In this document: positions 1 through 33,162 of the stretch, one piece after another | Numbering within the stretch: the first letter of the stretch is position 1 | How the letters are laid out: the number at the start of each line of letters is the position of its first letter | Assembly (NCBI GenBank): GCA_040882355.1 | Contig: JBBEBM010000030.1 | Span: 1 to 33,162, forward strand | Reading direction: 5' to 3' | Source: Dehalococcoidia bacterium | GTDB lineage: Bacteria; Chloroflexota; Dehalococcoidia; DSTF01; RBG-16-68-14 | DNA: 33,162 nt | Position numbers and translations under genes: made by a program | Notes under the pieces: model-generated | Told to the model about the DNA's origin: nothing | The model's database searches: none | What the model saw: the letters and a program-made list of their open reading frames with translations, nothing else

Positions 1-63
1 CCCCCCCCCCCCCCCCGGCAGGGGCGCTGCGCCCCCTGCACCCCCGCCTTCAGCACGTGTTAG
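1..63 (+). repeat. Partial copy (right half) of MITE-like repeat family A
   Basis: ccggcaggggcgctgcgccccctgcaccccc...ttcagcacgtgttag matches the right half of the copies at 1965, 9109 and 25272; the leading poly-C is probably an artefact. Confidence 0.75.
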
Positions 64-80
64 GTTTGCCCGCCGAGCGC

Positions 81-106
81 GGACAGACCTGAAGGTCTGT
101 CCCTAC
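81..106. repeat. REP-like hairpin (gtaggg-type) downstream of the 149..1048 gene
   Basis: ggacagacct-gaa-ggtctgtcc inverted repeat ending in cctac. Confidence 0.55.
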
Positions 107-148
107 GGCCCTCCGCCACGGTCCCTTGTAGCTACGAGGCCTCGCCAG

Positions 149-1048
149 CTACGGCGTCTCACGAGCGGTCGCAGCCGTCTCCGCGTAGAGCCGCGACGAG
201 GCTTTCATGAAGCGGAGCAGCATGCGCATCTCGACGACGCGGCGACCGGTGGTTGGCTCGTCGGCCCAGGTGTCGAACCAGAGGTACTCGGTCTTAAGCG
301 ACTGGCCCGCCGCAAGCAGCGTGCCGCCCGCTCGATACGCCGTCTCCGCGAGCAATGGCCCGTTCACGTTGCGCAGCTCGATCGCGCCGTAGAGGCCGAT
401 CGCGCCGTCGCGCCGCTCGGCGAGGTAGGCGTAGGCGGGCTCGATGAGGGCGTTCACCTGATTGACGGTCGTCGGCACGATGCCGCCCCAGCGCGAGGCG
501 TCGCTGTACCAGGGCATCGGCTCGGTGATCACCTCCCGCCGCCGCTCGACCGCGTCCAGCTCGACGCTCGTCTCGACCACGGGGAAGTCGTCGCCCGCAG
601 TGGCGCCGACGAGGATGCGCAGCTCACCCGAGGGGAAGCGTTCCAGGTCGCGCGCTCGCAGGGCAGAGGGCTCCGCCGGCTCGCCGATCGACGCCGTGCC
701 CTCGCAGATGCGGGTGCCATCGGGGCGCTCGGCCCACGCCTCGACCTGGGCGTTGTCGGCGCCCTCCGGGGGCACGCCTATCACAGCCCGCACCTCCTCG
801 CCGTGGAGCGTGGGCGTGAGGAAGTAGAGCGAGAGCGCGCCGCGCTCCAGCCAGCGCTCGCCGAATGCGCGCACCAGCAGCGGCGCGAACTGCTCCATGT
901 GGATCGAGCCCGCCACCAGGCCGCCCCGGAAGCCGAGGCGCTGCGCGTCCTCGTCGCTATGAATGTTGCCGTGGGTGCCGCGCCCCTCGTTCGCGGGCGC
1001 GCGCAGCGGGCCGTAGTAGTAGCCGTCGCGGGTGGTGATGTCGGTCAT
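149..1048 (-). CDS. Double hotdog-fold (MaoC-like) hypothetical protein
   Basis: MaoC-like motif NIHSDEDAQRLGFRGGLVAG; GAGGAGG RBS upstream of ATG 1048. Confidence 0.6.
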   Translation of the reverse strand: MTDITTRDGYYYGPLRAPANEGRGTHGNIHSDEDAQRLGFRGGLVAGSIHMEQFAPLLVRAFGERWLERGALSLYFLTPTLHGEEVRAVIGVPPEGADNAQVEAWAERPDGTRICEGTASIGEPAEPSALRARDLERFPSGELRILVGATAGDDFPVVETSVELDAVERRREVITEPMPWYSDASRWGGIVPTTVNQVNALIEPAYAYLAERRDGAIGLYGAIELRNVNGPLLAETAYRAGGTLLAAGQSLKTEYLWFDTWADEPTTGRRVVEMRMLLRFMKASSRLYAETAATARETP

Positions 1049-1170
1049 CGTGGTGCCTCCTCGCAGTAACTGGGCCTCCGGCAGACCTGAAATCGGCAGC
1101 TATGTCGGTTGAACCTCGAAAGAACTCGCACACGTCATGCCATTCCGAGAACTCAGGTCCCCGGGGTCAT

Positions 1171-1338
1171 TCACCAGGCTGATGCCATGAATGCAAGGTC
1201 CCATGGTTCCATTGCATCGGAAATCGCGTCGAGATCCAGGAACGTTCCCAGCGCCCACAGCGTAAGCAGCGCCAGAACCAGGCCAATTAGGCACCATTGC
1301 CACCACTTCAAACCCGCTTCGGTTCCTGGTTCCGTCAT
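1171..1338 (-). CDS. Putative 55-aa single-TM protein (below the ORF-track cutoff)
   Basis: Hand translation MTEPGTEAGLKWWQWCLIGLVLALLTLWALGTFLDLDAISDAMEPWDLAFMASAW*; hydrophobic helix; lies in an AT-richer patch; no clear RBS. Confidence 0.3.
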   Translation of the reverse strand: MTEPGTEAGLKWWQWCLIGLVLALLTLWALGTFLDLDAISDAMEPWDLAFMASAW

Positions 1339-1412
1339 ATGACAGTCAAGTCAATAGACCCATCCGGATGAATGCCTGGCAACACTAGCTACGCGCCGAA
1401 GTCGACGCCGAC

Positions 1413-1910
1413 CTAACCGAAGCGTGCTACCTCCCTCTGGAGGTCGAGCGGTAGCACGACGGCCGCGCGTTCGTACTCGCCCCACTGATCGCGAGGCGCC
1501 ATCCACATCACCTCGAACTCGATGCCGTCGGGGTCGCGCCCGTAGAGCGACTTCGTCGCGCCGTGGTCGCTCATGCCGGTGAGCGCATCGAACTCCGTGA
1601 GGACGGCCGCAGCAGCGGCGAGGTCGTGGATCGACGGCACCTCCCAGGCGAGATGGTACAGGCCAACGGAGCCGCGTGGCGGCTGCGGCGCCTGGCCACC
1701 GACGGAGAACAGCGCAAGGTCGTGGTGGTTCGCCGAGCCGGCGGCGCGCATGAAGGCCATGGGGCCTTCACGCCCGATCTCCTCGAAGCCGAATGCGCGC
1801 CGGTAGAAGTCGAGGGAGCGCTCGATGTCGCGGACGTAGAGGACGGCGTGGTTCAAGCGCGCGACGGGGATCGCGCCCAGTCCTCCTGCGTTGCTCTCCG
1901 CTGACGTCAT
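1413..1910 (-). CDS. VOC/glyoxalase family protein (catechol 2,3-dioxygenase-like)
   Basis: LNHAVLYVRD, HHDLAL, GLYHLAW and SLYGRDPDGIEFE motifs. Confidence 0.85.
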   Translation of the reverse strand: MTSAESNAGGLGAIPVARLNHAVLYVRDIERSLDFYRRAFGFEEIGREGPMAFMRAAGSANHHDLALFSVGGQAPQPPRGSVGLYHLAWEVPSIHDLAAAAAVLTEFDALTGMSDHGATKSLYGRDPDGIEFEVMWMAPRDQWGEYERAAVVLPLDLQREVARFG

Positions 1911-1964
1911 TGCTACCTTCGCTCCCCGTCCGGCCGTACGGTTTTCGGGTCCGGGTCTCTTGGC

Positions 1965-2117
1965 CTACCAGGGTGCTGAACAAACCCCAGAACCAATGTC
2001 ATTCGTTCCCACCCGCCCGCCCAGAGATGTTTGGGTGAATCTTGGGGGGACACCCCCCAAGGCTCCCCGGCAGGGGGCAGCTCCCCCTGCACGCCCGCTT
2101 TTGCAGCATCCCGCTAG
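1965..2117 (+). repeat. MITE-like repeat family A copy
   Basis: Ends ccagggtgctgaa / ttgcagcatcccgctag; internal cccacccgcccgccca and ggggcacccccc...ggcaggggg...ccccctgcac; right end overlaps the stop codon at 2114. Confidence 0.75.
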
Positions 2118-2947
2118 CCGCCCATGAACTTCGCTTCGCGCTTCTCGATGAAGGCGCGGACGGCCTCACGCGAGTCGTTGCTCATGCCGGAGAGGCGCAT
2201 GTTGAGCGCCTCGTGGTCCATCAGCGTCTTCAGGTCGGCGTGCGCGGCCAAGTTGAGGTTCTCCTTCATGCGCGCGTACGTCCGCGTCGGGCCGGCGGCG
2301 AGCTTCGTCGCGAGGGCCATCGTCTCGGCCTCGAGGTTGTCGTGCGGCACCACGCGGTTCACCATGCCGAGCCGCAGCGCTTCCTGCGCTTCGATGATCT
2401 CGGCGGTGAAGTAGAGCTCGCGCGCCTTGCCCGCGCCGATCAGCCGCTGCAGATAGTACGAGCCGCCGTAGTCGCCGCTGAGGCCGACGTTGCGAAACGC
2501 GGTACCGAACTTCGCTTGCTCGGACGCGACGCGCAAGTCAGCGGCGAGGGCGAGGCTCAGCCCCGCGCCGACCGCGTAGCCGTTCACCATCGCGATGGTC
2601 GGCTTGGGCATCGTGTGGAGGGCGTAGCTCGTCTGCAACTGCGACTCGCGCAGGCCGCGGACGGCGTCGTCCATCATGCCGATCATCGAGACCTGGGCCT
2701 CGCCGCCGTTCTCCTTGGGCGGCGCGGGGCGCTGGCCCATGCCCTTGACGTCGCCGCCGGCGCAGAAGCCGCGGCCATTGCCGGTGAGGACGACGCAGCG
2801 CACGTCGTTGTCGCGCGACGCCTCGCCGAGGTATTTAGCGAGCAGCGGCATCAGCATGCCGCCCATCGCGTTCAGGCTGTCAGGCCGGTTCAGGGTGATC
2901 ACGGCGACGCCGTCGGGTCGCTTCTCGTAGAGGACGTCATCGGGCAT
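2114..2947 (-). CDS. Enoyl-CoA hydratase/isomerase (crotonase) family protein, PaaG-like
   Basis: ITLNRPDSLNA, FCAGGDV, KPTIAMVNGYAVGAG, GLSGDYGG and AFIEKREAKF motifs; GGAGGT RBS. Confidence 0.92.
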   Translation of the reverse strand: MPDDVLYEKRPDGVAVITLNRPDSLNAMGGMLMPLLAKYLGEASRDNDVRCVVLTGNGRGFCAGGDVKGMGQRPAPPKENGGEAQVSMIGMMDDAVRGLRESQLQTSYALHTMPKPTIAMVNGYAVGAGLSLALAADLRVASEQAKFGTAFRNVGLSGDYGGSYYLQRLIGAGKARELYFTAEIIEAQEALRLGMVNRVVPHDNLEAETMALATKLAAGPTRTYARMKENLNLAAHADLKTLMDHEALNMRLSGMSNDSREAVRAFIEKREAKFMGG

Positions 2948-3039
2948 GGAAACACCTCCGCTGCTATCGATATCAGCGTTCGGAGTCTACATCAGGGAGG
3001 GCGAGGGCGGCAACGGGAGGGGCGGCGGGTGCGCGCGGC

Positions 3040-3717
3040 TTAGGTGACCGGAGCAGCCAATCGAGCCTCTTCAAGATATGGCGTCGCGAACTGGACAACC
3101 GCTTCGGGACTCTCGACAAAGAGCGCAACGATCCTCAAGCCGGTCGGAATTCCCATCTGCCGTGTGTCCAGTTCGTCCTTGAAGAGTCCCACGTTGAAGT
3201 GGGGTGACCTCTTCAATCTGATGAGGACGATGGGGTAGTCCTGGTCCGCCCCGAGCAGACGGGCCAACCGTGCATTCCACTTGCCGACGTCCGCCAGCGT
3301 GCCTACCCGAAAGTCGGCGATGTGCTGCCAGTGGTACCGAGCTGTCGCTGAACTGGAACGAACGACGACGCAATCCGGCCGCAGCTCGATAGTCCCGCTT
3401 TCCATGGAGCGGAACCGCCAGGCCATCACCGGCAGCAGCAAAACGCAAGTGATCAGGACGGCCTCGAACAGGCGACGGTCGACGACGCCCGCGAGTAGAA
3501 GGGCAAGCGTGATGAGAGGCCCAAGGATCGCTGCGGCAAGAAGGAGGCGCGTCATCCCCTGAACGAGGGGGTTGTTTCCGACGCGCTGGAACTCGATCCC
3601 CGGTGCATCGCTGTTCGCGCGCTGCTGCTGGGCACGCGCCTTGGCCTTCAGCCACCAAAAGGCCCGCACCAACCCGAATCCGACCAGCACGGTCGCCCAG
3701 ATGACCAATTCGCCCAT
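3040..3717 (-). CDS. Hypothetical membrane protein (about 3 TM plus a soluble PH-like C-terminal region)
   Basis: Three hydrophobic segments; GGAGGAG RBS; codon usage less GC-biased than neighbours. Confidence 0.6.
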   Translation of the reverse strand: MGELVIWATVLVGFGLVRAFWWLKAKARAQQQRANSDAPGIEFQRVGNNPLVQGMTRLLLAAAILGPLITLALLLAGVVDRRLFEAVLITCVLLLPVMAWRFRSMESGTIELRPDCVVVRSSSATARYHWQHIADFRVGTLADVGKWNARLARLLGADQDYPIVLIRLKRSPHFNVGLFKDELDTRQMGIPTGLRIVALFVESPEAVVQFATPYLEEARLAAPVT

Positions 3718-3826
3718 GAGAGAAGCTCCTCCCAGTCAGTATCGACTCGGGAAGGCGCGGAGAGGAGCAATGTCGGGCGGGATGCCAGGCTGAAGCCTGG
3801 CCTTAGGAATAGGAGAGGGCAGGGAA

Positions 3827-4528
3827 TTACGCGGCGGCGGCCGCCTCGGGCGCGCCCTCGACCGCGGGCGGCGCCGGCTTCGGCTCGCGCTTGGCGGCGC
3901 GCTCGGCTCGCTTCGAGGCGAGGATGCGGAAGAAGGTGAAGAAGAGCACGGTGAGCCCGGACGAGAGGTAGCTGAGCTGCGCCCACTGCTCGCCCGAGTC
4001 GGTGCCTGCGAGGATGCCGTGCACCATCGCGAGTACGAACAGCCCGAAGGTCGAATAGTGGAGCCAGCGCCACGCCTGCTGGCCGATGTAGCGTTTCAGG
4101 TAGAAGCTGGCCGAGACGATGAACGAGCCGTAGAGCGCAATCGCGCCGATGGCGACGGCGACAGGCCGGTACGTGGAGGCGAACGGCACAAGCAGCTCGG
4201 CCAGGCTGAACTGCGCGTACGGGTCGGGCAGCATGATGAGCGCATGGAACGACATCGCGATCAGGACGTAGAGCGACAGGAACTGGTGCATCTCGTACAC
4301 CCAGGGCCGCACGAGCCAGCCATCGAAGACGCGCGAGCTGACGGCGAGGCCGAGCACGACCGAGGCGAGCAGCAGCCAGTAGGCGGCGAACCCGCTGGAC
4401 CGGCCCATGTACCAGTAGATGTGCTGGGAGCCGGTGTCAGGCAGATGCGCGGGCAGCGACGTGCCCAACGCGATCAGCCCGCCCAGCACGGCGGCGAGCA
4501 CCCACGGCAACAGGCGAACGACTCTCAT
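3827..4528 (-). CDS. Ferric reductase-like transmembrane (MsrQ-like, heme b) protein
   Basis: RSSGFAAY, YEMHQFLS, SFHAL, WRWLHY and MVHGILAGTD: four His in TM helices; AGAGGA RBS. Confidence 0.85.
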   Translation of the reverse strand: MRVVRLLPWVLAAVLGGLIALGTSLPAHLPDTGSQHIYWYMGRSSGFAAYWLLLASVVLGLAVSSRVFDGWLVRPWVYEMHQFLSLYVLIAMSFHALIMLPDPYAQFSLAELLVPFASTYRPVAVAIGAIALYGSFIVSASFYLKRYIGQQAWRWLHYSTFGLFVLAMVHGILAGTDSGEQWAQLSYLSSGLTVLFFTFFRILASKRAERAAKREPKPAPPAVEGAPEAAAAA

Positions 4529-4537
4529 CTCGTTCCT

Positions 4538-4945
4538 CTATGACGCTCCGGTGCTCGTCACGGGCGCGGGCACCGGCTGCGCTACTTCCGCTGGCGCTTG
4601 CGGCGCGGGCGCTTGTGGCTGAGGCGGCGGCGCCGCGGCCACCGGCGCTTGCGGGGCTGGCGCGCTCGATCCGGCTGAGGGCGAATCAGCGGCAACCGGA
4701 CGGGCGCCGCCGTCACCCGATGTCGACACGTGAATCCGCCGGACGACGGTTGTCTGGCGGATGATGACGGGTGGCGGAGACGTGGGTGAGGGCGCAGCAA
4801 CGACCGGCGCGGCCGGCAAGGGCGCAGGCTGCGCGGTCGCGCCACCACTCCAGCCCAGCGCCTCGACGAGGCTCCAGAGAGCAACGAAGACCACGATGCT
4901 GACGCCGATAACCGTCAACTTGCTGAGCGCGAACTTGGTAATCAT
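4538..4945 (-). CDS. Membrane-anchored Pro/Ala-rich protein with C-terminal TGAS, a putative ApbE flavinylation substrate
   Basis: N-terminal hydrophobic helix, low-complexity linker, ends PAPVTSTGAS-stop; lies in an operon between apbE and the ferric reductase. Confidence 0.65.
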   Translation of the reverse strand: MITKFALSKLTVIGVSIVVFVALWSLVEALGWSGGATAQPAPLPAAPVVAAPSPTSPPPVIIRQTTVVRRIHVSTSGDGGARPVAADSPSAGSSAPAPQAPVAAAPPPQPQAPAPQAPAEVAQPVPAPVTSTGAS

Positions 4946-4954
4946 GGGCTGCCC

Positions 4955-5575
4955 CTAGTCGTCCTCGTGGTCTCCACCGTGCACCTCGATCTCGTTCGCG
5001 AGCCAGACGCCGCCAGGGATAGACTGCGCGTGCACGCTCACGACGGCGCCGACGACCAGCGCGCCGCCGTGGACCTCAGTGTCTGCCGTCACCGTCATCG
5101 GGAACTCGCCATGCTCGCCGACGACGATGAAGTGGTTCTCTGACGCGGAGACGATCGATCCCTCGAACTCGGCCTGCTGGCTGTGGAAGCCGTCGTCGAC
5201 GGCCGTTGGCGTATTGTCAGCACTGGCCGGGGTCGCTGGCGGCTGGCTGGGCGGCGCGCCGCTGCCCGCGGTCGCGGCGGGTGGCGGCGCATTCGTGTGG
5301 CGCGACGAACTGCTCGCGCCGCCGTCGTCGTTGCTGGACTGGCCGGGCAGGTACTCGTCGCGGTAGACCACACGTTCGATCACGATCGGTGTAGGGGTCG
5401 GGGCGGCCGTAGGGGGCAGGGTCGGTGGCGGCACGGGCGCTTCCGCGGCGGCCTGCGGCGCGCCATCGTCCGAGCTCGAGCCGAACAGCCCTGCCTCCTT
5501 CCCCGCCGCGACGATCGCGAAACCAACAATGACGGTCAATCCCAACGATACCGCTAGTGATGCTCTCCGTTTCAC
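4955..5575 (-). CDS. Membrane-anchored protein with Pro-rich linker and C-terminal DUF5666-like domain
   Basis: Start reassigned to GTG 5575 (GGAGG RBS, GTGA overlap with the apbE stop); C-terminal EFEGSIVS...VTADTEVHGG.LVVGAVVSV...WLANEIEV resembles DUF5666. Confidence 0.7.
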   Translation of the reverse strand: MKRRASLAVSLGLTVIVGFAIVAAGKEAGLFGSSSDDGAPQAAAEAPVPPPTLPPTAAPTPTPIVIERVVYRDEYLPGQSSNDDGGASSSSRHTNAPPPAATAGSGAPPSQPPATPASADNTPTAVDDGFHSQQAEFEGSIVSASENHFIVVGEHGEFPMTVTADTEVHGGALVVGAVVSVHAQSIPGGVWLANEIEVHGGDHEDD

Positions 5576-6537
5576 GATAACCCTCCAGGCCAGTGTTCCG
5601 TCGTCTCCCACGTGCGATCACCAAGTACGAATAGTCCACCTGCGCCCTGGTCGGACAAGAAGCGCTCGCCTGCCTCGCGCCCGAGCAGGAGCGCCACCTT
5701 GGCGAAGACATCCGCCTGCACGGCGCTTGGCGCGACGACCGACACCGAGATGACGTCGTTCTCCACGGGCTCGCCAGTTCGCGGATCGATCAGGTGGTGC
5801 AGCCAGCGCCCCTCCCGCTGCCAGCGCCGTCGCGCGACCGTCGACGTTGCGAGCGCCTGGTTGTGCAGGCGGACGGTCGTGAGGTCCTCGCCCGCGCGCT
5901 GCGGGTCGGAGACGCCGACGAGCCATCCCTCGCCGTCCGGCCCGTAGCCCGAGGCGAAGATGTCGCCGCCAGCGTCGACGAGGTAGTGGACGGCGGGGGT
6001 AAGGGCGCGCGCTGCCTCATCGACGGCCCAGCCCTTGCCGATGCCGCCCAAATCGATGCGCAGGCCGGCAGGGACGCGCACGGTGCTGTGTTCGGCGTCA
6101 AGGCACGCGTCCGCAATCGAGCCTCGGATCGTCGGTCCGAGCGATGGACCGCCCGCCGCCGAGGCCGGCACCTGCTCGAACGAGCGATCGTACCCAGCGG
6201 CCTCCAGGCTGGGCAGGACGGCCGGCTCGAAAAGGCCGCCGGAGATCTCGTGGTAGCGCTCGCTTAGCTTCAGCAGGCGAAAGAGCTCCGGCGAGACGGC
6301 GACCTCCTCGCCGGCACGCGCGTTGAGCCGCGAGAGCTCGCTATCTGGCCGGAAACGGCTGAAGCGCGCCTCGATCTCGTGGAAGACGGCTTCGGCGGCC
6401 TGGAGCAGCTCCGGGCCCGGCCAGTCGCCCGTGAATAGCGTGACGTCCGTATTCATCGCGCGGAACGGCCAGCGGCCCATCAACACTGGCTGATAGGCGG
6501 GCTCCGAGACTGAGCCAGGGCTTCTCCGAATGCTCAC
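5572..6537 (-). CDS. apbE: FAD:protein FMN transferase (ApbE family)
   Basis: FRAMNT, FSRFRPDSELSRLN, IDLGGIGKGWAVD, VDAGGDI, ALATS, HHLIDPRTG and ADVFAK motifs; exact start uncertain (6537 or 6480). Confidence 0.93.
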   Translation of the reverse strand: MSIRRSPGSVSEPAYQPVLMGRWPFRAMNTDVTLFTGDWPGPELLQAAEAVFHEIEARFSRFRPDSELSRLNARAGEEVAVSPELFRLLKLSERYHEISGGLFEPAVLPSLEAAGYDRSFEQVPASAAGGPSLGPTIRGSIADACLDAEHSTVRVPAGLRIDLGGIGKGWAVDEAARALTPAVHYLVDAGGDIFASGYGPDGEGWLVGVSDPQRAGEDLTTVRLHNQALATSTVARRRWQREGRWLHHLIDPRTGEPVENDVISVSVVAPSAVQADVFAKVALLLGREAGERFLSDQGAGGLFVLGDRTWETTEHWPGGLS

Positions 6538-6714
6538 AACAGTGCAATCGATCTAGCGCGGAGGAAGGTTACGTCAAGAGCCTAGGAGATCGGCAGGTTT
6601 TTTTCAATGGGCAGGAAGCGCAGGCACCAGCGCAAGCGGGTTGGATGCACCATCTAGCCAAGCCACCTCGACACCGGCGCCTGCGCGCACGGGCGCTCGG
6701 AGAGACTCGCGCCG

Positions 6715-7111
6715 TTACATGCCGGGCGCCTGGCACCGGGCGACGCGCCACCGCTCGGGCCCTTCGCTTCGCTCAAGGGCAGGCTGCTCGGCCGTTGCGC
6801 ACCACCCCCTCCCGCGCCCTTCGACAGGCTCAGGCCTGGCCCTCTCCCCCCTCCGGCGGGCAGGCGCCACGCGGGAGAGGGAGCACTGCTGTGAGGGCCA
6901 CGCCTCCGCGATTACGTCCCAGGCGCCTGGCGCGGCGCGACACGCCACAGATCCGGCCCTTCGCTTCGCTCAAGGGCAGGCTCCTCAGCCGTTGCGCACC
7001 ACCCTCTCCCTCGCCCTTCGACAGGATCAGGGCTGGCCCTCTCCCGCTCCTCCGGCGGGCAGGCGCCACGCGGGAGAGGGAGCACTGCTGTGAGGGCCGC
7101 GCCCTCCGGGC
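6715..7111. repeat. Two tandem ~200-bp units (6715-6911, 6912-7111), each a relic of the SDR 3' end plus nested REP-like elements
   Basis: Units align with each other and with 7112-7176; they contain cccttcgcttcgctcaagggcaggc, cccttcgacagg.tcagg and a ccctctccc...gggagaggg hairpin. Confidence 0.85.
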
Positions 7112-7903
7112 TTACGTCCCGGGCACCTGGCGCGGGGCGACGCGCCATAGCTCCGGAGGGACGCCGTTGCGCACCATCAGGGCCCTTCCGGCCAGCGAGT
7201 CGTCCTTGATCAGCGAGACGACGGCGTCGGCGATCTCTTCCGGCGCGAGGATGGGCAGCGACGCCAGGCGGCTCGCGGTGGCCGAGCGCTCTTCGGCCGA
7301 GACGGCGTCGCTCGCCTGGCGGAGCATCGGGGTGTCGACGACACCTGGGCAGACGCAGTTCACGCGGATATTCGCCTCGGTCGCGAGCGGCGCCATCGAC
7401 GAGGTGAAGAGGACAACGCCGCCCTTGCTCGCAGCGTAGACGGGGTTGGGTGGAAAGCCGACGCCGATACCCGCCATCGACGCCGTGTTGACGATCGCGC
7501 CGCCGCCGCGCTTGCGCATCGCCTGGATGCCGTACTGCGTGCCGAGGATCACGCCGCGCAGGTTGATGTCGAGCATGCGCGACCAGGCCTCGGCGTCGCC
7601 TTCGGGGTAGCGCGGCTCGCGGGTGATGATGCCGGCGTTATTGTGGAGGATGTCCAGCCCGCCGAACGTCTCCCCCGCGAAGGCGACCATCGCCCTCACG
7701 TCGGCCTCGTTCGTGACGTCGGCGCGCACGAACGCCGCGCGAGCACCTGACGATTCGATCTGCGCCACGGTCTCGCGGCCGCCCCCCTCGTTCATGTCGA
7801 CGACGACGACAGCGGCACCCTCTGTCGCTAGCCGCAGCGCGGACGCGCGGCCGATGCCTGACCCAGCGCCCGTCACGAGCGCGACTTTGTTGGTGATATC
7901 CAT
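7112..7903 (-). CDS. Short-chain dehydrogenase/reductase (SDR)
   Basis: TGAGSGIG, NNAG, YAASK and VCPGVVDT motifs; start reassigned to ATG 7903 behind a GAAAGGA RBS. Confidence 0.93.
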   Translation of the reverse strand: MDITNKVALVTGAGSGIGRASALRLATEGAAVVVVDMNEGGGRETVAQIESSGARAAFVRADVTNEADVRAMVAFAGETFGGLDILHNNAGIITREPRYPEGDAEAWSRMLDINLRGVILGTQYGIQAMRKRGGGAIVNTASMAGIGVGFPPNPVYAASKGGVVLFTSSMAPLATEANIRVNCVCPGVVDTPMLRQASDAVSAEERSATASRLASLPILAPEEIADAVVSLIKDDSLAGRALMVRNGVPPELWRVAPRQVPGT

Positions 7904-8032
7904 CCGGTACGTTCCTTTCGTGCGCGGGTCCATCCTCGAAGGACTTATCTTATCTGAAATAGGGCGGCCACTCCTAAGCCACGCTGTCGCCAAGACGCGC
8001 GACACCCCGCCACGGGCCGGCCGCGGTCAAGG

Positions 8033-9061
8033 TTAGGCGAAAGCCGTCTGCCAGCGGTGCCGGTCACGGATCAAAGCGAGCGCCCACATGACATCGGGCG
8101 CCACCTCAGCCGCCAGGCCGCGTGCAGTCTCCTCGGCGTCCAACAACGCCAGCCACCTCCCTACGCCCCATAGCGGCTGTCTCGCGATCGCAGGGGGCAG
8201 GGCCTCCCGCTCTTTGGTGGTTAGCGGTTCATCCAGCCCGCTATCGTAGGCGTCAACCAGCCGGCGCAAGAGGCGGATGCGGTCGTCCGAGAGCGGACCG
8301 GCCGCAAAGGTGGAGTTGGTGTAGTACAGGGTCAGGGCGAGGTCGTCGATGCGCGGCCGCTCGCCCATGAAGTCGAAGTCGGTGACTAACACCATGCGGC
8401 CGCCGCGGAAGAGTACGTTGTTGTCCCAAAAGTCCCCATGCACAAGCTGGCGGGGTAGGGAGGCGACCGTATCGCGCTCTGCCGCCCAGACCAGGCCGGC
8501 TAGCTCCTCCGCGAGGTCCGCCAACCGTCGTTCGGCTGCGGTCGGTGTCCAACCGCGGATGCGATCCGCACCTCGCGACGTCCACTCGACAGCCTCGTGC
8601 GACTCGACGTGGTTGACGAACAGAGGTGCCTTCCCTGCCGGCCCGACGACGACGGGTGCGAGCAGGCTGTGGATCCGTCCTAGCGTTGGCAGACCCTCCT
8701 CGAGCCGCTCCCAGGAGTTCATGCGTGCGTCGCTTGCAACGTAGCGCTCCACTTCGACGAGCCGCTCATCGACCATCGTCGATGACTCGCCCTCATCTGT
8801 TGGAATCAGTTCGGCAGATGGCACATTGCCCGCCTTGATCGCCACACGCGCGCGGTTGATGTCGGCGAGCCGCGCGGCTGTCACATAGGGCCGGTAGACT
8901 CTGGCGACCCACTTCCCGCCGATCAGGAGGTTGAGATTCGCCGAGCCTCCGAGGTCAGCGGCGCCCTCTGCGTCGATTCCATAGCGCTCCCGCAGTACAT
9001 GGAAGAGCGCAGGCGAGGGCCTGGCGCGGAGACCGCGTCGACCCTGTCCTGCGTTGTCCAT
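8033..9061 (-). CDS. Phosphotransferase of the APH / type II homoserine kinase-like family
   Basis: LVHGDFWDNNVLF and TDFDF motifs; AAGGAG RBS. Confidence 0.85.
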   Translation of the reverse strand: MDNAGQGRRGLRARPSPALFHVLRERYGIDAEGAADLGGSANLNLLIGGKWVARVYRPYVTAARLADINRARVAIKAGNVPSAELIPTDEGESSTMVDERLVEVERYVASDARMNSWERLEEGLPTLGRIHSLLAPVVVGPAGKAPLFVNHVESHEAVEWTSRGADRIRGWTPTAAERRLADLAEELAGLVWAAERDTVASLPRQLVHGDFWDNNVLFRGGRMVLVTDFDFMGERPRIDDLALTLYYTNSTFAAGPLSDDRIRLLRRLVDAYDSGLDEPLTTKEREALPPAIARQPLWGVGRWLALLDAEETARGLAAEVAPDVMWALALIRDRHRWQTAFA

Positions 9062-9108
9062 GCATGCCTCTCCTTCTTAGCCACAGATTGACACAGACAC
9101 AGCTTCTC

Positions 9109-9287
9109 GAGCAGGGTGCTGAAGAACCACGTCTGCCTATCCCACCCGCCCGCCCAGGGAGGAATTGGGTGGGGGGGGGGGGGGGGGGGGGGGGGGNNNN
9201 NNNNNNCTGCGCCCCCCCCCCCCCCCCCCCGGCAGGGGCGCTGCGCCCCCTGCACCCCCGCTCTCTCCGCATTCTGCCAGCCTGCTG
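9109..9287 (+). repeat. MITE-like repeat family A copy containing an assembly gap
   Basis: gagcagggtgctgaagaa...cccacccgcccgcccagg...ggcaggggcgctgcgccccctgcaccccc...cagcctgct; Ns at 9197-9206 flanked by poly-G/poly-C. Confidence 0.75.
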
Positions 9288-9306
9288 TCCGTCTGTGGCC
9301 CAAATC

Positions 9307-9633
9307 CTACAGCCCTTCGCGGACGAGCTGGTCGACGCCGAACTCGAAGTAGGTGACGGCCTCCGAGAAGCCGAAGGTCTCGCGGTCCCAGTGCAGCGTC
9401 GGCTTGCCCTCCTCGTACTCGAGACGGGCGCCCAGACGAGGAAACATCATGACGCGCATGCGCCCAAGCATCCCTTCCAGCAGCTCGGGCTTGCGGCGCA
9501 GCAGCTCCTGATAGGCGGCGGCGACGCGCCGGACGACGTCGATGTAGTCGCCGGAACGGAGCGACTTGTGCGCGGCGGCCATCGACTCGCGCAGCGCCTC
9601 GTCCTGGATGCGATCGACTTTGGTAGTGGGCAT
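9307..9633 (-). CDS. Hypothetical protein (108 aa)
   Basis: Normal codon bias, starts 13 nt after the upstream stop codon; no recognised family. Confidence 0.7.
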   Translation of the reverse strand: MPTTKVDRIQDEALRESMAAAHKSLRSGDYIDVVRRVAAAYQELLRRKPELLEGMLGRMRVMMFPRLGARLEYEEGKPTLHWDRETFGFSEAVTYFEFGVDQLVREGL

Positions 9634-9646
9634 CTGCTCGGCTTCC

Positions 9647-10685
9647 CTACTGAGCGACGAAGTGATTGAGCGGCGGGTTGGCGCCTTCGCTCACGGTGAT
9701 GTACCCGCGGCCGTCCGAGTCGAAGGCGAGCGCCTCGCCCTGCGGCTCGATGACGGATGGCGCTTCGCAGGGGACGCCGGCGAGGGCCTCGGCCAGCGAC
9801 GCGCCCTCCGGCCTGTCCCACACCCAGACCGTGCCGTAGGTGCGGATCGCGACGGCGTCGCCAGCCGGCGACACGTCGCCGCCTGTCGGCAGAAACGGGG
9901 CGCCGCGCACGATGGCCGGCGCTTCGGCTGGAATGACGGCCTGGCTATCGAGCGCCGTGAAGTCGATCTCGCCGACCTGCTCCAGTGTCGCGGGCGCTGA
10001 GCCGTCGATCGTGCCGGGCGCGCGGAAGATGAGGGACGGCTGCACGAGCTCCTTCGTCACGATCACGATGTCACCACTCACCGGATCGACGAGCAGCGTC
10101 TCGGCATCGTGGGCGCGATCCGGGTAGCGCAACGTCAGCGCCTCGGCGTCAGGCACCTCCGCGGCGGTAGGCGTGCCGCCTGCAGAAACGGGCGGCTCAG
10201 GCACGCGGTAGACGACGACCTCGGGACGCGCGGCGCCGTTATCGCCCATGTCCGCGAGATAGAGGTACTGCACGCCTTCCTGCGGGCCGGGCCCCATCGC
10301 CATGTCCTCCCAGTCGGTCGCCTGCGCGCCCACAAGCGTGTACGTGCCGAGGTGGGCGCCGTCCGTGCCCATGGCGAAGACGCGGGCGCTATCGCCGCTG
10401 TCGTTGTGGGCCCAGAGCACGCCGTCCTGCCCCCAGCTGGCGGCGATGCCGGAGATCTCGACGAGGTCCGCCGACGCGACGGTAGCCAGTACCTCAGGAG
10501 TCGCGGCGCAGAGCGCGGCGGCTTGGCGGGCGGCGGCTTTGACTTCCTCCGGCTCNNNNNNNNNNGGGCGGCGGCGCCGCGGAGGTGGGCGCCGCGCTAT
10601 CGCCGTCGTCATCGTCGCAGGCGACGGCGAGCGCCAGCGCGAGCGCGGCGAAGAGCACGGCGAGGCGTGAGTATGTCACAGGCAT
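9647..10685 (-). CDS. Putative lipoprotein with beta-propeller-like (phytase/esterase-like) domain; frame interrupted by an assembly gap
   Basis: N-terminus MPVTYSRLAVLFAALALALAVAC (lipobox) at 10685; body EISG, WAHNDSG, DWEDMA, ADMGDN, DAETL, QGEALAF; frames differ only across the Ns at 10556-10565. Confidence 0.75.
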
Positions 10686-10722
10686 CGAGGGAGCAGTATA
10701 GCGGAGTCGGGTGCGAGGGGCG

Positions 10723-11982
10723 CTAGATCGACGAGTTCACCGGGTGCTCGATGCCGGCGAGCTGCTCATCGCGCCACTTCTGGTGCAGGTGATGGCGCTC
10801 CTTGAACTCCGGCAGCACCTTGGTGCCGAAGAGCTGGATCGACTCCATGATGTCCTCGTGCTTGCGGGCGCCCGACTGCGCCACGAAGATCATCGTGTCG
10901 AGGTGCGCGGCCTCGTACTTGAGCAGCGTGTCGCGGATGAACTCCGGCGTGCCGATGCAGCCGCCGCGCTTGGCGGCGCGCCAGAGGGCGCGGTGCACCT
11001 CGTTCTCCGGCTCTTCGTCGTCGTCGTTCGCGCCCAGGCTGCCGAAGCCGCCGAGACGGCGTCGCATGCCGAGAATCGCCATGCGCTCGTCGTCCGGCGT
11101 GTCCTTGAAGCGACGGTAAACGTTCGCGCGGCCGGGCGTGTGGTTCGGGCCGGTCAGCGGCGAGTAGTAGTAGCCGAGCGAGTAGCTGAAAAACTGGGTG
11201 CCCTCGACGCCCTTCTCGATCGCCTCCTCGTCCGTCGGGCAGCACATCAGCGACGAAAGCACGGCGAGCGCCGGGTTGATCGCGACGCCGATCGGCGTGC
11301 ACTCCTCGCGCACGAGCTCGAAGTACTGCTGGACGCGCTCGGTCGCCTCCTCAGGCGTCTCGAACGCGAAGCCGAGCGAGCCCATGCCGAGCCGCGCCGC
11401 GACCATCGTCGTCTCGCGGCGCGAGGACGCGACCCAGAGCGGCGGGTGCGGCTTCTGGAGCGGCTTGGGGATGACGTTGCGCTCCGGCATGCCGAAGTAG
11501 GCGCCCTCGTAGCCCGGGTAGGGCGTCTCGGTCATCATCCGTACGCATTGACGCGTCGCCTCTTCCCACATCAGCTTCTTTTCTTCGCGGTCGACGCCGA
11601 AGCCTCCGAGCTCCATCTCCGACGAGGACTCGCCGGTGCCGAACTCGACGCGGCCGTCCGAGACGAGGTCGAGCGTCGAGATGCGCTCGGCGACGCGGGC
11701 GGGGTGGTTGTAGCGGGGCGGCATGAGCGCGATGCCGTGGCCGAGCCGCATGTTCTTCGTGCGCTGGCTGGCGGCGGCGAGGAAGACCTCGGGCGCCGTT
11801 GAGTGGGCGTACTCCTCGAGGAAGTGGTGCTCGACCTCGAAGACGTAGTCGAAGCCGAGCTTGTCGGCGAGCTCGAGCTGATCGAGGGCGTCCTTGAGCA
11901 GCTTGTGCTCGGCGTCGGGGTCCCAGTCGTCCTTGTCGTAGGGCTTGGGGAGCTGGTGCTCGTAGAACAGTCCGAACTTCAT
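10723..11982 (-). CDS. LLM-class (luciferase-like) flavin-dependent oxidoreductase
   Basis: MKFGLFYE, EHHFLEEY, HPARVAERISTLDLVSDGRVEFGTG and PKPLQKPHPPLW motifs; ATGA overlap with the upstream gene. Confidence 0.92.
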   Translation of the reverse strand: MKFGLFYEHQLPKPYDKDDWDPDAEHKLLKDALDQLELADKLGFDYVFEVEHHFLEEYAHSTAPEVFLAAASQRTKNMRLGHGIALMPPRYNHPARVAERISTLDLVSDGRVEFGTGESSSEMELGGFGVDREEKKLMWEEATRQCVRMMTETPYPGYEGAYFGMPERNVIPKPLQKPHPPLWVASSRRETTMVAARLGMGSLGFAFETPEEATERVQQYFELVREECTPIGVAINPALAVLSSLMCCPTDEEAIEKGVEGTQFFSYSLGYYYSPLTGPNHTPGRANVYRRFKDTPDDERMAILGMRRRLGGFGSLGANDDDEEPENEVHRALWRAAKRGGCIGTPEFIRDTLLKYEAAHLDTMIFVAQSGARKHEDIMESIQLFGTKVLPEFKERHHLHQKWRDEQLAGIEHPVNSSI

Positions 11983-12422
11983 GGCGAACTTCCCTCCACC
12001 GGCCGCAGGACGACGACCGGGATCTCGCGCTCCGTCTCCTTCTGGTAGCCGTCGTAGCCCGCGTACAGCTCGACCGCCTTCGCCCAGAGACGCTCGCGGT
12101 CGGCGCCCGTCGCGGTCTCGGCGCGCACGCGCAGCTTCTTGCCCTTGAGCAGGACTTCGGCCTCCGGCTGCTTCTTCAAGTTGAGGTACCAGTTCGGGTG
12201 GGTGGCGTTACCACCGTTCGAGGCGATCACGACATACGCGCCGTCGTCCTCGAGGCAGGGCAGCGGCCTGGTGCGCGGGCGGCCGCTCTTGCGGCCCGTG
12301 GTCGTCAGCAGCAGCACCGGCGTGCCGATGACGTTGCCACCGATGAAGCCGCCCGACACGCGATAGAGGCAGAGGTGCATCGCCGACGTAAACCTGATCC
12401 AGAGCGGATTGACAGGCGGCAT
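11979..12422 (-). CDS. Deazaflavin (F420)-dependent nitroreductase family protein (Ddn-like)
   Basis: LLLTTTGRKSGRPR, ASNGG...PNWYLNL, YDGYQ and REIPVVVL motifs. Confidence 0.92.
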   Translation of the reverse strand: MPPVNPLWIRFTSAMHLCLYRVSGGFIGGNVIGTPVLLLTTTGRKSGRPRTRPLPCLEDDGAYVVIASNGGNATHPNWYLNLKKQPEAEVLLKGKKLRVRAETATGADRERLWAKAVELYAGYDGYQKETEREIPVVVLRPVEGSSP

Positions 12423-12427
12423 GGCGG

Positions 12428-12520
12428 GCTACCTTCCGCCGGTGACGCCGCCGGAGCGGATGAGCAGGTCTTCGAGATGCGCCTGCCAGTCGAGCGCCTC
12501 GCGGCGGCGCTCCGGCGTGG
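12428..12520. repeat. Direct repeat copy 1 (relic of the 3' end of the 14115..14732 gene)
   Basis: 90/93 nt identical to 14114-14206 by hand alignment. Confidence 0.95.
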
Positions 12521-12554
12521 GCCTGGGCGCCTCCACCGTGTAGCCGAACTTCAT
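12429..12554 (-). CDS. Chimeric 41-aa mini-ORF MKFGYTVEAPRPTPERRREALDWQAHLEDLLIRSGGVTGGR
   Basis: AAGGAG RBS 5 nt before ATG 12554; reads in frame into the duplicated gene end; stop lies 6 nt before the nitroreductase ATG. Confidence 0.5.
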   Translation of the reverse strand: MKFGYTVEAPRPTPERRREALDWQAHLEDLLIRSGGVTGGR

Positions 12555-12602
12555 GCTGGCTCCTTGGGAACTAGGAACAGGTCCGCGCGACTCGCGCCGC
12601 TC

Positions 12603-12611
12603 ATTCTAGCA
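12603..12611 (-). promoter_or_regulatory. Extended -10 promoter (TGcTAGAAT) facing the mini-ORF, nitroreductase and LLM genes
   Basis: Plus-strand attctagca = minus-strand TGCTAGAAT, about 50 nt upstream of ATG 12554. Confidence 0.5.
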
Positions 12612-12773
12612 CGTCGCGCGGTGGCCGACTGCATCGGCCACCGCGTGCTCTGGTAGATGAGATGGCGATAGCGAAGGGGGAACGGTCCTTCAGGTTCCAG
12701 ACTGGCGCCGCCTTGACACCGGCCGACGAATATGGCACAAATGTTTCAGGACGAGACATCCGAAGAGTGAGGT

Positions 12774-14096
12774 ATGTCCATGGACGGAGAACAGAGCGCC
12801 AATCAGGGCCAGGAGAGAGGAAATGGACTGGCCAGCACACCGGAAGACGCGGCTGGATCTACGGCTGCGGCTACCCTGGAACCTGAGGCCGATCCCTCAC
12901 CTCCTCGGGCGGCCAAGCCAAGGCGCGCCGCGAACAGGACGCGGGGTAGGCGCAAAGCCAAGAGTGGAACATCGCCATCCCGATCGCCTAAGAAAGGTCG
13001 GCGAACCTTCCCGGCATCGACATTTCAAGACGCGTTGGTCATCCCACAAGCCATACAGCAGATCGCGTCCGGACAGAAAATCCGCAGGCTGACCCTCTTC
13101 GAAAATCTCAACAAGTCGCCGGACAGCGGGCCGAGCCGCCAGCTCGTTACCAACGCAAACAAGTACGGCCTCATCACAGGTAACTACCAGTCCGAATGGC
13201 TCGAGCTGACTGCGGACGGTTCAGCTGCGACGAATGCTGATGCCACACCGGAACAGCGTCTACGTGCAAAGTTCAAGTTGGCGATTGAAAGCATACAGCC
13301 ATTCAACAGTCTCTACCAGCAGTACAAGGGAAACAAGGTTCCCGCTCAGTCGGTGATGCGTGATCACCTCACTGAGCAAGACCTCGGTGCGGATGTTAAC
13401 GAATCCGTGGACACCTTTATCGTCAACGCGAAAGACCTTGGCTTGCTTCGAACCATCGCGGGAGCCGAACGCATTCTTCCCATCGAGCAAATTATCGAGG
13501 AGCTGCCGAAGCCTGAGGCGCGACGCACCGCCTCTGAAGAATCAGTAGCCTCCGATGGTGGGAGTGCCGCAACGCCTGCCGTCGACGCCGACTGGTCAAA
13601 GGTGTGCTTCTACGTAACTCCGATCGGAGAGCCTGAATCTGAGGAGCGTAAGCACTCCGATCTGTTTCTCAGCTCAATCGTGGAACCAGCCATGGCGGAA
13701 TTCGGGATGACGGTCATCCGGGCGGATAATATTGGCAAGGCAGGAATGATCACCGCACAAGTCATTCAGCACGTGATTAACGCGGGGCTGGTGATCGCAG
13801 ACCTATCATTCCACAATCCGAACGTCTTCTATGAACTTTGCCTTCGCCACGCTTGCCGTCGCCCAACAGTTCAGTTGATTCGTCAGGCGGACCGTATCCC
13901 ATTCGACCTGGATCAATTTCGGACCATCGTCATTGACACCACCGACATCTATACGCTCGTTCCGCAGCTGGAAAGTTACAAGTCTGAGATCACCACCCAC
14001 GCCCGGCGTGCATTGGAAGATCCAAGCGTAGACAACCCCCTGACTATTTTCTGCCCGGGGCTCAGCGTATCCGTCCCCTTGGGTGAGACAGCCTAA
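12774..14096 (+). CDS. Inserted lower-GC protein: N-terminal winged-helix-like region plus C-terminal nucleoside 2-deoxyribosyltransferase/TIR-like domain; candidate defence protein
   Basis: C-terminal CFYVTPIG...IRAD...IADLSFHNPNVFYEL.LRH...IPFD; GAGGT before ATG; TTGACA at 12713; 27/60 GC at 13261-13320; antisense to the host operon. Confidence 0.75.
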   Translation: MSMDGEQSANQGQERGNGLASTPEDAAGSTAAATLEPEADPSPPRAAKPRRAANRTRGRRKAKSGTSPSRSPKKGRRTFPASTFQDALVIPQAIQQIASGQKIRRLTLFENLNKSPDSGPSRQLVTNANKYGLITGNYQSEWLELTADGSAATNADATPEQRLRAKFKLAIESIQPFNSLYQQYKGNKVPAQSVMRDHLTEQDLGADVNESVDTFIVNAKDLGLLRTIAGAERILPIEQIIEELPKPEARRTASEESVASDGGSAATPAVDADWSKVCFYVTPIGEPESEERKHSDLFLSSIVEPAMAEFGMTVIRADNIGKAGMITAQVIQHVINAGLVIADLSFHNPNVFYELCLRHACRRPTVQLIRQADRIPFDLDQFRTIVIDTTDIYTLVPQLESYKSEITTHARRALEDPSVDNPLTIFCPGLSVSVPLGETA

Positions 14097-14113
14097 CGGC
14101 TCAAGGGCGTTCC

Positions 14114-14206
14114 GCTACCTTCCGCCGGTGACGCCGCCGGAGCGGATGAGCAGGTCTTCGAGGTGCGCCTGCCAGTCGAGCGCTTCGTGGCGGCGCTCCG
14201 GCGTGG
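14114..14206. repeat. Direct repeat copy 2 (functional 3' end of the ferritin-like gene)
   Basis: Pairs with 12428-12520. Confidence 0.95.
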
Positions 14207-14732
14207 TCGCGAGCTCTTCGTAGATCGCCTGGCCCCACCTCAGGTGCTCCTCCTCCTCCAGCAGGATGTGGCGGAGGATGCGCACCGTCGGCGCGTCGCA
14301 GACCGGGTCGGTCACGAGCACATGGTGTCGATAGTAGACGGCGAGATGGGTCTTGAGCACACGGTACAGCCCGACGAGGCGCAGCAGCTCGTCGTCCTGG
14401 AGCTGCAGCTCCTCGCAGAACTTGAGGAAGTGCTCGTTCGGCGGCTCGGCCTTCGTCGAGGAGCGCAGCGTCGGCGGCGCTTCCGCCTGCATGCCTTCGA
14501 TGACGCGCAGCTCGGGCAGGCGCTGGCCGAGCCAGAACGAGTGGATCGAGTCGTGGTAGCAGTGCTCGCCCATCGTGAACTTGACCTTGATCGTCGGGCT
14601 GGTCGCGGCCCAGCCGCCCTCGGCCGTCATGCAGACGTTCTCGGCAAAGCGATAGTGGATCAGCCTGCGCGCGTTCTCGTCGACGGAGAAGGCGCCTCCT
14701 ACCTTGCGCGGGTCGTAGGCGAGCTCAAGCAT
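14115..14732 (-). CDS. Ferritin-like four-helix-bundle protein with degenerate diiron site
   Basis: Start reassigned to ATG 14732 (8-nt overlap with the ferredoxin stop); FAEN, HDSIH, VLKTH and EEEEH at ferritin-like spacing. Confidence 0.65.
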   Translation of the reverse strand: MLELAYDPRKVGGAFSVDENARRLIHYRFAENVCMTAEGGWAATSPTIKVKFTMGEHCYHDSIHSFWLGQRLPELRVIEGMQAEAPPTLRSSTKAEPPNEHFLKFCEELQLQDDELLRLVGLYRVLKTHLAVYYRHHVLVTDPVCDAPTVRILRHILLEEEEHLRWGQAIYEELATTPERRHEALDWQAHLEDLLIRSGGVTGGR

Positions 14733-15057
14733 GGCCGTTGCGCGAAGCGGAAGCCACCGCGGCGAGCGCCTTCCGCTTGCGCTCCGTCTTGATCGTGTTC
14801 TGTCTTCGCGCGAAGCCGCGCGCCTTGTCCTTCGCAACCTCGAGCTGAACGGTGTCGATCTTGTAGGCGGGGTCGGGGTCGATGCAGTCGACGGGGCAGA
14901 CCTTGACGCAGATGTCGCAGCCGATGCACCAGTCCGGATCCACGATGTGCGTGCGGTGGCCGGTCGAGAAGTAGTTGATCGCTTCGGTCGGGCAGGCCCG
15001 CCGGCAGAGGCTGCAGTTGATGCACCGCCTCAGGTCGATCTGGACGACGGTGATCAT
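14725..15057 (-). CDS. 2x[4Fe-4S] dicluster ferredoxin with basic C-terminal helix
   Basis: CINCSLCRRACP and CIGCDICVKVCP. Confidence 0.92.
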   Translation of the reverse strand: MITVVQIDLRRCINCSLCRRACPTEAINYFSTGHRTHIVDPDWCIGCDICVKVCPVDCIDPDPAYKIDTVQLEVAKDKARGFARRQNTIKTERKRKALAAVASASRNGHA

Positions 15058-15063
15058 GGGCGC

Positions 15064-15900
15064 CTAGTGGTAGGTGCCGCCTCCGCCGCCGACCGAGCCG
15101 CCGAGCGCGGCCGATGCGCGCTGCATCTCCTCGGCGAAGAACTCCTTCAGCTCCACCGTCTGCTCGGCGTTCAGGCGAACACGCGACATCTCGAAAAACG
15201 CGTGCGCGCGGAGCGCCTTGCGCTCGGCCTCCGGGTCGTCTTCGGTGAGCAGCTTGACGAAGTAGTCGCCGATGGCGGCGTGGGTGACCTCGTCCGCCCA
15301 GTTGTAGTCGTAGCAATGCTCGAGCAGCGGGTCGCCGATGCGCTCGCCCAGCTCGGACGTCTCCTTGAACGCGATGAGCGCGCCGCCCTCGAGCGAGACG
15401 TTGATCATGGAGAGGCTCGCGACCGGGTCGCGGAAGAAGCCTTCGGCGGCCTGCATGGCGGGGCTGTTCTGCTGGATAGTGGCGGGCCCGCCGCCGCCGG
15501 CGAGCGTGTCCGGGTAGTCGCCGATCTCGCCGCCGTACTCCTCGATGACGCCGGTGGCGAGCTGCGCGTGGCGCACTTCGTCCCAGGTCTGGCGGGCCAT
15601 CGCCATCACCAGGCTCCACGGCACGTCCCAGTCCTGCCACTCGACGACTTTCCGGCTGAAGGCGTCGATGCCGGCGTACTCGGCGCTGGCGATGCTGCTG
15701 ACGAGCGCCTTGCGGAACTCGATGTTCTCCGGGTCGGTCTGCACCATCTCGCGCATCTGGGTGAGATCGATGTAGTTCGCGGCGTCGCCCAGCTTGCGCT
15801 CGAGCTCGGCGCGCTCGGTCTCGTCGATGCCGGCGAACGGGCGATAGGGCGGGTTGCGTCGCGAGGGGGACTCTTTGATGTGGTCGGCGAGCTTGGACAT
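15064..15900 (-). CDS. Ferritin-like diiron-carboxylate protein (DUF455-like)
   Basis: Start reassigned to ATG 15900 (AAAGGAG RBS); SAEY...WDEVRH...SLEG...ADEVTH gives a complete E/ExxH/E/ExxH set. Confidence 0.8.
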   Translation of the reverse strand: MSKLADHIKESPSRRNPPYRPFAGIDETERAELERKLGDAANYIDLTQMREMVQTDPENIEFRKALVSSIASAEYAGIDAFSRKVVEWQDWDVPWSLVMAMARQTWDEVRHAQLATGVIEEYGGEIGDYPDTLAGGGGPATIQQNSPAMQAAEGFFRDPVASLSMINVSLEGGALIAFKETSELGERIGDPLLEHCYDYNWADEVTHAAIGDYFVKLLTEDDPEAERKALRAHAFFEMSRVRLNAEQTVELKEFFAEEMQRASAALGGSVGGGGGTYH

Positions 15901-15934
15901 GGCTGGAGCTCCTTTCCCCTTTGGGGCGAGGGCG

Positions 15935-15986
15935 TTGACAGATGCGTCCACCGGCAAGTATAGGGTGCCCCTACCGTTCGCGTCAA
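15935..15986. promoter_or_regulatory. Overlapping divergent sigma70-type promoters
   Basis: Plus strand: TTGACA(15935-40)-N18-TATAGG(15959-64). Minus strand: TTGACG(15986-81)-N18-TATACT(15962-57). Confidence 0.6.
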
Positions 15987-16118
15987 GGTAAAGGGTCTTG
16001 CGCCGGATGGCCCGGCCGTGCGACACTGGCCGCGCCGGCTGAAGGGCTGTCCACCGGCGAGACCAGCAAGGGGCTTCACACCTCTCCCCTGAGAGGACCG
16101 ATGAGGAGGCGGCAGGCC

Positions 16119-17078
16119 ATGGCGACGATCCGAATCGCGACCTTCAACGCGGAAAACCTCTTCGCGCGTTACAAGTTCAACTCGAACGTCGACCCGGCGG
16201 CAGCCGTGCGCGACGGCTGGAACGCCGACGCGCGGCACTTCGATATCTCGGACGAGCCGAGCAAGACGATCACCGCCCGGGCGATCAAGGAGCTGAAAGC
16301 CGACGTGATCGCCCTGCAGGAGATCGAGAACCTCGATACGCTGAAACGCTTCCGCAGCGGGTTCCTGGGCGGCTTCAAGGCCTACCCGCATGCCGTGGCC
16401 ATCGACGGCAACGACCCGCGGCTGATCGACGTGGCGGTGCTCAGCCGCCTGCCGCTGGTGAACATCCGCACGCATCAACACCTGCGCGACGGACCGACAG
16501 CGCTCTTCTCGCGCGACTGCCTGGAGCTGGACGTCGTCGTGTCGCCGAGCAAGACGGTGACGCTTTATGTCAATCACTTGAAGTCGATGCTCGACAAGAA
16601 GGACGCCTGCCACGGGCGGGCCAAGACGCGCGCCAAACGCCTGAAGCAAGCGCAAGCGGTGAAGCAGATCGTGATCGACAGGTTCGGCCAGCAGGCCGGC
16701 CGGCAACCGTTCATCATTCTGGGCGACCTGAACGACTACCTCGCAACGGACGTGCAGGGCACGACCGGCATCGATGATCTCGCCGGCTGGGACCAGGTGG
16801 TGAACGTGGTCGACAGGCTGCCCGAGGCTGACCGCTGGACGCACTTCTTCAAGGGGAGGTCGAGCCGGGCGTGCAAGCTGCCGGCGGGCTACCACCAGCT
16901 TGACTACCTGCTCGTCTCCAAGTCGCTCGCGGCGGCGACGGCGCGCGTGCCGGAGATCGAGCGGCGCGGCATGCCCACGCGCGCCGACCGGTTCACGGGC
17001 GCTCGCTTCCCCGGCGTCGGCAAGAACGAGCCGAAGGCATCAGACCACTGCCCGGTGGTGATGCAGTTGACGGTCTAG
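16119..17078 (+). CDS. Endonuclease/exonuclease/phosphatase family protein
   Basis: ATFNAENLF, DVIALQEIE, VNHLKS, LGDLND, QLDYLL and ASDHCP motifs; start reassigned to ATG 16119 behind GAGGAGG. Confidence 0.9.
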   Translation: MATIRIATFNAENLFARYKFNSNVDPAAAVRDGWNADARHFDISDEPSKTITARAIKELKADVIALQEIENLDTLKRFRSGFLGGFKAYPHAVAIDGNDPRLIDVAVLSRLPLVNIRTHQHLRDGPTALFSRDCLELDVVVSPSKTVTLYVNHLKSMLDKKDACHGRAKTRAKRLKQAQAVKQIVIDRFGQQAGRQPFIILGDLNDYLATDVQGTTGIDDLAGWDQVVNVVDRLPEADRWTHFFKGRSSRACKLPAGYHQLDYLLVSKSLAAATARVPEIERRGMPTRADRFTGARFPGVGKNEPKASDHCPVVMQLTV

Positions 17079-17195
17079 CGCCCGACGCAGCCCGCCTTCC
17101 TCCCGCTTGCGCCCGCCTTCGCGCTCGTGGCAGACTGCACGCGCCGCGCACTGCGGCGATTCGCGTGACACACACCGCTGCTTAGGAGGAACACC

Positions 17196-18044
17196 ATGGG
17201 CAAGCTGGACGGCAAGGTCGTGATCGTCACCGGCGCGAGCCGGGGCATCGGCGCGGAGATCGCCACGATCTTCGCCGCGGAGGGCGGCAAGGTCGTCGTC
17301 GCCGCGCGCACGCTGCGTGAGGGCGAGCACCAGTTCGCCGGCTCGCTGGAGACGACGGTCGCCGGGATCCACAAGGCCGGCGGCGAGGCGACGCCGGTCG
17401 CCGCGAACATCTCGGAGCCGGAGGACTGCGAGCGGCTGGTGCAGGCCGCGCGCGACACCTACGGCCCGGTCGACGTGATGGTGAACAACGCCGCCCTCAC
17501 CTACTTCATCCCGGTGAAGGACTATCCAGTGAACAAGTGGCTGCGCTCGTGGGCGGTCAACTTCCACGCGCCCTTCATCCTGAGCCAGCTCGTCCTGCAG
17601 GACATGGTCGAGCGCGGCAGCGGCAGCATCGTCAACATCTCGTCCGGCGCGGCGATCGGCCCGGGCCGCGGCCCCTACCCGAACGCCGTCCCGCTGGGCG
17701 GCGGCACCTGCTACGGCGCGGAGAAGGCGGCGCTGGAACGGTTCACACAGGGGCTCGCGGCCGAGGTCTACCGCTCCGGCGTCTCCGTCACCTGCGTCTC
17801 GCCTTCGCAGGTCGTGCCGACGCCGGGCACCGTCCACCACCGGCTGGTGCGCGGGCTCGACGACCCGCGCGGCGAGCCGCCCGAGCTGATGGCGAAGGCC
17901 GCGCTGCTGCTGGCGACGGAGCCGCTGGACAAGGTGACGGGGCGGGTCACCTACAGCCAGGAGATCCTGAAGGAGTTCGGCTGGATCGACGAGGCGAAGG
18001 GGATCGGCATCGACATGAAGGGGAGCGGCTACAGCCTGATCTAG
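17196..18044 (+). CDS. Short-chain dehydrogenase/reductase (SDR)
   Basis: TGASRGIG, VNNAA, VNISS and YGAEK motifs; AGGAGG RBS. Confidence 0.92.
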   Translation: MGKLDGKVVIVTGASRGIGAEIATIFAAEGGKVVVAARTLREGEHQFAGSLETTVAGIHKAGGEATPVAANISEPEDCERLVQAARDTYGPVDVMVNNAALTYFIPVKDYPVNKWLRSWAVNFHAPFILSQLVLQDMVERGSGSIVNISSGAAIGPGRGPYPNAVPLGGGTCYGAEKAALERFTQGLAAEVYRSGVSVTCVSPSQVVPTPGTVHHRLVRGLDDPRGEPPELMAKAALLLATEPLDKVTGRVTYSQEILKEFGWIDEAKGIGIDMKGSGYSLI

Positions 18045-18244
18045 ATCGCGTCAGCGATATTCCACAGTCGGTTCATCCCTCTTCAGTCAAACCGCATTCT
18101 CCCGTATACTGATCGAAACTGAGGACAGTCCCGGTCGAGGACCGGATGCGTTGCCGAGCAGGGAGGCGAACGGTATGCCCCGCCCTCGAGACTCCCGTTC
18201 GAGCCGCGCGCGTTCGCGTAACGCGCGCCGCCAGAGAGATCTCC

Positions 18245-20272
18245 ATGCCCGTTAGCACGCGCGTCGGTCGATTCGCGATCGTCCAGGGACAGCCGCAGGA
18301 AGAGGGGCCGCGGCTGCGATCGTTCCCGCGCCAGCGCCCCGACGAGGACGAGGACGAGCTCTACGTCCTCGTCGAGCCGACGACGGCGCCCGGCGAGGAC
18401 TACTGCGGCCAGCTCGTCGACGCCATCGGGCGCATCTACCGCCAGGAAGGGCTCTCGCTCACCGGCGCGGTGCTCCGCTCGCTGCGCGCCGCCCACCAGC
18501 AGCTCCGCGACTGGAACCAGCGCACGTTGCGCGAGCAGCAGGTCACCGCGGGCGTGGCCTGCCTGGCCGTGCGCGGCCGCACCGCCTACCTGGCGCAGGT
18601 CGGCCCGGGCGTCGCCTACCACGTCGGCGACGGACACGTCGAGTCGGTCGCGGCCAGCAACGGCGCGGTCGCCCCGCTGGGCGAGCCGGACCACGTCGAA
18701 CCGACCTTCAGCCGCTACCAGCTCTCGCCGGGCGACATCCTGCTGCTCGCCTCGCCGCGCCTGCTGGAGCTGATCGACGAGGGCGCGCTGCGCTCGATCC
18801 TGCTGCGCGGCCCGGACGAGGCGCTGGTCGAGCTCTTCCGCCTGACGCGCGACCAGCAGGAGTTCGCGCTCGTGCTGCTCTCCTGCGTCGTCGAGCCGGA
18901 GGAGGCCGCCGCCCCGCCGCCGCCGCCCGCCGAGGCCCTGAGCGAGACGGCCCTGGAGCCCGGACCGCCGGACCTGGACTTCGGGGTTGCGGGCGGCGCG
19001 CAGGCCGCCTTCGGAGCAACGCCCGGGGCCGCCGCCGAGGCCGCGCTCGCCGGCGCTCTCGACCCCCAGCCGAGGGTGCGCCTGAAGGGCTCCGACGCCG
19101 ACATCCGCTATCCAAGCTCGACCGGCCTGCGCGCCAATATGCCTCGCGTCCCGCCGCTCGCCGTGCTGGCGCTGCTCGGCCTCGCGGTCGTCGGGCTGCT
19201 CGGCTGGTGCGCCCTGCCCGAGGCGCTCCAGCGCAGCCGGGAGGAGCGCTACGAAACGCTGGTCGCGGACGCGCGCTCGAACCTGACGAACGCCCAGCAG
19301 GTGGAGGACGCCAGCCAGCGCCGGGACCTGCTGAACGAGGCGGACGAGAAGCTGACCGAAGCCGAGCGCCGCGAGCCGGGCGACGCCGAGCTGGTTAGCC
19401 TGCGGAACGAGGTGGACAGCGCGCTCGCCGAGCTGAACGCCGAGCTCGTCCTGCCCGACCCGGACCTGGTGGTCGACCTGAGCGCGAGCGTCACGGGCCC
19501 GGTCTCGGTCGAATCGCTCGCGCTCGGCGGCGGGGGCGCCTACCTGCTCGACCGCGAACAGCAGCGCGTCGTCGCCATCTCGCTGCTCGCGCCGAGCCCG
19601 GACCCCTTCGACCTCTTCTCGTCAGGGGCGCTGGTGGGCACCGACGTCGTCGGCGCGCCGCAGCAGGCGGTCTGGGCGGAGGAGCTGGGCGCGCTGCTGA
19701 TCCTGGACGACGCCCGCCGGCTGATCGCGGTGACGCCCGGCCAGGCGCCGCGCCTGCTGCCGGCGCGCGACTCCCAGTCCTGGGGCTCCGCCGACGCCAT
19801 CGCCCACGCGGGCGGCGCGCTCTACGTGCTGGACCGCGAGGGCGACCAGGTCTGGCGCTACCTTCCCGGCGGGTCGGGCTTCGACAGCGAACGCGAGCGG
19901 TTGCTCACCTCGGTCGACCTCGACAAGGAGACGGCGCTCACGATCGGCGACGCGCTCTACCTGCTGACGAGCGACGGCCAGATCCGGCGCGTGCGGGGCG
20001 GCGAGGAGCTGCCGTTCCTCCAGGCCGGCATCGACCGCCCGCTCGCCTCGCCCGCCTCGCCGGTCTACCTGCCCCAGTCGCGCCGGCTGTTCGTCGCCGA
20101 CACGGGCAACGAGCGGATCGTCGTCTTCTCGCCGGAGGGGACCTTCCTCCAGCAGCTCTCCAGCCCGGCCTTCACGGACCTGCGCGCCATCGCCGTCGAC
20201 GAGGCGAACGGCCTGCTCTACGTCCTCTCCGGCACGACGGTCTTCCGCGCGACGCTGCCCGCCTCCCCGTGA
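18245..20272 (+). CDS. Bitopic membrane protein: degenerate PP2C-like N-terminal domain, TM helix, helical linker, NHL/beta-propeller domain
   Basis: AYLAQVG and LSPGDILLLAS resemble the PP2C fold without catalytic Asp; TM LAVLALLGLAVVGLLGW; LFVADTGNERIVVFSPEG NHL repeat; start reassigned to ATG 18245. Confidence 0.7.
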   Translation: MPVSTRVGRFAIVQGQPQEEGPRLRSFPRQRPDEDEDELYVLVEPTTAPGEDYCGQLVDAIGRIYRQEGLSLTGAVLRSLRAAHQQLRDWNQRTLREQQVTAGVACLAVRGRTAYLAQVGPGVAYHVGDGHVESVAASNGAVAPLGEPDHVEPTFSRYQLSPGDILLLASPRLLELIDEGALRSILLRGPDEALVELFRLTRDQQEFALVLLSCVVEPEEAAAPPPPPAEALSETALEPGPPDLDFGVAGGAQAAFGATPGAAAEAALAGALDPQPRVRLKGSDADIRYPSSTGLRANMPRVPPLAVLALLGLAVVGLLGWCALPEALQRSREERYETLVADARSNLTNAQQVEDASQRRDLLNEADEKLTEAERREPGDAELVSLRNEVDSALAELNAELVLPDPDLVVDLSASVTGPVSVESLALGGGGAYLLDREQQRVVAISLLAPSPDPFDLFSSGALVGTDVVGAPQQAVWAEELGALLILDDARRLIAVTPGQAPRLLPARDSQSWGSADAIAHAGGALYVLDREGDQVWRYLPGGSGFDSERERLLTSVDLDKETALTIGDALYLLTSDGQIRRVRGGEELPFLQAGIDRPLASPASPVYLPQSRRLFVADTGNERIVVFSPEGTFLQQLSSPAFTDLRAIAVDEANGLLYVLSGTTVFRATLPASP

Positions 20273-21267
20273 AGGTCCTGGGCATCGAGACCTCCTGCGA
20301 CGAGAGCGCCGCCGCGATCGTCGAGGACGGGCGGCGCCTGCTGAGCAACGTCGTCGCCTCGCAGGCGCACCTGCACGGCCGCTACGGCGGCGTGGTACCG
20401 GAGGTCGCGTCGCGCCAGCACCTCGCGGCGCTCCTGCCCGCCGTCGAGGCGACGCTACGAGAGGCCGGCTGCAGCCGGCGCGACCTGGACGCGATCGCCG
20501 TCACGTGGGGCCCCGGCCTCGCCGGCGCGCTGCTCGTCGGCGTGAGCGCGGCCAAGGCGCTCGCCTACGCCTGGGAGCTGCCGCTGATCGCGGTCAACCA
20601 CCTGGAGGCGCACCTCTACGCCAACTGGATCGACCACGACGGCTCGGGCCGGGACGCGCCGCCGTTCCCGCTCGTCGGCCTGATCGTCTCCGGCGGCCAC
20701 ACCGACCTGGTGCTGATGGAGGGGCACGGCCGCCTGCGCCGCCTGGGGCGCACGCGGGACGACGCGGCCGGCGAGGCGTTCGACAAGGTGGCGCGGCTGC
20801 TCGGCCTCGGCTTTCCCGGCGGGCCGGCGGTGGAGCGGCTGGCCGCGACGGCGGCCAGGCCCGCGCTGCGCCTGCCGCGCGCCTGGCTGGGCGCGAGCGA
20901 CGACTTCAGCTTCAGCGGCCTGAAGACGGCCGTCTTACACGTGGTCCGCGGCGAGCGCGGCGCGCCGCCCGCGCCGGAGGCGGAGGCGGCGGCGTTCCAG
21001 GAGGCCGTCCTCGACGTGCTCGCAACGAAGACGGCGCGCGCCGCCCAGCGCCTCGGCGCGCGCGGCGTCCTGCTCTCCGGCGGCGTCGCGGCGAACGGCC
21101 CGCTCCGGCGCGCGCTCGTCAAGCGATCGCCCGTGCCCGTCTCCGTGCCCCCGGCGGTCCTCTGCACCGACAACGGCGCAATGGTCGCCGCCTGCGCGGC
21201 CTATCGCTTCGAGGCCGGCCGCTCGGGCTGGGACCTCGACGTCGCGCCGGGGCTGCCCGTGGCCTGA
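20269..21267 (+). CDS. tsaD: tRNA N6-threonylcarbamoyltransferase subunit TsaD
   Basis: LGIETSCDE, YGGVVPEVASRQH, NHLEAH, VSGGHT, DDAAGEAFDKVAR, FSFSGLKT and CTDNGAM motifs. Confidence 0.97.
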   Translation: MKVLGIETSCDESAAAIVEDGRRLLSNVVASQAHLHGRYGGVVPEVASRQHLAALLPAVEATLREAGCSRRDLDAIAVTWGPGLAGALLVGVSAAKALAYAWELPLIAVNHLEAHLYANWIDHDGSGRDAPPFPLVGLIVSGGHTDLVLMEGHGRLRRLGRTRDDAAGEAFDKVARLLGLGFPGGPAVERLAATAARPALRLPRAWLGASDDFSFSGLKTAVLHVVRGERGAPPAPEAEAAAFQEAVLDVLATKTARAAQRLGARGVLLSGGVAANGPLRRALVKRSPVPVSVPPAVLCTDNGAMVAACAAYRFEAGRSGWDLDVAPGLPVA

Positions 21268-21300
21268 CAGGTCCGCGGGTCAAGGGTCACGGGTCGAGGG

Positions 21301-21461
21301 TCATGCCGGCCGCCGAAAGGGGGGACGCAAGGGGCGCAGCGCGCCTGCCGGGGGTCTGGGGCCTGTCTTGAGCGCAGCCGAAGGAGTGTCCCCCAGATTC
21401 TACTTCCTTCCTGGGCGGGTGGGTGGGAGAGGTATACGCCTCCTCTCGAGCACGCTGCTAG
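21301..21461 (-). repeat. MITE-like repeat family A copy (reverse) with nested REP-like unit at 21361-21384
   Basis: Reverse complement gives ctagcagcgtgctcgag...cccacccacccgcccaggaagga...ggggacac[insert]cccagaccccggcagg; bracketed by heptamer runs at 21277-21303 and 21549-21570. Confidence 0.75.
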
Positions 21462-21567
21462 AGTCGAGGCGGCCCTTCGCAACCCTGGCTGCGGATGAGC
21501 GGCAGCGCTCTTCCCCGACACCGGGGGGCTTACAGCGTGCTCATGCTTGACCCCTGACCCTCGACCC

Positions 21568-22947
21568 TCATGACAACGCGCACCTCCCGCAGCCGCCCTG
21601 GGTGCACTCCGTCTTGTAGAGCGCGAGCAGCCCCTGCTGGCGGCGGGCGTCGAGCGGCAGCGGCCGCGGGCCCGGCCGAAGGTTCGCCTCCAGGAATGAG
21701 AGCGCGCCGTAGCGCGAGGGGCGGGGCAGGCGGGCAAAGAGCCCGCGCGCCCGCGCCGCCCGCCCCGCATAGCCCCCCAACCCCCCCAGCGCGGCGGCCC
21801 AGGGCAGGACGGCGTTCGTGAGCAGCTCGATCGCGCGGCTGCGGCCGATCAGCGCGCCCGGCGGCTTCATGGCCGGCCGCCCCGGCGCCAGGTAGCGCCG
21901 CCAGTAGCCGCTCGCCGGCGCCGACCAGGCGGCTATGAGCGCGGCAGGCGACCCATCCGGCGGGCCCAGGAGCGCGCCGGCGCGTTCACCGAAGTCGCCG
22001 CGCCGGGCGAGGAGCTGCGCCAGCCCGGCGAGCCGGCGCGCGGGATGGTTCGCCGGACGGGCCGCCGCGCCCGCAAGCGCCACCGACAGCGGCGCGATCC
22101 CGGCAGCGTTCCAGCGCAGGACGAGGCCGGCTTCGTAGGGGTCCTGCGCGCTCCGATCGGAAAGCAGCCCAGCAGCGCCGAGCAGCAGCGCCTCGAAGAG
22201 CGTCGGGCGCTCCGGTTCCGGGGGGGCGCTGTCGCGCGCGGCCAGCTCCGGCCAGGGGAGCGCGTCGGCGAGGGCGTCGAACGCTCCGCGCAGGCCGCCG
22301 TAGCCGAGCCCGCTCAGCAGCGCGCGGTAGAGCGCCTCGCCAGGCCCGGAGCGCGCGATCTCAGCCGCAAGAGCGCCTTCCCGCTCGCGAAAGCGTGCGT
22401 CCCCTAGCTCGTCCAGCACCCCCAGCAGGGCCGGCCCGCCGAGGCGCGCGATAGCGTCGTGGCACGGCTCGCGCCAGAGGCCGGGGCTGGCGAGCCAGCC
22501 GGAGAGCTCCGCCGTCCGGCGGCGCACCCAGTCGCCGAGCGCGACGACGGGCGCTCGCCGCCCGCAGGCGAGCAGCGTGTCCTCCCGGCGGTCGTCCTCG
22601 AAGACGACGTGGAGGACGGTGCGGTCGTAGCGCGGGTCGACAGCGTGGCCGTGGGCGACGAAGTCGCTGGCGCGCACGTGCAGCTCGACGTCGCCGCGCA
22701 GCAATGCTCCGGAAGCCGGCGCGACGATCGCGTCGCGGAAGTCCGGGCCCGCGCCGCGCCCGGGGAAGCCGGGGTGGACCACGCGGACGGGCGCCCCCTG
22801 CCGCGTGACCAGCGCGGCCGCTGGAAAGCGCTGGCCCGCCCAGAGGCGGACGAGGACGGCCTCGCTGAGGTTGCTTGTCGCTGGGCGCTCGTGGCTGGTA
22901 CCGGCCGCGTACAGGCGGCGACGTTCGCGGAGCGCGAGGCCAGTCAT
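21568..22947 (-). CDS. DUF2851 family protein
   Basis: V.HPG...GPDFRDA, GDVELH, HGH..DPRY...VLHVV, RPANHPARRL and NAVLP motifs; start reassigned to ATG 22947 because the longer ORF begins inside a repeat. Confidence 0.8.
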   Translation of the reverse strand: MTGLALRERRRLYAAGTSHERPATSNLSEAVLVRLWAGQRFPAAALVTRQGAPVRVVHPGFPGRGAGPDFRDAIVAPASGALLRGDVELHVRASDFVAHGHAVDPRYDRTVLHVVFEDDRREDTLLACGRRAPVVALGDWVRRRTAELSGWLASPGLWREPCHDAIARLGGPALLGVLDELGDARFREREGALAAEIARSGPGEALYRALLSGLGYGGLRGAFDALADALPWPELAARDSAPPEPERPTLFEALLLGAAGLLSDRSAQDPYEAGLVLRWNAAGIAPLSVALAGAAARPANHPARRLAGLAQLLARRGDFGERAGALLGPPDGSPAALIAAWSAPASGYWRRYLAPGRPAMKPPGALIGRSRAIELLTNAVLPWAAALGGLGGYAGRAARARGLFARLPRPSRYGALSFLEANLRPGPRPLPLDARRQQGLLALYKTECTQGGCGRCALS

Positions 22948-22991
22948 TCGCAACACCTTAGAACGGTCTTCGGTGGCGGCGGCCGGATCTC

Positions 22992-23130
22992 TGGGCGGGT
23001 GTTGGAGAACAGACGCGTGTCTTCCCCACCTACCCGCCCAGGAAGGAAAGGGAATCTGGGGGGACACCCCCAGACCCCGGCAGGAGGCGCGGCGCCCCCT
23101 GCACCTCCGCTCCTTCCCCGACTCGCGTTA
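22992..23130 (+). repeat. MITE-like repeat family A copy (diverged ends)
   Basis: ccccacctacccgcccaggaagga...ggggacacccccagaccccggcagg...ccccctgcacc. Confidence 0.75.
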
Positions 23131-23367
23131 CGGCTCCCCTTCGTCGTAGGAAAATTCCGCGCGCTCCGCCACCAGGGAGAGCACCCGTTCCGAGGCACCG
23201 CGGGGCCGGTACTGGCCGGTCTCCCACTCGCTCACGGTCTGCTGGCGGACGTTCAACTCCTGCGCCAGCTCGTCCTGGGTCAGGCCGAGATGTTCGCGTA
23301 GGGCGCGCACACGCTTCGCGTCCCAGACGGGCACCCGCCTCGGGCGGACGCGGTAGGGCTCCTCCAT
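23128..23367 (-). CDS. XRE-family helix-turn-helix regulator, probably leaderless
   Basis: LREHLGLTQDELAQELNVRQQTVSEWETG; ATG 23367 lies 6 nt after a -10 box. Confidence 0.88.
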   Translation of the reverse strand: MEEPYRVRPRRVPVWDAKRVRALREHLGLTQDELAQELNVRQQTVSEWETGQYRPRGASERVLSLVAERAEFSYDEGEP

Positions 23368-23373
23368 GCGCAC

Positions 23374-23402
23374 ATGGTACACGGTAGCGTGTACGCTGTC
23401 AA
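23374..23402 (-). promoter_or_regulatory. sigma70 promoter with overlapping palindromic operator
   Basis: TTGACA-N17-TACCAT; perfect GTACAC-N6-GTGTAC at 23377-23394. Confidence 0.7.
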
Positions 23403-23496
23403 GCCAGGGTCAGGGGTGCAGGGTCAAGGGTCAGGACGTATGAATGGGGCACCGTCGGACAGCGCGGGTGCCGTAGGCGATCAGAATACGGACCTT

Positions 23497-23668
23497 AGCA
23501 CTGTCCAGTGGAACAGGCGGTCACCATTCCCACCCGCCGCCCCCCAGCGGAGTTAGGTGGATTAGGTGGACATTTGGGTGACACCCCTTCAGCTTCGCTC
23601 AGGACAGGCCCCCAGACCGCCCGGCAGGGGCACTGCGCCCGCTGCACCCGCCCTTCAGCAGCCTCCCA
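23497..23668 (+). repeat. MITE-like repeat family A copy with nested REP-like unit at 23585-23609
   Basis: cccacccgccgccccca...gacaccc[cttcagcttcgctcaggacaggc]ccccagacc...ggcagggg...ttcagcagcct. Confidence 0.7.
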
Positions 23669-23727
23669 AGCTCGGCTGCTTTCCGTCCCGCGCCAGAGCG
23701 TACCAGCAACGAGCGACAAGCAACCGC

Positions 23728-24702
23728 CTACTGCCCAGCAGCGGCGGCGTCGATCAGGCGCTCGGCGGCGGCGTAGGGGTCGAGCTCGCGGCGGGCGACG
23801 GCGCCGACGATCTCGTCCAGGTGGCCGTCGCTCTCGGTCAGCCGCACAAGGTCCTCGAGCAGGCGGTGGCGGGCGAGCGCGAGCACCTGCCGTCGGGCGC
23901 GCGCCAGCCGCTCGCGCTCCAGATCGCCGGACGCGGCGAGGCGGCGGCGGTGCGCTTCGATCGCGTCCGCCAGCTCGGTAATGCCCTCGCCCCTCGTTGC
24001 GACGGTCTCGAGCACGGGCGTCTCCAGCCGACCGCGCGACGCCTGCGTCGTCAGCGCCTTGAGCTGGGCGACGAGGATGTCGGCGCCGGGCAGGTCGGCC
24101 TTGTTCACGACGAGGACGTCGGCGACCTCCATGATCCCGGCCTTCATCGCCTGCACGTCGTCGCCGCCCGCCGGCGTGAGCACGACGACGGTGGTGTCGG
24201 CGCTAGAGGCGACCTCCACCTCGTCCTGGCCCGCGCCGACGGTCTCGATCATCACGACGTCCTTGCCGGCGGCGTCGAGCACGGCGACGACCTCCACCGT
24301 CGCCGGCGCGAGGCCGCCCAGCTCGCCGCGCGTCGCCATGCTGCGCACGAAGACCTCCGGGTCGCGCGTCAGCTCCTGCATCCGGATCCGGTCGCCGAGC
24401 AGCGCGCCCTTGGTGAACGGGCTCGTCGGATCGACAGCGACGATGCCGACGCTGCGGTCGCGCTTGCGCAGCTCGTGGGCGAGGGCGCCGGTTAGGGTGC
24501 TCTTGCCCGCGCCGCTGCCCCCCGTGATGCCGACCGTATGCGCGTGGCCGGTGTGCGCGTAGAGCAGTGCGAGCGCGCGCCTCCCCTCCAGCGTGCCGTT
24601 CTCGACGAGGGTGATCGCGCGGGCGAGCGCGCGCCGGTCGCCCGCGAGCAGACGCTGCGCCAGCTCCCCGGCCCCTCCCTGAGCCTCGGCCTCCACGACC
24701 AT
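23728..24702 (-). CDS. meaB: Methylmalonyl-CoA mutase-associated GTPase MeaB
   Basis: GITGGSGAGKST, AVDPTSPF.KGALLGDRIRM, RSMATRG, IETVGAGQ, QAMKAG and VNKAD motifs. Confidence 0.95.
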   Translation of the reverse strand: MVVEAEAQGGAGELAQRLLAGDRRALARAITLVENGTLEGRRALALLYAHTGHAHTVGITGGSGAGKSTLTGALAHELRKRDRSVGIVAVDPTSPFTKGALLGDRIRMQELTRDPEVFVRSMATRGELGGLAPATVEVVAVLDAAGKDVVMIETVGAGQDEVEVASSADTTVVVLTPAGGDDVQAMKAGIMEVADVLVVNKADLPGADILVAQLKALTTQASRGRLETPVLETVATRGEGITELADAIEAHRRRLAASGDLERERLARARRQVLALARHRLLEDLVRLTESDGHLDEIVGAVARRELDPYAAAERLIDAAAAGQ

Positions 24703-24712
24703 GGCGCGGCGG

Positions 24713-25147
24713 CTAGCCGCCGGAGCCGACGGGCGCCCGGCGCTCCGCCGTCCAGCGGCGCACGTAGTCGATAATCTCCTGGGTGCTGGCGCCGGGGCGG
24801 AAGATCGCCTGGAAGCCCAGCTTGTTGAGGGCGGGAATGTCCTCGTCCGGGATGATGCCGCCGGCGAAGAGGAGCACCTCGCCCGGGTCGACGCCGCGCT
24901 CCTTGAGCGCCGCGACGACGCGCGGGAAGAGCTCCAGGTGGGCGCCGGAGAGGATCGAGAGGCCGATCACGTCGACGTCCTCCTGCAACGCGGCCTCGGC
25001 GATCATCTGCGGCGTCTGGCGGATGCCGGTGTAGATCACCTCCATGCCGGCGTCGCGCAGGGCGCGCGCGACCACCTTCGCGCCGCGGTCGTGGCCGTCG
25101 AGGCCCGGCTTGGCGATCAACACGCGGACCGGGCGTTCGTTCGTCAT
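24713..25147 (-). CDS. Cobalamin-binding subunit of methylmalonyl-CoA mutase
   Basis: [12 protein letters not shown] (DxHxxG), GLSILSGAH and GGIIP motifs; start at 25147 or 25159. Confidence 0.95.
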
Positions 25148-25215
25148 CGTGACAGGCATTATGTCGCGAATGCGGCTCACGTGGCAAGAGGAGGCTGCCG
25201 CACGAGGCGTGTCAT

Positions 25216-25242
25216 TGTCATGCTGAGCGGAGCGAAGCATCT
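25216..25242. repeat. REP-like half element tgtcatgctgagcggagcgaagcatct
   Basis: One mismatch to 32436-32462. Confidence 0.7.
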
Positions 25243-25271
25243 GGCCTCGTTCGCCCGCTAGGCCCGGTCGA

Positions 25272-25408
25272 CTAGCAGGATCCTGAGAAACAGATGTCTA
25301 CCTCTCCCACCCTCCCGCCCAGGAAGGAATACTGAGACTGGGGGACACCCCCAGACCCCCGGCAGGGGGCAGCGCCCCCTGCACCCCCGTCCTTTCAGCA
25401 GCCTGCTC
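25272..25408 (+). repeat. MITE-like repeat family A copy (clearest terminal inverted repeats)
   Basis: Left agcaggatcctgaga versus reverse complement of right end agcaggctgctgaaa (12/15); full internal motifs. Confidence 0.8.
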
Positions 25409-25418
25409 AAGACCTGTC

Positions 25419-25832
25419 CTAAGATCGCTGCCGCTCGATCAACTGCAGCCGCACGCCGTGCGTCACAGCCGGGTCGAAGCGCGCAACGCGCGTGCCGGGC
25501 AGCAGCCCCGGCTCCGGGCCGGAGACGGCGACTCCCTTGGCGCGCAGCTCAGCGACGGCGGCGTCGAGTCCGTCGACCGCCAGCGACAGAGAGAGCATCC
25601 CCTCGGCGTGCTCGGCGACCGAGCGAGCGAGCTGGTGCCCGTCGCTCAGGGCGCGCACCAGCTCGAGGAACGCGCTCTCACCGCCGACCGGCAGGGCCGC
25701 CAGCTCGACGGGCGCCTGCTCGGGTCGCAGCGACGGCCCGGCCTGCAGCCCGAACGCGCGCGCCCAGGCCTTCGCCGCCGCATCGATCTCGTCGACAGCA
25801 AAGACGACGTGGTCCAGCCGTGCCACCTTCAC
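25419..25832 (-). CDS. VOC family protein, epimerase-like with degenerate metal site
   Basis: LDHVVFAV, FLELV, EGMLSLSLAV and HGVRLQLIE align with the epimerase at 26797. Confidence 0.8.
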   Translation of the reverse strand: MKVARLDHVVFAVDEIDAAAKAWARAFGLQAGPSLRPEQAPVELAALPVGGESAFLELVRALSDGHQLARSVAEHAEGMLSLSLAVDGLDAAVAELRAKGVAVSGPEPGLLPGTRVARFDPAVTHGVRLQLIERQRS

Positions 25833-26797
25833 GACCGGCCCCCGCGTTCAATGATCAGCGTGCGCACGTCGTGCGAGAAACCCGGCTTCAGGTCGGCGAC
25901 GATCGTCCCCGGCGCGTTGCCGGCGCGGGGATCGCTCACCGTGACGCCCCCGGCGCGCAGCCGCGCCACGGCGCGTTCGACGTTGCCGACGCGATACGAC
26001 ACACCCCAGAGCAGATCACGATCGCCACGCTGCGCCGGTTCCGCCTCGCCCGCCAGCTCGAGGATCGAGCCGTAGCCGCCGGACCCGTCGGCGAAGCGCA
26101 GGAAGCAGAGCGTGCGCCCCCCCGGCCGGTCGACCGAGAGGCGCAACTCGATGCCGAGCGCTTCGTGCCAGAGGGCGAGGCTCCCCGCCAGGTCCGACGA
26201 CGCGATTACCGTGTGGTCGACGCCCTCCACGGCCGCGCCGTCTTCGGTCAGCGGCGGCGCGACGGGCAGCGCCTCCGGCGGCGAGCGGTGCTCGATGAAG
26301 AAGGCGCGCACGCCGCGCGTCGATGCAGGCGCGATGCGCGCGTTGCGCCACTGCCTTCGCGCGGAGCCTGTCCCGAGCCCAGCCGAAGGCCTCAGCTCGT
26401 CGACGCCCTCGCCCTCCGCCGGGCCGTCCACGTCGAGGCCCCGCTCGCGGGTGCCGGCCACGGTCGCGTCGATGTCGTCCGTGCCGAGCGCGATCGCGTA
26501 CAGGCCCTCACCCGTTCGTTCGAGCCGCTCGTTGAGCGCCCGCCGCCAGGGCCCTTCGGCTGCGCTCAGGGCAGGCTCTGCCCCGCCGGCCGCCACGGGC
26601 GCGAGCAGCTCGATGTAGCAGTTGTTCAGCCTGAAGAGGACGTTGGCCGTGCCGTAGGTAGGATGCCTGCCGCGCCATGACGGCGCCCGACCGAGCAGCC
26701 GCTGGTAGCTCGTCGAGGCGGCGCCGAGGTCGCGGACGGCGATCACCAGGTGATCGAGCGTCAATGCCCGGACGGGCGCGCGTTCGCTTGCGCTCAC
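25829..26797 (-). CDS. Two-domain VOC family protein carrying two in-frame REP-like insertions
   Basis: LDHLVIAV...IELL...GEGL and VDHTVIA...LELA...HDVRTLIIE; inserts at 26364-26393 and 26551-26578. Confidence 0.82.
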   Translation of the reverse strand: MSASERAPVRALTLDHLVIAVRDLGAASTSYQRLLGRAPSWRGRHPTYGTANVLFRLNNCYIELLAPVAAGGAEPALSAAEGPWRRALNERLERTGEGLYAIALGTDDIDATVAGTRERGLDVDGPAEGEGVDELRPSAGLGTGSARRQWRNARIAPASTRGVRAFFIEHRSPPEALPVAPPLTEDGAAVEGVDHTVIASSDLAGSLALWHEALGIELRLSVDRPGGRTLCFLRFADGSGGYGSILELAGEAEPAQRGDRDLLWGVSYRVGNVERAVARLRAGGVTVSDPRAGNAPGTIVADLKPGFSHDVRTLIIERGGRS

Positions 26798-27222
26798 TAC
26801 GCCGCTCCCGGCCGGACGGCGGTCGGGCCGTGCACGAGCTCAACGAGCACGCCGTGAAGCGCGCTCGGATGAACGAAGGCGATCGTGCCGGTCAGGCCGG
26901 CGCGCGGCGTCTCGTCGATCAGCGGCATGTCTTTCGCCTTCAACCTTGCGAGCGCGGCATCGATGTCGGGCACCTCCAGACAGACGTGGTGCAGGCCTTC
27001 GCCCTTCCGCTCCAGGTAGCGGGCGATGCCGGTGTCCGGCACAACGGGCTCCAGCAGCTCGAGCAGGCTGTTGCCGAGGTCGAGCAGCGCCGCGCGCACG
27101 CCCTGGTCTTCGATCATCTCGTCTTTCACGACACGCAGGCCGAGCGCGTCGCGGTAGAAGGCGTAGGCGTCGTCGATGCTGCGCACGACGATGCCGGTGT
27201 GGTGGACGAGAGTCACCCCCAT
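26797..27222 (-). CDS. mce: Methylmalonyl-CoA epimerase
   Basis: HHTGI, DQGV, LELLEP, GEGLHHVC, FVHP...HGVLVELV; lies in the mutase operon. Confidence 0.9.
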   Translation of the reverse strand: MGVTLVHHTGIVVRSIDDAYAFYRDALGLRVVKDEMIEDQGVRAALLDLGNSLLELLEPVVPDTGIARYLERKGEGLHHVCLEVPDIDAALARLKAKDMPLIDETPRAGLTGTIAFVHPSALHGVLVELVHGPTAVRPGAA

Positions 27223-27249
27223 TCCGAACCCCTCCCCAGGGTCGCGGAT

Positions 27250-27274
27250 CCCTTCGCTGCGCTCGAGGGCAGGC
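27250..27274. repeat. REP-like unit family B
   Basis: cccttcgctgcgctcgagggcaggc. Confidence 0.7.
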
Positions 27275-27286
27275 GAGGGTCATGGG

Positions 27287-28129
27287 TCATCGGCGCGGCG
27301 ACCACTGGTACTGCTCCATCCGTCCGTACTCAACGAAGCCGAGCCGGCGGTAGACGCTCTCGCCCATCTCCGACGCGTAGAGCGTGCCGACGCGATAGCC
27401 GAGCGTTCGTGCTCTTTGAAGCGGCGCGAGCGTCATCGCGGCGCCAATCCCCTGCCGGCGCGCGTTTGTCATGGTGCCGACGTGCCAGACGCCAGCGACG
27501 CCTCCGCCGATGAAGAGCGTCGCGGACGCGACCGGCTCGCCGTCGAGCAGCCCGACGTAGTGGCGCGCGGGCGAGTCGCCCGCGAAGCCCATGCGCGCGT
27601 AGGCGTCGAGCAGCACCCGTCCGGGCGCTTCGGGCATCTCGAAGGCGCGGATGTAGGTGTCGCCCCACGTTCGCACTGCCGCGTCGCTATCGACGAGCAC
27701 GACCTCGAACGCGGGCGGCATGGCCACGTCGCCGAGGGCGTCCAGGTCGATCGCCATCGCCGGCATGGCGCTCACCTTAGAGAGGCCACGGCCCGCGAGT
27801 CGGGCGCCGAGGTCCGCCGGCCGAGTCGAAGGGCCGAGCGACCAGAGCATCGGCAGACGCCGTTCCTTGAAGGGCGCCAGCGCCCGCTCGATCTGCTCGT
27901 CGAGCGCGTCGTCGTCGAAGCGGGCGGCCAGCACCTGGTTCAGCCAGGGCGCGGCCGTGTTGCCCGTCGTGAACCAGAGCACGTCCGCGTCGTCGTGGAG
28001 CTCGGCGCCCGGCAGTTGAGCGCAGCACGCCCCCCAGAGCGCGACGACGTTGCCGTAAGCCGCATGGGTGAGCGCCGCGGGCGTCAGGCCGGCCATCGCC
28101 GCGAGGGGCGCCGACTGCGTTCGGGTCAC
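27287..28129 (-). CDS. GNAT family N-acetyltransferase
   Basis: VGTMTNARRQGIG and LYASEMG.SVYRRLGF motifs; start reassigned to GTG 28129 (GTGA overlap with the upstream stop). Confidence 0.88.
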   Translation of the reverse strand: MTRTQSAPLAAMAGLTPAALTHAAYGNVVALWGACCAQLPGAELHDDADVLWFTTGNTAAPWLNQVLAARFDDDALDEQIERALAPFKERRLPMLWSLGPSTRPADLGARLAGRGLSKVSAMPAMAIDLDALGDVAMPPAFEVVLVDSDAAVRTWGDTYIRAFEMPEAPGRVLLDAYARMGFAGDSPARHYVGLLDGEPVASATLFIGGGVAGVWHVGTMTNARRQGIGAAMTLAPLQRARTLGYRVGTLYASEMGESVYRRLGFVEYGRMEQYQWSPRR

Positions 28130-28602
28130 AGCCCTTCCTTCTGACGCCACGCGCGGACCTGGCCGGCGTGCTCCTTGTAGTGGCCGTGGCCGCTCGTCTC
28201 CAGCAGGCGGTTCACCGTCATCGGCGTGCCGTCGTCCTTCGTGCCGTAGCGGTCGTCGGCGACGGCGCGCGCGGCCTTGACGTAGTTGGCGTGCGTCTGC
28301 TGCCACGACGCGATCACCGTCGGCGAGGCGACGTGGCGCATCGAGAGCGAGAACTTCTCGTTCCAGGCGTCCGCGTCGTTGTAATCGACGCCTTCCGGCG
28401 TCGGCCGCTCGCCGCGGGCCATTCGCTCCAGCGCGGCGCCCATCTCCTTTTCCCAACCCGCGACATGGGCGACAATGTCCTTCGCCGTCCACGTCCCGAA
28501 CCAGACGCGCGACATCGCGGCCTCTTCCAGGCCGGCGATCGCCTCGCGCAGGCCCTGGTATTCGTCGTCCACCAGCTTCAGCGTCGCTTCCTTGTCCGAC
28601 AT
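28126..28602 (-). CDS. DinB-like (ClbS/DfsB-type) four-helix-bundle protein
   Basis: WTAKDIVAHVAGWE and HYKEH motifs; AAGGAG RBS. Confidence 0.8.
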   Translation of the reverse strand: MSDKEATLKLVDDEYQGLREAIAGLEEAAMSRVWFGTWTAKDIVAHVAGWEKEMGAALERMARGERPTPEGVDYNDADAWNEKFSLSMRHVASPTVIASWQQTHANYVKAARAVADDRYGTKDDGTPMTVNRLLETSGHGHYKEHAGQVRAWRQKEGL

Positions 28603-28622
28603 GTCCCCTCCTCCTTCGTTAG

Positions 28623-28674
28623 GTAGGGGCGCACGGCCCCTTCGACTCCGCTCAGGGCAGGCGTGCGCCCCTAC
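28623..28674. repeat. REP hairpin gtaggggcgcacg...cgtgcgcccctac with a family B unit in its loop
   Basis: Perfect 13-bp arms around cccttcgactccgctcagggcagg. Confidence 0.85.
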
Positions 28675-28701
28675 GAGATTGCCACATGTTCGTCGCGTCC
28701 G

Positions 28702-30366
<1,665 letters not shown>

Positions 30367-30376
30367 GCGTGCGAGC

Positions 30377-30406
30377 AGTGTATCGGGGCGCCGGAAAGGG
30401 TGTCAA
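30377..30406 (-). promoter_or_regulatory. sigma70 promoter of the mutase operon (very short leader)
   Basis: TTGACA-N18-TACACT, 10 nt before the ATG, no Shine-Dalgarno. Confidence 0.65.
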
Positions 30407-30484
30407 CGAAGTCCATACACGCACCCTTCATATCCCCACAGCGCCCGTTGTGCTATGCTCGCGGAAACGTAGCAAGGAGGCGAT

Positions 30485-31039
30485 ATGAGACGAGCGCTTA
30501 CTCCCATCACCCTAATTGGCACGGCGGCGGCGATGCTCTTGCTGGCGGCGAGCTGCATCTTTGGCAGCGACGGCGAGCCCCTGACCATCGATGAGTACTT
30601 CGAGCAACTGGACGGGGCGGACCAGGAGGTGAGCGACCGCTTCGATGAGGTCACGGGAAACCTCGGCAGCTCGCCTGACCTCGCTCTGGTGCAGGAAGAG
30701 TACCCGGGCGCGCTCGATGCCATCGACACGTTCTGGCAGTTCATCGAGGACCTCAAGCCGCCGACCGCGATTGAGGACGCGCATAACGACATGGTCGATG
30801 CCCTCGGGACGTATCGCGAGGAGTTCGCCACCGCGGTCGACGCGGTCCAGGACGCCTCATCGCTTGATCAGGCCATCGAGGCGCTCAGCAGTTCCGACTT
30901 GAGCACAGCCGGTGAGGGCTACAATACCGCGTGTCTGGCGGTTCAGGCGAAAGCCGACGACGCGCAGATCGACGTGACGCTGGGCTGCGCGGAAGAGGAG
31001 GAAGGCGGCTCCTCGGCAACGCCTACGGCGCAGCCATAG
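30485..31039 (+). CDS. Acidic helical lipoprotein, paralogue 1
   Basis: Lipobox-like LLAASC; AAGGAGG RBS; aligns with the next gene. Confidence 0.75.
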
Positions 31040-31081
31040 CGGACCGCCACACTAACTGGCATTTCGGGTAGGAACAGCAAG

Positions 31082-31630
31082 GTGGTGCTCGTGAAGAGAA
31101 GGTCCATCGCAGCAACTCTCGCCACAGCGATGGGGCTCGCCGTCCTGGGCGGCGCGGCGGCGTGTGGCGGGGGAGGCGGCCTGTCGCTCGAGGAGTACTT
31201 CACCCAGATCGAGGAGCTCAGCGACGAACTCGAGACGCGCGGCACGGACGCGGAGCAGACCTTCAACGAGGAGCTGGTGGGCGCGCAATCGAATGACGAA
31301 GCGATCGACGCCATCGAGGCGTTCATCGGGGAAGCGATCGAGATATCCTCAAACTTCCGCGAGGGCATGGACGACCTCGACCCACCGTCTGAGACCGCCG
31401 AGTTGCACAACCAGGCGGTCGATGCGTTCGACGATACGATCGCCGAGTTCGAGGAGGCGCGGAGCGACCTGCAAGCGGCGGAGAGCGAGGACGAGCTGCT
31501 GGAGGTCGCGAACGACCTCGAAACCCGCTTCGATGATGTCACATCGGCATCGACAGAGGCGTGCAACGGCCTGCAGGAGATCGCCGGCGAGAACGAGATC
31601 GACGTCGACCTGCAGTGCGAGGACTCGTGA
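31082..31630 (+). CDS. Acidic helical lipoprotein, paralogue 2
   Basis: Lipobox-like AAAC-GGG; shares EYF.Q, L.PP, HN..VDA and AC...Q...IDV.L.C; start may be GTG 31091. Confidence 0.75.
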   Translation: MVLVKRRSIAATLATAMGLAVLGGAAACGGGGGLSLEEYFTQIEELSDELETRGTDAEQTFNEELVGAQSNDEAIDAIEAFIGEAIEISSNFREGMDDLDPPSETAELHNQAVDAFDDTIAEFEEARSDLQAAESEDELLEVANDLETRFDDVTSASTEACNGLQEIAGENEIDVDLQCEDS

Positions 31631-31636
31631 CCCGGC

Positions 31637-32338
31637 CTAGCGCTTAGACAGCCAGCGGCGCACCCGGTCCGGGTAGTCGCTGGTGATGGCGTCGACGCCG
31701 GCGTCCGCGGCGCGGCGCACGTCGGCGCGCGAGTTCACGGTCCAGGTCGAACAGCGCAGCTCGCGCAGGTGCGCGGCTCGCACGAGCTCCGGCGTCACGA
31801 CCGCATGGTGCACCGCGACGCCCTGCGCGCCCAGCGACAGCGCGAACCCGAAGAGCTGTCCCCAATCGACGACGTCCTGGCCGCCGGTGAGCAGCGAGCA
31901 GGGCATGCGCGGCTCCAGGATGCGGAAGCGCTGCACGACCGACGCGCGGAACGAATGCACGACGCAGAAATCGAGCGCCTTCGCGCGGCGGACGACGGCG
32001 AGCACCTCCTCCTCGATCCGGCTCGCCTTCACCTCGAGCACGAGCAGCGCCCGGCCGGCGACGGTGTCGAGCACCTCGCGCAGCGTCGGGATGCGCTCTC
32101 CGCCGCCCGCGTCAAGGCGACGGGCCTGGCGCAGGCTGAGCGACGCGATCTCGCCGGAGCCGTCCGTCGTGCGGTCGACGGTGGCGTCGTGGATGAGCAC
32201 GGGCACGCCGTCGCGCGTCAGGTGGAGGTCGATCTCGATGGCGTCGGCGCCGAGCTTGAGCGCCGCCCGCACCCCGGCGAGCGTGTTCTCCGGCGCGTGG
32301 CCCTTGCAAGCGGCGTGAGAGGTGATGATGGGTGGCAT
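31637..32338 (-). CDS. Glycerophosphodiester phosphodiesterase family protein
   Basis: APENTL, IEIDLHLTRDG, HDATVDRTTDG, IPTL, WTVN and ITSDYP motifs; HAA replaces the usual HRG. Confidence 0.9.
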   Translation of the reverse strand: MPPIITSHAACKGHAPENTLAGVRAALKLGADAIEIDLHLTRDGVPVLIHDATVDRTTDGSGEIASLSLRQARRLDAGGGERIPTLREVLDTVAGRALLVLEVKASRIEEEVLAVVRRAKALDFCVVHSFRASVVQRFRILEPRMPCSLLTGGQDVVDWGQLFGFALSLGAQGVAVHHAVVTPELVRAAHLRELRCSTWTVNSRADVRRAADAGVDAITSDYPDRVRRWLSKR

Positions 32339-32340
32339 GC

Positions 32341-32380
32341 TGTCACGCTGAGCCCTTCGTCGGCGCTCAGGATAAACTCC
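32341..32380. repeat. REP-like remnant tgtcacgctgagc plus family B-like unit
   Basis: tgtcacgctgag-cccttcgtcggcgctcaggataaactcc. Confidence 0.6.
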
Positions 32381-32384
32381 TCGA

Positions 32385-32424
32385 CCTTGCAGGCGGCATG
32401 GGTGGTGACTATCGGTAGGGGCAT
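32385..32424 (-). pseudogene. Relic 5' end of a GDPD allele (MPLPIVTTHAACK)
   Basis: Aligns with 32302-32338 (MPPIITSHAACK). Confidence 0.7.
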
Positions 32425-32435
32425 CGCATCCCTGT

Positions 32436-32510
32436 TGTCATGCTGAGCGTAGCGAAGCATCTTTCGGCGCCCACAGTACCGCAAGACCCTTCGCTGCGCT
32501 CAGGGTGACA
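32436..32510. repeat. REP-like long hairpin
   Basis: tgtcatgctgagcgtagcgaag ... cttcgctgcgctcagggtgaca inverted arms. Confidence 0.8.
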
Positions 32511-32520
32511 AGGGGAGGCG

Positions 32521-33096
32521 TCATCCTCCATAACTCCACCCCAGCGTGCGCTGGGTGAGCGGCTCGCCGTCGCGGAGCACTTCGCCTTCGAGCACCTCGG
32601 CGATGACGAGCGTGTGGTCGCCCGCCGCGACGAAGTCTTGCGCGCGGCACTCGAGCCACGCCAGCGCGTCGTCGAGCAGCGGGCACTGCGTCAGCTCGCC
32701 CGCGTTGTACGCGATGCCGGCGAGCTTGTCGTAGACGCGGGCGCTCTCCTCTTCGGAGCGGCCCTTCACCTTCGAGGCGTCGCGCGGCTGAGCGAAGCGC
32801 GCCGCCAGCTCTCGTCCGGCATCGACGGGGAGGACGTTGAGGCTGAAGACGCCCGTGTCGCGCACGTTGCGCAGCGTCGTCGCGTCGTTCTCGAATGAGA
32901 CCGCGAGCAGGCGCGGCTTGAACGAGACCTGCATCGCCCAGTCGGCCATCATGCCGTTCAGCTCGCCGCGCCCGTTGCGCGACCCGATGATGTAGAGGCC
33001 GTAGGGCATCGTCTCGAGCGCCTCGGAGACGGGCTCCAGGGGCGTCTTCCGCAGCGGCTCGTACTTCGCGCGCTCGACGGCGTCCTGGTTAGGCAT
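32521..33096 (-). CDS. Flavin reductase family protein
   Basis: PYGLYIIGS, QVSFKPRL, FSLNVL, ALAWLEC and GDHTLVIAEV motifs. Confidence 0.9.
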   Translation of the reverse strand: MPNQDAVERAKYEPLRKTPLEPVSEALETMPYGLYIIGSRNGRGELNGMMADWAMQVSFKPRLLAVSFENDATTLRNVRDTGVFSLNVLPVDAGRELAARFAQPRDASKVKGRSEEESARVYDKLAGIAYNAGELTQCPLLDDALAWLECRAQDFVAAGDHTLVIAEVLEGEVLRDGEPLTQRTLGWSYGG

Positions 33097-33116
33097 GACC
33101 TTCCCACTATCGCACC

Positions 33117-33156
33117 GTAGGGGCGGCTCGCGAGCCGCCCCGACGAGGCTCCCTAC
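33117..33156. repeat. REP-like hairpin (gtagggg-type)
   Basis: gtaggggcggctcgcgagccgcccc...ccctac. Confidence 0.6.
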
Positions 33157-33162
33157 AGTATA

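Follow-up and report, generated by a model that had tools for sequence, protein, structure and literature searches.

Threefold SDR gene end in a Dehalococcoidia genome: a non-coding array of probable insertion and recombination origin

Introduction

Minisatellites of the MIRU type, from mycobacteria, are intergenic tandem units of about 50-100 bp that overlap gene ends. MIRU is a multi-locus family of one unit, whereas every locus in the genome described here has its own gene end as the repeated sequence. Nobusato et al. reportedly described insertion with long target duplication in 2000. In the parts of a later study that are relevant here (Furuta 2010, PMC2853133), inserts of this type lie between direct repeats longer than 30 bp of an otherwise unique target, often overlapping the 3' end of a gene; a transposase or integrase is absent from them, and the repeats allow the unit to be amplified. 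The cases in those parts are kilobase restriction-modification units compared with empty sites of sister strains, whereas the insert considered below is a non-coding palindrome mosaic of 107-110 nt. The likeness consists of a genome-unique sequence T (14-nt anchor plus 45 nt) that flanks two spacers, H0 and H1, and of an insert that is non-coding and has neither a Phage_integrase nor a Y1_Tnp match on its contig (C30).

Other systems are similar in part. The REP/BIME elements of enterobacteria and pseudomonads share with the present case the short GC-rich imperfect palindromes, the tens of dispersed copies and the mosaics just 3' of genes, and Y1 transposase genes are present in this genome as in REP/BIME with RAYT; however, the sequence family is unrelated and no Y1 gene is flanked by the family found here (REP-A). 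The BoxC/PIT/TMECO intrastrand-triplex motif is intergenic and linked to locally unstable DNA in E. coli, according to the section of Holder et al. 2015 (PMC4666352) that deals with it. H0 resembles this motif in having three blocks in order on one strand, CCCTCNCCC, GGGNGAGGG and GGGNGAGGG (loose regular expression, C30, minus strand, 7080), but its loops are 25 and 22 nt long instead of the 3-6 and 3 nt defined in that section (PMC4666352). The strict pattern had 0 matches in the genome and the loose one 35; the folding was Watson-Crick only, and the triplex is putative. Gene-end duplication at attL/attR and C-terminal displacement in Rhs/CDI systems also give an intact end followed by a displaced dead copy, with relics that stack; the differences are the lack of a Phage_integrase match on the contig, the lack of cargo genes and an insert of only about 110 nt. 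Related to this, att duplication by an integrative element was considered and rejected, with just 107-110 nt between the repeats and none of the five Phage_integrase matches of the genome on C30.

This work covers an array at positions 6715-7176 of the window, that is, the whole stretch of 33,162 nt of a Dehalococcoidia contig that was analysed. It is a real, non-coding scar array behind an intact SDR gene. With a probability of roughly 0.58, it results from insertion and recombination that took place at the gene end in the past, and is of a kind already described.

Array at the SDR gene end

The features of the region are as follows.

7112..7903, minus strand: intact SDR gene with its ATG at 7903, 263 aa (open reading frame and translation)
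7112..7176, minus strand: live gene end, made of the 14-nt anchor (7176-7163), GTCCCT (7162-7157) and T'0 (7156-7112)
7002..7111, minus strand: spacer H0, 110 nt, mosaic of palindromic modules (inverted repeats, fold, three-block match)
6912..7001, minus strand: relic unit 1, made of the anchor (7001-6988), a 31-nt REP-A (6987-6957) and T'1 (6956-6912)
6805..6911, minus strand: spacer H1, 107 nt, copy of H0 (alignment to H0)
6715..6804, minus strand: relic unit 2, made of the anchor (6804-6791), a 31-nt REP-A (6790-6760) and T'2 (6759-6715)
6538..6714, minus strand: unique intergenic stretch from relic unit 2 to the ApbE-family gene, with no other copy in the genome
5572..6537, minus strand: ApbE-family gene (ApbE 5.4e-63), downstream neighbour outside the array, given for context

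The three units of the array measure 175, 197 and 90 nt. The anchor, an exact 14-nt sequence with the codons for M-VRNG, is found at 7176-7163, 7001-6988 and 6804-6791, and T' (45 nt including TAA) also occurs three times without indels. The live gene ends in LMVRNGVPPELWRVAPRQVPGT, T'1 reads PDLWRVAPRQAPGT and T'2 reads PERWRVARCQAPGM, each followed by the stop codon. The threefold SDR 3' end reported in the preliminary description is thus real, with anchor and T' in triplicate and both downstream copies dead. T, i.e. the anchor, 16 codons and the stop, was unique to the SDR locus in a BLAST search of the whole genome. Each of the two H copies sits between two copies of T, and T'2 runs into unique DNA with no third spacer. 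The array matches itself over 245 nt at 88% identity (BLAST, E 1.6e-83), far above chance, and a repeat search lists it as family D1 (139 nt at 87%), although Tandem Repeats Finder at a minimum score of 30 does not.

The gene itself belongs clearly to the SDR family, with domain matches to adh_short (1.3e-58, 198.2 bits, cut-off 26.6) and adh_short_C2 (176.5 bits, cut-off 27), and its GC content at the three codon positions is 0.68, 0.52 and 0.90. The adh_short_C2 match spans residues 12-244 of 263, so that the last 19 residues form a tail past the Pfam domain. In 13 homologs of the same family this tail follows the pattern RNG-x-P/E-x-E/Q-L, and the tails of the closest proteins are VPPELWRVAPRQVPGT (P0004) and MAPELWRVPTRQVPGT (P0002). 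The tail of the SDR is native, since homologs retain RNG-x-P-x-E-L. The nearest proteins found by protein search are relatives at 83-89% identity (P0002-P0005; 76-89% for P0002-P0008), and the relic residues D or A were present in none of the seven closest proteins whose tails were read (P0002-P0008, 76-89%; P0003 ends before the V/A position). As far as DNA is concerned, the best SDR homolog among the matches listed in a metagenome scan has 74% protein identity. A gene-end relic of at least 29 nt was found in one (L036) of 97 scored loci, obtained from 102 other SDR loci fetched, all of them at 74% protein identity or less among the matches listed; because of this distance, the intergenic DNA of the relatives cannot be aligned to the array. 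Neither the APH-like nor the ApbE neighbour lies beside SDR homologs in the loci fetched, which has no bearing either way.

The spacer H0 contains, in order, CCCTCAC, the arms CCCTCTCCC..GGGAGAGGG, a hairpin with the stem of REP-A and another loop, and a third block of the GGGAGAGGG type. H0 and H1 differ by 8 mismatches over 107 aligned positions and by two gap blocks, and share an exact 50-nt stretch (6850-6899 = 7049-7098). Neither the part of the gene that precedes the anchor (p 0.40) nor the unique DNA beyond T'2 (p 0.67) is significantly similar to H. A search of the genome with nhmmer gave matches of module size but no other full-length H, and neither spacer folds better than its shuffles (z -0.9 for H0, -1.3 for H1); both results count against the insertion reading. 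The nhmmer match at C60:4281-4376 (E 0.0065) was examined as a near-full-length H and discarded: the two have a single REP-like module in common. Scans of the array for Rfam families, sigma-70 promoters and terminators gave no match.

Both dead copies have 31 nt (6987-6957 and 6790-6760) in place of the 6 nt of the live gene (7162-7157). This agrees with the REP-like insert right after the VRNG codons already pointed out in the preliminary description, and it can be specified as 31 nt replacing 6 nt (net +25 nt) by a member of a dispersed family. The two inserts are identical except at 2 of 31 positions. REP-A is a short imperfect palindrome with a 6-bp stem (GCCCTT/AAGGGC) and an inner GC-GAA-GC hairpin, and its loop holds GCGAAGC, a very stable DNA mini-hairpin motif; the predicted fold has -9.1 kcal/mol (z -2.95) in unit 1 and -7.4 kcal/mol (z -1.2) in unit 2, and a compensatory stem variant is also present (CCTGTCC...GGA). 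In unit 1 the insert puts a TGA next to VRNG, and in unit 2 a stop six codons past VRNG. With up to 3 mismatches to the 22-nt core allowed, the genome contains 34 copies; with up to 2 mismatches to the 24-nt consensus, the number is 29 (0 in the reversed control). Among 15 same-family genomes REP-A was found in 6, compared with none of 25 genomes from four other families. REP-A is, hence, a dispersed and lineage-restricted REP family. Contig C4 gives a direct view of secondary insertion: of two sister spacer copies, one contains REP-A and the other lacks it. The three Y1_Tnp matches (C50, C32 and C48) are flanked by other hairpin families, and REP-A has no match on those three contigs; the genome being 94% complete, the cognate gene could be missing.

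Codon-position and synonymous bias

T'0 and T'1 differ at six sites, four of them synonymous, distributed as 0, 1 and 5 over codon positions 1, 2 and 3; the T'1 codons at the variant sites are GAT, CGT, GCG, GCG and CCT. The eight differences between T'0 and T'2 look random (1, 4 and 3), three of them being synonymous by single-change count, so the earlier count for the nearer relic (4 of 6 synonymous) and the mostly non-synonymous changes given for the farther one hold. The third-position excess between T'0 and T'1 (5/6, binomial p 0.018) is based on six sites; the changes specific to T'1 are all at third positions (4/4, p 0.012). Taken singly, the 4/6 synonymous changes are not significant (p 0.063).

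Ten gene-end relic loci of the genome add up to 43 synonymous and 32 non-synonymous differences, with 42 of 75 at third positions. Random changes would give a synonymous fraction of 0.26 (43/75 observed, p 1e-8); the fraction expected when the live copy accepts synonymous changes only, while the relic drifts neutrally for an equal time, is 0.415 (43/75 observed, p 0.004). When the SDR locus is left out, 39 synonymous and 30 non-synonymous differences remain (p 0.008). The third-position bias at this locus and the synonymous excess at ten loci indicate that part of the divergence arose under coding constraint. Accordingly, the earlier proposal that the nearer relic diverged while still coding stands in part, supported by both kinds of bias (5/6 here and the ten-locus excess), whereas the displacement of a whole allele does not follow from 4/6 synonymous changes (p 0.063). 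An in-place duplication with later homologous import of a diverged allele into the live copy accounts for the bias equally well. Apart from this bias, which is of further interest, the array is ordinary in kind.

T'1 and T'2 differ at 10 of 45 positions, whereas anchor plus insert have 2 differences in 45 positions (Fisher p 0.027). The two relics are too far apart for plain copying of a unit, and therefore an extra conversion or crossover must be assumed.

Similar loci elsewhere in the genome

Direct repeats of 30 nt or more flank 12 of the 38 hairpins of the type CTCTCCC..GGGAGAG (8 loci), compared with 0 of 38 random positions. Short 3'-end relics occur at 11 loci among 16 listed pairs, a count that sets aside three loci whose repeat spans whole genes. 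C61:9213-9782 is a plain integer-copy array, in which gene end and spacer are each present three times. In C61 (p 0.016) and in C53 (p 0.005), divergence is greater in the gene end than in the spacer. In the SDR homolog locus L036, the relic residues R-G are those of the live tail of its sister homolog L038, while the live tail of L036 has S-R; the two loci have 83% DNA identity, too distant for a test of an imported 3' tract. As a separate observation, one case of a 5'-end relic was inspected, on C52.

About a dozen small, clean examples at 3' and 5' gene ends, several with the same palindrome modules, are good material for the mechanism of long target duplication. If the synonymous excess between live and relic copies holds, the relics are a cheap readout of past allele recombination in organisms known from metagenomes only. 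For annotation, the relic open reading frames of 77-78 aa should be considered spurious, and the array should not be taken for a strain chimera.

Proposed history of the array

T is present three times and H twice, and H is unlike either flank, which fits an insertion with long target duplication followed by one amplification. In such a history, H would have been inserted just behind the stop codon, duplicating approximately 65 nt of the target, an event of the type 'insertion with long target duplication'. REP-A would then have entered the dead copy, which is free of constraint, adding a stop right after VRNG. Unequal recombination between the direct repeats could have amplified the H-T unit once; both junctions between H and the anchor are at the same base, so one-unit amplification fits better than two illegitimate joins. 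Finally, homologous exchange with diverged alleles may have left the mostly third-position differences between T'0 and T'1, either by import into the live gene or by an unequal crossover that stranded a live tail in the middle unit.

The array most likely has no function of its own and, taken alone, the SDR locus is a harmless scar; its hairpins may at most end or stabilise the SDR transcript. As a wider and tentative proposal, which we consider possible though improbable, small non-coding palindrome mosaics made of BoxC-like blocks and REP hairpins would be inserts of the long-target-duplication type that land at gene ends and rebuild them, the dead copies being fossils of earlier live alleles. 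If so, such arrays record past allele replacement in uncultured Dehalococcoidia, and the process needs no insert-encoded enzyme and may run via recombination with DNA of diverged relatives.

Alternative readings

Plain tandem duplication in place, by replication slippage at hairpins and with both downstream copies decaying neutrally afterwards, would involve neither foreign DNA nor allele exchange. It is unlikely, although the DNA is rich in hairpins, the same genome has the integer-copy array at C61, and T and spacer diverge alike at the SDR locus (10.2% and 7.5%, p 0.57, which is uninformative). Contiguous ancestral DNA cannot yield three T and two H with H unlike the flanks; neutral decay predicts about one third of changes at third positions, compared with 5/6 here and 42/75 over the ten loci; and the greater divergence of gene ends than of spacers in C61 and C53 is the opposite of what it predicts.

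The strict form of the view in the preliminary description is two successive one-sided recombinations (homology-facilitated illegitimate recombination, HFIR), each of which imports an SDR 3' end with its own H and displaces the resident end downstream. The third-position bias between T'0 and T'1, the genome-wide synonymous excess, an H foreign to its flanks and the R-G residues common to the L036 relic and the live L038 tail are consistent with it, and single-crossover and HFIR events are documented, giving duplications of 109-950 bp in the part of PMC3240628 that concerns them. Nevertheless, it is rather improbable: two illegitimate events would hardly join H to the anchor at the same base, REP-A occupies the same site in both relics and in each carries the rarer T variant of its sequence, the similarity between H0 and H1 is about 92%, and the relic residues appear in no live protein among the seven nearest with tails read.

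A working device was also considered, either a store of alternative C-termini that a diversity-generating retroelement or recombination would swap in, or a repeated module of regulatory RNA or terminator type. The identical 14-nt anchor in all three units, the in-frame stop that has been kept and the lack of indels in T' would agree with it. However, homologous recombination usually needs far more than a 14-nt anchor. REP-A places stops after VRNG in both dead units, the scans for RNA families, promoters and terminators were empty, and variable tails would meet no evident need in an SDR, an enzyme of the cytoplasmic type, all of which makes such a device very improbable. The reservoir of alternative C-termini mentioned earlier as a less likely reading found no support, as in the nearer copy the TGA comes straight after VRNG. 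The diversity-generating retroelement was rejected: RVT_1 has no match in the genome and the mismatches are not confined to template adenines, with A involved in just one of the six T'0/T'1 differences. The 77-78-aa open reading frames were also tried as small genes and rejected because of their non-coding-type GC content (0.71 at position 2, compared with 0.52 in real genes) and the indels between H0 and H1 that shift the frames.

The last alternative, strain variants of the SDR 3' end joined in series during metagenome assembly, is scarcely credible, although the genome is a draft of 82 contigs and the window has N gaps with homopolymer flanks, since independent unitigs bridge every junction without differences. 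These are Logan unitigs (k=31) from three sediment runs of one study, one of which is possibly the source sample: 6300-6879, 6870-7078 and 7069-7500 in X1; 6412-6819, 6882-7050 and 7049-7205 in X2; 6761-6879 and 6850-7078 in X3. Every unit junction is bridged with 0 differences, including H1-T'1-REP-anchor-H0 and unique-T'2-REP-anchor-H1, and the strain chimera against which the preliminary description had advised a check can be set aside. Breaks between unitigs are confined to the 50-nt stretch identical in H0 and H1, and in the unitig graph T'1 can be placed only between two copies of this common 50-mer, whereas strain variants would be expected as bubbles with both flanks in common and not as a relic between two spacers. 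Two further runs, X4 (6300-6854 of the array only) and X5 (a share of 0.06), were not used for any claim. The joints 6785/6958 and 6834/7008 do not count as variants, since there the matches are short-sided and due to REP or block motifs of other contigs. The unitig depth of the middle unit (12.7) is somewhat below that of the flanks (15.8-17), which leaves room for a minority variant with two units.

Structure of the array

The array lies at positions 6715-7176, behind the end of a short-chain dehydrogenase/reductase (SDR) gene, on the minus strand, which carries all the genes of this region (APH-family, SDR and ApbE-family). Its parts and neighbours are as follows.

9061-8033, minus strand: APH-family gene (ORF and profile search)
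7903-7112, minus strand: SDR gene (ORF and profile search)
7176-7163, minus strand: exact 14-nt anchor (M-VRNG codons) at the live SDR end
7162-7157, minus strand: six bases between the live anchor and T'0
7156-7112, minus strand: T'0, the live tail, 45 nt including TAA
7111-7002, minus strand: spacer H0, 110 nt
7001-6988, minus strand: exact anchor of dead unit 1
6987-6957, minus strand: 31-nt insert of unit 1
6956-6912, minus strand: T'1, the nearer dead tail, 45 nt, reading PDLWRVAPRQAPGT and stop
6911-6805, minus strand: spacer H1, 107 nt
6804-6791, minus strand: exact anchor of dead unit 2
6790-6760, minus strand: 31-nt insert of unit 2
6759-6715, minus strand: T'2, the farther dead tail, 45 nt, reading PERWRVARCQAPGM and stop
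6537-5572, minus strand: ApbE-family gene (ORF and profile search)

The SDR 3' end is present in triplicate with inserts after the VRNG codons, as the preliminary description had stated, and refinement is needed solely in insert size and unit lengths: both dead copies carry 31 nt at the place where the live gene has 6, and the units measure 175, 197 and 90 nt. T'1 and T'2 contain no indels and each retains its stop codon, alignment of H0 with H1 shows 8 mismatches and 2 gap blocks, and the DNA from T'2 onward to the ApbE gene is unique. The array gives a BLAST self-match of 245 nt (88% identity, E 1.6e-83); it is absent from the Tandem Repeats Finder list.

The Pfam domain of the SDR stops at residue 244 of 263. 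Homologs from same-family genomes (n=13) have a C-terminus of the form RNG-x-P/E-x-E/Q-L followed by a short proline-rich tail, and the nearest proteins in a large protein collection (83-89% identity) have tails MAPELWRVPTRQVPGT, LPRELLRMPAPRVPGT or VPPELWRVAPRQVPGT, the last being the window's own. The SDR tail is native coding sequence.

Support from metagenome unitigs

Strain chimerism was checked on Logan unitigs (k = 31), which are made independently of the genome record. The stretch is present in four sediment-metagenome runs, all from one study and one of them possibly the source sample. The unitigs, which are assembled contigs and not single reads, match it with 0 differences; in three runs they cover the following positions.

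X1: 6300-6879, 6870-7078, 7069-7500
X2: 6412-6819, 6882-7050, 7049-7205
X3: 6761-6879, 6850-7078

The joins between units are supported, and breaks fall only at a 50-nt stretch exactly common to H0 and H1. Since the unitig bearing T'1 is flanked on both sides by spacer sequence, the graph leaves T'1 no place other than between T'2 and the live end. Strain variants assembled together, the risk raised in the preliminary description, would give bubbles with common flanks; the unitig graph shows otherwise. The array is real and no assembly artefact. The depth of the middle unitig is 12.7 and that of the flanks 15.8-17, which would allow for a two-unit form present as a minority.

Insert and spacer

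Both 31-nt inserts belong to REP-A, a dispersed hairpin family with 34 copies in the genome at up to 3 mismatches to a 22-nt core, and 29 copies at up to 2 mismatches to a 24-nt consensus (reversed control 0). Of 15 same-family genomes 6 contain it, and no copy was found among 25 genomes drawn from four neighbouring families. In relatives a variant has both stem arms changed in step (CCTGTCC...GGA in place of CCTGCCC...GGG); it occurs several times in the genomes G001 and G014, and the changes are compensatory, so that the hairpin is kept. Elsewhere in the source genome (G000) REP-A is repeated five to six times head-to-tail with a 24-nt period (G000:C29:111296-111422), and another copy, with 1 mismatch to the consensus, lies at 27250-27273 of the window, distant from the SDR locus.

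In unit 1, REP-A brings a TGA immediately 3' of VRNG, and the stop in unit 2 comes six codons beyond VRNG. A store of alternative C-termini is rejected because both relics have stops at or just beyond VRNG.

The spacer H consists, in order, of CCCTCAC, CCCTCTCCC / GGGAGAGGG arms, a hairpin sharing the REP-A stem but not its loop, and a third block of GGGAGAGGG type. This three-block order is like that of the BoxC / PIT / TMECO motif, although H misses the definition of Holder et al. 2015 (PMC4666352) by its loop lengths; a BoxC-type pattern gave 0 strict and 35 loose matches in this genome. H shows no significant similarity either to the gene upstream of the anchor or to the unique sequence that follows T'2, no second full copy of it was found in the genome, and its predicted folding is no better than that of shuffled sequence. 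Scans of the locus for Rfam families, sigma-70-type promoters and intrinsic terminators found nothing, and the ORFs of 77-78 aa across the relics show a non-coding codon-position GC and pass through H0 and H1 in different frames. A gene for a small protein or RNA is thus unsupported by these scans and by codon-position GC.

Similar arrays in the genome

The whole draft genome was scanned for local direct repeats containing the stop codon of a GC3-supported ORF. The scan listed 16 repeat pairs, with short 3'-end relics at 11 loci once three loci with whole-gene repeats were set aside. Those examined base by base are listed here.

G000:C61:9213-9782: endonuclease-V-like gene end, three copies, period 193
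G000:C4:129439-129895: three copies, period 186, CTCTCCC..GGGAGAG hairpins, REP-A in a single spacer
G000:C53:70145-70497: MutS-like gene end, three copies, period 157, CTCTCCC..GGGAGAG-type hairpin
G000:C43:90227-90570: two 114-nt copies around one CTCTCCC..GGGAGAG-type hairpin element
G000:C18:27326-27592: gene 3'-end relic array
G000:C35:27893/28416, to 28516: two 101-nt copies, 98% identity, around a 420-nt insert

The spacers on C4, C53 and C43 hold CCCTCAC, CTCTCCC..GGGAGAG and GGGTGAGGG modules, and the genome has 38 CTCTCCC..GGGAGAG hairpins. Of these, 12 (at 8 loci) sit between direct repeats no shorter than 30 nt, whereas none of 38 random positions does. That the same palindrome modules repeatedly make up the "insert" is worth following. 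On C4 the sister spacers differ in whether they contain REP-A, so that its secondary insertion is seen directly. The C61 unit comprises ~105 nt of gene 3' end and an 88-nt hairpin spacer.

A 5'-end counterpart of the SDR array was also observed (G000:C52:8320-8847), in which the first ~140 nt of a gene (MPDRKVAIVG...) occur three times, each join carrying another REP type with loop GAGCGAAGCGAAG and stem ATTCT/AGAAT.

Signs of coding constraint in the relics

T'0 and T'1 differ at 6 sites, few in number, of which 5 are third positions (p 0.018) and 4 are synonymous (p 0.063); the preliminary count of four synonymous changes in six holds. With T'2 as third sequence, the changes private to T'1 are all at third positions (4/4, p 0.012), and the 6 private to T'2 are spread 1/3/2 over the codon positions.

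Pooling the nearest relic of each of 10 relic loci gave 43 synonymous and 32 non-synonymous differences, third positions making up 42 of 75. The synonymous fraction expected is 0.26 for random changes (p 1e-8) and 0.415 if the live copy changed only synonymously and the relic drifted equally long (p 0.004). The excess stays when the SDR locus is left out (39 and 30, p 0.008) or when three loci with copies >400 nt apart are omitted (35 and 21, p 0.001). Mutation bias toward G/C sites could lift the third-position share to ~0.42, by a rough estimate from codon-position GC, against 0.56 observed. This synonymous excess between live and dead gene ends is worth following. It had been proposed that the nearer relic diverged while coding: the third-position bias and the ten-locus excess do mark it with coding constraint, but a displaced allele is not separable from a live copy overwritten later.

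On C61 all 7 differences between live gene and relics are confined to the gene end's first 60 nt (5 synonymous), the remainder of the unit being identical, and on C53 divergence is 11.9% in the gene end and 1.1% in the spacer. Both patterns look like places where recombination tracts end. In the SDR array, gene end and spacer do not differ in divergence (10.2% vs 7.5%, p 0.57). T'1 and T'2, on the other hand, differ at 10 of 45 sites, whereas their anchor plus insert differ at 2 of 45 (p 0.027), a contrast for which a crossover or conversion near the insert/T' border is needed; it could be accounted for by an unequal exchange after which the middle unit kept a tail that had once been live.

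Proposed origin

Simple duplication of contiguous ancestral DNA would give equal numbers of gene ends and spacers. The SDR array is not a plain duplication, because it has three gene ends to two spacers and neither flank resembles the spacer; in this it is unlike the C61 array, which is of the plain kind. A diversity-generating retroelement is dismissed, as no reverse transcriptase match was found (genome 94% complete) and the differences are not adenine-linked, and so is an integrated element, the contig having no integrase and the repeats lying only ~110 nt apart.

The order gene end, spacer, gene end is the arrangement of the "insertion with long target duplication" of Kobayashi's group, in which, according to Furuta et al. 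2010 (PMC2853133), an insert without mobility gene lies between direct repeats of otherwise unique target, tens to hundreds of bp long, which often overlap a gene 3' end and enable the insert to amplify. Duplications of such type are on record (PMC3240628, PMC3784515) from single-crossover integration of small circles and one-sided homologous recombination. The array is most likely a scar without function, of a type already known, and about a dozen such scars exist in the genome. Such an insertion would first have set H behind the SDR stop codon, REP-A would then have entered the dead copy, and the unit of spacer and gene end would have been amplified once by unequal recombination, followed by exchange with diverged alleles. 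A single amplification is favoured because the junctions from H to anchor are identical and the rarer T variant of REP-A is common to both units.

Other repeat-associated loci

On one metagenome contig, the tail of a distantly related SDR homolog (L036:2501-3650, 52% identity) is followed after ~290 nt by a relic of itself. Between live tail and relic stands what is left, with a frameshift, of the C-terminal part of a Y1/RAYT-type transposase gene, and the relic shares its residues R-G with the live tail of L038, a sister homolog. In the source genome, a ~115-nt two-hairpin element occurs in direct orientation on either side of a Y1 transposase gene (minus strand, 1602-1949; G000:C50:1440-2098). 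One hairpin of this element, CTGCGGGAT-N-AATCCCGCAG, has 8 genome copies and occurs also in the C61 array spacer. A RAYT-like gene (WQRNYYERV...YIENNPAQW; G000:C48:5985-6760) is flanked by its own REP, of GGGCGGGTCTGAGACCCGCCC type, with one copy within the gene.

The window's contig opens (1-50) with C16 and ~30 nt; these ~30 nt turn up again behind a G30-N10-C19 joint at 9167-9230 (region 9167-9260), and another N10 gap occupies 10556-10565. A repeat carrying homopolymers seems to interrupt the assembly in these places.

Follow-up and report, generated by a model that had tools for sequence, protein, structure and literature searches.

What is encoded by a ferredoxin gene that lies between genes for two different ferritin-like proteins? 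The question is raised by a 33,162-nt stretch of DNA from a Dehalococcoidia bacterium (contig JBBEBM010000030.1, assembly GCA_040882355.1), here called the window, to whose full length all coordinates refer. Three minus-strand genes are found in the order A (15064-15900), Fdx (14725-15057) and C (14115-14732). The answer that we consider reasonably probable is that A-Fdx-C is a diiron oxidase or oxygenase that works as a heterodimer and is driven by the ferredoxin, a reading that builds on direct observations of the gene trio, its ligand sets, its conservation, fusions of its domains and their fold class. If correct, this would most likely be a new kind of oxygen-using enzyme.

Gene Organization and Conservation

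Gene A starts with the ATG at 15900, which is preceded by a Shine-Dalgarno-like GGAAAGGAG. Its stop codon is 6 nt from the ATG of Fdx, and the stop of Fdx overlaps the start of C by 8 nt (ATGCTTGA). By this gap and overlap the trio appears to be tightly coupled in translation. A promoter-like site, TTGACG-18 nt-TATACT (15957-15986, minus strand), was assigned purely as a consensus match at 10 of 12 positions. It ends 57 nt before the A start codon and is the sole sigma-70-like site in 10600-16200 (mean of 0.6 in shuffled sequences).

The order A-Fdx-C on one strand was kept in all 42 related loci with room, defined as at least 1100 bp downstream of A. With 437 homologues of A and 576 cluster representatives matching C (both at E ≤ 0.001), and with this gene order, the association is not a matter of chance. 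The data support A-Fdx-C as a conserved unit found in uncultured Dehalococcoidia. A preliminary description of this DNA had proposed a coupled operon of a ferritin-like, a ferredoxin and a second ferritin-like gene; every feature of that operon was found in place, and the survey of neighborhoods in related loci showed that its components do co-occur elsewhere.

Gene A and the DUF455 Family

The 278-aa product of A carries the ligand motifs E74, D107-E108-V-R110-H111, E171 and D203-E204-V-T-H207. The ligand set together with Arg-110 and Asp-203 was invariant in 62 of 62 aligned relatives, including 39 of 39 fusion proteins. The predicted model of A (pLDDT 85.3) is a helical bundle to which ferritin-like chains match with Z-scores of 12-16. 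A thus has both the four-helix bundle and the E/ExxH/E/ExxH ligands of the ferritin-like diiron-carboxylate superfamily, and this ligand set suggests that it would carry a carboxylate-bridged diiron site.

The preliminary description gave A no family. The Pfam model DUF455 (PF04305) matched A with 31.8 bits (E 1.4e-7; gathering cut-off 34.3) over most of its length (positions 43-217 of 247), a precomputed PF04305 label was present on 104 of 120 A homologues among the matches listed, and the ESM Atlas clusters nearest A are DUF455. We therefore treat A as a divergent member, just under the Pfam cut-off, of this uncharacterized ferritin-like family. A had no NCBIfam match at E ≤ 0.01. The titles and abstracts listed for literature containing the word DUF455, and the text passages retrieved, gave no functional account of the family, and our searches returned no earlier case in which DUF455 is combined with a partner of the C type and has a ferredoxin dedicated to it. 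In the ESM Atlas a fungal cluster joins DUF455 to a Rieske Fe-S domain in 97% of its 62 members, an independent hint that DUF455 domains may take electrons from Fe-S partners.

The best profile matches of A in the PDB were to R2lox (E 4e-7 to 5e-8); after these came a bacterioferritin, an archaeal R2lox and then the VlmB homologue 6d9f, which spans nearly the whole domain (E 3.8e-5). The profile matches to R2lox, acyl-ACP desaturases and ToMO alpha were all weak. The longest structural alignments were with ADO-like proteins, PaaA, a VlmB homologue and R2lox, and Foldseek matches to oxygenases were weak (E 0.019 or worse). Single-sequence searches of PDB chains with A and C returned no match except spurious repeat proteins.

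Gene C and Its Predicted Pairing with A

The 205-aa product of C has an altered site, consisting of E31, D61-S-I-H64 (DxxH in place of the first ExxH), K127 (lysine at the position of the third glutamate) and E160-E-E-H163. Its fold is that of the ferritin-like superfamily and its ligand set departs from it at those two places; it matched no Pfam or NCBIfam family. Five of the six ligand positions were invariant among 41 orthologues and, unexpectedly, the conservation of C (median 77.8%) exceeded that of A at every one of 41 loci. The altered ligands that had led C to be called degenerate are confirmed, but on its invariant positions and its conservation C is, as far as can be judged, not simply degenerate. 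Conservation above that of A does not fit a purely structural partner. The best Foldseek match to the predicted model of C (pLDDT 92) was T4moH beta, the metal-free beta subunit of toluene 4-monooxygenase (3dhg_B, E 1.3e-3, TM 0.72; TM 0.72-0.74 over the T4moH beta matches), with PaaC lower in the list (TM 0.58-0.59). The top structural Z-score, 18.3 over 170 residues, was obtained with ADO-like proteins; ToMO beta aligned over 185 residues.

In other lineages C-like and DUF455 domains are fused in single proteins. Among the best 150 relatives of C, 45 have at least 400 aa; in each of the 10 long relatives that were scanned, the C-like domain is followed on its C-terminal side by DUF455, which scores above the Pfam cut-off in 9 and reaches up to 108 bits. 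A complex model of A and C gave an ipSAE of 0.64 (0.60-0.69 between runs), as against 0.00 for the best of three controls; the runs had at least 96% of their contacts in common, and the partner pLDDT was at least 90. In benchmarking, 116 of the 157 solved complexes attained this mark, as against 2 of the 215 mismatched pairs, a guide that is rough here, our own alignments having been used. Taken with the Foldseek likeness of C to T4moH beta, the fusions and the model make a heterodimer of A and C very probable, which lends computational support to the active/altered ferritin-fold pair proposed earlier. In the preferred reading C is a paralogue-like ferritin-fold partner whose helices 1-2 would pack on the ligand-bearing helices of A, and an N-terminal arm of A would clasp C.

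It is rather unlikely, in our estimate, that the module serves oxidative-stress defense or iron handling. In such a system A and C would work as a peroxidase or ferroxidase resembling rubrerythrin or bacterioferritin, the ferredoxin would reduce them or help to release iron, as Bfd does for bacterioferritin, and control would be of the MarR/OhrR type. The highest structural Z-scores of A were with the Dps-like protein PA4880 (15.8), thioferritin and bacterioferritins, bacterioferritin profiles matched it with E 5e-6 to 1e-3, and the module is single-copy, highly conserved and preceded by a divergent MarR gene in 19 of 40 loci. However, these structural matches cover only the four-helix core (143-154 residues). 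A is longer by ~110 residues, and the oxygenase-type subunits ToMO beta and ADO-like proteins align with the full length of C. A heterodimer with an altered partner is, moreover, an oxygenase architecture and not that of 12- or 24-mer cages, neither A nor C matched a Rubrerythrin or Ferritin Pfam family at E ≤ 0.01, and the recurrent neighbors are metabolic enzymes.

The Ferredoxin and a Proposed Mechanism

Fdx encodes a 110-aa 2x[4Fe-4S] ferredoxin (Pfam Fer4 and Fer4_21) with two CxxCxxCxxxCP motifs and a basic, K/R-rich C-terminal tail. Against NCBIfam it was RnfB/RsxB-like, under the cut-off. Both cysteine motifs were conserved in 34 sequences and the tail was poorly conserved. No flavin reductase or effector protein was conserved near the trio among the scanned window proteins and recurrent neighbors.

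In the ferredoxin-driven diiron reading, this dedicated ferredoxin would deliver single electrons that reduce the diferric site of A, the reduced site would activate O2 as co-substrate, and an organic substrate would be oxidized, possibly by hydroxylation, desaturation or epoxidation. F420 is unneeded in this scheme. The organism does encounter O2, given that subunit I of a heme-copper oxidase is encoded in its genome, and this lends indirect support to an O2-activating enzyme.

Neighboring Genes and the Question of F420

Downstream of the trio on the minus strand are a 147-aa gene of the Ddn-like F420H2-dependent quinone reductase family (11979-12422; PF04075, E 1.7e-41; TIGR00026 above cut-off) and a 419-aa gene of the luciferase-like monooxygenase (LLM) family (10723-11982; PF00296, E 2.3e-41). 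The intervening DNA contains a direct repeat, 12428-12533 versus 14114-14219, with 92% identity over 106 nt and 90 of the first 93 nt identical. The right copy (14114-14219) is the true 3' end of C. The left copy belongs to a minus-strand remnant ORF (12428-12555) that ends in the last 40 residues of C; a whole-genome search matched 12432-12548 to C residues 166-205 with 77% identity (E 2.9e-12). The remnant stop is 5 nt from the Ddn-like start, and at one related locus, L003, the genes C, Ddn and LLM are contiguous. The duplicated end thus marks a former direct C-Ddn-LLM junction, and the earlier proposal that the operon once ran straight into these two genes held up.

Between the repeat copies the old operon is split by an inserted low-GC segment (12534-14113; GC 0.55 in 13001-14000 against ~0.66-0.70 around). 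It contains a plus-strand 440-aa ORF (12774-14096) with a TIR-like C-terminal domain (PADLOC TIR effector, E 1.8e-8), a match to phrog_3634 (E 1.2e-40) and no Pfam match. Contigs of run X1 span both junctions of the insert, and those of X3 span the right one as well.

The preliminary description went on to suggest an oxygenase pathway possibly fed by F420H2. In the strict version of this idea, the diiron enzyme would depend on the Ddn-like and LLM proteins, either as sources or as consumers of reduced F420. The former junction and locus L003 speak for such a partnership, as do two CofD matches above cut-off in the genome, by which the organism probably makes F420. Nevertheless, among 35 other loci a Ddn-like gene followed C just once, and an LLM gene, within 800 bp, in 18; the best family and structure matches of the LLM protein mix FMN-type and F420-type enzymes, all under curated cut-offs, leaving its cofactor class ambiguous; and no enzyme coupling F420H2 to ferredoxin was present among the scanned neighbors. 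The Ddn-like gene is an accessory and LLM a frequent accessory, neither being core. Hence the two genes are as described and did once adjoin C, but the partnership is not a core one, and we regard an F420H2-fed pathway as very improbable.

Distribution and Metabolic Context

Family scans covered 10 window proteins and 18 representatives of recurrent neighbor clusters (ORFs of at least 70 aa). A downstream short-chain dehydrogenase (SDR) gene (7112-8005, minus strand) was named from its TGxxxGIG motif and its likeness to the Pfam-scanned adh_short protein at 17196-18044. Of 26 loci with room, 11 have a relative of this SDR (at least 35% identity, typically ~50%) no more than 5 kb downstream of C, and an acyl-CoA dehydrogenase was near the trio in 11 of 26. 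Together with LLM and the divergent MarR gene, these recurrent neighbors give a weak hint of a pathway that breaks down a hydrophobic or acyl-type compound; one example would be hydroxylation by the trio, then a dehydrogenase, then LLM acting on the resulting ketone. The fused C-DUF455 relatives, on the other hand, sit in sugar-utilization loci without a ferredoxin, so that the idea of an acyl or hydrophobic substrate and the requirement for a dedicated ferredoxin do not extend to the wider family.

Of 401 genomes sampled from the class, 26 contain the trio; among those of one sister family the figure is 12 of 13. Its near-constant presence there, its single copy, the very high conservation of C and the invariance of the trio across loci while its flanking genes vary would also suit a housekeeping biosynthetic hydroxylase or desaturase acting on a lipid, quinone, cofactor or tRNA (compare Coq7, MiaE and acyl-ACP desaturase), with incidental neighbors. 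Ferredoxin-dependent soluble desaturases and ADO are precedents, and A has the weak desaturase profile matches noted above. We nonetheless give this account a low probability: the spread is patchy across the class and the one other genome sampled from the same family yielded no trio, the divergent MarR gene with the LLM/SDR/acyl-CoA dehydrogenase cluster resembles an inducible catabolic island, and there was no MiaE, Coq7 or desaturase family match at E ≤ 0.01.

Comparison with Known Systems

Pfam, NCBIfam, PDB sequence and fold searches place the proteins outside PaaA/C, the bacterial multicomponent monooxygenases (BMMs), BoxB, MiaE, AurF and ADO, in agreement with the preliminary description; fold searches with both subunits recovered no more than the general ferritin-like fold. 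Neither A nor C had a Pfam or NCBIfam match at E ≤ 0.01 to BoxB, MiaE, AurF/CmlI, aldehyde deformylating oxygenase, rubrerythrin or ferritin.

To our knowledge, R2lox and the VlmB-type and ADO-type oxidases, where their state is known, function with no altered partner subunit and have no dicluster ferredoxin gene dedicated to them. BioE is described as a ferritin-like diiron oxygenase that acts on acyl-CoA/ACP and is a dimer (PMC12704756). Sequence identity to this group is 7-19%.

Like the predicted A-C pair, PaaA/PaaC of the phenylacetyl-CoA epoxidase combines a catalytic diiron ferritin-like subunit with a second ferritin-like protein whose metal site is incomplete. In structural alignments A pairs with PaaA over 174 residues (Z 12.8) and C with PaaC over 164 (Z 14.7). 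The likeness is structural only: neither A nor C matched PF05138 at E ≤ 0.01 or any NCBIfam model, and no paaB, paaD or paaE was present among the 10 window proteins and 18 cluster representatives scanned. Compared with PaaC, C keeps five of six ligand positions. The Paa donor is a flavin/[2Fe-2S] reductase, whereas here it would be a free 2x[4Fe-4S] ferredoxin.

The BMMs (toluene, phenol and methane hydroxylases) likewise pair an active alpha with a metal-free beta ferritin-fold subunit and share the DE-x-RH motif. Their subunits are of ~500 and 300-390 aa, compared with 278 and 205 aa for A and C. Phenol_Hydrox (PF02332) matched A with 20.1 bits (E 5.4e-4), under the cut-off of 24.4, and no MmoB/DmpM-type effector, gamma subunit, Rieske ferredoxin or NADH reductase was conserved among the scanned neighbors. 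In the benzoyl-CoA epoxidase BoxAB, from an aerobic pathway, two [4Fe-4S] clusters likewise feed a diiron oxygenase. In that system the clusters sit in the flavoprotein reductase BoxA and BoxB is a single large subunit, whereas the trio has a free ferredoxin and two small subunits.

Organization of the A-Fdx-C Genes

The three genes of the module lie on the minus strand. Gene A (15064-15900) encodes a 278-residue ferritin-like protein whose diiron ligand motifs, complete and invariant among its aligned relatives, are E74, D107-E108-V-R110-H111, E171, and D203-E204-V-T-H207. The second gene, Fdx (14725-15057), encodes a 110-residue ferredoxin with two CxxCxxCxxxCP motifs and a K/R-rich tail, and gene C (14115-14732) encodes a 205-residue ferritin-like partner with the motifs D61-S-I-H64, K127, and E160-E-E-H163. 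The TAG stop codon of A is followed 6 nt on by the ATG of Fdx, and the Fdx stop and the ATG of C share an 8-nt overlap. The ATG of A at 15900 is preceded by the stretch GGAAAGGAG, and upstream of A lies the sole sigma-70-like site in 10600-16200, TTGACG-18-TATACT at 15986-15957 (10/12 matches, against 0.6 by chance). Both A and C are single-copy in the genome. The gene and motif description made earlier from the DNA alone proved exact down to single residues.

Insertion between C and the Ddn-like Gene

The end of C is duplicated in a direct repeat in which 12428-12533 matches 14114-14219 (92% over 106 nt); the first 93 nt are identical at 90/93 positions, and the likeness fades beyond. A whole-genome search matched the left copy to the C-terminal 40 residues of C with 77% identity. 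The stop codon of this copy and the start of a Ddn-like gene of the F420H2-dependent quinone reductase family (11979-12422) are 5 nt apart, and the Ddn-like gene in turn abuts a luciferase-like monooxygenase (LLM) gene (10723-11982). A remnant ORF (12428-12555, minus strand) begins with MKFGY, resembling the N terminus MKFGLFY of the downstream LLM, before passing into the copy of the C-terminal 40 residues of C. Between the repeat copies is a 1.58-kb segment (12534-14113) with a GC fraction of 0.55 versus about 0.66-0.70; it holds a single ORF (12774-14096, plus strand, 440 residues). The C-terminal domain of the ORF product is hit by a PADLOC TIR-effector model (E 1.8e-8) and by the phage family phrog_3634 (E 1.2e-40); the ORF may be a defence gene that came to lie within the operon. 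In another MAG (locus L003) the C, Ddn, and LLM genes follow in direct succession. Taken together, the repeat, the remnant stop near Ddn, the low-GC insert, and the L003 gene order show that the operon formerly ran A-Fdx-C-Ddn-LLM and was split by a foreign gene, which left C whole. The preliminary description had taken the duplicated end at 12428 as the mark of a former run into the Ddn and LLM genes, a reading now backed by the remnant and by L003.

Both insertion junctions were bridged by contigs of public sequencing runs from one sediment study, and no convincing case of an insertion-free form was found in the contigs of the four runs compared. A joint from 12455 to 14212 in run X3 was discarded; its shorter side is just 20 letters long and is out of register with the repeat. 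Elsewhere in the region, a 108-residue ORF (9307-9633, minus strand) matching no Pfam family recurs soon after the LLM gene in three other loci (L015, L016, and L044). Runs of 10 Ns occur at 9197-9206 and 10556-10565, and one of them falls within a 321-residue ORF (9647-10612) downstream of the LLM gene.

Family Placement and Structural Searches

The sole Pfam matches of A, both below cut-off, were to DUF455 (31.8 bits against 34.3) and Phenol_Hydrox (20.1 bits against 24.4), and no NCBIfam model matched it. C matched no family in either collection. With all Pfam and NCBIfam models unmatched or below cut-off, the earlier impression that these proteins lack the signatures of known diiron families holds. 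A search with A returned 437 homologues at E ≤ 0.001. The best 120 of these have 59-94% identity by listing, come, where named, nearly all from Chloroflexota or Dehalococcoidia MAGs, and carry a precomputed PF04305 label in 104 cases. By sequence, A would best be filed as a divergent DUF455 protein. No longer form of A (488-2000 residues) was found at E ≤ 1e-5, which is weak evidence. C matched 576 cluster representatives at E ≤ 0.001, and neither A nor C had a tblastn match in a plasmid collection. Among the papers searched, PMC9988556 and PMC4520260 included, none turned up as a functional study of DUF455, PF04305, or COG2833.

Single-sequence searches of the PDB gave spurious designed-repeat matches only for A and no match for C. 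Profile searches reached the R2-like ligand-binding oxidase (E about 1e-6 to 5e-8) and also bacterioferritins, the VlmB homologue 6d9f (E 3.8e-5), acyl-ACP desaturases, and ToMO alpha. These matches point to membership of the ferritin-like superfamily, not to a specific family. VlmB, which two reviews describe as an AurF-like or heme-oxygenase-like diiron oxidase (PMC2922099, PMC11705231), was set aside as a distant structural neighbor only.

The predicted models had pLDDT values of 85.3 (A) and 92.0 (C), and Foldseek found no PDB chain at E ≤ 0.001 for either. The top Foldseek entry for C was the metal-free beta subunit of toluene 4-monooxygenase (TM 0.72-0.74). In an exhaustive structural search with A, four-helix-core proteins led, with the Dps-like PA4880 at Z 15.8 over 143 residues; longer alignments were obtained with ADO-like proteins, PaaA (Z 12.8, 174 residues), 6d9f, and R2lox. 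The full-length matches of C were an ADO-like protein (Z 18.3, 170 residues), ToMO beta (Z 16.3, 185 residues), phenol hydroxylase beta, R2lox, and PaaC (Z 14.7). A role of the module in oxidative stress or iron handling is, in our estimate, improbable.

Predicted Association of A and C

Among the best 150 relatives of C, 45 are at least 400 residues long. All 10 of those scanned had the C-like part N-terminal and DUF455 C-terminal, with the DUF455 domain above the Pfam cut-off in 9. Across 39 aligned fusions, the E, ExRH, E, and DExxH motifs of the DUF455 half are invariant. A complex model of A with C, part of a check proposed in the preliminary description, gave a score of 0.64 over three runs (0.60-0.69), whereas the best of three controls reached 0.00. 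The runs had at least 96% of contacts in common and a partner pLDDT of at least 90. This mark was reached by 116/157 solved complexes and 2/215 mismatched pairs, counts that are only rough for A and C, since our own alignments were used and both contained the fusion sequences. The modelled interface packs the N-terminal arm (residues 3-16) and ligand-bearing helices (75-116) of A against helices 1-2 (35-66) of C. From the fusions and the model we infer that A and C would form a heterodimer.

Residues E31, H57, D61, H64, K127, H129, E159-E161, and H163 are invariant in 41 C orthologues, and the wider C family keeps these sites in part (K127 in 50/81 and H163 in 29/81 sequences). As judged from its sequence, C is altered, not dead. 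An hhalign comparison of standalone C with standalone A was not significant (probability 0.56%, E 0.1); it placed the ligand helices in register, pairing D61xxH64 with E108xxH111, K127 with E171, and E160xxH163 with E204xxH207. An A2-versus-A1 profile comparison was uninformative, the same fusion proteins being present in both alignments. In 41/41 loci with all three genes at least 75% covered (L002-L051), C is nearer to the window's protein than A is; median identities are 77.8% for C, 64.5% for A, and 55.9%, the lowest, for Fdx.

Conservation of the Module

A locus scan with one genome per species yielded 50 loci. The neighborhood check proposed at the outset found the trio kept: the order A-Fdx-C on one strand occurs in 42/42 loci with at least 1100 bp downstream of A. 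An LLM gene lies within 800 bp after C in 18/35 loci, with 79-86% identity to the window's LLM in 5 and 42-51% in 13, and a Ddn-like gene follows C in 1/35. An SDR and an acyl-CoA dehydrogenase each occur within 5 kb downstream in 11/26 loci, and a divergent MarR gene is found upstream in 19/40. A cruder clustering of neighbors gave CoA-transferase III in 5 loci and P450 in 3. These neighbors are a weak hint at a catabolic route that is inducible and directed at a hydrophobic or acyl-type compound. We doubt that the module is a housekeeping biosynthetic hydroxylase or desaturase. That the LLM is a Baeyer-Villiger-type enzyme is conjecture.

The preliminary description had combined a diiron system with F420/LLM partners. 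With two CofD matches above cut-off, F420 is probably produced by the organism. However, the Ddn link is rare, the cofactor class of the LLM is ambiguous, and nothing nearby couples F420H2 to ferredoxin; an F420-fed pathway seems very unlikely to us. The core diiron-system reading survives, with the LLM and Ddn genes reduced by their counts to accessories.

In a phylum sample of 401 genomes a close match was found in the window's own genome only, and a further 10 genomes gave distant matches of 27-34% identity that lie in long open frames. In a class sample, also of 401 genomes, 26 matched at E ≤ 1e-30. Among them are 12 of the 13 genomes sampled from one sister family within the same taxonomic order, and the one further genome sampled from the family of the window was without a match. 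Both tallies include G602, a genome flagged unpublished. At G536:C117:19500-20384, in a genome from that taxonomic order, the A orthologue matches as two adjacent pieces (residues 1-149 and 137-275) and is possibly frameshifted or split.

Wider Family

A metagenome scan was run with the single protein P0129. The fused forms (20-29% identity to A) were located in sugar-utilization loci, and no neighboring ferredoxin was found at the fusion loci. Four loci, three metagenomic (L055, L056, and L057) and one genomic (L067, G330:C73), have in common a GH106 alpha-L-rhamnosidase-like gene, a PF04115 protein gene, and a fusion of 454-475 residues; in the two with flanks scanned (L055 and L067), Zn-dependent dehydrogenase or ABC sugar permease genes were seen as well. 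Other fusion loci carry GFO/IDH/MocA, xylose-isomerase-like barrel, or ROK genes. The GH106-linked fusions may form a branch of the family that acts on sugars. In a Chloroflexota contig (L071, G131:C18:1-4892) the parts are arranged in a third way: a 174-residue C-like ORF at the contig start (E 2e-13 to C) precedes a tandem pair of standalone DUF455 genes (272 and 259 residues) and an ABC transporter. In the ESM Atlas, clusters from Actinomycetota and Rokubacteria lie near A and clusters from Actinomycetota near C, and one fungal cluster has DUF455 joined to a Rieske domain. The fusions in sugar loci and the ESM Atlas clusters indicate that the C-plus-DUF455 pair is a general scaffold serving different substrates; Dehalococcoidia have the variant in which the pair is split and has its own dicluster ferredoxin.

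Proposed Mechanism and Comparison with Known Systems

We favor, with some confidence, a heterodimeric, Fdx-reduced, O2-activating diiron enzyme. Fdx would reduce the diferric site of A by one-electron steps, and the reduced site would activate O2 for the oxidation of an organic substrate. That the organism lives with O2 follows from the heme-copper oxidase encoded in its genome. Any one substrate class is held at much less confidence than the mechanism. A more elaborate account, unlikely as a whole, would make C a second functional center. Its metal site would be mononuclear or unusual in some other way, with Lys127 in place of the second metal, and would gate electron entry from Fdx or bind substrate. 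In that account A-Fdx-C would found a new DUF455-based class of heterodimeric diiron oxygenases and would initiate the oxidative attack of aerobic Dehalococcoidia on a recalcitrant hydrophobic compound, the SDR and LLM continuing it.

DUF455 is a widespread ferritin-like family (bacteria, fungi, and plants) without an assigned reaction, and the module gives it a testable setting in which partner subunit and electron donor are defined and each of the three proteins is small and soluble. Should it prove active, the Fdx-reduced diiron enzyme would be a new architecture among multicomponent diiron oxygenases and a further route by which uncultured aerobic Dehalococcoidia attack unreactive organic matter. 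A new problem of metal-site design would then come with the Lys-for-Glu site of the most conserved subunit.

BioE, a ferritin-like diiron oxygenase described not long ago, cleaves acyl-CoA/ACP (PMC12704756) and is an example of the chemistry open to ferritin-like diiron proteins. The A-Fdx-C module is a member of neither PaaA/PaaC nor the bacterial multicomponent monooxygenases, because the family models are unmatched or below cut-off and the defining accessory genes are missing: among the scanned neighbors, the conserved neighborhood holds no PaaB/D/E and no effector, reductase, or Rieske protein of the monooxygenases. It shares with oxygenase alpha/beta pairs the fold class of A and C, and we propose that its way of working is like that of PaaA/PaaC and of the monooxygenase alpha/beta cores. 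The trio is a conserved three-component diiron system, probably a new DUF455-built form of the multicomponent ferritin-like oxygenases.
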